Below are positions 1-64,000 of a stretch of DNA of 64,000 nucleotides, piece after piece. The notes under the pieces are model-generated. The model did not search any database. It was given only the letters and a program-made list of their open reading frames with translations, and was not told the DNA's origin. Positions within the stretch are counted from its first letter, which is position 1. Every line of letters begins with the position of its first letter. The position numbers and the translations under genes are program-made. Source of the stretch: Octopus sinensis (lineage: Eukaryota); the NCBI RefSeq assembly GCF_006345805.1, contig NC_043009.1:61256001-61320000 (forward strand), in the 5' to 3' direction.

Positions 1-622
1 TTAGTAATAATGTGCAACTGATAGGGACAATGTCTCTTTCAACACACACACATACACACACACACTTTGAAAGTGAAAGTAGACATGTATCCCAACCATC
101 ACCACATGGGTATGTGTTGGTGGAATACCAGACAAATATCATTGAAATCAGATACATTGGACAATGTAGTCTCTGATATACAAGGAGATGGGGTGGGCAC
201 ATTTGGAACAGCTTTGATCGTAGATCTGCTAGATCAAAGCTGACCTGGGGATAAAGCAAGACCAATTTACATACACCAATATAGATGAAAAATGCAATAA
301 CCAATGAAAACAAAGCTTCTGTGTGTCACATGACCAGTCTAACAATAAGCAATGAAGGCTTCTTAGCAAGCCTCATGACATGGTTTATAACACACAAAGA
401 GAAAACTTCAGTGCCAGTCATATGACCTGACTTATAAACCAGCCAATGGGAGCAAGTATATCAATGTCAATCACATGACCCAACCCCAACAGTAACCATG
501 AAGCCAAGGTTAATGAACTGCTATGTCAGTCACATGACCTCACATGACCTAGCTTATATAGCAGACTGAAGAGTTGGACAATTAAGTTCTGACTAAATAA
601 ATATTTAACTGTTCTATATATT

Positions 623-726
623 GTGGGTATATGGTGTAGTGGTTAAGAGCGCAGGCTACTAACCCCAAGATTCCAAGTTTGATTCCAAGCAGAGACCTGA
701 ACAATAACAATAATAATAATAATAAT

Positions 727-760
<34 letters not shown>

Positions 761-910
761 TCGAAGAATACCTTAGGAATGAGAACCCAGGTTCGAAATT
801 TCCCCAAGACACCTGAAGAAGGCTGGAGGGTATATCAGCCGAAACGTTGTTAACAACAAACAAGATGAGGACAAATATCCATCAAATGTAAATAATGTAA
901 ATAATGTAAA
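623..910 (+). mobile_element. tRNA-derived SINE-like element carrying a hammerhead motif
   Basis: A box TGGTGTAGTGG (632-642), B box GTTTGATTCC (677-686), internal (AAT)n, hammerhead-like core at 813-848, (AATGTAAAT)n tail. Imperfect flanking direct repeat AATATTTAACTG at ~600 and ~909. Confidence 0.75.
808..850 (+). ncRNA. Minimal type-I hammerhead ribozyme motif
   Basis: AC-CTGAAGA-A-GGCTG-(GAGGGTATAT)-CAGCC-GAAA-CG-TT-GT. Canonical core, perfect 5-bp stem II, palindromic AACGTT in stem III. Stem I is only 2 bp in this copy. Confidence 0.65.
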
Positions 911-1051
911 TATTTAACTGGTTTCTGTCAGCCATAGTAAAAACAATAACAACCACCAACACTCTCCTCACAACCATAACTGTCACTACCACCACTGCAA
1001 CAAATATGAATCTCTATGTTTATGTTTATTATATTATTATTATTATTATTA

Positions 1052-1306
1052 TTGAGTGAGAGAGCAGTGCATGCCATCAAAGTGACACTGGGGTCAAATA
1101 TACGAGGCCCAGTATACCCATCATGACTACCTGTCTGATAAGGGTACACCAGGCACATGCATCACAACCAAATGTGCGCGACACGGTGATCTCATGGTGA
1201 TCTCATAAACAGTGCATGACCTTGCAGGTGGGGCCCAGTTAGAAACTTCTTCTGGTCGAGTAGCCCATCCCACTCAAAAGGTCCCTGAATAAGGGTTGTT
1301 TAGGGA

Positions 1307-1308
<2 letters not shown>
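1052..1308. repeat. Unclassified interspersed repeat inserted in (TTA)n, possibly a non-LTR 3' end
   Basis: GC-richer ~250 bp block sharply bounded by (TTA)n on both sides; no ORF support. Confidence 0.35.
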
Positions 1309-1337
<29 letters not shown>

Positions 1338-1382
1338 AGTAGTAGTAGTAGTAGTAGTAGTAGCAGCAGCAGCAGCAGTAGC

Positions 1383-1421
<39 letters not shown>

Positions 1422-1422
<1 letters not shown>

Positions 1423-1866
1423 AGGTGATCAGCTGGTAGAATTGCAAGCACAGCAGACAAAATGCCTAACAGTATTTCATCTATCTCGACTTTCTGAGTT
1501 CAAATTCCACCAAGGTGGACTTTGCCCTTCATCCTTTGCAGGTCAATGAAATACGTAGCAGTTAAATACTAGGGTTGAGTTAATCGACTTACCCCACTCC
1601 ATTAAAATTGCTGGCCTTGAGCCAAAATTCGAAACCACCATAAAGCAGTGAGCTCACAGATACGTTTACCATGCTGGACAAAAATGCTTAGTGGCATTTT
1701 GCCCCATCTTTTATGTTCTGAGTTCAAATATGCTGAGGTTGACTTTGCTTTCGTCTTTTTGAGATCAATAAAATAATAATAAAAACCTATAAAGTACTAA
1801 GATCGATTTTATTGAGTTGCCCCCTCCCCTCAAAATTGATGGCCTTGTGCCAAAATTAGAAAGAAT
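1422..1866 (+). mobile_element. Two tandem Nin/Deu-domain tRNA-SINE copies
   Basis: Each has GGTGAGCTGG..AGAA, TTCTGAGTTCAAATTCC (B box) and GACTTTGCCTTTCATCCTTT, matching younger copies at 54530-54760 and 15575-15791. Confidence 0.75.
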
Positions 1867-1888
1867 TGTTGTTGTCATTATCACCATT

Positions 1889-1920
<32 letters not shown>

Positions 1921-2367
1921 CATTATTATTATTATTATTATTATGTTTTCGATGGTTTTATCTGTTGGTATTTTCTTGTAGTGTTTCTGTTGTTGTTCTT
2001 GTTCTTGTTGTTAGGAAGTGAGAACTGAACAGGTGCATAGAGAAGGAAGAAGAGGAAGAAGAGACGACAAGGAAGAGCTTGTCGTGGCAGGAGGGGGAGT
2101 GTTCAAGAGTCTTGGAGGATTCTTCAGATTGCACAGAGAAATGTTACAGAAGAATATGGATGGATGAATGGATGAGAGGTAGAATACATAAACGCCGCCA
2201 CCCATACTCCATACACACTCATCTCGACAACACTATTACTGGCACTGCCACACACACACACACACACACTTCACCATAACCAAGTATATTACCAGACAGA
2301 CCTCATCACCACGGCAACAGCAGAGGCTTCATGTATGAGCACCGCTAATACAAGAGTTACATCACAT

Positions 2368-2515
2368 ACACAGTCATGGCTCTGTGGTTAAGAAGTCTGC
2401 TTCCTAACCATGTTGTCTTGGGTTCAGTACTACTGCGCAGTACCTTGTACGAGTGACTTCTACTATGGCCTTGTGAGTAGATTTAGGAAACAGAAACTGA
2501 AAGAAGCCCATCATA
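2368..2515 (+). mobile_element. CORE-type tRNA SINE, 5' fragment
   Basis: TGGCTCTGTGGTTAAGAAG..GGTTCAGT..ACCTTG..GAAACTGAAAGAAGCCC, matching the full copy at 57465-57955. Confidence 0.65.
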
Positions 2516-2738
2516 TATATATAAATGATGATGATGATGATGATTGATTGATTGATTGATATATATATATATATATATAATATATATATATATATAACAG
2601 AAATATGTTACAAAAAGAAAATAGAAACTAAACGTGGAAATGTAAGGGGAAAGTAAGAAAAATCAACGAAAATGCACATTGTAAATAAAAACAAAAAGGC
2701 TTTATTTATATATATATATAATATATATATATATATAT

Positions 2739-2803
<65 letters not shown>

Positions 2804-2975
2804 TTGAGGAATATTATTCCAAACTTACAGGGAAAAATTCAATTTAGAAATACTAATTCAAATTTCACAAAATATAATATATATATAAATTAGAAAAAAA
2901 ACACCTTTTATCAATTCAAAATGAAAAATTAAATTACACCATCTAGAAAATTACATATAATAGAAATATTAAATA

Positions 2976-3048
<73 letters not shown>

Positions 3049-3362
3049 GTGGTACAACAAGGCACCAGTGTTTACTGAAAATAGAAGTCAATACATTCAT
3101 GCTGCTATAGTAAAGCTTCAATGTGTATATACTGGCAAAGATATGTGAGGGCAGCGAACATAAAAAAATTTCATCATACCTCTGGGAAGAACATTAGATA
3201 AATGGACAATCCAGAATTGGATAATCTATATATATCCAACTCATGCTAACATGGACAACAGCTGTTAAATGATGATGATATATATATCATCATCATCATC
3301 ATCATCTAATGCTTGAAAAATTAACATGCATGTGGCTGAGTACTCCATAGACACATATACTC

Positions 3363-4094
3363 TTAAACCTTTCATTACCAACCCAGCTGAAACCACTTCT
3401 GTTTCTGAGTACAAATGTCTTGTCTTCAAAAGTTTTGAATTAAAATCCTCCACCTAACATTAGTCACAATTTATGTTCCTAACACTAGCTTAATGATAAC
3501 TAAGTTATTTCACTAAATTCTTTGTTATATTTAAAGTAATTGAAAGAAATACAGAGCATCTCAACAGATATATGGTAACAAAAGGGTTAAAATATATAAT
3601 AGAGAAACCATTCTTAACCCTTTCGTTACCAACCCGGCTGAAACAGCTTCTGGCTCTGTAGTACAAATGTCTTGTTTTCATAAGTTCTGAATTAAAATCT
3701 TCCACCAAACCTTAGTCACAATTTATGTTCCTAACACTAGCTGAATGATAACTAAGTTATTTTACTAAATTCTTTGTTATATTTAAAGTAATTGAAAGAA
3801 ACACAGAGCATCTCAACAGAAATATGGTAACAAAATGGTTAAAATATATAATAGAGAAACCATTCTTAACCCTTTCGTTACCAACCCGGCTGAAACAGCT
3901 TCTGGCTCTGTAATACAAATGTCTTGTTTTCATAAGTTCTGAATTAAAATCTTCCACCAAACCTTAGTCACAATTTATGTTCCTAACACTAGCTGAATGA
4001 TAACTAAGTTATTTTACTAAATTCTTTGTTATATTTAAAGTAATTGAAAGAAACACAGAGCATCTCAACAAAAATATGGTAACAAAAGGATTAA
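3363..4094. mobile_element. Three tandem copies of a TTAA-flanked MITE (family 1)
   Basis: Units 3363-3590, 3614-3842, 3866-4094 (252-bp period). Ends TTAACCCTTTCGTTACC...GGTAACAAAAGGGTTAA. Same family inverted at 28479-28706. Confidence 0.85.
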
Positions 4095-4183
4095 AGTAGT
4101 TCTCAGGGAGATCCAGCAAAGACTGGGAATGAATGACGCTATCATTCATTCCCAGTCTTTGTGAAAACTCCCTGAGAACTACT

Positions 4184-4412
4184 TTAACCCTTTAACATTT
4201 AAACTGGCTATATCCGGTCCAAAGTATTCTGCCTGTTTTATGTTCAAACTGGCCAGATTTGGTCTTTCACACCGACCCTACAATATCGTTTTAAAAATCA
4301 ACAGCTACCTCATCAAAATATCATAGCTCCAAGATAATACCTGATTAGTTCAAGGCAATGTGGATAAAAAAGGATTAATTTTGGCAGAATAATGCAAACA
4401 CTAAAGGGTTAA
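4184..4412. mobile_element. TTAA-flanked MITE (family 2)
   Basis: TTAACCCTTTA...TAAAGGGTTAA termini; related copies at 6527-7488 and 30978-31205. Confidence 0.8.
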
Positions 4413-4585
4413 GACATAATGTGACAAGAGTGGCCACTTGAATTACTCATTTTTGCCAGTGTAGTTGACTGGGGCAACATGAAATGAAGTATCTTGCTCA
4501 AGGGTACAACACATCACCGAGAACCAAACTCATGGTGTTATGACCATGCACCACATACCCTAACAACTGAGCCACACGTCTTCAT
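4413..4585 (-). mobile_element. tRNA SINE 5' part; its 3' part is at 3310-3362 and 4095-4116, split by MITEs
   Basis: Reverse strand has GTGGCTCAGTTGTTAGGG and TGAGCAAGATACTTCATTTC. Flanking pieces match the body of the 60753-61137 family (CCCTGAGAACTAC, GTGTCTATGGAGTACTCAGCCAC). Confidence 0.6.
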
Positions 4586-5076
4586 TTGGGTATAGTAAGG
4601 GGAATGAGGAGGACTGAAGGGTCTTGTAATTCTGTGATGCAGATGATCTAACCATCAGCAATACAAAATTTAGGGAACCAGCCAGCCAGCCAGCCAGCCT
4701 CCTGATCATCAATTAATTTGGTTGACAGTCTTTATTTCATACCAGAGGCTGCTCAGTTAAGTCGTTCCCTGGTGACATAGGCACCACTCAACTTAGATTA
4801 GTTAATTAGTGACTTCAGAGTAAAAGCTAAATGGAATCAGAGATTAGTTAATTAGTAACTTCAGAGTAAAAGCTAAATGGACTCAGGGAATCAGAGATTC
4901 TGGAGATGGACAGTATTCAAGTTAAAGAGCTCTCAGTTGGATGTAGATTCAAAGAGGTTCAAGTTGATGCTTATGTCAGGAAGGAGAAGGTAAAACTTTA
5001 TAACAGAGAGCAAGACTGGAAGTTCCTTTGAGACAATCTGCTGAGGAAAGCAGGCATGATATGATGGTAATGATGA

Positions 5077-5135
5077 TACATACATACGTACATACATACA
5101 TATGTATACACACATATTTATGAATATACATACAC

Positions 5136-5182
<47 letters not shown>

Positions 5183-5183
5183 A

Positions 5184-5221
<38 letters not shown>

Positions 5222-5399
5222 TATTTAACTATCTCTATCTATCTATCTATCTCTTTCACACACACTCTCTCTCTCTATCTATCTATCTATTTGTCTATCT
5301 ATTTAACTATCTCTATCTCTATCTCTTTCACACACACTCTCTCTCTATCTATCTATTTGTCTATCATTCTGTCTATTTATCCATCTATCTATCAATCTC

Positions 5400-5455
<56 letters not shown>

Positions 5456-5469
5456 ACAATCTGTCTGTT

Positions 5470-5503
<34 letters not shown>

Positions 5504-5650
5504 TCTATCTACCTATCTATCAATCGATTTATTTATCTACACACACACACACACACACACACATGCACACTCACACACACACGTGCACACACAAACACAC
5601 ACACACACGTGTGCAGACACACACACAAACACACACATGGAAACACACAT
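5077..5650. repeat. Compound microsatellite (TACA)n/(TCTA)n/(CA)n
   Basis: Directly visible; accounts for ORFs 5102..5677 and 5469..5657. Confidence 0.95.
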
Positions 5651-6472
5651 ACACTAATGGCATACATTGCTTGCTAACCTTCTTGCGGTCATTGACTCTT
5701 TCCTATCTAATTTCCCAAATAAAATAGTAATAATAAATAACAGCATAATTATAGCTTTCTAACTTGCTAAATAGGTTAATATTACTCTCTGCAAATAGAT
5801 ATGAGAGATACAAAAGGCAATTTTAAACATAGGTGTTTTATAAATTACATATAATGGTAAAATAAGAGATATTTCCCCCACTTGGCATTTCTCTATTTTA
5901 CATGGTCATCATCATCATCATCATCATCATCATGTATTGCCTTTAACCTTTCTTCTTCTGGAGGCCTTGAAATCATCCTCAAAAGGCTTAGGTTCCAATT
6001 TTGGGGATTTCAGTGGAGAGGTTTGCCAGCAAGGTGGAATCAAATTGTGTACTAGTTATTATTATTATTATTAAAATCATCATCATCACCATCATTATCA
6101 TCATCATCATCATTATCATCATCGTTATCATCATCCCACCATCAGCACCACCAAAGCAACCATCACCACTACCACCATCATTGTCATCATCATCATCATC
6201 ATCATCATCATCACCACCATCAGCACCACCAAAGCAACCATCACCACTACCACCATCATTGTCATCATCATCATCATCATCATCATCATTATCCATCTAT
6301 TTTCCATTCTGGCAAGGGTCTGACAGCCTCAATGGCATCCAAAGAGACTGAGGACCATGCCTTGCCTCTGATGTCTCAGCTTTAGCAAGGGCTTGAACCC
6401 AGAATGCAAAGAGCCGGAAGACATATAGCAAAATATTTTGTCCAGTGCTCAAATGATTCCACCAATTGACTG

Positions 6473-6514
<42 letters not shown>

Positions 6515-6526
6515 TGATTAGTTTGT

Positions 6527-7488
6527 TTAACCCTTTAACAATCAGATTACTCTATCAAATGCAAAAAGCAAAGGCCCCCTTCATTCGAGAATGACCATGG
6601 GATTGCAACTAGAAAGTTACCCTCCAAGGCACAACTCCGGGCAAGGTTGTTTACGGGAGACCAACAGACGCCCATGCATACCAGCCTCCCCTTCTCCATG
6701 CCAATGATGTTATCTAAGGGAAAGGCAAAGGGGCCAATACAGCTTGGTACCAGTGACGTTGCAACTCATTTCTACAGCTGAGTGAACTGGAGCAATGTGA
6801 AATAAAGTGTCTTGCTCAAGAACATAACACAGAGCCTAGTCTGGGAATTGAACTCACTACCTCATGATTGTGAGCCTGATGCTCTAACCACTGGGCCATA
6901 TATATCCACATTGTTTTTAATTAATCATGCATTATTTTATAGCCTCAAAGTTTTTATGATGTGATCCCTTTTTTTTAGAATGACATGAAAGGGTAGGTGT
7001 GAGAGTCCGGATCTGACTGGGTTAAGCATAAAACAGGTACAATATTTGGGCTAGATACAGCTGGATATGACTGGATATGGCTGGATATGGCTGGACATGC
7101 CTGGATATCACTGGATTTGACTGGATATGGCTGGATACGACTGGATATGGCTAGATATCACTGGATATGCCTGGATATCACTGGATATGGTTGGATATGA
7201 CTGGATATGACTTGATATGGCTGGATATGACTGAATATGGCTAGATATCACTGGATATGCCTGGATATCACTGGATATGACTGAATATAACTGGATATGA
7301 CTTGATATGGCTGGATATGGCTGGACATGCCTGGATATCACTGGATATGGCTGGATATGGTTGGATATGACTTGATATAGCTGGACATGACTGGATGTGG
7401 CTTGATATCACTGGATATGACTGGATATGGCTGGATGTGGCTGGATATGACTGGATATGGCTGGTCAGTTAAAATCCTAAAGATTTAA
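6527..7488. mobile_element. TTAA MITE family 2 with a nested SINE (6568-6900, minus) and an internal minisatellite
   Basis: TTAACCCTTTA at 6527, TAAAGATTTAA at 7478-7488; body matches 30978-31205. Confidence 0.75.
7060..7465. repeat. 10-bp minisatellite (CTGGATATGR)n
   Basis: About 40 in-register 10-bp units. Confidence 0.95.
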
Positions 7489-7557
7489 AACAAGAATAAC
7501 CGCAGACCTTGTTGGAGAATTCAATGCCTAGAAGCTGGGATAATTACATATCTTAAA

Positions 7558-7800
7558 TCTTTTATCCTTTCCTTGTTTCAGTCATTTGATTGTGGCCATA
7601 CTGGAGCACCACCTTGGAGAAATTTAGTTGAATGAATTAACCCAGTAGCTTCTTTTTTGAAATGTGGAACTTATTCTATCATTCTCTTTTGCCAAACCAC
7701 TAAGTCATAGGAATGTCAATACATCATGATTGTGAAACAGTGGTGAGAGGCAAACATAGACACACAAACACACATGTATCTGTATGTATGTATGTATGTA

Positions 7801-7849
<49 letters not shown>

Positions 7850-8063
7850 ATATATATACATGCATGTGTGTGTTTGTGTGTAGTCAATGGGCTTCTTTCA
7901 GTTTCTGCCTACCAAATCCACTTACAAGGCTTTGGTCAGCCTGGGGGCTATAGTAAAAAAAAACAAAAAAACACTTGCCCAAGGTGCCACATGGTGGGAC
8001 TGAACCTGGAACCATGCAGTTGGGTAGCAAACTTTCTACCACACAGCCATGCCTGCACCTATA
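7558..8063 (-). mobile_element. Full CORE-type tRNA SINE with internal microsatellite
   Basis: Reverse complement of the 57465-57955 family: GGCACCTTGGGCAAGTGT core and GGTGCTCCAGTATGGCCACA..TGACTGAAACAAG tail. Confidence 0.8.
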
Positions 8064-8373
8064 CGGCAAATTTAATTGCAACAGCTGCATTTCTGCTTTG
8101 CCATTTGCAATCATCAAGCCATGATGAGCTGATGAAGAACAAAACATACATCTGGTTATTGTGATCAAATTTACATTAACTCTGTGTGTGTGTGTGTGTG
8201 TATGCATCCAAGGGCACATGTCAATGTGTGTAAGTGTGTATGTGCATGTATGTGCATCTGCTTGTGTGTGGATGTCCAAGGCACGTGTGAATGTATGTGG
8301 TGAAGTCCGTTGTAAGAGTGCAGAGAACTTTTGATTTGACAAATAATCTATAATTTGTCTTCCTTCCCTTTGT

Positions 8374-8409
<36 letters not shown>

Positions 8410-8442
8410 ATGTTACACATTCACTTACACACTAATTCGTCT

Positions 8443-8478
<36 letters not shown>

Positions 8479-8528
8479 ACACATACACACATGATGTTAC
8501 ACATTCACTTACACACTAATTCGTCTGT

Positions 8529-8561
<33 letters not shown>

Positions 8562-9529
8562 CATATACACACATGATGTTACACATTCACTTACACACTC
8601 ATTCATCTGTACACACACACACACACGCACGCACATACATACACTGACGTAATGTTACAAGCAGGACCAATTACACACATTCCTACGAATACACACACAC
8701 ACGCATACACAAATGCACACACATACACATACATAAACAAACACACACACACACATACACTGACGTAATGTTACACACAGGACCAGTTACACACATTCCT
8801 ATGAATAAACACACAAACATTCTCTCACACAAACGCATACACACACACACACACATACACATGCATACACACACACACACACATTCATACACAAACAGAA
8901 TCATATGTACACACCCTGACACACCCTTACACACACACACACATACTCAAGTAATTACACAAAGCAATATTGCTGTATGTATGCGCAACAGATGTGATAC
9001 TGGAGAGATAAATTAAATTACTTAATTAGTTCAATAAATTAGTATTGATGGTCACATCGACTCCACCAACATCCTAACCATCGACACCACCGCCCCCTGC
9101 CGACCCCCTCCCAACACAAACATCTTCCTAGTCGACCACTATCTCCATACACCACCACCACCACTTTCTCCCTGCGCTGCCACCACCATCTACAATACTA
9201 AGACCTCTGAGTGAATATGTGTGTGTGTATGTGTGTGTATGTATATATTTGTGTGTGTATATATATATATACACACATACACATACACACACCCACCCAT
9301 ATATATAACATACATATATATATATTCACTTAGAAGCCTATATATACATATATATATATATGTATATACACACATATATATATATACACACGTGTATGTA
9401 TGTATATATACATATATATATATGTATGTATGTGTATATACATATATATATATATGTTTATGTATGTATGAATGTGTATATATACATATATGTGTATGTA
9501 TATATATAAATATGTGTGTGTGTATTATA

Positions 9530-9570
<41 letters not shown>

Positions 9571-9691
9571 GACAGTGTTATAGATGGCAGTGTGATCATG
9601 TAGATACAGACATGGTTATGTTGTTAAGTTTGCTTTGCAACTTTATGGCTTCAGGTTTGTTCCTGGAGAAACTTGAGCAGGTGTCTCAGGT

Positions 9692-9727
<36 letters not shown>

Positions 9728-10318
9728 GAGTGGAATTTGGTGGACAGAAACTGTCAGAAGCACACACAGTCTGAAGCTACCTATCAAGAATCCTTAACAA
9801 CACTTGACCGCTAAGTATTACCACCAAGAGGGCAGTGAGATGGTAGAATCATCAGTGTGTCAAGTAGAATTCTTAGTACCATTTTGTCTGTCATTATGTT
9901 CTGAGTTCAAATTGAGCCAAGGCTGGCTTTGCCATTTGTTGTTTCAGGATTGATTAAATAAATTACCATTTGAGTACTGAGGGGTGGGGGGTGTCAATGT
10001 AATCATCATCATCATCATTATCATTTAATGTCCATTTTCCATGTTGTCGTGTGTTGGACAGTTTGACGAGATCTGATGTGTCCAAAGACTGCATCAGGAT
10101 CCAATGTCTGCTTTCTCATGGCTTTTATACCTGGATGCTCTTCATGGTGTCACACACTTTACAGTGTGGACTGGGTGTGTTTTTTTTTTTCATACCACCT
10201 GCTGACCAAGACGCCTAACAGTCAACAGTCCAGTCTACCTGGCTGTGTAAGTAGACACCACCATAAAGTAGAGTTCCCTGTACTGTATCCATGACTAAAA
10301 CTCTGAATAGTCAACAGT

Positions 10319-10658
10319 CAGTGGCAGACTGGGTCTAAAAATATTGGTTGCCAGGAGACTAAAGGGGCCCACCTGCAACTATAAGGGCACCCACCCGCAA
10401 CTACAAGAAGGCTCTTACTCGCAACTACAATGCTATCATTTAATTTTTTTTTTTTTTGTTAAAAGTATTCTTTTCAACTGTCTTCAAACACAGCCAGGCT
10501 GAAATAATTAATGCATTCTTCCAGGAGTGAATAGAAAATTCTCAAACTTGAGTGGATGGGCCCCTTAGATACTAATATGGGATCCAATATATGAATTCTA
10601 ATGGCACAGGGGCCCACTTGCCATCAGACAAGCTGGCAACCTGGCCAGTCTACCACTG
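10319..10658. mobile_element. hAT-like MITE
   Basis: TIRs CAGTGGCAGACTGG / CCAGTCTACCACTG; inverted paralog at 55169-55459 has an 8-bp TSD. Confidence 0.75.
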
Positions 10659-10844
10659 TGATTAGTCCAGTATAACTAACTGCAACTTGGTACAACATTG
10701 TGGTGTAATTCACTATATTATATCAATGAGTAAGACACCCTAACTGTCAACAGTGTATCCTGCAATTTTAGATTCAATTTCTGGCTATAGCTACTCCATG
10801 CTGGTACCATACTGGTGCCATATAAAAGGCATCTGTGCTGGCAA

Positions 10845-11595
10845 TATACAAAAAACACCCCTGCTGGTGCCACTTAAAAAACACCCCTGCTGATGCCACA
10901 TAAAAAATACCCCTGCTGGTGCCACATAAACACCCCTGCTAGTACCACATAAAAACACCCCTGCTGGTGCCACATAAAAAACACCCCTGCTGGTTCCACA
11001 TAAAAACACCCCTGCTGGTGCCACATAAAAAACACCCCTGCTGGTGCCACATAAACACCCCTGCTAGTACCACATAAAAACACCCCAGCTGATGTCACGT
11101 AAAAAACACCCCTGCTGGTTCCACATAAAAACACCCCTGCTGGTGCCACATAAAAAACACCCCTGCTGGTGCCACATAAAAAATACCCCTGCTGGTGCCA
11201 CATAAAAAACACCCTGCTAGTACCACATAAAAAACACCCCAGCTGATGTCACGTAAAAAACACCCCTGCTGGTGCCACATAAAAAAAACCCCTGCTGGTG
11301 CCACATAAAAAATACCCCTGCTGGTGCCACATAAAAAACACCCTGCTAGTACCACATAAAAAACACCCCTGCTGGTGCCACATAAAAAACACCCCTGCTG
11401 GTGCCACATAAAAAACACCCTGCTAGTACCACATAAAAAATACCCCTGCTAGTACCACATAAAAAATACCCCTGCTAGTACCACATAAAAAACACCCCTG
11501 CTGGTGTCACATGAAAAACACCCCTGCTGGTGCCACATGAAAAACACCCCATGCTGGTGCCACATAAAAAACACCCCTGCTGGTGCCACATAAAT
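10845..11595. repeat. ~25-bp minisatellite (AAAAAACACCCCTGCTGGTGCCACAT)n
   Basis: About 29 units with recurrent variants (TAGTACC, GATGTCACG, GGTTCC). Confidence 0.95.
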
Positions 11596-11712
11596 GTTAC
11601 ATTTATAAATGTTATGGGAGTGACATAAATGTTAAAAAGATACTAATGTTAGATATATAAAGCAATTAATATCAAATATGAAGTACAAAACCATGAACAA
11701 GTTCCTCTTCTG

Positions 11713-11744
<32 letters not shown>

Positions 11745-11749
<5 letters not shown>

Positions 11750-11944
11750 TAATCCAAACAAGAAAACACAAAAAAAACACAACGCGAGGACGTGGAACAA
11801 ATAAAGTATTATTGGACGCTCAGGAAAGAAGGAAAAAAGGAGTTTAACGTTTCGAGTGGAGCTCTTCGTTGGAAACATAGGAGAAGGAAAGATCCAGAGA
11901 AGGGAAGACAGAGGAAAAAAAATCGCCAACGGTACACACGCGGT

Positions 11945-11950
<6 letters not shown>
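11745..11950 (-). mobile_element. Short Penelope-like (pLTR-type) module, family A, with a degenerate hammerhead
   Basis: Flanked by (TA)n; paralog of 20833-21046. Minus-strand GTTT-CCAACGA-A-GAGC-TCC-ACTC-GAAA-CG-TT-AAAC at 11842-11876. Confidence 0.7.
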
Positions 11951-11984
<34 letters not shown>

Positions 11985-12165
11985 TAAATTAGAGATAAAA
12001 CCACTATTAGGCAAATCATACAATGAAAAACTTAAGCCAATACATAAGATTATTTAATTTATATTATTTAAATATATAACAAAATTATTAAAAAAATATA
12101 ATTAATATAACACTACGATCGTTTCATGGCTGTTAATTTCTTTAAATTTTCTAGTTACAGTCATA
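11985..12165 (-). mobile_element. Penelope-like 3' fragment with a hammerhead 3' half
   Basis: Minus strand reads GAAAC-GATC-GTA-GTG (~12111-12125), the same stem III as the complete motif at 32394-32475; microsatellite-bounded. Confidence 0.5.
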
Positions 12166-13019
12166 CATATATATAGATATAGATAGATAGATAGATAGAT
12201 AGATAGCAAGACATTGGACAGTCAGTGTGTTGCGTTTAAGAAGACCACAGAGCATAGAGCTTGATAAGTGGCCCTTTAATTGACAGCAGTAAAAGTGACA
12301 TTTTCTACATGCTATATTAAACATTTTGTTACTTATGTAGTATTTTATCTGTAACATAATTGTTTTTTTATTGAATTATTGTTGTATTTTTGTGAATTAT
12401 TTATATCACAACAAACATCACAACAGTGATTCATCACATTATTCAAAAAGTCAATAAGATGTATATCAATGGTCATCCGTTGATATCTATCTTGGGTCAT
12501 GAAAGGTCAACAATCTGCTTTCTGTCCATCAGTTTGCAGTGTAAGTTTAAATAAATATCTATTTTTATGCAAACCAACAGATTCATAAGAGGCCTTCGTT
12601 GTGGTCAATCAATCTTCAAGAAATAGCAGTCAAATCTCCTTCAAATTGCATCCTAGAAACTTAAATAAGAATACAACACATTAGATAATGTCCTTCTAGT
12701 ACATGATCCTAAAAAAACAGAATGGTCATGACTGGAGTGTCTTTGAACATATATCTGTTCAAACAGGGCTAAGCTGGGGCAAACAAAATCAAACCATAAA
12801 GAATATTTCCATAATGAAACAGTTACATTGACAAATTTTGGTTCACTTTGTCAGTGCTAGATCAACCATTAACCAAAATAAGTATGTGCTTAGGGCATCA
12901 AGGGGAGGTGTGGTCAACACAGAAATGGTAAATGGTTTACAACACAAAAGAAATTACTTTAAACCTACTAAAATAATTATCCCAACTGGTTTATGATCGA
13001 AAATATAATTAGGGGTTGA

Positions 13020-13502
13020 TTCCATCCAACAGTTCTTGAGATGTCTTGTCGATGGACAAACAAACAAACAAACACAACTGAAAACAATACCTCTGCCTTC
13101 GCTAAGGTGGAGGTAACAATATATTAATTAAAACAAGAGCACTCATAAAGCGCAAACTTCCACCAAGGCAACGCCAACATCCTCTTAATGATTAGCCGGA
13201 AATGATTTTTAAAATGAGAATATCTGAAATAAACTCAACTGCTCTCACAAACAAGAATACTAAAAAAATGAACCCTACCACTCTCAAAAATTAAGTTTAA
13301 AAAACCAGAAAAATAATCCAGAATCTTTGTCTAGTACCGGATTGATATGAAAAATTTTATCAGTTTGTGCCAGTCACAAGGCCAAACATCCCTGAAAGTT
13401 TCATCTGAATCCATCCAGTGGTTCTTGAGATATCTTGTCCATGGACAAACAAACAAACATGACTGTAATCAATACCTCGACCTTCGCTAAGGAAGAAGTA
13501 AT
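13020..13502 (+). mobile_element. Helentron-associated (HINE/DINE-like) non-autonomous element, partial tandem
   Basis: Starts AAACAAGAGCACTC..GCAAAC(C)TCC(G)CCAAGG; 3' hairpin ACCTC(C)GCCTTCGCTAAGG(C)GGAGGT present twice; paralog at 59880-60250. Confidence 0.6.
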
Positions 13503-14039
13503 AAGAGAAGACTTAAAAGCCAAATGTAAAAAGAAACAAAAGTAAGTCCTAAATGAAGTTCTTTACAAAACAACAAAACTGCAATACTCCAAGTAACTTT
13601 CGTTCACCACCTTCAAACTTATGAAACTCCACAGAACAACAAGTGAACAAATTTGATAACTTCCAAATCATTTCATTCTATTCATTATCCAGGTTTGTTT
13701 TGTATAAAATAAAATAAAATAAAATAAAATAAAATAATCAACAAAAATATTCGTCATATACTTTTACTAATTATTGTTTCTAATGTGGAGATAATTTTTA
13801 ATGTTATTAACAAGTCACGCACGGCTGAGTGTACGAACGTATTTAGCTGTGATGGTGTTCAAAGAGCAAACAGCTGTTCTAGACACCTTGGAGTCGATCC
13901 ACCATATATTTTTGTTCTTTTGTTTTTGTTTTTGTTTTCTTTTTTTGTTTTGCTCTTGGAGCTAACAAGTACAGTTAATTATCGTTATCAAACATAGATT
14001 TTTCAATAAAACCAATTAAAAAATTAACTATTACATCCA

Positions 14040-14690
14040 GTATCATCATCATTTAACGTCAGTTTTCCATCCTGGCATGGGTTGGACGGCTTGACAGGAA
14101 CTGGAAAAGGCCAGGTGTTGCACCAGATTCCATAGTCTGTTTTGGTCTGGTCTCTACAGCTGGATGACCTTGTAGGAAATGAGTTGGCACTGGATGGGTG
14201 ATTCACAATTCCATACATAGTTCATGGAAGGAAAAGGCAAGGACAAGATCTCTCCGAAACAAATAACAATAATAATTTATTTCACCTAAATAAACATTTC
14301 ATCTCTGGACATCGGTAGCCTGGACGCCTTGGTATGGAAGCAGCAAGGTTGGCAGTTAGACACAAAAATACGAAGACATTTTCACAGACTCGCAGCATCA
14401 CTCGCCGTCAGAATTCCAGCTCCACGGAGCTGGTCTAAGTTGCATCCTGTCTGGACAGAAGCCAGGGCCGAAGAGGATGAATGGGTGGTCAAGCCTAGCT
14501 GCTGCTGATGATTGCACATGCGTATAAGGGGCTTCCGTCAGATCTCCGGAAAGCTCTAATTCTATGCGCATGCATGGATGAATGTTCCACAAAGGCGTCT
14601 CGACCAGGCATCGCTACAACCTTTCTAATGCCAACCACTTTACAGTAGGGTGTACTGGGTGCTTATTACGTGGCACCATCACCATGATAT
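14040..14690 (-). mobile_element. RTE LINE 3'UTR fragment interrupted by a solo LTR
   Basis: (CAT)n-TTTAACGTC..CCATCCTGGCATGGGTTGGACGG..CTACAGCTGGATG..CTAATGCCAACCAC, the reverse of the 37650-37826 end. Confidence 0.75.
14171..14618. mobile_element. Solo LTR (Gypsy-like, 448 bp)
   Basis: TGTAG...CTACA inverted termini; 4-bp TSD ACCT at 14167-14170 and 14619-14622; cleanly splits an RTE UTR; internal AATAAA. Confidence 0.75.
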
Positions 14691-14899
14691 GGTCCAGTCC
14701 TTGTTGCAGAATAGAGTGTGCCCCAATGATCCTAGGAGCACTGCCAGCAGAGAGCAGGACCCTTGTAGGATGTCCTATGTTGGATATGTCAAAGGATAGA
14801 GCCCAGACTAAATATGGACCTTCTCTTCCCAGAGGTAGAAATTGCAGACTTGCTAGTTATTCACAAGGTAAGGTTGTACAGAGAGATGCCATCCTCAAT

Positions 14900-16400
14900 G
14901 ACTAATGTAGCACCTTCATTATCAACAACAACAATGCCAAAGAAGATATTCCAGAAAGGAACTGTAAACTGATGGACCAAGTTAATATAGTAACAGGAAA
15001 AGTCATGGTACAAGATAATTAGAAAGAAGTCAAGCTTAAAAGATATGTAATTTGGTTTTGTACCAGAACAAGGTACCGGTAAGTGGCCACTTTAGTGAGA
15101 AACTACAAGAGGTGTTCTTAGCAAAGAGTAAGACAACATCTAGCATTCATTGATGTGGAGAACACCCCTTGACAAAGGCCAAAGCTCTGTAATCTGGTCG
15201 TTGCTGAATAAACTGGATGTAGATGAATGGTTAATGAGAACCATGCAAACCATATACAACAAGGTGAGAATTAGCAATGAGTTTAGTAAGGAATTCTGCA
15301 TGTAGATAAGTGTCCATCAGGACTTGTTTATTATAATCCTTAAGACCATGACAAAAGTGTTCAAGGCTGGATGTTCCTGTATTCCAATGGTTTAGCTCTT
15401 AGAGATGAATCTGTCAAAGATTTAAAGATATTCCAAATGAAGAAGCAAAGCCTAGAAGTGAGAGGCCTCAAAGTAAACCTAGCAAAGACAAAAGTTTTAG
15501 TTAGGAGAGAAGAATGGATCATGATGTGATGTGGGTGTAGTCGTGCAGAAATGAGTCAGTAGGAATTCTGTATGTCAGAAACGTTAGCACGCCAGGCAAG
15601 ATGCGTAGCAGTATTTCGTCTGCTGTTACGTTCTGAGTTCAAATTCCGCCGAGGTCGACTTTGCCTTTCATCCTTTCGGGGTCGATTAAATAAGTACCAG
15701 TTATACACTGGGGTCGATGTAATCGACTTAATTCGTGTGTCTGTCCTTGTTTGTCCCCTCTGTGTTTAGCCCCTTGTGGGTAGTAAAGAAATAGGAATTC
15801 TGTATGATGAATCCAATGTAAACTATGGGATACATAAGAGATGTTGTGCAATCACAGGTGGACGGATGGAGAAAGGAAAATTCATACATGGACAGGTACA
15901 CAAGAGTAGTGTGCAACAAAAGCACCTGTGAAATAATTTTTTCTAAATACTTAAAAGGCTCCATTGAAATAGTTTAAGTGAGGTGACTTAATTAGCATTA
16001 GGGGTGAATATTCTAAAAGCTTACTATACCAGAGTAAGGATGAAGTGGGAAAAGTTTAGAGGAATATTACTTTGGCTTGTAGCAAAGAAATACTTGAAAT
16101 GAAGGGCTGACTGTGTGAATCTTGTATGTGAGCTCCAGTAGATATATAGTGCTAATGTGCATGGACAATGAATCACAAATGAGCTGAGAAAAAAACTAGG
16201 TATAAGAGCAATCAGGTATTGTATGTAAGAGAGAAGATGAGCTGGTGTGGTTATGTGTTGAGAATGGAGAATGACAATTGGGTAAAGAAATGCTAAGTGA
16301 TCCAAATAGAAGGATCCTGCAGAAGAGGAAGGTTAAAGAAGACATGAAGAAGTGGTGATAGTTGATCATAGGAGTTTGAACCTTATGAAGGTGATAGTAA
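14900..16400 (+). pseudogene. Old, heavily decayed RTE ORF2 (RT) remnant
   Basis: Collinear with 35800-37200 (KLMDQV, AFIDVEN, DEWLMR, GLKVNLAKTKVL); many stops and indels. Confidence 0.7.
15575..15791 (+). mobile_element. Young Nin-domain SINE with a 15-bp TSD
   Basis: TAGGAATTCTGTATG at 15560-15574 and 15792-15806. Confidence 0.9.
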
Positions 16401-16492
16401 GTGGCCACACCCATAATAGCAACGTTGCTATTATGGGTGTCTGACAGTTCCACTGTTATGGAATATGGGATATCAGCTCCTCTACAATTATT

Positions 16493-16709
16493 CTTTTCTA
16501 CTCTAGGCATAAGGACCGAAATTTTGGGGGAGGGAGCCAGTCAATTAGATCGACCCCAGTACACAGCTGGTACTTAATTTACCGACCCTGAAAGAATGAA
16601 AGACAAAGTTGACCTCGGCAGAATTTGAACTCAGAATGTAAAGACAGATGAAATACCGCTAAGCATTTTGCCCTGTGTGCTAACGCTTCTGCCAGCTCGC
16701 CACCTTAGA
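16493..16709 (-). mobile_element. Nin-domain SINE with TSD
   Basis: TCCTCTACAATTATT at 16478-16492 and 16710-16724. Confidence 0.85.
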
Positions 16710-17079
16710 TCCTCTACAATTATTGGGTAACAGACCCTTGTATCAATATCTTGGTGGATTGTCAAACTCCACCACAATTATGGAGTGTCATATTCTTCCT
16801 GTATTATAGAACACAAGACATGTCCACTGGTGTGGAAAGTCAAATTCTTGTACTAATAGAGCACACCAAACTCTTTTGTTATCCATGGGTTATGAGAGAA
16901 CTTTCTCCATCCAAAATTCCCAAAGAAACCATTCTGCCATTCCTATTTACAGCTCTTGTAGAAGAATTGTTTAGAGAAATAACATTTTTAGATTAGCAAA
17001 TTGATTGGATCCTCCTCCCCCTCCTTCTCCTCCTCTTTATCATCATCATCAGTACATTAACATTACATAGACACAAACT

Positions 17080-17081
<2 letters not shown>

Positions 17082-17116
<35 letters not shown>

Positions 17117-17152
17117 TCATATATATACATATATACATTCATATATTCATAT

Positions 17153-17191
<39 letters not shown>

Positions 17192-17198
17192 TATACAC

Positions 17199-17254
<56 letters not shown>

Positions 17255-17495
17255 TATATATATACATATATACATTCATATATTCATATATATATACATA
17301 CATACATATATATACATTCATATATATATACATATATACATTCATATATTCATATATATATACATACATACATTCATATATTCATATATATATACATACA
17401 TACATATATTCATATATATATACATACATACATATATTCATATATATATACATACATACATATATTCATATATATATACATACATACATATATAT

Positions 17496-17543
<48 letters not shown>

Positions 17544-17562
17544 TATATATACATATATATAT
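17082..17562. repeat. (TA)n/(TACA)n compound microsatellite
   Basis: Directly visible. Confidence 0.95.
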
Positions 17563-18149
17563 TGGTTGTATGTAGGAGGGGATCTATGCGTGTATATCTG
17601 TGAGGAGATGTTTCTGTATGATGTTTGCATGAACGAATATATCAGTGTTATCGTGTATAGTGCATGCTCACATGTGGTGTCTGTGTGTGGAGCTTACTGT
17701 GTATGCGTAGAGTGCTACAAACAACGAGAATTAGGTAGGATCAATATACATATAAAACAAGTAGTAGTAGTAGTGATGGTGGTGGTGGTGTCAGCAGTGA
17801 TAGTGGTAAGGACAAAAGTCCAGTGGTAGTAGTCAGAGTGTTGGTAGCAAGTATGAGGCAAGGGAGAGTATGTTATGTCCAAGACGACAGGGTGTGGTTT
17901 TGATTTCCTTTTAGAATCAATCGGATCAGAAAATCTAACTGTAAATAAATACATTGTGTCTGTATGCATGTGTATATACAACATACATATACACACACAC
18001 AGACATATATATACACACATATGAATATATAAATACTTACAAATAGACACACACACACACACACATATATGTGTATGTGTGTGTATTTATGTGTGTAAGT
18101 GTATATAGGTGAGTGTATGTGTATCCATGTGCGTATAAATGTATAAATT

Positions 18150-18975
18150 GTTCTTTTACTTCACTTTTACTTGTTTCATCCAGAGGCTGTGGCCATGCTG
18201 GGGTACCACCATTGATGTGATTATCAGTTTGTTTCACTTCCATGGGCCCCTTCTTTGTGTTTGGTTTTGGTGAACAAGGGTGCTGGACAATGCTGCTCTC
18301 ATTCAGGTCTCTTGCTGTGATGGGCATCTGAGATAAAAATTTGCCCAAGTATTTTTTCAATACGTCCATATCTATTCCTCACACACCTGTGAAGCTTTCT
18401 GGCAAGGTATCGAAAATCTATGGACACTTTTAACCTGGGTCCTTACTCTAGATCGATAGCTCTCATCTGGGGTCCATATGACCTTTGGGGGTCCATATGA
18501 CCTTTGGGGGTCCATATAAGATTTTGCTGCTAAAAGTTTATGTGCAGTAAACTGGTTATACATTTACAACACACAAAATAGTTCAACAATTTTGTATACA
18601 GTTCCTCATAATATTTAATTATAAAAATATAACTGGATTTTTTTAAACATCACGTAGTTAGTTATAAGAGCACACCCTAGCAAAACAGAATTCTAAGGGA
18701 TCCATAGGCAAAAAATGATTGGGAACCACAGCTCTAGATGGAATTGGTAGAACTTTTGGTACTATGCAATAGTGTCCAGTTTGGGAGTTGATACAACTTT
18801 CTAATCCAAAGGTAGGAGTTAAATCCTACAGGATTTTCCATGTCTTTTGCACTGCATATCTTTTGTGTCTTCACTCCAGGGAGGAGGGGTATCAGTTCTC
18901 TTTGCCTCCACCAGTAGCTCAACTGTTGCACTGAGGCAATCTTTCTGTAAAAACACTGAACTGCTTCAGGTAAAA
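18150..18975 (-). pseudogene. Decayed 3' end of a CR1/L2-group LINE ORF2 plus tail
   Basis: Minus strand gives ..LSYWWRQREL.. and DVLKKYLGKFLSQMP, resembling C-terminal motifs of CR1/L2-group ORF2 (SYWERL..L..LERRR; F K..LD..L...PD). Ends in CCAGCATGGCCACAGCC..TGAAACAAGTAAAAG. Confidence 0.55.
18454..18731. mobile_element. hAT (Charlie-like) MITE
   Basis: Perfect 8-bp TSD CTCTAGAT at 18446-18453 and 18732-18739; same family as 27519-28047. Confidence 0.8.
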
Positions 18976-19029
18976 TATGTGTAATTGAGGTAAAATATGT
19001 GTATGTCAAAGAAATCTGTACGGTATAAA

Positions 19030-19230
19030 TATATATAGTTCAAAATTATACAAAAAAAAACCCAAAAGACAAAGACAGGTGAGGGAAAAATCAAGGTATA
19101 TAAAAACAAGGTGTATTAGTTTGATACTTAAGGAAAATGGAAGAGTCTTTGATGTTTCAAGCCTATGCTCTTCTATGGAAAGGAATGAAGAGAGAAAACA
19201 GATGAAAAGAGGGAAAAAAAACTGTCTGGA
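19030..19230 (-). mobile_element. Penelope-like module, family B, with a degenerate hammerhead
   Basis: Paralog of 25625-25848. Minus-strand CTTT-CCATAGA-A-GAGC-ATAG-GCTT-GAAA-CA-TC-AAAG at 19147-19182. Confidence 0.65.
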
Positions 19231-19399
19231 TTAACAGTTGCGCATGTCACTCATTTTTGTCAGATGAGCGAACTGGAGTAACAAGAAATGAAGTGTTTTG
19301 CTCAAGAACACAACCCATCACCCAGTCCCGGAAATGAAACCAGAATCTTACTATCATAAGTATAACCACTAAGCCACACTTCCACACCATACATACCAA

Positions 19400-20685
19400 T
19401 CAGGTCATCCCATAAGTTCTGTCCGAATTTTGAATAAAGAAAACAAGTGATCAAATGTTATATTTAATTGAAATTTAATCATCAATGTACTTTCCCTGAA
19501 TATCTAAGACTTCCTTCCATCTATTTACAAGCTTTTTAATCCCATCAATGTAAAAACACTTTTGGTTTCAAAGCGAAGAACTCTGAAATGTCAGTTTCGA
19601 CCTCCTCCTGGCTTGCGAATGTTACGTCCCTCAAATGATTCTGTAAACTACTAAATAAATGGTAGTCTGAAGGAGCAAGGTCGGGAGAATAAGGTGGATG
19701 AGGAACTTTTTCCCAACCAAGCTCTTCAATCTTTTGTGATGTGTTCTTTGCAGTATGGGGTCACGCATTGACCTGATGAAACATCACTCGTTTTTGATTC
19801 ACTAAAGCGGGTCTTTTTTCTTTAAAGCTTGGTTCAAATGCTCTAATTGCTGACAGTAGACTTGAGCATTGATTATTGTATTAGGTGGTAATAATTCAAA
19901 GTGAATTACTCCTTTGCAATCCCACCAGATAGAGAGAAGAACCTTTTTCCCATGAACTTCCCTTCTTGGATGTGGTTGAGCTTTTTTCCCTTTTACCAAG
20001 CCACTGTTTACAATGCTTAACATTTTGATAGACAATCCATTTTTCATCACCAGTCACAAGTCTATCCAAAAAGGGTGAAATGAGTTTGCAAGAATGGAGA
20101 GAAGAGCAGATGTCAACTCGGGATTTGCAGTTGCTTTTGGACAATTTATGAGGCACCCATTTTCCAAGTTTAGGAACTTTTCCAAGTTGTTGATGATGAT
20201 AAACAGTTGTATGGTTTGAACTAAGCTTTATTGCCAATTCTTTAACTGATAATGCAGGATTTTCTTCAAGTAATGCCTCAAGGAGCTTATCATCAAACTC
20301 AACTGGACGTTCTGTTTGATCTTCATCTTCAAAGCTGAAATCTCTACTTCTGAATTTTGCAAACCATCTTCTGCAAGTTCTTTCATTCAAGCATTTTTCC
20401 CCATAAACTGAGTGTATGTTTCGAGTCGCTTCGGCTGCAGAGTTTCCTTTTTTGTACTCGTAAAGCATTATGTGCCTGAAATGGTCTTTGGATACTTCCA
20501 TGTTAGAAAGGGTTTTAATCAAAGAAATATTAATTCTATTATCCTATAAAATAATATTTAATTAGTTTAAATGCACACAAATGCATAAAAATATTTTTTA
20601 ATTCCATTAGACATTCTAAAATACTATTAAACTTCATTCAATTTTAAAAAAGGTAAAACCAGACAGAACTTATAGGATGACCTGA
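19400..20685 (-). mobile_element. Full-length mariner transposon 1 (~1.29 kb)
   Basis: TIRs TCAGGTCATCCCATAAGTTCTGTCCG / CAGACAGAACTTATAGGATGACCTGA followed by TA. Confidence 0.93.
19474..20501 (-). pseudogene. Mariner DD34D transposase, frameshifted
   Basis: MEVSKDHFRHIML.., WVPHKL, LVTGDEKW, KKVLLSIWWD, HPPYSPDLAPSDYHLF; split across ORFs 19896..20522 and 19802..20050. Confidence 0.92.
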
Positions 20686-20832
20686 TACATACATTCATTC
20701 ATACATACATACATACATACATATATACATACATACATACATACATACATTCATACATACATACGTACTTACATACAGTCATATATACGTATATAAATAC
20801 ATACATATATACGTATATACATACATACATTC

Positions 20833-21046
20833 AAAATGTGACTGCATGTGTACCGTTGGCGATTTTTTTCCTCCATCTTCCCTTCTTTGGATCTTTCCTT
20901 TTCCTATGTTTCTGACGAAGAGCTCTGCTCGAAATGTTAAACCCTCCTTCTTTCCTTCTTTCCTGAGTGTCCAATAATACTATACTTGTTCCACGTCCTC
21001 GCGTTGTTGTGTTTTCTCTTTGTGATTTCATGTTTGGATTAACTTT
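20833..21046 (+). mobile_element. Penelope-like module, family A
   Basis: Between (TACA)n tracts; paralog of 11745-11950; contains a hammerhead. Confidence 0.75.
20908..20942 (+). ncRNA. Minimal type-I hammerhead ribozyme motif
   Basis: GTTT-CTGACGA-A-GAGC-TCT-GCTC-GAAA-TG-TT-AAAC. Stem I GTTT/AAAC, stem II GAGC/GCTC, canonical core. Confidence 0.75.
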
Positions 21047-21100
21047 ACATACATACATGCATGCATGCATACATACATACATACATACTACATACATACA

Positions 21101-21134
<34 letters not shown>

Positions 21135-21164
21135 CATACATACATACATACATACATACATACA

Positions 21165-21196
<32 letters not shown>

Positions 21197-21326
21197 AACT
21201 AGATATACATGCAGTGCTAGTAAATGTACAAACTGATGAGTTTGAGGCATTTTGGTACAGCTGTTTTGGTGCCTCTTATTTAGCATCAATGATCAAAGCT
21301 AATTTGACATCAGATATTTAAGCATT

Positions 21327-21384
<58 letters not shown>

Positions 21385-22014
21385 GTTTATGTGTGTGAGT
21401 ATATTTCTTTTTAGTAGTCTGAGGAGAGGGAAAGATTTTATGCCAATTGTGTTGTGTTCAATTAATAAATTGTAATTTCTCCCTCCTCTCTCTTTCCCTT
21501 TATGTGTGTGAGGAGAGGGAAAGCATTTATGCCAATTATGTTCAACTAATAACTTGTAACATCTGCCTCATCAACACCACAATTACCAGCATCACCACCA
21601 CCACCACAATCATTGCAATCACCACCCAAAACCACCAAACACTCCAATGTACAAAAGTGAAAGTTGGAAGAATTCTATTCCAATCTCCTCACACGTGTTA
21701 AAGAGAAGTGGAGCCTGAGGTAAACTGGAAACATTTGAGATTTGAACCTCTTTCCTTCGTTTCTCTAACTACCTGTCTCTCTATCTGTCTGCCTGTCCAT
21801 CTCTCTCTCTATATATATCTCTCTCACTCTCTTCCATTCAATATGGATGGGCAAGGAGAGAAAGAGGCAATGGAAATGGTGCGGCAAGCAAGTTGTTTCC
21901 AGTTGAAACAAGCTTTATCATTGGTCAAGACAGCGCTGAGAGTGTGTGGGGGAGGGAGTGGGTTAAAATGTCATTGACACCAAGCCTTTGGAGAGGAGGG
22001 AAAAGTAAGAAGAT

Positions 22015-22240
22015 ATATATATGTATACTGACATATACATACATGTATGTGCGAGTATATATATATATATATATGCATACATACATATATATACATATAT
22101 ATATATATATACATATATATACATATATATACACATATATATATACATATATATATATACATATATATACATATATATACATATACATATATACATATAT
22201 ATATACATATATATACATATACATATATATATACATATAC

Positions 22241-22279
<39 letters not shown>

Positions 22280-22346
22280 TATATACATGTATATATATAT
22301 ACATATATATATACATATGCATGTATATATATATATATTATATATA

Positions 22347-22380
<34 letters not shown>

Positions 22381-22410
22381 TACACATGTGTGTGTGTGTG
22401 TACATACATA
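22015..22410. repeat. (TA)n/(TATACA)n microsatellite
   Basis: Directly visible; accounts for the many YI-rich ORFs. Confidence 0.95.
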
Positions 22411-22886
22411 TTTACAAGACCAAAAACAACACGTACACAGGTGCTGAAAATGAATGTTAGAGAGAGAAGGGAGGGGGAGCATGGGTGGTGGCGAGAGAGA
22501 AGGACAAGGTAATAGGGGGAGGGGTGATCAAAAGTGATTACAACATAAAGGTCAACAAGAATACTTGTAACAAAATCTGATATCTGTAAATATAGCTCAG
22601 CAGCTACACACACACACACACACACACACGTCTTGGTGTGTGCGTGTGTGTGTGAGTGTGTGTGTGTGTGTGTGTATTTATCCTGAGAGAGGAAGAGAGA
22701 GACAGAGAGAGAAAGAGAGAAGAGTTCTTGTAGTCATGGAGAGATTAGTTCATTTCTTACAGAAAGGTTTGCAGACGGGGGGGTGTATGTATGTATGTAT
22801 GTATGTATGTATATATATGTGTGTACACACACATACATACATACACATGTGCACATGTGCATATACATATATAAAAGTATACTTGA

Positions 22887-22917
<31 letters not shown>

Positions 22918-23800
22918 TATTGGCTGTGTGGTAAGTAACTTGCTTACCGACCACATGGTTCCAGGTTCAGTCCCACGGTGTGGCACCTTAGGCAAGTATT
23001 TTCTACTATATCCTTGGGCTGACCAAAGCCTTGTGAGCGGATTTAGTAGATGGAAACTGAAAGGTAATCCCATAGACCAGCCTTCTCCATTTTTAATACA
23101 CACACACACACACACACACACAAAAACACACACATTGATTAATTTTAGAATTTATTAGAATTTAGGGACAGTAATACACAGGACACCAGAAATGTCTCGG
23201 TACAATAAGAGAGGGTTCACAGTGAGGTAAAAGAACCATAAAGGTATCATGAACTGGTGGAGATACTATAAATATGTAAGTACCAAATCCGATTTAAACC
23301 ATGGATCCAACTCAAGGCTGGCTCTAGGTGCAGCATTCTTTCGCATATATACCATCATCATCATCATCATATAACGTCCGCTAGTATTTTGTTATAGTGC
23401 CTTGTAATGGACTCTCCTTTTTGTAAACACCAGGAAAACCAGGGAGAAAGTTTAGCCACCCATTGCATATATCCAATATAACACTTGTGTCATGAAGTTT
23501 ACATCTTCCATGTTCTTCTTAATATTTTCTCTTTCTTTATTGCCCGCAGGGGGCTAAACATAGAGGGGACAAACAAGGACAGACAAAGAGATTAAGTCGA
23601 TTACATCGACCCCAGTGCGTAACTGGTACTCAATTTATCGACCCCGAAAGAATGAAAGGCAAAGTCACCCGTGGTGACACAAATATTATGTAACTTACTT
23701 TGGTCGTTTGAAGTTTACTCAGCAGTTTACATGTTCATGATTTGTTAATGATGATGATTAGGAAGAGGAGGAGATATTTAATTATGGCATTTACGTAATA

Positions 23801-25052
23801 CATTGGGTTGGCAAGAAAGTAATTTCGGTTTTTTAGTGTGAAATAAAAGTCATTTTTTTTTCATACAAAGAATGAACTTTAATGAATTATATATTTTCCA
23901 TTTTGCTTGATGACCTTTTGCCATCTTTCTGGCAACTTCATGATTCTGCTCTCATAAAACTTCTGGTCCTTATCAGTCAAAAACTGAAGCAAGTGCAATT
24001 TCAGTTCATCATCAAATTTCAAAATAAATGGTAATCTGATGGTGCAAGGTTAGGACTATATGCTTGATGTGACATTACTTCCAAACCAAGCACCAATAAT
24101 TTTTCACAAGTTAGCAAAGACATGTGTGGTCTAGCATTGTCATGATTCCTTTATGATTTGCCAATTCTGGCTGTTTTTCTTTGATTGCTTCCTCTAGTTT
24201 CATTAGTTGTTGACAGTAAACATCTGAATTGATCGTTTGGTTCCTTGAAAGCAGCTCAAAATACACAACACCTTTCTAATCCTACCAAATTGCCAGCATG
24301 ACATTTTTTTTATGCAATTCAACTTTCGATGTGGTTTATGCTGGTTCATTATTCTTGGACCATGATCGTTTTCGATTGATGTTATTGTAGACAGTCCATT
24401 TTTAATCACCAGTGATAATTCGTTTAAAAAAAAAAGTCGATTTCATTGTTTGAGATGCATATCACAAATATTGATTTGTTGTGTTAAGTGAATCTCTCTC
24501 AATTTATGTGGAATCCAAATATCGAGCATCTTAACAAGTCCAAGATATCTTAAGTGTTTTTCACTTGTTGTGTGTGATACAGTTAAACTCTCTGCAATCT
24601 CTCGCACAGTTATATGACAATCAGATTCGATTATGGCTTTGATTCGGCCATCATCAACTTCAGTAGGCTGACCAGAACGTTGGTCATCTTTGAGTGAAAA
24701 ATCTCCAGAACAGAATTTCTAAAACCATTTCTGACATGTGCATTCTGTTAAGCAATCAACACCATAAGCTTCACATTTCTCTTTGTGGGCTTCAGCAGCT
24801 TTCTTGCCTTTATGAATATAAAAAAGCAAAACATGGTAGAAATGTTCGTTTTTTGCACTCCATGTTAAAATTGACAGTGAACTAACAGCAGCAAACAAAA
24901 TTATGCGCAATTTGCTTCTAAAGTAAGCTAAAAGTAAAGTCTATCAAATGTCAAAAGGAAAAAAATTATAACATTGACAAAAGTCATTAAAAAAAAAATC
25001 ATGACTCTATCTATTTGCAAAAAAATTAACTTACTTTCTTGCCAACGCAACA
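23801..25052 (-). mobile_element. Full-length mariner transposon 2 with a decayed transposase (~23880-24863)
   Basis: TA then ATTGGGTTGGCAAGAAAGTAA at the left end, TTACTTTCTTGCCAACGCAA at the right. Minus-strand NEHFYHVLLF, CQKWF, WIPHKL, ITGD, and a YSPNLAPSDY-like motif. Confidence 0.88.
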
Positions 25053-25624
25053 TTATCAACGCTTGGTTTATAATTGGGTGTAATGTATGTTATGTTCTGC
25101 TTGATGGATTTTTGATAATGTGTTTATCTATTCCATTGTCAGTGTGACTTTGGTTCATGCCATGCACTTTATATGTACTTTATTTATACAGGGTGTGGCT
25201 AATATCGTATATTGTATTGAATTTGTATCTATATTATTCTAAAGCTTGGTCAATTAACCTCTCTGTATATGAGTTATTGATTAGGGTTTGATTTTGTTTC
25301 TTTCTTTTCTTCAGATCTATTCTTTTTCTTTTTTCTTTTCATGCCTCATTTGTATTTAGTTATAGCCCTCTGTGTTCTGAGTTCAAATCCTGTCAGGTTG
25401 TGTGGTTAAGAAGATTGCTTTGCAACCAATTGATTTCAGGTTCAATCTCACAGCACAACATCTTGAGTAAGTGTCTTCTGTTATAGCCTTGGGCCAACCA
25501 ATATTTTGTGAATAGATTTGATATTTGGAAACTGCATGAAAGCCCGTCATACATATGTGTGTGTGTGTCTGTATGTGTGTCTGCATGTGCATGTGTGTGT
25601 GAATGTGCATATATATGTGTGACT

Positions 25625-25846
25625 CTACTCTTGATGAGAAATCCTTGCAATACACCACGACGTCAAAAAACCTTCGAACTTTACGTAAAACTGTTATTCT
25701 CTCCTTGTTTTTTCTGTGTCCCTTTCTGTAGAAGAGCATAGGTTCGAAACGTAAAAGACTTTTTCTATTCCTGAGCATTATACTAATACATCTGTTTGTT
25801 TTGTACACCATCTGTCTTCGTCTTTTGTTTTTTCATAAACTCTCCC

Positions 25847-25848
<2 letters not shown>
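25625..25848 (+). mobile_element. Penelope-like module, family B
   Basis: Ends in (TA)n; paralog of 19030-19230; contains a hammerhead variant. Confidence 0.7.
25722..25757 (+). ncRNA. Hammerhead-like motif with variant core CTGTAGA
   Basis: CTTT-CTGTAGA-A-GAGC-ATAG-GTTC-GAAA-CG-TA-AAAG. Stem I CTTT/AAAG; stem II has one G-U pair. Confidence 0.62.
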
Positions 25849-25895
<47 letters not shown>

Positions 25896-26730
25896 GGAGA
25901 TTCATTATAGGTATAAGAATATACCATAAACAAGTACACACACACACACACATGATAGGCCACTTTCATTTCCATCTACCAATTTCACCAACAAAGTAGA
26001 GGACACCAACCACCGACATCCATGCAGTGGGACCAAAACCCCTGACCATGTGCTCCCAGATCAAACACATTGAACAGGATTGAACATTCCCTACCAATTC
26101 TTATTCAAAGATCCTGTCCTCCTGGACCCCTTGCCTAAGATTGGGATTGTGATGTTCACATTTCATTCATATGTTCTGCATACAGTTTAGTTTCTAAAAC
26201 TGGCTGTTCCCTTTTTTTTATCAATCACCAATCAGTTCACAGCATATACTATAAAATGAACATTCTCTTCTCTTCTTTCCATTCTCTCTGGCTCCCTCTA
26301 CAGTCATTTATTCCTGTGTCTCTTTCTTGTATCTTCCTTTTTATACCACTTTACTTTCTCTCTCTCTCTCTCTCTCAACACCTTTTTCACTTCTCTGCTT
26401 CTTTTTCTCTTTCTGTCCTCCCTCAAAAATTCAGTAACAAGGTGACAGTTTCCACAGGAAACTTGATTAATGTAGGGTAGCTGCTGATGAAATAGCAGCT
26501 GATTTTAATTCATTTATGTAAGAAAACAAGTTTTGTGGATGTTAAGTTCCAACTGTCAGGACCAAATGTAGCAGCCATTTTCTTTACAAGAAATTGGCTA
26601 AAAAATGATGTTTCCACATATAATACACTGGAAAAACAGGACCTGCCACATGTACATATTTTGATCTGGTCTACAAAAAGATTCATTTCTGTCAAGTTGA
26701 TTCCTTCATGTTTACAGAGCTTCCAGATGG

Positions 26731-27015
26731 GAGAAAGGTCTCCATGGATAAAGAGGTCTCCAAAGAGAAAGAGGTCTCCAGAGAGAAAGAGGTCTCCTGG
26801 GATAAAGAGGTCTCCAAAGAGAAAGAGGTCTCCAGAGAGAAAGAGGTCTCCAGGGAAAAAGAGGTCTCCAAAGAGAAAGAGAACTCCAGAGCGAAAGAGG
26901 TCTCCAGGGAGAAAGAGGTCTCCAGAGAGAAAGAGGTCTCCAGGGAAAAAGAGGTCTCCTGGGAGAAAGAGGTCTCCTGGGAGAAAGAGGTCTCCTGGGA
27001 GAAAGAGGTCTCCAG
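26731..27015. repeat. 18-bp tandem repeat (GAGAAAGAGGTCTCCAGG)n inside the Helitron Rep
   Basis: About 16 units; stop-free in the frames giving (SPGRKR)n, (EKEVSR)n and (LETSFS)n. Confidence 0.95.
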
Positions 27016-27518
27016 ATTTGCCAAAACCTTAGTGGTTCTTAATCCATGTGGTGCCCTTAACAAGACATCACCTTTTATGAGAAAGAAAAAAAAAACACAA
27101 AATCAAACATACCAAACAGTTTCCTAAACCCTTTTGTCAAAGGGGTCCCAAGCTTGTAAAAGTAGCAATCCCTCTTACAAAGAGTAAGACAAAACGATGG
27201 AAGTTTCCAAACTTTTGTAAATCAGCACAAAATTTATAACAGCTGATAATTCTTGTTTCTGACTCCTGACTGAGATATCTGATGCTCACATTAATGCCAA
27301 GCTTTGTAATTCAATAAAGTTCATCAAATATGTCTGAAAATACTTTGTCAAAGGATCTGACATGGCAACATTTGCTTTGATGCAGCAAAGAAACTGCAAT
27401 AAAGCTGTTCAATTTCATCAAGGATCATACATCAACAGCAGCTATACTTTCTAGTTCTGTTTGATTTTTCCTATTCATAAAGATACCCCAGCATTTAATA
27501 ACATGCTGTTCCATTTAC

Positions 27519-28047
27519 CAGTGGATCTCAACTAGGATGCATGTGGCGCTTGCAGGGCCCTTGTAAGATTTTACAGATAAGGTTTAACAGTGGTTCTCAA
27601 CCAGGATCCATATGGCACTTGCAGGGCCCATATAAGATTTTACAGATAAGGTTTAACAGTGGTTCTCAACCAGGATCCATATGGCGCTTGCAGGGCCCAT
27701 TTAAGATTTTACAGATAAGGTTTAACAGTGGTTCTCAACCAGGATCCATATGGCGCTTGCAGGGCCCATTTAAGATTTTACAGATAAGGTTTAACAGTGG
27801 TTCTCAACCAGGATCCATATGGCGCTTGCAGGGCCCTTGTAAGATTTTACAGATAAAGTTTATGTGCAATAAATGGTTATATTTCTACAATTGATAAAGT
27901 ATCTTAGCAATTTTTAATACAATTCCTTATAATATTTAATTATAGAAATATAAGATTTTTTTTTAAACATTGAAGGGCTAAGAAGGTCCACATGAGTAAA
28001 ATAGGAATTAAAGGGGTTCGAAGGCAAAAAATGGTCAAGAACCACTG
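27519..28047. mobile_element. hAT MITE with its left 60 bp amplified 5-fold in tandem
   Basis: CAGTGGTTCTCAACCAGGATCCATATGG repeated at ~60-bp period (27519-27860); right TIR GGTCAAGAACCACTG; splits the Helitron HL|ENGQR motif. Confidence 0.82.
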
Positions 28048-28478
28048 ACTTAGAAAATGGTCAAAGATTTTACTTCACCACAGCAGCTGTTGTATAGCAA
28101 AGCCCCCAAAAAACATAATGCTTACAACCTTTTTTTAAAGTTATTCCAGTAATATTCCTTTGCAAAAGCCAAGAGATTCTGTCCAACCATACATGGAATA
28201 ACAAGCAATGGAGATGAAGAATACAAAATGTCTCAGCTGAAGATCAACATTACATGGATATTGATAGTGCCATTGAAAGAGAGTATACTGTACATGCCAG
28301 ACAACATCAATGTTTCTTTCTATGACTTCATAACATAGGAACTTCAAGTTAATTTCAAGATAAAATTTGCACTACAGAGTGATGTGCTTTATAACTGGAT
28401 TGCTGAAAAATGATGTCCAATAAGATGAAGAGTGTCTAGAGCTTTTTAATCACAAACGGCCAAAGGTCATTAGGATCT

Positions 28479-28706
28479 TTAACCTTTTCATTACCGTATT
28501 TATTTTGAGATACTCTGTGTTTCCTTCAGTTATTTTAAATATAACAAAGAATTTAGTAAAATAACTTAGTTATCATTAACCTAGTGTTAGGGACATAAGC
28601 TGTGACTAGGTTTGGTGGAAGATTTTAATTCAAATCTTATGAAAACAAGACATTTGTACGATAGAGTCAGAGCTGGTTTCAGCCAGGTTGGTAATGAAAG
28701 GGTTAA
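28479..28706. mobile_element. TTAA MITE family 1, inverted relative to 3363-4094
   Basis: TTAACCTTTTCATTACC...GGTAATGAAAGGGTTAA. Confidence 0.85.
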
Positions 28707-28984
28707 GTTATGCTGAGTCATCCAGTTATTTCAGCTTTGGTTGAAGAACTGGAATCACCCTGCCAAAGAGTCTAAGCATCAAGTTTAACAGATTTGCCCC
28801 AGAAGGGGAAATAGAGTTCTAAGATGAAATTAATGAGACATTCCTTATCAGCATGCTCAATGATATAAACAGCCAAGAACTTACAAAAATATGGCTTCTC
28901 TTACTTAAACGGCACTGAAGACAATAATCTAACAACAGAAATTTTGAAAGAGGCATCATATAATGTGGAAACATTTATAGTGTA

Positions 28985-29150
28985 TGTAAAAGCACCCACT
29001 ACACTCTCGGAGTGGTTGGCGTTAGGAAGGGCATCCAGCTGTAGAAACTCTGATCAGATTGGAGCCTGGTGCAGCCTTCTGGTTTGCCAGTCCTCTGTCA
29101 AATCGTCCAACCCATGCTAGCATGGAAAGTGGACATTAAATGATGATGTA
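28985..29150 (+). mobile_element. RTE 3'UTR fragment
   Basis: CACCCACTACACTCTCGGAGTGGTTGGCGTTAGGAAGGGCATCCAG...(GAT)n; flanked by TGTAAAAG on both sides. Confidence 0.8.
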
Positions 29151-30378
29151 AAAGACAAAGAACACAGACTCACTGTGAAAGATAGAGTAATAGACTATTC
29201 TACTATTTTTTAAAGAGTTTGACAATGTGAGGTTGGAATTGTCTTCCTTCCTGGTGACATTGTAACTGGAAATATTTCTTGATCAGTCTATTGCTTACCA
29301 AACTCTGTCAACTTATTGCAATAGTGTGTTCAGATATTGCTGCCACACTCCTTCCTTAGAACTCTACAGCACAGTGTGCTTTCAAACTCCTCTTGGAATT
29401 GGGTAGAAACGGTTCTCCTGTTTGTGATATTGCCAAGAATTCTGAAACTAGACAAGTTTTTAGATACCAAATGATTGCCTAGAATGAATGTATTATTATT
29501 CACAAGAGAACTTTTGAGGCCCTGAACAGGACATTGCATGAACTGCATGACAAAAGATTTCAAATGAATGGAGTAGTCAGATTCTGCTAATGATAACAAA
29601 AGGAAAGAAAGTGTATAAAAGTCATGCTTGTCTTAAAATGTCATTGCTTTGAACCAAACTTAAAATCTTCAAACTCTCTACAAGACCATTAAACATTTTT
29701 AAAGATCAATAGTTTGGTCATTTTGCAAAAAATTTATTACAAGTTGAAGAGGGAAATATCTTTCTGACAGTAATGGTAACATGAACACAGTTCCTATAAT
29801 TGCAGTGGTTAAGATACCAGGTAGTTTAGTATCAAATAAATTCCTTGGTCAGCAAGATTTTCACCTAACACACAAGTGACTATATGGAGAAAAAAAACTG
29901 TTCGGGCAACTGTGACAACTGGTATCTGTTACAAGAATATTCAGGAAATAGTCACAGCTACAAATCAGCAGACACCGTTGTGAATCAGAAAGAAATAGTT
30001 CATTATCCAATAGAATTACAAAATCCATTGGAATCTTCGGATTTACTGCCAGACAGACATCAGCTAAAAACAGAATCACCAATAATTCGGATCAGTTACA
30101 AGTGTGCAATAGCACAAAACAGATGGCTAAGTGGCTTGCAACACATGTCACTTGCAACAATGGATGCACCAAAAGACAGATGCAACTACACTCAAAATTC
30201 CACCTATAAAAACAGATGTGCTCTTTCAGTTTAAAAGTCTGCAGTTTGCAGAATGTCTAAGCTTCAACATGTTAAATCAATAAATCCCAAGGGTAAACAT
30301 TGAAGGTTGCTGGACTGCATTTTGAGAAACTAATGGCTAGTTATATACTAGATGCTTAAGAAATGGAACCCTCTCACC

Positions 30379-30410
<32 letters not shown>

Positions 30411-30977
30411 TTAGTGTCCATTTTCCATGTTGGCATGAGTTTAGGGGAGTTTGACAGGAGCTGGCTGTTTTGGCTTGATTTCTACAGATGTATGCCTTTC
30501 CCAATGCCAACCACTTCATAGAGTGTACTGGGTACTTTTTAAATGCACCATCACCAGTGCTTTTTAGATGGTACTAGCACCAGTGCATTTTACTATTTCT
30601 TTACTACCCACAAGGGGCTAAGCACAGAGGGGACAAACGAATTAAGTCAATTATATTGACCCCAGTGCGTAACTAGTACTTATTTAATCAACCCCGAAAG
30701 AATGAAAGGCAAAGTCGACCTCGGCAGAATTTGAACTCAGAACGTAACCGCAGACGAAATACTGCTAAGTATTTCACCCGGCATGCTAACGATTCTACCA
30801 GCTCGTCGCCACACCAGTACATTTTACATGGTACCAGCACTAGTGCTTTTTACATGACACCATGATCTTTTTAATTCCTGTTGGTAAATAAAAAGCACTG
30901 TACATGCTGAGAGCTGACATGACAATGTTTGAGGTCTGCCAAAAGCTATAAAGTGTACAAATTTAATACCATAAAAC

Positions 30978-31205
30978 TTAACCCTTTAGCATTCAGATTA
31001 CTCTATGAGATGTAATTCTTATTTATTCACATCATTTGAAATTAATTATACATTATCTCATAGCTTTGAGATTTCAATGATGTGATTGTTTATTTTTAAA
31101 ATGACGCTGCATAGTAGATATGAGAGGCCAGAGCTGACTAGCTTGAAGATAAAACTGGTTGAATATTTTGGCCAGATTTGGCCAGTTTAAATGCTAAAGG
31201 GTTAA
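30978..31205. mobile_element. TTAA MITE family 2
   Basis: TTAACCCTTTAGCATT / AATGCTAAAGGGTTAA perfect TIRs. Confidence 0.88.
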
Positions 31206-31708
31206 AAAGAGCATCACAGTTCTTAAATATATTTCTATCAGTACATATATTCAGGTCTCACTATTTAGGTGTGTGGATGTCCTTTGAGCATTCTGGGTAC
31301 TGCATATCATGAGAATAACTTCATTTCCAAGAATGGGTTGCTTCTCAACACTTCTACTCATTTCACTAATAATTTTAAGAATTAGATAATATCAAAAAGA
31401 AAAAAAAGAGAAAATGTTCTATTCATATGTTCATACTTAATTTGCATGAATTAGCATATGTTATTTTTACAATCAAATTATAGAATACACTATTAATATT
31501 GAGTGTGTATCTGCAGTGTGTTGCATTACAGAAACCAGATGGCTATAAATGTATAGGATGGCAATTTCAAGTCTTAGCTGAATGCTAATTTTTCAAGAGT
31601 AATCCAATATTGTTTGATTAAACTAAATATGCCTTCATTAAGAACACTTTTTGAGGAAAGTATATAGCTACATTCCAGCCTGGAGTAATCTCAACTGTTC
31701 TACTGATA

Positions 31709-31744
<36 letters not shown>

Positions 31745-31759
31745 CACTTTTTACAATTT

Positions 31760-31832
<73 letters not shown>

Positions 31833-32131
31833 CCATACATACATACCTATATATATAACATAATCATTTAATGTCCATTGTCCATGCTGGACAGTTTGAC
31901 CAGGGCTGGTAAGCTGAGGTGCTGCATCAGACTCCAGTCTAATTTGGCATGATTTCTATGGCTGGATGCCTTCCTAGCACCAACCACTCCAAGAGTGTAA
32001 TGAGTGCTAATACGCGTCGCTGGCACAGGTGCTAGTTGCATGACACCAGTATCTGCCATGACTACAATTTCACTTGGCTTGATGGGTCTTCTCAAGCACG
32101 GCATACTGCCAAAGGTCTCAGTCATCTGTGT

Positions 32132-32250
<119 letters not shown>

Positions 32251-32273
32251 TTATATATGTTATATATACATAT

Positions 32274-32322
<49 letters not shown>

Positions 32323-32393
32323 CAATATATATATATATATAATATATATATATATATAATCAAAGTAAACAACAAGAATATCTTCGGTAATTT

Positions 32394-32475
32394 GGTACGA
32401 TCGTTTCATGCTACATCATTTTATTAAACATTGTAAGTATTACAACAGTTTTAAAATGTTGAGCAATCATCAGCC
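32394..32475 (-). ncRNA. Type-I hammerhead ribozyme motif with a long stem II, in a (TA)n-abutting Penelope-like fragment (~32358-32605)
   Basis: Minus: GG-CTGATGA-T-TGCT-[CAACATTTTAAAACTGTTGTAA-TAC-TTACAATGTTTAATAAAATGATGT]-AGCA-T-GAAAC-GATC-GTA-CC. Canonical core, palindromic GATC loop III, GUA cleavage triplet. Confidence 0.78.
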
Positions 32476-32754
32476 GTTTATAGAGGTTTTCCATCAATAC
32501 ATATAATTATTTACATGTTAATTAATAACATTATAAAGAGAGTAGATATATAGACAGAGATGTTGATTTGAATGTTAAGAACATTAAGGTATTAGAATTT
32601 ATCAATTTCAGTGTCTGTCTACCAAATCCATTCACAAGGCTTTGGTCGGCCTGAGGCTATAGCAGAAGACACTTGCCCAAGGTGCCACTCAATGGGACTG
32701 AACCCGGAACTATGTGGTTGGTAAGCAACCTACTTACCACACAGCCACTCTTGT

Positions 32755-34900
32755 GCCCATCTGGACAGTTAATCAAGTTACTCAAGGGGTCATACCCAAT
32801 GACTGGATTAGTAATATTGTAAACTGCTGCAAGAGCAAACCAGGTGCCTTAGAGAGAAAGGAAACAACAGTAGAATCAAACTATTGTATCATGTTACGGT
32901 CACAGAGAGATCACAGTATAACTGAACGATGAAAGAGTAGACCCAGATGAGATGTATTTTGGCTTCATGCCAAGAATTACCATGGCTGCAATCTTCCTAA
33001 CAAGGCAACTTCAGGAGAAATACTTGGTTAAGAGTAAACCACTATTCCTGGAATTTGTTGACTTGGAGAAGGCATTTGACATTCAGTAATTTAATGGTTA
33101 CTAAGGAAACTAGATGTAAATAAATGACTTATTGAGGGCTGTACAAAATATGCACAAATATGCAGTAAGTAAAGTGAGAATCAACAATGAATTTAGTGAC
33201 AAATTTTTAGCCTTGAAGGAAGGTGCCCATCAAGATTTAGTCCTCAACCTGTCTCCTATTCTTCATAATCCTACAAACCATCACACAAGTCTTTCAGACT
33301 GGTTGTCCAAGGGGACTCTTATAAGCTGGTTCTTGCAGAAGAATCTATAGAGGAATTAGAGAGAAAATTCCAGGCATAGAACCTAAACCTAGAATTTAGA
33401 GGCTTCAAGATAAACTTAACAAAGTTTAAAGTTTTAGCGAGTAGTATCTTTAAGGAAATAACAATATGTAGAAATAGAGTAAGTATAAACTTCATGTGCT
33501 AAACTTAATATAAGCTATGAATACACAGGAGGTCTTGTGGAATTACAGGCAAACTAACGTAGAATGTAAGCTTCATATATGACCATTGCATTGGAACAGT
33601 TTATACTAAAAACTCACCAAAAACTTTTTTAAATGACCAAATAGCTTACTATAAGTAGTCAATTGCTTTTGTTACCTAAAAGATATATATTTCTTTGCCA
33701 CCCACAAGGGGCTAAACATAGAAAGGACAAACAAGGACAGACAAATGGATTAAGTCGATTACATCGACCCCAGTGCGTAACTGGTACTTAATTTATCGAC
33801 CCCGAAAGGATGAAAGGCAAAGTCGATCTCGGCAGAATTTGAACTCAGAACATAACGGCAGACGAAATACCACAAAGCATTTTGCCCGGCGTGCTAACAA
33901 TTCTGCCAGCTCGCTGCCCTAAGAGATATAATCAGCAGGGAGGTTGTTGCTTGGAGAGTATAGTAGCCAGGATAAGGATAGGAAAAGTTCAGGTTAATAC
34001 AACTGCTGTTGACAACAATCTTTTCCCTCAGAGCGAACGGCAGATTGTATGATGCTTGTGTTAAACCTGTGATGCTGCAAGGTAGTGAGACATGGACCTT
34101 AAATGCAGAGGGCTAGAGAAAACTGGAGAGGAATTAAGTCAGAATGCTCTGATGGATATGCAATGTTTGTGTGTATAAAAGACAAATTACAACTGAATTT
34201 GGAGAAAAATTGGACATAAGAGGAATCACATGTAGTGTTTTAGAAAGTTGATTGCATCGGTATGGACTTGTGATGCATATGGATGAGGAAAGCTGTATAA
34301 AGAATTGCCAATCACTTAGTATAGATGGAGCTTGCAGAAGAAAGATACCCAGGAAAACATGGGACAAAGTAGCATAAGTTAATTTCAGGACTTTGAATCT
34401 CATGGAGGAGATGAAAAATGACTGAGATGAAGTTGCTGGAAATGGAGATCTCCAGGTCCAAATTCTTGGAAGGCATGCTACATGGTAGTGAGACATGGGC
34501 TTTGAATGTAGAGAACATGCAAAGACTGGAAAGAAATGCAGCAAGCATTCTTCCCTGCATGTGCAATGTCAGTGTGCAATGAATAACAAGGTATGTTGAG
34601 AGAAAAACTGAGTGTAAGACGAATCAGATGTCGTGTGAAAAAGAAGTTTGATTATGTGATGAGGACAGCTTTATAAGAAAGTCTTGTCAATGTGGATGGA
34701 ACTTGTAGAAGAGGGTGACCCAGGAAAATGTGGGATGGAAGAGTGAAGGCTGATCTCAGGATGTTGAGCTTCACAGGTAAGATGGCAAAGAACTGGGATG
34801 AATGGCAATATTCAGTGCTCAAGAAGATTACTCCTCGCAGTAAAAGCGAGATTCTAAAAGCATTAAATGTGTGCATACAACTGGGTCCTACACTCCCAGT
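32755..34900 (+). pseudogene. Old RTE ORF2 remnant(s) with a nested SINE (33690-33918)
   Basis: VNQVTQGVIPNDW, QLQEKYL, EFVDLEKAFD, GRLYDACV, GSETW; partial second 3' copy at ~34460-34830. Confidence 0.8.
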
Positions 34901-35349
34901 TTGTCCTTGACAAGCACTCCCTATCTTCACACATCTTCCTCTCACTCATTTCCTCCATCACTCTTCTAGCTACTGCACTATTCTGCCACTGTGAATAAAT
35001 GAGAAAAGAACTACATACTTCATCATCATCATCATTACCACCATCTTCGTTTTGTTTTATGTCCAGTTTTCATGCAGCCATTGAATGGGGACAGGAGTCA
35101 GCCCAAATCTGAAGATGCTACTCATGAAGAATGAGTTGAAGGGCAGCATCTCGATTGCAAAATTCATTGTGTGTGGTGTGTGTGTGTGTGCGTGTGTGCA
35201 TGTGTATGTATTAGTTTCAAATTTTGGCAAAAAGCCAGTATTTTCAGGGGAGTGGATAAGTTGATTACACTGACTCCAGTGCTTGACTCAGTTTATTCAA
35301 TCGACTCCAAAAAGAGGAAAGGCAAAGACAACCTCAGCAGATATACATG

Positions 35350-37212
35350 TGTTTCGTGTTGCAAGACAGTGTGTGAGAGAGAATCGTGATGTGGTAGGAG
35401 AGAAGTGTGTTTGCATGGAAGATGGTTCACTTGCGCTAAATGAGGATGCAAAGAGAGAGGTTTGGAGATGCCACTATGAAAGGTTGCTGAATGAAGAAAA
35501 TGAATGGGATAAAGAGAGTCTGCCGAATGTTGACCCAACAGAGGGACCAGCTATCCGAGTTGATAGTTCCGTGGTAGCTAAGGCAATTAGAAGCATGAAG
35601 ACAGGGAAAGCCCCAGGCCCATCAGGAATCACTGCAGAGATGCTCAAAATGTCTGGTAGTGTCGGCTATAGCCTAGTCACCCGTATAGTTAATCAGGTGA
35701 TACACAAAGGGGTCATACCCAATGACTGGTGTAGCAGTATAATAGTCAACTGCTACAAAGGTAAAGGTGATGCCCTAGATACAAATAACTACAGAGGTAT
35801 CAAGCTGTTGGACCAGGTGATGAAGGTTATGGAGAGGGTCATAGCCTAACTAATTAGAGAGAGAGTTAGTTTAGATGAGATGCAGTTTGGGTTTGTGCCA
35901 GGGAAAAGTACTACTGATGCTATATTCCTGGTAAGGCAGCTGCAGGAGAAATACCTAGCCAAAGATAAGCCCCTGTACCTGGCTTTTGTTGACATGGAGA
36001 AAGCCTTCGACAGGGTCCCCCGATCCCTTATCTGGTGGGCAATGAGGAAACTAGGATAGATGAATGGTTAGTGAGAGCTGTGCGGGCCATGTACAGGGAC
36101 GCCGCTAGTAGGGTGAGGGTTGGAAATGTGTACAGTGAAGAATTCCGGGTAGAGGTAGGAGTCCACCAAGGCTCAGTACTCAGCCCCCTCCTATTTATCA
36201 TAGTCCTCCAGGCAATAACGGAGGAATTCAAGACAGGATGCCCTTGGGAGCTCCTCTATGCTGATGACCTTGCTCTAATTGCTGAGTCGCTATCAGAACT
36301 GGAGGAGAAGTTTCAGGTGTGGAAACAAGGATTAGAATCGAAGGGCCTCAGAGTCAATCCAGCTAAAACCAAAGTCGTAATCAGTAGGAAGGTAGACAAA
36401 TCACAAACACCTTCAGGTAGATGGCCCTACTCGATCTGTAGAAAAGGTGTAGGTAGAAACTCTATAAGATGCACCAAGTGTAAGCTATGGACACATAAGA
36501 GATGCAGCAATGTCAAAGGAAGGCTAACTAGGAAGATGGTTTTTGTATGTGGCAGATGCTCAGGAACAATAAACACTGAAAATGCTCTGAGACCAACTTC
36601 CGTCACTTTCCAGGGAGAAAAACTAGAAATAGTTGATAGTTTCCGTTACCTAGGTGACCAAGTCAGCAGCGGGGGCGGGTGTGCTGAAAGTGTAACTGCT
36701 AGAGTAAGAATAGCTTGGGCAAAGTTCAGAGAGCTCTTACCTCTGCTGGTGACAAAAGGCCTCTCGCACAGAGTGAAAGGCAGACTGTATGATGCATGTG
36801 TACGAACAGCCATGCTACATGGCAGTGAAACATGGGCCGTGACTGCTGAGGATATGCGTAAGCTCGCTAGAAATGAAGCCAGTATGCTCCGATGGATGTG
36901 TAATGCCGGTACTCACACTCGGCAGAGTGTAAGTCCTTGAGAGAAAAGCTGGACCTAAGAAGCATCAGTTGTGGTGTGCAAGAGAGACGTTTGCGCTGGT
37001 ATGGTCATGTGGCGAGAATGGATGAAGATAGTTGTGTGAAAAAGTGCCACACCCTAGCGGTTGAGGGAACCTGTGGAAGAGGCAGACCCAGGAAAACCTG
37101 GGTCGAGGTGGTGAAGCACGACCTTCGAACTTTAGGTCTCACTGAGGAAATGACTAGAGACCGAGACCTCTGGAAGTGTGCTGTGCGCGAGAAGACCCGG
37201 CAGGACAAGTGA
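35350..37212 (+). pseudogene. RTE ORF2 reverse transcriptase, disrupted
   Basis: KAPGPSGI, NYRGIKLL, QFGF, DMEKAFDRV, GVHQGSVLSPLLF, LYADDL, FRYLG, RGRGRPRKTW. Stop at 35847, frameshifts near 36050 and 36935. Confidence 0.93.
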
Positions 37213-37826
37213 GTCCATAACCCGTGGCCTTCTACTTGGGATGGAGCCAGCCTACGTATACATACCTTCCCTTCTTGGGACACAAAACTCTACTTGTGAA
37301 GACGTGATGAGGCAAGTGAGGATCAGAATCGAAATCGATCAATGGAAATTGCGGATGTGCTACCAGTGCCGGTGGCATGTCAAAACTCTGCTTGTGAAGA
37401 CCCGTTGAGGCAAGTGACGATCAGAATCGAAATCGATCAATGGAAATCGATCAATGGAAATTGCAGATGTGTTACCAGTGCCGGTGGCATGTAAGAGAAC
37501 TTTCCGTTTCGCGACCGTTGCCAGCACCGCCCCGTTTCGTGTCCGTTGCCAGCCTCGCCTGGCCCTCGTGCCGGTGGCACATAAAAAGCACCATCCGTTC
37601 GTGGCCGTTTGCCAGCTCTGTCTGGCACCAGTGCGGGTGGCACGTAAAAAGCACCCACTACACTCACGGAGTGGTTGGCGTTAGGAAGGGCATCCAGCCG
37701 TAGAAACACTGCCAGATTTGACTGGGCCTGATGAAGCCTTCTGGCTTCACAGACCCCAGTAGAACCGTCCAACCCATGCTAGCATGGAAAACGGACGCTA
37801 AACGATGATGATGATGATGATGATGA
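35350..37826 (+). mobile_element. 5'-truncated RTE-clade LINE (relatively young)
   Basis: RT ORF, then 3'UTR ending in (GAT)n. Possible TSD ATATACATGT (35341) / ATATAAATGT (37830). Confidence 0.92.
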
Positions 37827-37829
37827 TAT

Positions 37830-38115
37830 ATATAAATGTATGTGTATTTTTCATTGTGTACAAATAACACAGAAGAAATAAGTAAATAGTTACCAGGGTA
37901 GCAAAAGTTCATATTATAAAAGTGGAAATTCCAGGGCTAAGTGAAATATTTTTGTATAACATAGATAAATTAAGAAATGGAGTCAAACGCAGGTGTTATT
38001 TAAATCTTTATACTTCCGACATATGTTTCGCAGAAAACGTTGATATTATTCCGGAGAATAATATCATGTCGGAAGTTTAAGATTTGAATAACACCTGCAT
38101 TTGACTCCATTTCTT
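37830..38115 (-). mobile_element. Penelope-like fragment with inverted duplication and a hammerhead 3' half
   Basis: Arms 37972-38022 / 38066-38115 are inverted. Minus strand GAAAC-ATAT-GTC-GGAAG at 38013-38029; (TA)n flanks. Confidence 0.6.
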
Positions 38116-38229
38116 TATATATATATATACATATGTATCATCATCATCATCATCATCGTATATATATTAAATATATATATGTTAAATAAATGTGTGTATG
38201 TATGTATATATATATATATATATATATGA

Positions 38230-38751
38230 TCATCATCATCATCATCGTTTAACGTCCGTTCTCCATGCTAGCATGGGTTGGATGGTTCGACCGGGGATCT
38301 GGGAAGCCAGAAGGCTGCACCAGGCTCCAGTCTTATCTGGCAATGTTTCTACAGCTGGATGCCCTTCCTAACGCCAACCACTCTATGAGTGTAGTGGGTG
38401 CTTTTTACGTGCCACCTGCACAGGTGCCAGGCGAGGCTGGCAACGGCCACGGTCGGATTGGTGTATTTTATGTGCCACCGGCACGGAAGCCAGTCGAGGC
38501 GGTGCTGGCATCGGCCACGAGTCGGATAGTGCTTTTTACGTACCACCAGACCAGGGATCCTGGCTGGTTCAATTCGATTTCGATTTCGCTTGCCCCAACA
38601 TGTCTTCGCAAGCAAAGGGGGTTGGCATGGGTGCCTGTCGTACGGTCGGATTGGTGTATTTTACGTGTCACCGGCACGGAAGCCAGTGGAGGCGGCACTG
38701 GCATCGGCCACGAGTCGGATAGTGCTTTTTACGCACCACCAGACCAGGGAT

Positions 38752-38755
<4 letters not shown>
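38230..38755 (-). mobile_element. RTE 3'UTR fragment with an internal tandem duplication
   Basis: (CAT)n-CGTTTAACGTCCG..; 38450-38560 is duplicated at 38642-38752. Confidence 0.85.
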
Positions 38756-38791
<36 letters not shown>

Positions 38792-39022
38792 TGTTTATTT
38801 TTATTTCAATTTATAAAAACAATTTAACATTAAAATGAAGAATTACTCAAAACTTCTTTGTTGAGTACATGTTTATTATACTTCTTTACAAGAAGTTGGG
38901 TAACAGTGACTTCAAAATGTCAGCCTCTTAGCTTTCATTGGACTGTCTAATGAAGAGAAGTAAGCCAAAACTTTGAAGTCCCTGTCACCACCACTCTTTC
39001 TGTAAAAGTATTTTTATATATG

Positions 39023-39358
39023 TGGTGGCACAATGGCCCAGTGGTTAGGGCAGTGGACTCATGGTCGTAGGATCACAGTTTCGATTCCCAGGCCAAGCGT
39101 TGTGAGTGTTTATTGAGCGAAAACACCTAAAAAGCTCCACAGCTCTGGCAGAGGGTAAAGGCGAACCCTGCTCTACTCTTTCACCACAACTTTCACTCTT
39201 TCTTCCTGCTTCTATTGTACCTGTATTTCAAAGGACCAGTCTTGTCACACTGAATCTCCCCAAGAACTACATTAAGGGTACACGTGTCTGTGGAGTGCTC
39301 AGCCACTTGCATGTTAATTTCATTGATTGGATCAACTGGAATCCTCATTGTCGTAACA
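39023..39358 (+). mobile_element. tRNA-derived SINE (same family as 60753-61137)
   Basis: TGGCCCAGTGG A box, GTTTCGATTCC B box, shared body. Confidence 0.85.
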
Positions 39359-40109
39359 TCATCATCATCATCATCATCGTTTAACGTCCGTTTTCCATGC
39401 TAGCATGGGTTGGACGGTTCGACTGGGGTCTGGGAAGCCAGGGGCTGCACCAGGCTCCAGTCTGATCTGGCAGAGTTTCTACAGCTGGATGCCCTTCCTA
39501 ACGCCAACCACTCCGCGATATATATATATATCTATTTCTTTACTACCCACAAGGGGCTAAACACAGAGGGGACAAACAAGGACAGACAAACGGATTAAGT
39601 TGATTACATCGACCCCAGTGCGTAACTGGTACTTAATTTATCAACCCCGAAAGGATGAAAGGCAAAGTTGACCTCAGCGGAATTTGAACCCAGAACGTAA
39701 CGGCAGACGAAATACGGCTATGCATTTCGCCCAGCGTGCTAACGTTTCTGCCAGCTCGCCACCTTTATATATATATATATATCATCATCATCAGCATTTA
39801 ATATCTGTTTTCCATGTCGGCATGTAATAATTATTTCAATAATTATTTTTGCCATGAGGGCAGCTTGGGGGGGGGGGGGGCGGTAGGGATTTGTTGATTA
39901 CATCAACTCCGCTGTTCAACAGGTACTTATTTTGTCAAATTTTATCAACTCCCGAAAAGGATGAAAGGCAAAGTTGGCACAAGGCCAGTAAATTTGGGGA
40001 GGGGATAAGTTGATTAGATCGACTTCAGTACTCAACGGGCACTTATTTTATTGACCCCAGAAGGATGAAAACCAAAGTTGACCACAGTAGAATTTGAACT
40101 CAAAACAAA

Positions 40110-41425
40110 AAGACAGTCAAAATTTTACTTGTGCGGCAGATGCACAGGGGCAATAGACACCACTGATACTCAGAAAACACATTCCATTACACTCCTGGGA
40201 GAGAAACTAGATGTAGTTGATAGTTTCCGCTACCTACGTGACCAAGTTAGTAGTGGGGGTGGATGCTCAGAGAGTGTTACCACTAGAATAAGAATAGCCT
40301 GGGCAAAGTTTAGAAAGCTTCTTCCGCAACTGGGGAAAAAAGGTCTCTCGCTCAGAGTGAAACATAGATTGTACGACGCATGTGTGCAAACTGCCATGCT
40401 TCACAGCAGTGAAACATGGGCTGTGACTGCAGAGGACATGCGTAGACTTGAAAGAAATGAAGCTAGCATGATCCGCTGGATATGTAATGTCAGTGTCCAT
40501 GCACGACAGAGTGTAAGTGCCCTGAGAGAAATGTTGGACATAAGAAACATTGGATGCAGCATGCAGGAGAGACATTTGCGTTGGTATGGTCATGTACTAC
40601 GGATGGATGAGGAGAGATGTGTGAAGAAGTGCCACTCCCAAACTGTTGAAGGAATCCGGGGTAGAGGTAGACCCAGGAAGACATGGGATGAGGTGGTCAA
40701 GCATGACCTTCGTATGTTGGGCCCCACAGAGGCTATGATGAAAGACCGAGACCTCTGGAGATATGCTGTGACTTCGAAAACCCAACAAATGAAGTGAGTT
40801 CATGGCTCACATGATGGCCTGCTGTGCTTGAGGAGACCTATTGTGTAAAGTACATCAATGGATATTGTAGTTATGATAGCCATGCCAGTGGCACGTTGGG
40901 CCTCACAGAGGAAATGACGAAGACCGAGTTATGCTGTGACTGTGAAGACCTGACAAAGGAAGTGAGTTCATGGCTTGAAGGATGGCCTACTGTGCTAACC
41001 TTGGATCATAGAGTGACCCACTGTTCTTGAGGAGACCTATTGAGTCAAGTACGTTAACACCAACATCAAAATAAATATCAAATGGAAATTGTAGTTAAGA
41101 TACCAGTGCTGGTGGCACATAAAAAGCACCGTCTGAATGTGGTTGATGCCAGCGCTGCTTGACTGGCGTCCGTGTCAGTGACATGTAAAAAGCACCAACT
41201 AATCATGGCCGTTCGCCAGCCTGGTCTGGCTCCTGTGCCGGTGGCATGTAAAAAGCACCCACTACACTCACAGAGTGGTTGGTGTTAGGAAGGGCATCCA
41301 GCTGTAGAAACACTGCCAGATCAGACTGGTGCCTGGCACAGCCTCCTGGCTTCCCAGACCCCGGTCAAACCGTCCAACCCATGCTAGCATGGAAAACAGA
41401 CGTTAAACGATGATGATGATGACGA
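40110..41425 (+). mobile_element. RTE LINE 3' portion (ORF 40078..40797 plus 3'UTR)
   Basis: CGRC, LDVVDSFRYL, RIRIAWAKF, SETW, LRWYGHV, RGRPRKTW; UTR ends in (GAT)n at ~41425. Confidence 0.9.
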
Positions 41426-41429
41426 TTTT

Positions 41430-41714
41430 ACCCAGCATGCAAATGATGCTGCTTGCTTGCCACCTCAATAATAATAATAATAATCCTTTCTACTAAAGGC
41501 ACAAGGCCTGAAATTTTGTGGGGAGGGGACTAGTCGATTACATTGACCCCAGTGTTTCACTGGTACTTAATTTATTGACCCCAAAACGATGAAAGGAAAA
41601 GATGACCTTGATGGAATTTGAACTCAGAATGTAGCGGCAGGCAAAATACCGCTATTCATTTTATCCAACATGCTAACGATTCTACGAGCTCACCACCTTA
41701 ATAATAATAATGAC

Positions 41715-41765
<51 letters not shown>

Positions 41766-42442
41766 TCTCTTTTCTCTTTACTCTCTTTTACTTGTTTCAG
41801 TCATTTGACTACGGCCATGCTGGAGCACCGCCTTTAGTCGAGCTAATCGACCCCAGGACTCATTCTTTGTAAGCCTAGTACTTATTCTATCGGGCTCTTT
41901 TGCTGAACCGCTAAGTTATGGGGACATAAACACACCACCATCGGTTGTCAAGCGATGGTGGGGGGACAGGCAAACACAGACACACAAACATATACACACA
42001 TACATATATATATATATACATACATATATATGACAGGCTTCTTTCAGTTTCTGTCCACCAAATCCACTCACAAGGCTTTGGTCAGCCCAAGGCTATAGTA
42101 GAAGACACTTGCCCAAAGTGCCATGCAGTGGGAATGAACCCACAACCATGTGGTTGGTAAGCAAGCTACTTACCACACAGCCACTCCTCCACCTATTTTA
42201 ATAATAATGATAATAATAATCCTTTCTACTATAGGTGCAAGGCCTGAGATCTTTGAAGAGAGGGGCGTTTAGTTGATTACATCAACCCCAATACTCAACT
42301 GGTACTTATTTTATCGACCCCAAAAAGATGAAAGGTAAAGTTGACCTCAGTGGAATTTGAACTCAGAACATAAAGGCACAAAGAATTGCTGCTGAGTGTT
42401 TTGTCCAGTTTGCTCCTGATTTTGCCAGCTCACCACCTTTCC

Positions 42443-42475
<33 letters not shown>

Positions 42476-42689
42476 CCTTTTTTATTATAGGCAAAAAGCC
42501 TGAAATTTGTGGGGAGAGTGAACAGTCGATTACATTGACCCCAGTGCTTAACTGGTACTTCTTTCATCGACCCTGAGGGGATGAAAGACATAGTTGACCC
42601 TGGGGGAATTTGAACTCTGAATGCAGAGACAGATGAAATGCTACTAAGAATCTTACCCAGTACACTAACAGTTCTGCCAGCTCGCCGGC

Positions 42690-42725
<36 letters not shown>

Positions 42726-42981
42726 TAATAATAATAATAATAATAAGAAGAAGAAGAAGAAGAAGAATCATTTTTACTGGAAGCACAAGGGCTCACATTT
42801 GGGGGAGGGGGATAATTGATTACACTGACCCCAGTGTTTCACTGGTACTTAATTTATCAACCCCCGAAAGGATGAAAGGTAAAGTTTGACCTCAATGGAA
42901 TTTGAACTCAGAACATAGCGACTGGTGGAATACCACTAGGCATTTCATCCAGCGTGCTAACAATTCTGCCAGCTCACTGCC

Positions 42982-43022
<41 letters not shown>

Positions 43023-43034
43023 TAATACTACTAC

Positions 43035-43075
<41 letters not shown>

Positions 43076-43545
43076 GTGTGTAAAGTTTTGGCACAAGGTC
43101 AACAATTTTAGAAAGGGGTTAGTTAATTATATCAATTTCAATGCTCAATTGGTACTCATTTCATTTACCCCCCTATCCTCACCTTCCCCAAAAAAAGGGG
43201 ATGAAAAGCTAAGTTGACCTCAGCAGGATTTGAACTCGAAACATAAAAAGCCAAAAGAAATGTTGCTAGGCATTTTTTCTGTCCTACGCGCTAATAATTC
43301 TTCCTTAAAGGTCTTCAAATTTTGGCACATGGCTAACGGGTTTTAGAGAGAAGGGGGTTAATCAATTACACCAACGCCAGTAGGTGGGGGGGGTGCTGTT
43401 ATAATTAGTTTATCGTCCCTGAAAGGACGAAAGGCAAATGTCGACTTCAGTAGGATTTGAAACTTAGAAATGTTAAGAGCTGGAAAAATTGTTGCCAAGC
43501 ATTTTGTTAGATGCTCTAACGATTCTACCAGTTCACCACCTTAGT
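41430..43545 (-). mobile_element. Array of ~6-7 same-orientation Nin-domain SINEs separated by (AAT)n, with one CORE SINE (41765-42195)
   Basis: Copies at ~41483-41700, 42220-42438, 42475-42690, 42770-42983, 43085-43300, 43315-43543; each has GAAAGGATGAAAGG(C)AAAGT..GACC..GGAATTTGAACTCAGAA. Confidence 0.85.
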
Positions 43546-43838
43546 AATAAACATAATAATAATAATAATAAAATAATAATGATAATAATAATAATGATAA
43601 TAATAATAATGATAATAATAATAATAATGATAATGATGGTTAACTTTGTTGCCACGAGACCAATAGATGAAGGATATAATAATATAATATGTTGTCCTTG
43701 ATTTGGTAAAAATAAGTTTGATTGAAAAATTTGGAAGTAGATTGTTGAGATTTAAATGAATGCATAGATAGACAGATATGTGTATATATGCATAGATATG
43801 CATGTACATATACATAGATATGTGTGTATGTATATATA

Positions 43839-43922
<84 letters not shown>

Positions 43923-43999
43923 TGGATGGATGGATACATATTATTTGTATATTATGTATGTAAGATGTAGTTATATAGAAAGATAAATATATATTGCAT

Positions 44000-44045
<46 letters not shown>

Positions 44046-44149
44046 AAATTGTTTATATATTATATATGTGAGATGTATTTATATATATTTATATGTATTT
44101 GTGTGTATGTGTGAATACATATATATAGACAAATATATATATATATGAG

Positions 44150-44185
<36 letters not shown>

Positions 44186-44439
44186 TGTGTGATGTGTGTG
44201 TGCATGTGTGTGTGTGTGTGTGTGTGTTTGTGTGTGTGACTTTAGAAAGAGAGAGACTGACTGACAAAGTCAAATCGGCAAATAAACGAAAGGACACGGA
44301 CCCCTGAATATCAGGACCATAAAGAGAGAAAAGGGGGAAATCTGAATAAGGGGACATAAGAGGAGGCACAGAGATGGAATAAACGACAAAGGGAAATATA
44401 TATATAAAAAAAAAAAATACGACAAAGAAAGAGAGAGAT

Positions 44440-45500
44440 GAAGAATGCGAGTACCTACCCATTGTTGGTGTCGTCTAAACTCTGTTGATGTTGGTTGTTC
44501 TGTTTGTTGGAGGGGGCTGACGAAAAAATTGGCACCTTCGACTGAGAGCGGCTCTCTTTACGAGCACGTGTTGAAGCGGCTACAGTGGTGGACAGACTCA
44601 TTTTGGATCACAGCACAGCAAGGAAACTTCGCAAACGGAGTTCGTTTTCACAGCACAGCACAGCAGCAGACGACGACTTTCTTCCTCCACTACTTTTTTT
44701 TTTTACCTACTTTCTTGGTTCTGTGGTGGTATCGTGTCGTGTTGATGATGATGGTGATGGTGATAAACAGAAAGAAAGTGTGCTGGTGGTGGTAGTAGTT
44801 TGCTAGCTACTTGGTGGTGGTCGTGGTGATGTGGTGATGATGATGGAGGTGGTAGTAGTTGTGGTGGTGGTAGTAGTGGCTCGACTCTTGTGGTTCGAGT
44901 AGTAGTATAACGGCAACGGTGACAAAATGAAATGTGGAAGGAAGACGGTTCTGAGGGTTGACTACACCCGAGTCTACAAGAATCAAACTGTGTAGCGGTG
45001 TTTATATTTAGTTGAATGTGTATAACTATCACTTTCTTTCTGTGAGTGGGTGTGTGTTTTTCCTCTCTTTCAGTGCTTGATAATATTTCTACGTTAAAAA
45101 CTAATTATAAATACATCGACGAACGTGCGCGATTTAATTTCTGATAGACACACACATATACATATATATATCTATATATATATATATATATATATGCACA
45201 CGCACGCCTATTAACGTGTATGTACAGGTGTGATTTTGTATACGCGGATAAACGCACGCGTATACCTGTGTGTGTACCTGTGTGTGTGTGTGTGGTTTCT
45301 ATGTAATAAGTACGGTTCTATACACGTGTGTGTCTGTTATGTGCTAGTGTGCCAAGTATGGAGTACCACTTGTTGCTAGAGATGTGTCGATCCAAGTAGG
45401 TTGAGATCCATGTTCAAAGCAGTGACGCCGTTTCTCTGACGTGAAATCTCTGTTATTCCAACGTGTTGTAGTCTCCAACTCTCTTTTACCATTCCACTTG
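44440..45500. promoter_or_regulatory. CpG-enriched, transposon-free segment; candidate promoter or first exon
   Basis: Clear local excess of CG dinucleotides over the window background; no TE fragments; possible donor CT|GTGAGT at ~45042. Confidence 0.4.
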
Positions 45501-46215
45501 ATCAATTCTAATTTCTCTTACACTACTTTTTCAATTACCAATTACCGTTTGTAAACAATCTTCTCAGCACTGGTTTTTCTACACAGTTTGTCTATGAGAA
45601 TAGACTGATAGAGAGAGAGAGAGAGGAAGGAGAGACGGAGAGAGAGAGAGAAAGAGAAACAAAAAACGAGAGAGAGAGAGAGAGAAAGTGAGAAAGAGAG
45701 AGAGGAGATGCTCAAAGACTTTATTTATTCCTAAATTTAATCAAAAGGTGTATATACTAACATCCACACTCCATGGTGAATACTTTTATTAAATCCAGTA
45801 CCCACTTGTTGCAGTTTCTGTTTTGATTTTTTGTTGTTGTTAAATATATTTGCGTGCCTACATGTGTGTGTGTGTGTGTGTCCCCCCGTTCTGTGGCTAT
45901 TTCTCCTGTGTCTTCTTTAGGAGATCCTTATTAACTTTGATAACGTTCACGGGAATTACTTTTTTTTTTCCCCAATTTATCTTTAATGACAACGACGACG
46001 ACGACGACGATGACGACGATAACGGTACTGTTATGATAATGATGCTGATGATGGTGATGATTTAAATATATATTCTTCGAGTCGAAGAGGGATTCCTTCT
46101 TGCCAAGGAATTCTTCTTTTTTTTTTTCAAATATTGATAATGCTGTCAATCCAAGTTGCCGAATATCGAAATACTCACAAAGCATGCATACATGCGTGCG
46201 TGTGTTTATATCTAC

Positions 46216-46285
<70 letters not shown>

Positions 46286-47149
46286 TTAGAGGTATATGGG
46301 TTTTGTGCGTGTTTATTTGGCAACAGTTTAGAGCGAAAGTGTACGGAGAAAGGTGACACGTTCCGTGGTGTCAAGCGCTTTTTTGGAGGTCCTCCCTGGC
46401 TTAAGGTGACACTGTTACGTCTGTGTGGTGAATGTCGAATGTGGAATTGAGAGGAAACAATGATGACAAGATATAAAGATTAAAAAAAAAGATGATATAA
46501 CCAACGAGGAGTACAGTAGTTCAATGTGCAAGAAGGATAATAATAATAATAGTTGTAATTATTATTATTATTAGTGTTGTTGGTGTTATTGTCCGAGTGG
46601 TTATGGAGTGGTGTTGAGTATTGCAATGTGACGTAGTTTAAGGTTTGTGTTGAATGGATTAGGGTATTTATGAGTGGTGCGGAAGTAGGGACAGGAGATT
46701 AAGGGAATCGATAGTGGTGGTGATGGTAGTGGTGGTGGTGGTGGTGGTGTGCTGGTGTTGGTTGTAGTACGGCAGTGGTGATTGCGTGGTGGTGGTGGTA
46801 CTGTTATTATTGTTGTTGAGGTTTTTGGAGTGTGTGGTAACGTCGGTCAGGGTGGTATGATGCTGACGTAGTATAGTATAGTATAATAAGCGTGGAGTAG
46901 TAAAAGTGGTGAGGTTGAGAGTTCAGTAGTAGTAGTAGTAGTAGTTGCTGTTGCGGTAGTAGTACTTGTTAGTTTGCTGCTGCTGTTGTAGTTGTTGTTG
47001 TTGTTACGGTGGTAGTGGTGGTGGTGGTGGTGGTGATGATAGTGGTTTCCTTGCCTGTACTGAAAAGGTACGCGTCTCCCGCCACAGCTCCGCCAAAAGA
47101 TCTGCGCTTCGTCTGTGACGACAACAGATCGCGCTCTGGCTACAGACAA

Positions 47150-48340
47150 ACGTGGGGAGAAAGAGGTGTTGGTGGGGAGAGAGAAAAACGAAAGACTGAG
47201 GTAGTGAGAGACAGAGAGAGAGAGTGTGTTGTGTAGGAGGGAGAGAGAGAAATGTGTATTAGAGAAAGATAGGGAGGACGGGGGAGAGAGAGAGAGAAAA
47301 GGGCAAAAGTAGATATGAGAGTGAAAGTGATAGATACAGAGGGGTGAGAGAGAAATAGTGGTAGAAATAGAGTGAGGGAGAGAAAGAAATAGAGAAAAAT
47401 GAGGGATACTGAGACAGAGAAGGAGAGAGAGAAAGAGAGATGTCGAGAGAAAGAGAGATGTCGAGAGAAAGAGAGATGTCGAGAGGAGAGAGAGAAAGAC
47501 ACCGAGGGAAATACCGAGAAGAGAGAGAGAAACAGGGATACCGGGAGACAGGGTAAGAGAAAAAATAGATATCGAGAGGAGAGAGAAAGAAAGGCACCGA
47601 GAGGAAGAAAGAGGGACAAAGAGGAGAAAGAGAGATGCTGAGAGGGGGAGAGACAAAGAAAAAGAGAGAAAGAAGGATTGTGTTGTATGATAATATAGAG
47701 AGAGACAAAAGAAAAAGAGGGAGTGAAGGAAGTAAAGGTGAAAGGAATAGACACAGTGGATCATTCGATGCAGAGAGTAAGGAGAGAAAGAGAGAATGGT
47801 TAGAGAGAGAGGGGGAGAAAGAGAAAGAGAAACAAAAGAAGAGTGGGTGAGAAGAAAGACAAAGAGAAAATAGGAAAGATCCTTTTTTGTGGAGAGAGAT
47901 AAAGTGTGTGAGGGGGAGGAATGAAAAAAAAGAAAGATTCAAGGAGAGATTCAAGGAAAAACCTAGGAAAAATAGAGAGTGGTAGTATAAAAAAGGAAGG
48001 AAATATTAAGAGAGACAAAAATGAAGAAAAGGGGAAGAAAATATACTATAAGCAGTAGTCTACTGCAAAGAGAGATAGATAGATAGATAGATGAATAGAG
48101 AGAGAAGGGCAGAAAGAAAGTGAACGATTTACAGTCGTCTGCTGATTGCAGGGAGAGAGGGGGGGAGAAGGGTCAGTTATCGGTCGTCTGCTACTGAAGG
48201 AGAGAGACTTTGGGGGTGGGGGAGAGAGAGGCAGACAGATAGACAAAGAGAAAAGAAAGAGAAAGGCAGAAAGGTAATAGAGAAGGAGATAGAAGGAGAC
48301 AGAATGGTGAAGGATATGGAAGAGAAAGACAGAGAGATGT
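47150..48340. repeat. GA-rich low-complexity purine tract
   Basis: Near-pure purine plus strand; accounts for the S/L/F-rich minus ORFs. Confidence 0.9.
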
Positions 48341-48535
48341 TCTACAGTTGTCTGCTATGAAGAAACACATCCATACTCTTTCTCTTCTTCCTTTCCTTTC
48401 TTCTTTTTCAGTTTCCTTCTCTCTCTTTCATTCTTTTATGCTTTTCTCTTTCACTTCTTCCCATTGTCTCCATCACATAATATTCTCTCTCTCTCTCTCT
48501 CTCTCTCTCAAATATCTTTCTTTCCCATGTATGTG

Positions 48536-48582
<47 letters not shown>

Positions 48583-48749
48583 ATCTATCTATCTATCTAT
48601 CTATCTATTTGTCTATCTATCAATCTATCCATCTATCTATCTTTCTGTCTATTTGTCTATCTATCAATCTATCCATCTATCTATCTTTCTGTCTATTATG
48701 TATCATTTATAAATTGATGCAATTAGATGGAAATCTTGAAGAATTATGG

Positions 48750-50230
48750 GTCAGTATAGTATGGGAACACACAGGGAGAGTGTAAAATAAGAATACATGG
48801 GGGTTGTTGCACAGGGATAGTACAAGTGGGAAGCGTAGTATGGGAGAGCACATGAGGGAAGATAGTAGGAATAGATGGGAGGAAATTCTTTTAGAGGTGG
48901 TATAGTGTGATAATACATAGGAAGGAAGGATAGTATAGCATCATTAGGGTGGTGGGAAAGAGGGGTAGTTTGGCTCAGGCAATGCTTATATGGGAACAGA
49001 ACCTTTTTGGGTCTGCTGAATAAGCCTATATAGGTGTGGGGGTCATGGAAGGGTGCAATCTCAAGGGCTGCCCCAGGCGGCACACACTCAAGTATAGGTT
49101 TGGCAGAAACGTTAGCACACCGGGCGAAATGCTTAGTGGTATTTCGTCTGCTGCTACGTTCTGAGTTCAAATTCCGCCGAAGTCGACTTTGCCATTCATC
49201 CTTTCGGGGTCGTTTAAATAAGTACCAGTTACGCACTGGAATCGATATAATCGACTTAATCCGTTTCTCTGTCCTTGTTTGTCCTCTCTGTGTTTAGCCC
49301 CTTGTGGGTAGTAAAGAAATAGGTATTTCGTCTGCCGTTACGTTCTGAGTTCAAATTCCGCCAAGGTGGACTTTGCCTTTCATCCTTTCAGGATCGTTTA
49401 AATAAGTACCAGTTACGCACTGGGGTCGATATAATCGACTTAATCCATTTGTCTGTCCTTGTTTACCCCCTCTGTGTTTAGCCCCTTGTGGGTAGTAAAG
49501 AAATAGGTTTACATGAAAGAGAAGTGTGGTATGGGATTAAATGGGAGGGCAGCGCAATGTGGGGAATACATTGGAAAGGAGTGTTGTGTGGGGATACGTG
49601 GGAGGGGAGGGTAATATGGGAACACATGGGAAGGGACAGGAACGTAGTGTGGGAATACATGGGAAGGAAAGGGAAGTGTGGGAAACATGTGGAAGGAAAA
49701 TGAGTAGTGTGGGAATATATGGGAAGGGAATGAGAATGTGGGAATACATGGAAAAGGAGTGTAGTGTAGGAATACATGGGGAAGGAGAGTAGTGTGGGAA
49801 TATGTGGAAAGGGGGAGGGGGAATGTGTAGGATGGTAATACATAAGAGGGATGTTTAGTGTGGGAAATGTGGGAGGGCAATGAATGTGGCAATACAAGGG
49901 ACAGGAATGTTATGTGGGGATATATCCTTTTCTACTCTAGGCACAAGGCCCGAAATTTTAGCGGAGGAGACCAGTCGATTAGATCGACCCCTGTACGCAA
50001 CTGTTACTTAATTTATCGACCCTGAAAGGATGAAAGGCAAAGTCGACCTCGGCGGAATTTGAACTTCAGAATGCAGCGGCAGACAAAATACCGCTAAGAA
50101 TTTCACCCATGTGAGTATACATGGAAGTGTGGGTACACATGGAAAGGATGTATAGCATAGAATAAGGGAAATATATATGACAAAGGAATGTAGTGTAGGA
50201 TTGATTACAAGAGGGAAATGGAGTGTAGGA
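48750..50230. repeat. Degenerate ~30-bp satellite (GTAGTGTGGGAATACATGGGAAGG-like), interrupted by Nin-SINEs (49101-49506 tandem pair; 49925-50105)
   Basis: Recurrent GTGTGGGAA(T)ACATGG motif. Confidence 0.75.
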
Positions 50231-50760
50231 ATTTTTTTTGTTATTTAATCATGGAGGAAAGGGCAGTACCAATATTGCTTTTTTTCTTTTCAAGACCTCT
50301 GTAACTGGTGGGAGAAAAAGGAGGAAATTGTTCTTAAACTGGAAATATGACACAAATGCTTACAAAGGAGTTAAACTTTGCTAAAGATATTCAAGGACCA
50401 AACAGCAGTGTTAAACTGAGGGGTAGATTTAGGCTATGAACCAAGAACTCAGAATATGAACATCTGGAATAAATACACAAGACACCTCCTTTGACACTCT
50501 AACTCTTTGGCCAGTGAACCCAGGGATGTTTTAATATTTATAGGACCCCTAGCAAAGTTATGCACCAGGACCTATGCTGTTTAAGCCCTTTTCTCCCTTT
50601 GGATCAGAGACCATCTACAACTTTTCTACCCTGTTTTTGACTCTGAGTCAGTGCTGGATTAACCATTAAGTAAAATAAGCATGTGCCTAGGGTATCAAGG
50701 GAAGTAGAGCAGCACAGAATTGGTAATTGGCACAAAGAAGCCATTTTAAACTTGCTAAAA

Positions 50761-51144
50761 TCTCTCTATATATAAAGCTGAAGTTGTCTGTGTGTGGCAG
50801 GTTTGGTAGCCTTCAACTAACACTATCTCCTCCGAGACCCTGCAGCACAAGTTGACCAAAATTGAGAGTATGATAGAAGGCTTACTCTTCCTTCTGTAGA
50901 AGAAAAAATTCAAATCGGACCATGTTAACACCAAAAATTATTTACATAAAAAAAGGTACTTTTTTCTATGAAATCCCTATTTTTTATGATTTTTTTACTG
51001 CTGTGTCGCCATTTTTCAGTGTATTTCAACCAGAAAAATGTTCGCTTAAGGAGAATAACAAGCTACATAATGCAAAATTTTTACTTTTCAAAAATTCCAA
51101 TTCTAAAGGGTCAAAACAAATCCGAGCAACGCCGGGTGATACTG
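50761..51144 (+). mobile_element. Non-autonomous Helitron, 3' CTAG missing
   Basis: A|TCTCTCTATATATAAAGCTGAAG 5' end; subterminal GC-rich hairpin CCGAGCAACGCCGG at 51122-51135. Confidence 0.65.
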
Positions 51145-51192
51145 ATCATAAGGTTATAGTTTCGATTCCTGGACTGGGCGACACATTCATAT

Positions 51193-51411
51193 GGCATAGA
51201 ATATTTTCACCTCAATAGACGTCATTGATTGGTTGAAATTGCAGAAATTGAAGAAAAGAAACAACAAATATCTTACAAATTATAGAATTTTCTCAATAAA
51301 GCCAAGAGAAAAAGATGTTTTATAAACACATTCTACCAGTATACGAAGTTTAAAAGTGTTTAGTTATGTGGAAATTATTTTAAAAAACTGCCGGTCAAAC
51401 CGAAATGATCC
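51193..51411. mobile_element. Probable DNA-transposon terminal fragment
   Basis: Distinct block ending in CTGCCGGTCAAACCGAAATGATCC; second TIR not found. Confidence 0.35.
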
Positions 51412-52473
51412 ACCCCTTGGGTTACAATGATTTCCTTTATTTTGGTCTCTAATATAATCAAATGACCAACTGACCAGTGGCTTCCCTATTGTCCTTAATC
51501 CTACACAGTTGTCAGCCCTTCCCTATAGAATTCTGAATCACCAGGAATTTTTTGTTCTGAAATGATCTTAACTCCATTATAAGTTAATTAAATGTTTAAT
51601 TGCCTAATATATGGATTATAAAATATAAATATAGATATTTCTTACGGAGCATCAGTGCACTGTTAGAGATTTTTAAGCACCAGATAGTAACATTTATAAC
51701 TATTTTTTTTAAAAATTCAATAACAATAAAATGAAATGAAACATAAAAATAAATAAAATAAATTATATAAAATAAATAAAATAAAATAACTTCGAAACAA
51801 AACAAACAAAAAAAAATCACTGCTTTCTTTTGTAAATAAATTGGTTGTTTTCCAGCTCAGCAACAAAATACGTAATTTCTCTCCAAATCTTGTATTTGAT
51901 AGTATTTTTGGCAGTATTAATATACGGAAAATTGTAACACACAGAAAATAGAAAATCAAATCTACATGCTGGAAAAATCTAAGGGAAATGCAAAAATTGC
52001 ATATTTAAAAACAGAAATAGTTTTTTTTTTGCATCTATTTTTTTTATTTTTATTTCATGCATGTATGGTTAAGATGGTTCTTTTGTTGGCACAATTGTTT
52101 TCGCGGTTGATTGCCCTTCCTGTCACTGAATACTGCTCAACTGTGAATTAAGGAGTGTAACCTGTTTTTCCTCACTCAGGCAAAATAGAGATAACAAGTT
52201 GATGTTTTAATTTACATTTCTTTTTATATTTATTTTTAGGTCAGATCAACTCTTTTCTTTGTTTGTTTTCTTTTTTTTCTTTTGTTTTTGTTTTTTTTTT
52301 CAAATATCACTCCCACCACTACCACCAGCATCACTACCAACATGGTAGTTGCCACCATCATCACCACTGCCAACAACAACAATAACAACTACAACATTAT
52401 CATCATAATAATCATGACCCTCCTCCTCCTCCTCATCATCATCATCATCATTATCATCATCATCAACAACATC

Positions 52474-52505
<32 letters not shown>

Positions 52506-54529
52506 CATCATCTCCCTCTTCACTATTTCAATAGCGGCTTTTGTTCGTATTAGCCTAGATTGGACAGGTTTTCAACATTTCATATTTCCATATCAATAAT
52601 CTACCATTTCGTTTGTTTAGCATTCAGTATTCCAAGAGATCTCACCTCAAACACACAGTACCCTTTCACCCAGCACTCGTTAACCATTTTTATCTCAAAA
52701 TCATAATTTTTGGAAAGATATTCACCATTGTCCATGCCTCCATCCAAGTTCCCCACATTCACTTCTATCCTCATCTCTATTGTTTGTCCCTCTCTTTTCA
52801 CATTCTCACAAACCTTCCAACCCACCAAGCCCCTATTCTCACTCTATCCACCTTCCAGTACCCTGAGAATACACACTGAAACCTCATTTGCACCATCCTT
52901 TCCTTGCTGAGGGATTCACGTATCTCCTCTACAGAGAGACAAATGTTCCTGTCCCCTTATCATCTCTTCGCCTCTTAACACCTGGCACATTGCCGCTCCC
53001 AATTTTGCTGCCACACTCCATCAAGGGGTTTTGTCTTGCAAGTTACATGGCAACCTCATTGGTGTTGGTGCCACAGAAAAAAAGCACCCAGTACGTTCTG
53101 TTAAGTGGTTGGCATTAGGAAGGGCATCTAAGCAAAACAGACCTTGGGGCCCAACACAGTCCTTAAACTAGTTGGTTCCTGTTGAATCATCCAATCCATG
53201 CCAGCATGGAATACAGACTTTAAATACTGCTGCCGCTGTGCCTGCCACTGTGCCTGCTGCTGCTGCTGCAGCTGCTACTGATGGTGATGATGATGATGAT
53301 GATGAGGAGGAGGAGGATCTGGTGCCAAGAGTGCCTTTAGCAAAGCCCACTTTGTTGTAAGCATTCAAGCCAGGTCTTCAGATTGGGGATAACTTCTTCC
53401 CTCCCTCCCTCCCTCCCTCTTTCCTGCTTACCAATCTTGGAAAAGGTCATTGAAAAGGTCATGGGGGCACCACCTTTTCTCAGGACTAAAAAGATTAAAA
53501 ACCATACATTCCACATTCTCTCCACCCCCTCCCCCCATTCCACAGAACCCCTACTTTCAATATCTATGTCCCATTACCATGTAGCTTCACACTTCTCAAA
53601 CATATTTCCAGACAGTTTCACTCTTCACATGAACAAAGAAAACCCCTTAATTACCAACAAATGTAGAAGCTTTCAGGACTTTCCCAATCTGTCTTTTCTG
53701 TGGTTGCAAATTCTGGCAGAGAGACACCAGCTTTTGAGGGGAAGGGAAAGTTGATTACATCAGCCCCAGTATTTAACTGGTACTTACTTTATCAACTCTG
53801 AAAGGATGAAAGGCAAAGTGAATGTCAATGGATGTTCAGCGCAGGACAAAAAGATGGACAAAATGATGTTATGAATTTTACCCAGCATGCTAATGGCGCT
53901 TGGCAGCTTGCCACCTTACTCTGACCAAATTAATAAGATTACATTTCTACTGCCAGCACTCTCAGACCCTTTGACCCTGGATAAATTTCTGTCGCATAAT
54001 ATAATTTTTACCAACACACACACATATACACACACATACACACACATCATGCATGCACATGCACATACAAACACACATGCACACACACACACACACACAT
54101 GCACAGATGATGTGTTGGGGTCAGCTGTAGTCTAGTGAATCGAATATACTAAATATTTTCTGCTGACCAGCAGTGGGATAAAATGCAGTGTCAAAGCCGA
54201 CTGGCAGGATGTCAATTTGGTCATTAATCAAAGAGATTAATTACTGTGACACCCTCACAGACCTGATAAAACAGAATGACCATAAATTCTGGATGAATGA
54301 ATGCTCAAATTGACCGAAATATGGAATTACTGCACTGGTGTGTGTGAATTTCACAAAGGACATTGAACTTTGCACCACAAATGATGAAAACTATGTTGAA
54401 AATGGTTTTCATTTCTGTAGTTAACTCTCGAGCGACACTCAGGCCTATTGATTGGTCCAAGTGATTCAAGCTGAAAGGACTTTGAGGGGAATCCATCGGT
54501 CCAATGAAACAAACGTTTTGAAAGATAAT

Positions 54530-54760
54530 TATTTCTTTACTGCCCACAAGGGGCTACACACAGAGGAGACAAACAAGGACAGACAAACGGATTAAGTCGA
54601 TTAGATCGACCCCAGTGCGTAACTGGTACTTAATTTATCGACCCTGAAAGGATGAAAGGCAAAGTCGACCTCGGCGGAATTTGAACTCAGAACGTAACGC
54701 AGGCGAAATACCGCTAAGCTTTTCGTCCAGCGTGCTAACGTTTCTGCCAGCTCGCCGCCT
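54530..54760 (-). mobile_element. Young full-length Nin-domain tRNA SINE
   Basis: CpG-rich, near-identical to 39531-39764; reverse 5' end GGCGGCGAGCTGGCAGAAACG. Confidence 0.9.
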
Positions 54761-55168
54761 TAAACTTTTTGAAGTGTAATAGCCTAACAGAGATTGTCTT
54801 TCATCATCATCATCATCCAGTGTTTTAACTCTGTGTTTTGTCCCCGTTAACAGGCTGGAACTATCTCAATGCCATAGCAACCGAGGTAGGCAGGTGCAGC
54901 TCACCCCAACCTTTCGGCTGACTGGTGCCCTTTCTCCTTTGCTATCATGAGGCATTTTCGAGCTGGATGTTCTATAGGGAGCATGCCCTTGCTTACCCTC
55001 AACCCCAGTTTCTAGATATGAGTGGTTTGGAGACCAAGGCCTCTACCATGATTTTTAAGAAATGTGGTGGAAAACTAGTTCAGGAAGGCAGGGGCGCTAC
55101 TCCCTGGGACCCCTTCCAGGACCCCCACCACCATTCAGTCGCTAAAATATAAAACTATATAATATATA

Positions 55169-55459
55169 CAGTGGTGGACCAGCCAGATTGCCAGCTTACC
55201 CGATGGCAAGTGGGCCCCTGCGCCATTAGAATCCATATATGGAGGCCCATGTTAGTATCTAAGGGGCCCATCCCCTCAAGTTTGAGGATTTTTTATTCAC
55301 TCCTGGAAGAATGCATTAATTATTTCAGCATGGCTGTGTTTGAAGACAGTTGAAAAGAATAATTTTAACAAAAAATAAAATTAAATGATAGCTTTGTAGT
55401 TGAGGGTGGGCCCCCTTAGTCTCCTGACTACCAATATATTTACACCCAGTCCACCACTG
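55169..55459. mobile_element. hAT-like MITE (inverse of 10319-10658)
   Basis: CAGTGGTGGAC...GTCCACCACTG; TSD AATATATA / AGTATATA. Confidence 0.82.
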
Positions 55460-56679
55460 AGTATATATAGTTTTACATACTAATAAAGTAGTTTTAGGCA
55501 CTTAATCCTTTGTTTTCTACGTTCACCTTTCAATTTCAATCTCGACAGAAAAAAAAAAATTTGGTCCTTTTGGCTACACATACCAAAACACTCTATGTCT
55601 CAAAAGGGTTAAATAAAATTAGTAAAGACACATGGCTTAGTGGTTAAGGTAGCTGGATCACAATCATAAGGTAGTGAGTTCAATTTCCAGCTGTGTGTTG
55701 TGTCTTTCAACAAGAAACTTTATTTCACATTGCTCCAGTCCACTCAGCTGGCAAAACTGATTAGCACCTCTATTTCAAAGGGCCAACCATGTCACATTCT
55801 TATTTATTTATTGCCCACAAGGGGCTAAATATAGAGAGAACAAACAAGAACAAAGGGATTAAGTCGATTACATTGACCCCAGTGTGCAACTGGTACTCAA
55901 TTTATCAACCCCGAAAGGATGAAAGGCAAAGTCGACCTCAGCAGAATTTGAACCCAGAATGTAATGGCAGACGAAATACCGCTAAGCATTTCGCCTGGCA
56001 TGCTAACGTTTCTGCCAGCTTGCCACCAGGCTGGCTGTTCCATTGATCGTATCAGCTGGAACACTCATTATTCTAACCAACAAGATACCAGTTAAATAAG
56101 ATTATTGAAAATATCCATTTTTGCCTCTATCTCGACGCTTTTCTGTGACCTTGTAATATTATAATAAATTATTTTATGATAACAGTAACTCGTGAGCTTG
56201 CTAGTTCCTTCTAACGAGCTAGGAAATTAATTAGTTCATAGACCTCATTTTAAGGCCATCCACTACATCTCTTTCTCAAATCCATTTTTAATTGTTAAAA
56301 CAGTATTAACTTGTATAATGTAGAGAGCATTATAAAGCTAACTGGAAATATATTATATGTAGTAAAGAAAATCTATACTAGTGAATAACTAATGTTTTTT
56401 TAATTTCTCCTGTAAATATGGAAGATAGCTTCAGAAATATTTGGGTTTATTTTGGTCTCATTGACAAAGTATAGCTTCCACAGTTCTTCAATACTCCTGA
56501 AACAACAATGAAAGAAATATTTTACTGACAAGGTCAGAATAAGAAAGAAATATGTCTGCAGTTATCTCCCATACTTGCTAGAAAAATTGATGACAAAAGT
56601 CATTGACTAATATCATTTACTCTCATTACATATTTCATCTAATTTCTAAACAATTCCTTTGTTTATTGGTTTTGTCTCT

Positions 56680-57138
56680 CTGTGCCAGTGGCACATAAAA
56701 GGCACCATTCAAGTGTGATTGTTACCAGAGTCGCCTAACTAGCACTTGTGCCCCATGCTAGTAGGGTGCTAAGAGCACCATCTGAGCGTGATCGTTGCCA
56801 GAGCGGCTAACTGGCTTCGTGCCGGTGGCACGTAAAAAGCACCATTCAAGCGTGATCATTACCAGCATCGCCTTACTGGCACTTGTGCCAGTGGCACGTG
56901 TAAAAACATTTGAGCGAGGTCGTTGCCAGTACCGCCTGACTGGCCCCATGCCGGTGGCACGTAAAAGCACCCATTACACTCTCGGAGTGGTTGGCATTAG
57001 GAAGGGCATCCAGCTGTAGAAACTCTGCCAGATCAAGATTGGTGCCTGGTGTAGCCATCTGGTTCGCCAGCCTTCAGTCAATTCATCCAACCCATGCTAG
57101 CAGGGAAAGTAGACATTAAACGATGATGATGATGATGA
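56680..57138 (+). mobile_element. RTE 3'UTR fragment with an array of hairpin modules
   Basis: Repeated GTGCC(G/A)GTGGCAC(G)TAAAAAGCACC, then the standard RTE end and (GAT)n. Confidence 0.85.
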
Positions 57139-57464
57139 TATCTTGAATTTGTTTGTTGTCAACAACACAACTTCACTTCATATCATTAAATCCATTAACA
57201 GCTTACAGAATTAATTCTGAAATAACAAATTTGAATAGCTTTTGGTTGATCACAGACCATAAATCAAGCAAAGTGTTAAGACCTCATATCTATAGCTGTT
57301 GACTCTTCTTCATATGGCCACATATATCATTAACTCTTCCCCATCATCTGTAAAGTAATGAAGGCTATATTCTTTTATTCCTAACTAAGCAAGGGGAAAA
57401 GACCCCATGGAAGACTACCACTGAGATACAAAGGAACATGAAGTGGAAAGGAATTGATCGTAAT

Positions 57465-57955
57465 AGGTGCAAGCATGGCTGTGTGGTAAGAAGCTTACTT
57501 CCCAACCATATGGTTGTGGGTTCAATTCCACTTCATGTCACCTTGGGCAAGTGTCTTTTACTATAACCTTGGGCCGACCAAAGCCCTGTGAGTGGATTTG
57601 GTAAACAGAAACTGAAAGAAGCTCATCATATACATATATATATATATATATATGCCTTGTGAGTCGATTTGGTAGACAGAAACTGAAAGAAGCCCATCAT
57701 ATATATATATACATGTATGTATGTACTTGTGTCTCTGTGTTTGTCCCCCCCACCACCACCACCATTGCTCAACAACCGATGCTGGTGTGTTTATATCCCC
57801 ATAACTTAGCAGCTCGGCAAAAGAGACCAATAGAATAGGTACTAGGCTTACAAAGAATAAGTCATGGGATCAATGTCTTTGACTAAAGGTGGTGCTCCAA
57901 CATGGCCACAGTCAGATGACTGAAAGTAATAGAAAAGAAAAAGGAAAGAAAAGAT
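57465..57955 (+). mobile_element. Full CORE-type tRNA SINE
   Basis: A box TGGCTGTGTGG, B box GGTTCAATTCC, CACCTTGGGCAAGTGTC core, tail GGTGGTGCTCCAACATGGCCACAGTCAGATGACTGAAA then (GAAAA)n. Confidence 0.85.
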
Positions 57956-57958
57956 ATA

Positions 57959-57999
<41 letters not shown>

Positions 58000-58002
58000 T
58001 TA

Positions 58003-58425
58003 TATTAAAATTATAAATTAGGGTATCAACGAGATACCACCATGCTGAAAATAGCAGCCATGATCTGACTCTAAAACCACTATTTATATATATATGTATT
58101 TATCTTTCTTTTCTGTGTGTATTCTACTGATAAGGCAAAGCATTCCTAAATGCAAAGTCAGAAATCCGGTATCAAGAATTATCCAATAATTTTTACTAGT
58201 TTCATCTTGTCTCTTCGTTTACTCTCCGTGTTGATATATGGAAAATTACGGTGGTTTTAGAGTCAGTTCATGGCTGCTATTTTCAGCATGGTGGTATCTC
58301 GTAGATACCCTAATTTATAATTTTAATAATTATTACCTTTGAAGGTTATTTTTTCCATGCTGGCCACTTGATAAAATCATTATTTTATTTTAAATTAACA
58401 ATTTTATCCTTATTTATATAAATTT
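58003..58425 (+). mobile_element. Penelope-like fragment with a 78-bp inverted duplication and a degenerate hammerhead
   Basis: Arms 58003-58080 / 58251-58328. ATTCT-A-CTGATAA-GGC..GCATT/AATGC..GTC-A-GAAA-TCCGG-TA..AGAAT at 58121-58179. Confidence 0.5.
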
Positions 58426-58440
58426 ATATATATATATATA

Positions 58441-59711
58441 CGTGGGACGTTCAATAAGTAATGCTCCTGACCCACTTGCAGTTGTTTGATCTAGCTGAAA
58501 TTTTGCATGTGCAATTATTTATATCTTTATAGATTAAGTGGCAAATTACAGCTCTGAATTAATTGTGGTTTCTGATTTTCAGGTGTTTGAACTGAGTCAA
58601 GTGTGAAATGGAGCCTGTTGAGTGTCAAGCAGTGATCCGGTTTTTGCATTTGAAAGGACGCACACACCACGGGAGACTTTTGATGAAATGAAAGTAACTT
58701 ATGGTGATGATGCCCCATCATATGACCTTATAAAACGCTGGCATCATGAATTCAAACTTGGTCGAAACTCTGTGGAAACAGCTCCCAGATCTGGTCACCC
58801 CCCTTCTGCCATTGATGAGCCATCTGTCCATCAAATTGAGGCTGCCATTTTGGAAGATCGACACATAATTATTCGCCAAATAGCCCATGAGGTCAAGATT
58901 AGTACCGGGTCTGTGAAAACTATCATTCATGACCATTTGCATATGCAAAAGATGTCTGCAAGATGGATTCCCAGGTTGCTCACACCTTTCCAGAAGCAAC
59001 AATGTGTTGAGTGCTTGAGGATGAATTTGGAGATGTGCCAAGAAGATGAGTCAAAATTTTTCAAAAGACTGATTACACAGGATAAAACCTGGGTCCATCA
59101 CTATGATCCAGAGACCAAAGCCCAGTCAATGCAGTAGAAGCACCATGATTCACCTCCTCCAAAGAAGAGTGCAGCCCTCCGCTGGCAAGGTCATGCTCAC
59201 AGTCTTCTGGGACCAGGACGGAGTTGGGATGACAGATTTCCTGGCAAAGGGTACCACAATTACAGGAGCCGGAAATTAAGAGAAGCTATCAAAATCAAGA
59301 GGCGGGGTAAGATCAGCAAAGGCATCCTCCTCCTGCAGGACAACGCTCCAGTCCACAACTCGCGTGTTGCCATATCAGAAGCACAGGCATGCGGCTATGA
59401 ACTCCTCCCCCATCCCCCCTACTCTCCTGACCTTGCACCCTCTGATTTTCACCTCTTCCCAGCCATGAAGTTGTTTTTGAAAGGAAAGTGTTTCCCAGAT
59501 GATGCAGCCTTGATTTCTGAAGTCACGTCGTGGTTGAAGGACCAAGCTGGGGTCTTCTACAAAAACGGTCTCCAGAGCTGCATCAAATGATGGGAGAAAT
59601 GCGTAACTCTGGGTGGTTCCTATATAAAAAAAGGCTAATAACTGTGCCAAGTTTTGTTGTTCTACTGCTATGGGAAGTGGGTCAGGGGCATTACTTATTG
59701 AATGTCCCTCG
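58441..59711 (+). mobile_element. Full-length mariner transposon 3 (irritans/Hsmar2-like)
   Basis: TA-flanked TIRs CGTGGGACGTTCAATAAGTAATGCTCCTGACCCA / TGGGTCAGGGGCATTACTTATTGAATGTCCCTCG. Confidence 0.93.
58608..59638 (+). pseudogene. Mariner DD34D transposase, disrupted
   Basis: MEPVECQAVIRFL, WIPRLL, ITQDKTWVHHYDPE, QDNAPVH, HPPYSPDLAPSDFHLFP; stop at 59135 and frameshifts. Confidence 0.92.
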
Positions 59712-59879
59712 TATATATATATTTATATATATATATCAGTGTGTGTGTCTTTGTGTTTGTGTTTATCCCCATACCACTACTTGACAATCGGTGTTGGTGT
59801 GTTTACATCCCTGTGACTTAGCAGATTGGTAAAAGAGACCAATAGAATAAGTACTGAGCTTAAAAAATAAGTACTGGGG

Positions 59880-60250
59880 TTGAATCCATCTAACAGTTCT
59901 TGAAATGTCTTGTCAATGGACTAACAAACAAATACAACTGAAAACAATACCTCCGCCTTCGCTAAGGTGGAGGTAACAATATATTAATTAAAACAAGAGC
60001 ACTCAGAGAGCACAAACCTCCACCAAGGCAACACCAACGTCCTCTCAATGATTAGCCAGAGATGATTTTTAGAATGAGAATATCTGAAATAAACTCAACT
60101 GCTCTCACAAACAAGAATACTAAAAAGGAACCCAACCACTCTCAAAAATTAAGTAAAAAACAAAAAACAGGAAAAATAATCCAGAATCTTGTCCGATGCC
60201 AGATAGATCCCAAAATCTAATCAGTTCGTGCCAGTCATGAAGCCAAAAAT
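59880..60250 (+). mobile_element. HINE/Helentron-like element (paralog of 13020-13502)
   Basis: Same hairpin ACCTCCGCCTTCGCTAAGGTGGAGGT and the same junction AATATATTAATTAAAACAAGAGC. Confidence 0.65.
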
Positions 60251-60752
60251 TCGGATGGTGCATTTTACATGCCACTGGAACAGGAGCCAGTCAGGTGGAA
60301 CTGGCCATAGCTATAATTTTGGTTTTATTTGATGCAACAGTTCTTCTCAAGCATATCATATCACCTAATGCATCAAGGGTACTCTTAAATGGGCCAGACA
60401 TGCAACACTGGCATCTTATTGTGTTTCTCAAACAGTGAGGATATCAGATATGCTACACTTTTACTGAGGGGCCTTGGTTTTACAGGGGTGGCCCAAAAGT
60501 AGGCTTACAGTTATTCAACTATCTCTTTCACATTCATATATCAACTGTTTGGATCTTAATTATAAGAAAATACGAAACCATTATTCTATGCTAATTTAGT
60601 TAATTGTAAGAACTTGATGAGCTTTGTTCACTGATATTGGAAGCCAGATCTGTTCTTTATGTTTACATTTAATCCAAATTGGTTTGGAATTGCTGCAGAA
60701 CTTGAGGTGCATAGAACCAGTCACACTTGATATCAGAGTATTCAGTTTGAAG

Positions 60753-61137
60753 TGGAGGCGCAATGGCCCAGTGGTTTGGGCAGCGGACTCGCGGTCGTAG
60801 GATCGCGGTTTCGATTCCCAGATCGGGCGTTGTGAGTGTTTATTGAGCGAAAACACCTAAAGCTCTACGAGGCTCCAGCAGGGGTGGTGGTGATCCCTGC
60901 TGTACTCTTTCACCACAACTTTCTCTCACTCTTACTTCCTGTTTCTGTTGTACCTGTATTTCAAAGGGCCAGCCTTGTCCCTCTCTGTGTCATGCTGAAT
61001 ATCCCCGAGAACTACGTTAAGGGTACACGTGTCTGTGGAGTGCTCAGCCACTTACACGTTAATTTCACGAGCAGGCTGTTCCGTTGATCGGATCAACCGG
61101 AACCCTCATCGTCGTAACCAACGGAGTGCTTCCATCC
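60753..61137 (+). mobile_element. Young full-length tRNA-derived SINE
   Basis: A box TGGCCCAGTGG, B box GTTTCGATTCC, CpG-rich; TSD ATTCAGTTTGA at 60740-60750 and 61138-61148. Confidence 0.92.
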
Positions 61138-62774
61138 ATTCAGTTTGATGCTGGGAGAGCTGCTAAAAGACATTATGAAGAATGTACTTGGAAAAGTACA
61201 TTGAATTCCAGGTGAGAGGTCTTCCACATGCACACACAGATGCTGATAATCTTGGAATAAGATAAATCTCAAATAGCAAATGTTTCAATGTGTTTGTTTC
61301 TGCACAGTTTCCACAGAATGATCAAGAATTGCTGGAAACCATTTCAGGATGTAATTTGCATGGTCTTTGCAGCAATCCCTATCTCAAAGAAGATTCCTAA
61401 CACTTGTTGAGTATGTGTAAGCATGAACAGATCAATCAGTTCTCATTGTTGTATTTACATGATTAGATGTGTTTAAGAAAAAAAAAAGTGGTTCCACAGC
61501 TCATTTAAGTCTTCATATTAGATTTCTATAGACAAAAATTCTGTTTACAGTATATCAACAGCTAACTGACAAAAATAATCCAAGACTAAGGTTTCCTTTA
61601 TTAGGATGAAGCCCCACATATGTTAAGATATATGTATGAAGCTGTTGATATCAAAATTCAAGGTCTTATGCAAAATGGTTTAACTTTTAGAGGCAAGATT
61701 ATGGTATTTTTATGATTTTTGGTGAACGCCTTCTATATTAAAAGAAAGTTAGGATGGCTACTACAATGAGCATAATTATGATGCATTCTTTATTTCAGAA
61801 AAGAACAATAGTGCTACAGCTTACCATGAATATGCAATTACACAATCAAAAGCACTGTGGAAAAGCTTTTTTTTCTGTCTTGTATCAGTGAAAAGGGAGA
61901 AACAACTAAACTCTGACTGAAAGATTGTGCTATCGAATATGTTGGGGTTGTATTGAACTTTTAATAATGAAATAAACAGAAAGTGGATGAAAGAAGTCAT
62001 AGTTTTAATTTATCATGATGTATTTATTGTTAAAAATATCGTATTGGACATGATGGTCCAATAGAGAACTATAGGGAAAAATAAGGAAAGTTCTTTCCAT
62101 AAAATGGTGTAGTTTTGTGGTTACACTTGATAAAAGGTTGCAGTTAATTTCATCTGAGATAAATTGTGAGAATGTGAACATGGGAGGGGGAGGAGAAAGA
62201 AACAGACAGAGTGTCGTCTGCTTTAGTTTTTAGCTTTAAGTTAGTAACAACATGGATAATTTGTGCCACTGAATCTCATTATTGATAAGTCTTGTTGCTG
62301 GAACAACTGATACCCAAATAGCAGCTAACATAATGCTTGTTTGTGTTCATTTCTCTTCTCTTCCCGTTGCCTTGATGGAAAAGTTTATATAGGTTTGACA
62401 GATTCATAGTCAAGAACCTTGATTGGTCAGTTTGATGCTGACACCATCAATTCAATGTGCATTTGAAAAGTCATTGTGGTTAACCTTTTGTTCACTTCAT
62501 CAGTCAATTTTATGAGCATTTAGAAAACCTTAGTGGTCAGCTTTTGCCGATGTCATCAGCCAGTTTTATATTCCATTATTTTTGTCAAAAATGTCCAGAT
62601 TGGAAACAATAAGTCCTGATTCCAATTTTAGAGAGAGATCTGCCGCAAATTAAAGAGAAATAGTAAAGCAAGCTTTTACCTGCCAAATTGGATCCTGCAA
62701 ACTCCACAGAACAATCAGTACTACTTCCTACCTCATGAGGATTTGGTTGACTACCATTTTTCACAGTTTTATTA

Positions 62775-62835
62775 AACCAATCAAAGGTCAGAAGAACAGT
62801 ACATATCAGCCGGGAACTGGCCATATAAAGCAGAA
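62775..62835 (+). promoter_or_regulatory. Candidate Pol II core promoter (CCAAT + TATA)
   Basis: CCAAT at 62777-62781, TATAAAG at 62824-62830, followed by a long (CT)n tract, in unique sequence. Confidence 0.3.
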
Positions 62836-62849
62836 TACCCCCTCCCTCT

Positions 62850-62938
<89 letters not shown>

Positions 62939-63424
62939 CAGTGGAATACAGCTGGAGCAATCAGTTTGTTTCTCTCTCTTCCAACAGAACTCAACCAGAA
63001 AACAAATGGACTCATTACTCTCAGTGCAAGACACATTTTAGCTAAAATAATATCTCATTTTTCTATATCTCTGTTTTTCCAGGTCACACACATTGATTTC
63101 ATTTGTTTTTGCTTCAGCAACATTTTCTTCTAACATTACACACACACAACAACACAAAAAGAACATCATTTCAAGAATGTAGGTATAATACTTCTTTCAC
63201 AACACATTTATTTCGAACTTCGTATTTTATTGATTAATAATTGTTGCATTTTTTTCCCCTCTAAATGAATTACTGTCTTATTCAAACCTGCACTTTTATG
63301 AACTTTTAAACGTAAATGCATACAGCTTAACTATATTGAATTATCATACCACTTAGGCTGGTGAAGGTCTACTTCCTGGTGGCACAAAAAAAATAAGAAC
63401 TTACATACATCCAAATACACAAAC

Positions 63425-63455
<31 letters not shown>

Positions 63456-64000
63456 GGTGAGTATAATTATACATACATACATATATTTAATATCATATAA
63501 TTATACATACATACATATATATTTAATATCATGTATGTGTAGTCATACATGCATACATAATATATTTAATAATGCATAACGTGTATTTCAAAGCGCCTAT
63601 GCTGTTATTGGCTATCATATGCCATCGTACAGCAGGATACTCCTTTTACTGGATATACATGAGGAAATCCATTAGTGTACACAAAATTTGTATCAAAATT
63701 CATAAAACGAGATGGAATGAACATGTTTTAATTACAAAAGTGGGGGGAGCAGTAATGCAGTGGGCAGGGCAGTGAGGGCAGGAAAGGGCATTAGAGTTTA
63801 TTAAGATGAAATGTATATATATATGACATGAATTCAAGCCAAGTAATAATATTCTGAATGCATTTAATACGTATGTTTCAGATAATTGCACAGTAGCTAA
63901 AAAGTGAATTTCATCTGTTATGCAAGATCTTCTTCAGTCAAGACTTATCAAAACATGAATAACACTGTCATACAAGTGATGGTTTTCATTTTCAGTCTTC

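Follow-up and report, generated by a model that had tools for sequence, protein, structure and literature searches.

Four short hammerhead-like motifs in a 64,000-nucleotide stretch of the Octopus sinensis genome (contig NC_043009.1, hereafter the window) raise the question of what kind of element they belong to and which catalytic cores its source copies carried. The initial annotation assigned them to two sister families, A and B, with two copies each. It proposed that both families descend from CCG cores, CCGACGA in A and CCGTAGA in B, with the CTG and CCA of the present copies being the two products of CpG decay.

The window contains four minimal hammerhead motifs

Hammerheads A1 (11842-11876; GTTT CCAACGA A GAGC TCC ACTC GAAA CGTT AAAC) and B1 (19147-19182; CTTT CCATAGA A GAGC ATAG GCTT GAAA CATC AAAG) lie on the minus strand, A2 (20908-20942; GTTT CTGACGA A GAGC TCT GCTC GAAA TGTT AAAC) and B2 (25722-25757; CTTT CTGTAGA A GAGC ATAG GTTC GAAA CGTA AAAG) on the plus strand. 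A relaxed descriptor found these 4 motifs in the window, compared with a mean of 0.03 (maximum 1) in 60 block shuffles. Judged by sequence, all four are genuine hammerheads of the minimal type I class, located at the 3' ends of two families of Penelope-like retroelements (PLEs), and the identity given in the initial annotation is borne out for each of them. The same holds, in the window copies, for the stem I sequences (GTTT/AAAC in A, CTTT/AAAG in B), the CTG versus CCA difference within each pair and the variation of the cleavage position within UH (TT, TA, TC). The stem II GAGC/GCTC ascribed to both families is a family-level feature, because only one of the four window copies has GCTC as its 3' strand, the others having ACTC, GCTT and GTTC.

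Each pair consists of members of different subfamilies. Copy A1 (11747..11949, minus strand) is a 5'-truncated, pLTR-sized 3' end between (TA)n tracts; it belongs to the U4C subfamily of family A and bears TTCTCC, which is diagnostic of this CCG subfamily. Its core, CCAACGA, corresponds to CCGACGA with G5A by CpG decay and is accompanied by a stem II mismatch, so that the hammerhead, with a nominal cut between 11846 and 11845 on the minus strand, is predicted to be inactive. Copy A2 (20830..21044, plus strand) is a 3' end of the canonical-core (CTGACGA) subfamily, for which TTTTCC is diagnostic; its core is canonical, its ACGU palindrome is broken by C15.2U and its nominal cut falls after 20938. 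Copy B1 (19037..19222, minus strand; 5' limit approximate) is an old, diverged 3' end of family B, which a tree built from flanks alone places within clade B on a long terminal branch (0.43). Its core, CCATAGA, carries G5A together with G16.2A, again predicting inactivity, and its 11 nearest sampled copies comprise 10 with CTG, 1 with CCG and none with CCA. Copy B2 (25694..25846, plus strand; 5' limit approximate), a 3' end of the CTGTAGA subfamily followed by (TA)n, has the family-type A6U core and an intact GAAAC-GUA, with a nominal cut after 25753; it is the window copy nearest to its own subfamily motif.

Fold, pairing and constraint

The motifs follow the type I order of stem I, core, stem II, GAAA, NUH and stem I. 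In the alignment, 95.1% of 693 stem cells are paired, compared with 25-40% when slid; C3-G8 is paired in 62 of 63 rows and U16.1 is invariant. A vestigial palindromic stem III (ACGU, then U, A or C) is present, and the cut follows a GTT, GTA or GTC triplet; position 17 is G in 1 of 215 copies. The extra base at 9.1, the G10.1-C11.1 pair and G12, A13, A14 and A15.1 are also found in 44 flank-found copies, their conservation being partly fixed by the search patterns. The consensus core, C3 U4 G5 A6 N7 G8 A9, occurs in the TTTTCC subfamily of A and in family D; the TTCTCC subfamily of A departs from it by U4C and family B by A6U. Families D/E and F likewise include CCG cores; all three were found with motif patterns, and their conservation is thus partly by construction. 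A second conserved block (GAGC, then a TAATAC-like sequence) lies 18-45 nt downstream of the motif in all families.

Covariation provides less. The G-C to C-G swap in stem I, from which the initial annotation concluded that the structure was still maintained, is one terminal pair and one event, and this pair is unpaired in 15 of 63 rows; the swap is genuine, the conclusion weakly shown. That no other stem pair covaries, and that family F leaves this one unpaired (C.C or C.A in 9 of 11 rows), counts against the reading favoured below. Nearest-neighbour folding, with the values for B1 left out, returned stem II, but stem I, at a pair probability of 0.1-0.35, lost out to competing pairings. Cofolding by the same approach returned no hammerhead dimer, a structure that MFE and cofold predictions do not model. 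In an Rfam scan, none of the 147 matches at E<=1 was to a hammerhead family; all were miRNA/snoRNA matches driven by microsatellites.

The endonucleases of A and B are identical at 48 of 95 positions (51%), and the two families share 27-29 of 36 positions in the motif, compared with 55-59 of 93 in the downstream flank and 21-25 of 41 in the upstream flank. Since the catalytic residues persist between such distant lineages while N7, H17 and loop II vary, selection is suggested to have acted on the parent elements. The genomic copies, by contrast with their parents, can be regarded as decaying neutrally; in the comparison of motif and flank, CpG sites decay alike (11.6% vs 9.8%). The lower divergence of the motif than of its flanks among copies was not taken as selection on the copies, since the search patterns fix part of the motif and flank divergence is inflated by the use of single reference copies.

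U4C and A6U are subfamily- and family-level cores

Across the genome, exact patterns match PLE 3'-end hammerheads at least 23,118 times. Family A consists of two subfamilies, one with CCGACGA (U4C; 5,903 matches) and one with the canonical CTGACGA (2,861 matches). Among the first 100 listed copies of each, positions 3-5 read CCG in 89, CCA in 8 and CTG in 3 of the TTCTCC subfamily, and CTG in 92, CCG in 6, CCA in 1 and CTA in 1 of the TTTTCC subfamily. Several non-CpG sites in the flanks are linked to position 4, and when copies are grouped with the core letters left out, the groups still separate cleanly by core. The cores are inherited at the subfamily level, and CCGACGA, by these counts, represents a genuine master-level core carried by the majority of family A. 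DNA searches with the window copies were excluded from the counts, as they retrieve the sequences most like the query, with a bias towards CTG; a random 400 kb sample held only 5 copies, too few for allele counts. Contigs of 4 sequencing runs cover the stretch, and the known position-4 polymorphism is not listed in them, which makes them uninformative.

On a flank-only tree, C4 copies are nested within U4 copies (support 100/96 and 100/97), so that U4C is most likely derived in family A rather than ancestral as first proposed; a clade of all U4 copies, the C4-ancestral alternative, is not rejected (p-AU 0.109). An earlier tree, built with the motif included and with distant outgroups, had its root among C4 copies; it was redone on flanks only with closer outgroups.

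Family B has the core CTGTNGA: of 200 listed copies, 193 have U4 and 191 have U6. A6U, as read in the initial annotation, is thus, on these counts, genuine. It is kept in all sampled B subfamilies, the other core residues being retained, and N7 takes all four bases among them. Loop II, previously given as ATAG, is predominantly GTAG (about 83 of the first 100 listed copies, counted by eye); ATAG, found in 6 of these 100, is best read as the CpG-decay product of C-GTAG. Taken together, CUGU cores number at least 13,500 copies and CCGA cores about 5,900. The expectation that CUGANGA searches miss most copies was correct, as roughly 87% of the pattern-counted copies lack this sequence.

The motifs lie at the 3' ends of Penelope-like elements

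The motif is part of the 3' UTR, in sense orientation, and follows a coding sequence for reverse transcriptase (RT) and GIY-YIG endonuclease (EN). In both families, long copies (L018 and L297 in A; L107, L285 and L293 in B) extend upstream into the C-terminal GIY-YIG and RT, a CxxxxCxxC linker being present between RT and EN. In tblastn comparisons with the genome's intact 781-aa RVT_1 + GIY-YIG ORF, E values were 2e-34 (L285), 5e-39 (L293) and 1e-19 (L297); Pfam matches on the decayed A and B ORFs stayed below cut-off (GIY-YIG, E 0.018; RVT_1, E 0.06-0.08). Of 12 loci retrieved with B coding DNA, 10 have the motif downstream, two being partly deleted; for loci retrieved with A upstream DNA, the figure is 11 of 12. 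The top GIY-YIG Pfam matches were set aside: they mostly represent another PLE family, that of the 781-aa ORF, without such a motif at a fixed place behind it.

All 20 extended loci are 5'-truncated and none has an upstream pLTR; among the copies recovered, none is full-length with two pLTRs. Copies end sharply at the 3' side on (TA)n, with a microsatellite end in 102 of 112 sampled copies. Their 5' ends form a ladder, although in family A 40 of 57 copies start 93-114 nt upstream of the cut site; this boundary coincides with TG/TA-like sequence able to give microhomology with the target. Tandem arrays of hammerhead units were not found: the window copies are solitary, and local pairs are few.

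Alternative interpretations

We favour, with moderate confidence, the view that the four repeats are truncated PLE 3' ends whose family hammerheads, U4C in the larger A subfamily or A6U in B, are likely still weakly self-cleaving. The main challenge is that the motif may be catalytically dead or irrelevant in these lineages, serving as a folded handle for the RT-EN protein or as a promoter or processing signal of the pLTR, so that core letters dispensable for binding drift. None of 37 flank-found copies starts within 3 nt of the cut site, which counts against cleavage. Substitutions within the CUGA turn are highly damaging in vitro: in a saturation-mutagenesis study of a different hammerhead, activity was low for all single changes in this turn (PMC9901934), and A6C sharply cut Mg2+-dependent rates (PMC7151607). 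In PMC11167929, PLE insertion in vitro was unimpaired by hammerhead mutations, and no RNA-seq ends of the anole element were seen at the cut site; the block conserved downstream indicates that non-catalytic signals exist. However, tolerated change tracks hammerhead chemistry (free N7, near-absence of G17, C3-G8 pairing, invariant U16.1), and A6U persists across the sampled B subfamilies, in which the other core residues are retained. We regard a dead motif as rather unlikely.

The common 5' boundary, narrow in 40 of 57 A copies and shared by many B copies, could instead mark the start of a separate unit of about 210 nt, SINE- or retrozyme-like and non-autonomous, that the PLE mobilises in trans; PLE-derived non-LTR retrozymes are known (10.64898/2026.07.22.740005). 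This seems improbable, as the same termini run on into the ORF in long copies, the 5' ends form a ladder, most sampled copies are solitary and not in tandem arrays, and the boundary may reflect target microhomology; it would in any case alter the mode of spread, not the identity of the motif. Least probable by far is descent of both families from CCG cores. Such decay does describe the TTCTCC subfamily, so that CCGACGA was correctly reconstructed and A1's CCA is its decayed form; CCG cores in D/E and F, the root of the motif-inclusive tree and the p-AU value would also allow an ancestral C4 in A. Yet A2's CTG stems from the separate canonical subfamily, in which 92 CTG face a single CCA, and the flank-only tree nests C4 within U4. 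In family B, CCG occurs in only 3 of 200 listed copies (1/100 and 2/100) and CCA in none. By these counts, the reading is refuted for A2 and for family B, and with it the ancestral U4C+A6U core CCGTAGA.

Relation to known hammerheads and proposed mechanism

PLE mini-hammerheads and natural U4C and A6C variants are already published. The octopus motifs share with the minimal PLE hammerheads in the examined portions of PMC4209133 the U-rich flanks, a short helix I, an extra base between A9 and G10.1, the G10.1-C11.1 pair, a loopless palindromic 15.2-16.2 and the NUH site, as well as thousands of solitary copies from truncated PLEs and many consensus families with compensatory changes. The consensus there is CUGANGAH, with U4 and A6 in all alignment rows examined and U3-A8 as a core variant of its own, whereas U4C and A6U in the octopus are master-level and cover most copies. 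Small PLE-associated hammerheads (Lunse, Weinberg, Breaker 2017, as summarised in PMC6765202) likewise have a reduced stem III, and theirs cleave as dimers. Viroid U4C and phage Bcep176 A6C are single substitutions at these two positions of the CUGA turn, and both leave weak, measurable activity (passages of PMC3088659, PMC7151607): U4C, less active in vitro, supported viroid infectivity, and A6C cleaved at <0.1/min (PMC3088659). These are, however, rare single examples in full-size ribozymes, whereas the octopus variants are lineage-fixed in thousands of copies on a minimal scaffold. A6U is not among the natural core variants in those passages, and no lineage-wide A6U hammerhead was found in the literature searched; Lunse et al. 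2017 and the rest of the PMC4209133 supplement may bear on its novelty. A term search of PMC13282606 found Penelope without ribozymes, and the parts of PMC11014351 and PMC6155905 consulted added nothing on U4/A6 variants. In their features, the octopus elements resemble C-terminal EN+ PLEs of the Neptune/Nematis type (PMC8557442, in part) and the anole Poseidon element PAc (PMC11167929, in part) in RT, CxxC linker, GIY-YIG, a hammerhead near the 3' end and microsatellite insertion. A PLE hammerhead cleaved only together with its own protein in PMC11167929.

We propose that the RNA of the parent element would be weakly cleaved as a predicted dimer, probably aided by the element's protein. Stem III would consist of A15.1-U16.1 and C15.2-G16.2 only, and because this loopless ACGU palindrome lacks a closing loop, two motifs would need to pair. 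Source elements would be under selection to keep C3, G5, G8, A9, stem II, GAAA and NUH, with N7, H17, loop II, U4 and A6 free to drift, while inserted solo copies, these four included, would be inert and decaying. More tentatively, and with less than even confidence, whole retrotransposon lineages may use hammerheads whose CUGA turn has been rewritten (CUGU, CCGA), with cleavage restored by their own protein or a dimer; most would then be invisible to CUGANGA searches, and A6U would be natural and functional.

The link between PLEs and hammerheads being established, the variant cores represent an extension of known biology. If A6U and U4C motifs cleave, genomic hammerhead descriptors need widening, and sister subfamilies one core base apart would provide a natural test of the role of cleavage in retrotransposition and of the rescue of weak cores by the RT-EN protein. 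If they do not, PLEs can amplify with a disabled ribozyme, which would bear on the same question of what cleavage contributes.

Results

Hammerhead motifs at the 3' ends of Penelope-like elements

The window contains four hammerhead-like motifs, two in repeats of family A (A1, 11842-11876, minus strand; A2, 20908-20942, plus strand) and two in family B (B1, 19147-19182, minus strand; B2, 25722-25757, plus strand). A relaxed descriptor gave four matches, as compared with a mean of 0.03 over 60 shuffles, and an Rfam scan of the window returned 147 hits at E<=1, none to a hammerhead family. The elements run in the order 4-bp stem I, C3 to A9, an extra A, stem II (GAGC/GCTC), GAAA, CGUH and stem I, with stem III reduced to the loopless pairs A15.1-U16.1 and C15.2-G16.2. 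As read from their sequence, all four motifs have a type I hammerhead architecture.

Across the 2.72-Gb genome, exact patterns yielded 9,595 matches for family A (reversed control, 0) and 8,356 and 5,167 for two family B patterns (reversed controls, 5 and 0). A 400-kb sample of unselected DNA contained five copies, which extrapolates to a few tens of thousands in the genome. Copies have laddered 5' ends and sharp 3' ends, ~90-105 nt past the cut site, with a microsatellite at the 3' end in 102 of 112 sampled copies. Starts cluster ~90-100 nt upstream of the cut in B and ~93-114 nt upstream in 40 of 57 A copies (e.g., A1 and A2 at window 11949 and 20830), which suggests that the terminal repeat (pLTR) has its border there, that the transcript is short or that (TA)n/(TG)n targets share microhomology with the element.

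Pfam matches on the decayed A and B reading frames were weak; tblastn with an intact RVT_1 plus GIY-YIG ORF from the same genome gave E values of 2e-34 and 5e-39 for B and 1e-19 for A. Among 12 loci per family retrieved through upstream or coding DNA, a same-strand motif lay downstream in 11 for A and 10 for B. Taken together, the coding match and the motif downstream of it identify both families, at the sequence level, as 3' ends of Penelope-like elements (PLEs). Their endonucleases are identical at 48 of 95 positions, and no full-length element flanked by two pLTRs emerged from 20 extended loci. A different, young PLE family (L241, L243, L244 and other loci) has intact 781-aa RT plus GIY-YIG ORFs with a long frame upstream; the descriptor used found no canonical hammerhead behind it.

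Further repeats occupy the same DNA: a ~1.29-kb remnant (19399-20686) bounded by terminal inverted repeats, with a disrupted transposase on the minus strand, which we take to be Tc1/mariner with a DD34D-type transposase; a second, distinct mariner-like remnant (~23800-25055), which also has inverted ends and a disrupted minus-strand transposase; and an abundant, SINE-like dispersed repeat of ~250 nt on both strands (15573-15794, 16469-16716, 23525-23772, 33683-33930, 39528-39775 and elsewhere).

Core sequences of the two families

The initial annotation derived the CTG and CCA cores of each family from an ancestral CCG by CpG decay. By eye, the first 100 of the 9,595 family A matches comprise 60 CCG, 31 CTG, 7 CCA and 2 others, a split too lopsided for CpG decay as the sole cause. 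One base upstream of the core separates two contexts: TTCTCC (5,903 matches; first 100: 89 CCG, 8 CCA, 3 CTG) versus TTTTCC (2,861 matches; first 100: 92 CTG, 6 CCG, 1 CCA, 1 CTA). Position 4 is linked to several further non-CpG flank sites in 140 aligned copies, and groups assigned without the core retain the division (C-type, 50 CCG, 6 CCA and 1 CTG among 60; T-type, 70 CTG and 6 CCG among 80). A1 belongs to the CCG subfamily and its CCA is indeed a decayed CCG, whereas A2 sits in the canonical CTG subfamily and is no decay product.

For family B, the proposed ancestor CCGTAGA is refuted: in two lists of 100 copies, tallied by eye, CCG occurs once and twice and CCA never, with U4 in 95 and 98 copies. 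U6 is present in 95 and 96, so the proposed A6U change holds, with a single origin on the tree, and no family core combines U4C with A6U. B1 (CCATAGA) is old and sits at the end of a long branch within clade B; 10 of the 11 sampled copies nearest to it carry CTG. All four bases occur at N7, depending on the subfamily, and the family loop is GTAG, the annotated ATAG being its CpG decay product. From the listed fractions, we estimate that ~3,000 of 23,118 matches fit CUGANGA. In the CTGTAGA subfamily (window 25700-25733), a polypyrimidine tract and the in-core TAG resemble a 3' splice acceptor, a candidate whose AG is missing from the other subfamilies.

Among loci L375-L404 and L405-L434, we observed three related families: D, with canonical CTGAAGA cores; E, with core CCGAAGA and loop GTCT; and F, with CTTT...AAAC/AAAA and an unpaired outer stem I pair.

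In a flank-only tree of 41 rows (8 from each subgroup and 9 outgroup rows), the C4 copies are monophyletic (100/96) and nest with the younger U4 group (100/97). On this tree, the direction in family A was most likely U4 to C4, although a constraint keeping all U4 copies together was not rejected (p-AU 0.109). An earlier tree that included the motif was rooted among C4 copies. Since C4 also occurs in D/E and F, and position 4 requires 10 changes on a 78-row tree, this position toggles.

Discussion

Published work already covers mini-hammerheads in PLEs and how abundant they are, as well as compensatory changes at the family level and natural variation at core positions 4 and 6. Among the publications covered by our search, none described hammerheads in octopus PLEs or a core with A6U throughout a lineage.

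As to the suggestion that the structure was still maintained, 95.1% of cells pair across 63 non-identical rows that represent every family. The covariation comes down to one pair and one event: two-sided change is real only at the outer stem I pair (26 GC, 19 CG, 3 GU, 15 unpaired), and a shuffle test on the count of covarying pairs was not significant (203/500). In family F, which the tree places between B and A/D, 9 of 11 rows show C.C or C.A at this pair, although the family was retrieved by a pattern fixing the 5' C and a bulge could re-pair two rows. Judged from sequence comparison, the pattern of change between lineages is better evidence for a maintained structure than covariation. N7, loop II and H17 vary freely, with H17 being G in just 1 of 215 copies, and A and B agree at 27-29 of 36 motif positions, against 55-59 of 93 in the downstream flank and 21-25 of 41 in the upstream flank, in a comparison made without a low-complexity null. 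CpG decay is similar in motif (11.6%) and flank (9.8%) among 44 of 61 flank-found copies, the other 17 being truncated or too diverged, as expected for inert copies.

All families also show a second conserved block 18-45 nt past the cut, GAGC followed by a TAATAC-like sequence (e.g., window 20962-20983). Of 215 copies, 152 have this GAGC, which might compete with hammerhead folding by pairing with the stem II 3' strand; alternatively, it could serve as a protein or promoter signal.

By analogy with the PLE mini-hammerheads described in PMC4209133 and in a review (PMC6765202), two motifs of one tandem RNA would associate via ACGU and cut after GUH, thereby trimming the precursor RNA. Folding programs did not return a hammerhead dimer. 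Of 37 flank-found copies, none starts 3 nt or less from the cut, and a start at +4 in one copy is ambiguous; this count speaks against cleavage leaving a mark. The motif may instead be a catalytically dead fold that binds protein, a reading we consider less likely. PLE mini-hammerheads are slow in vitro. The anole PAc motif required its protein for cleavage and was dispensable for insertion in vitro (PMC11167929). U4C reduces activity and still supports viroid infectivity (PMC3088659), and cleavage by A6C in Mg2+ is slow (PMC3088659, PMC7151607); in one saturation screen, all single substitutions in the CUGA turn gave low activity (PMC9901934). Given the slow motifs, the protein dependence of PAc and the weak activity of U4C and A6C, we favor weak, assisted cleavage over a dead fold, and these octopus elements would probably retain it under relaxed selection.
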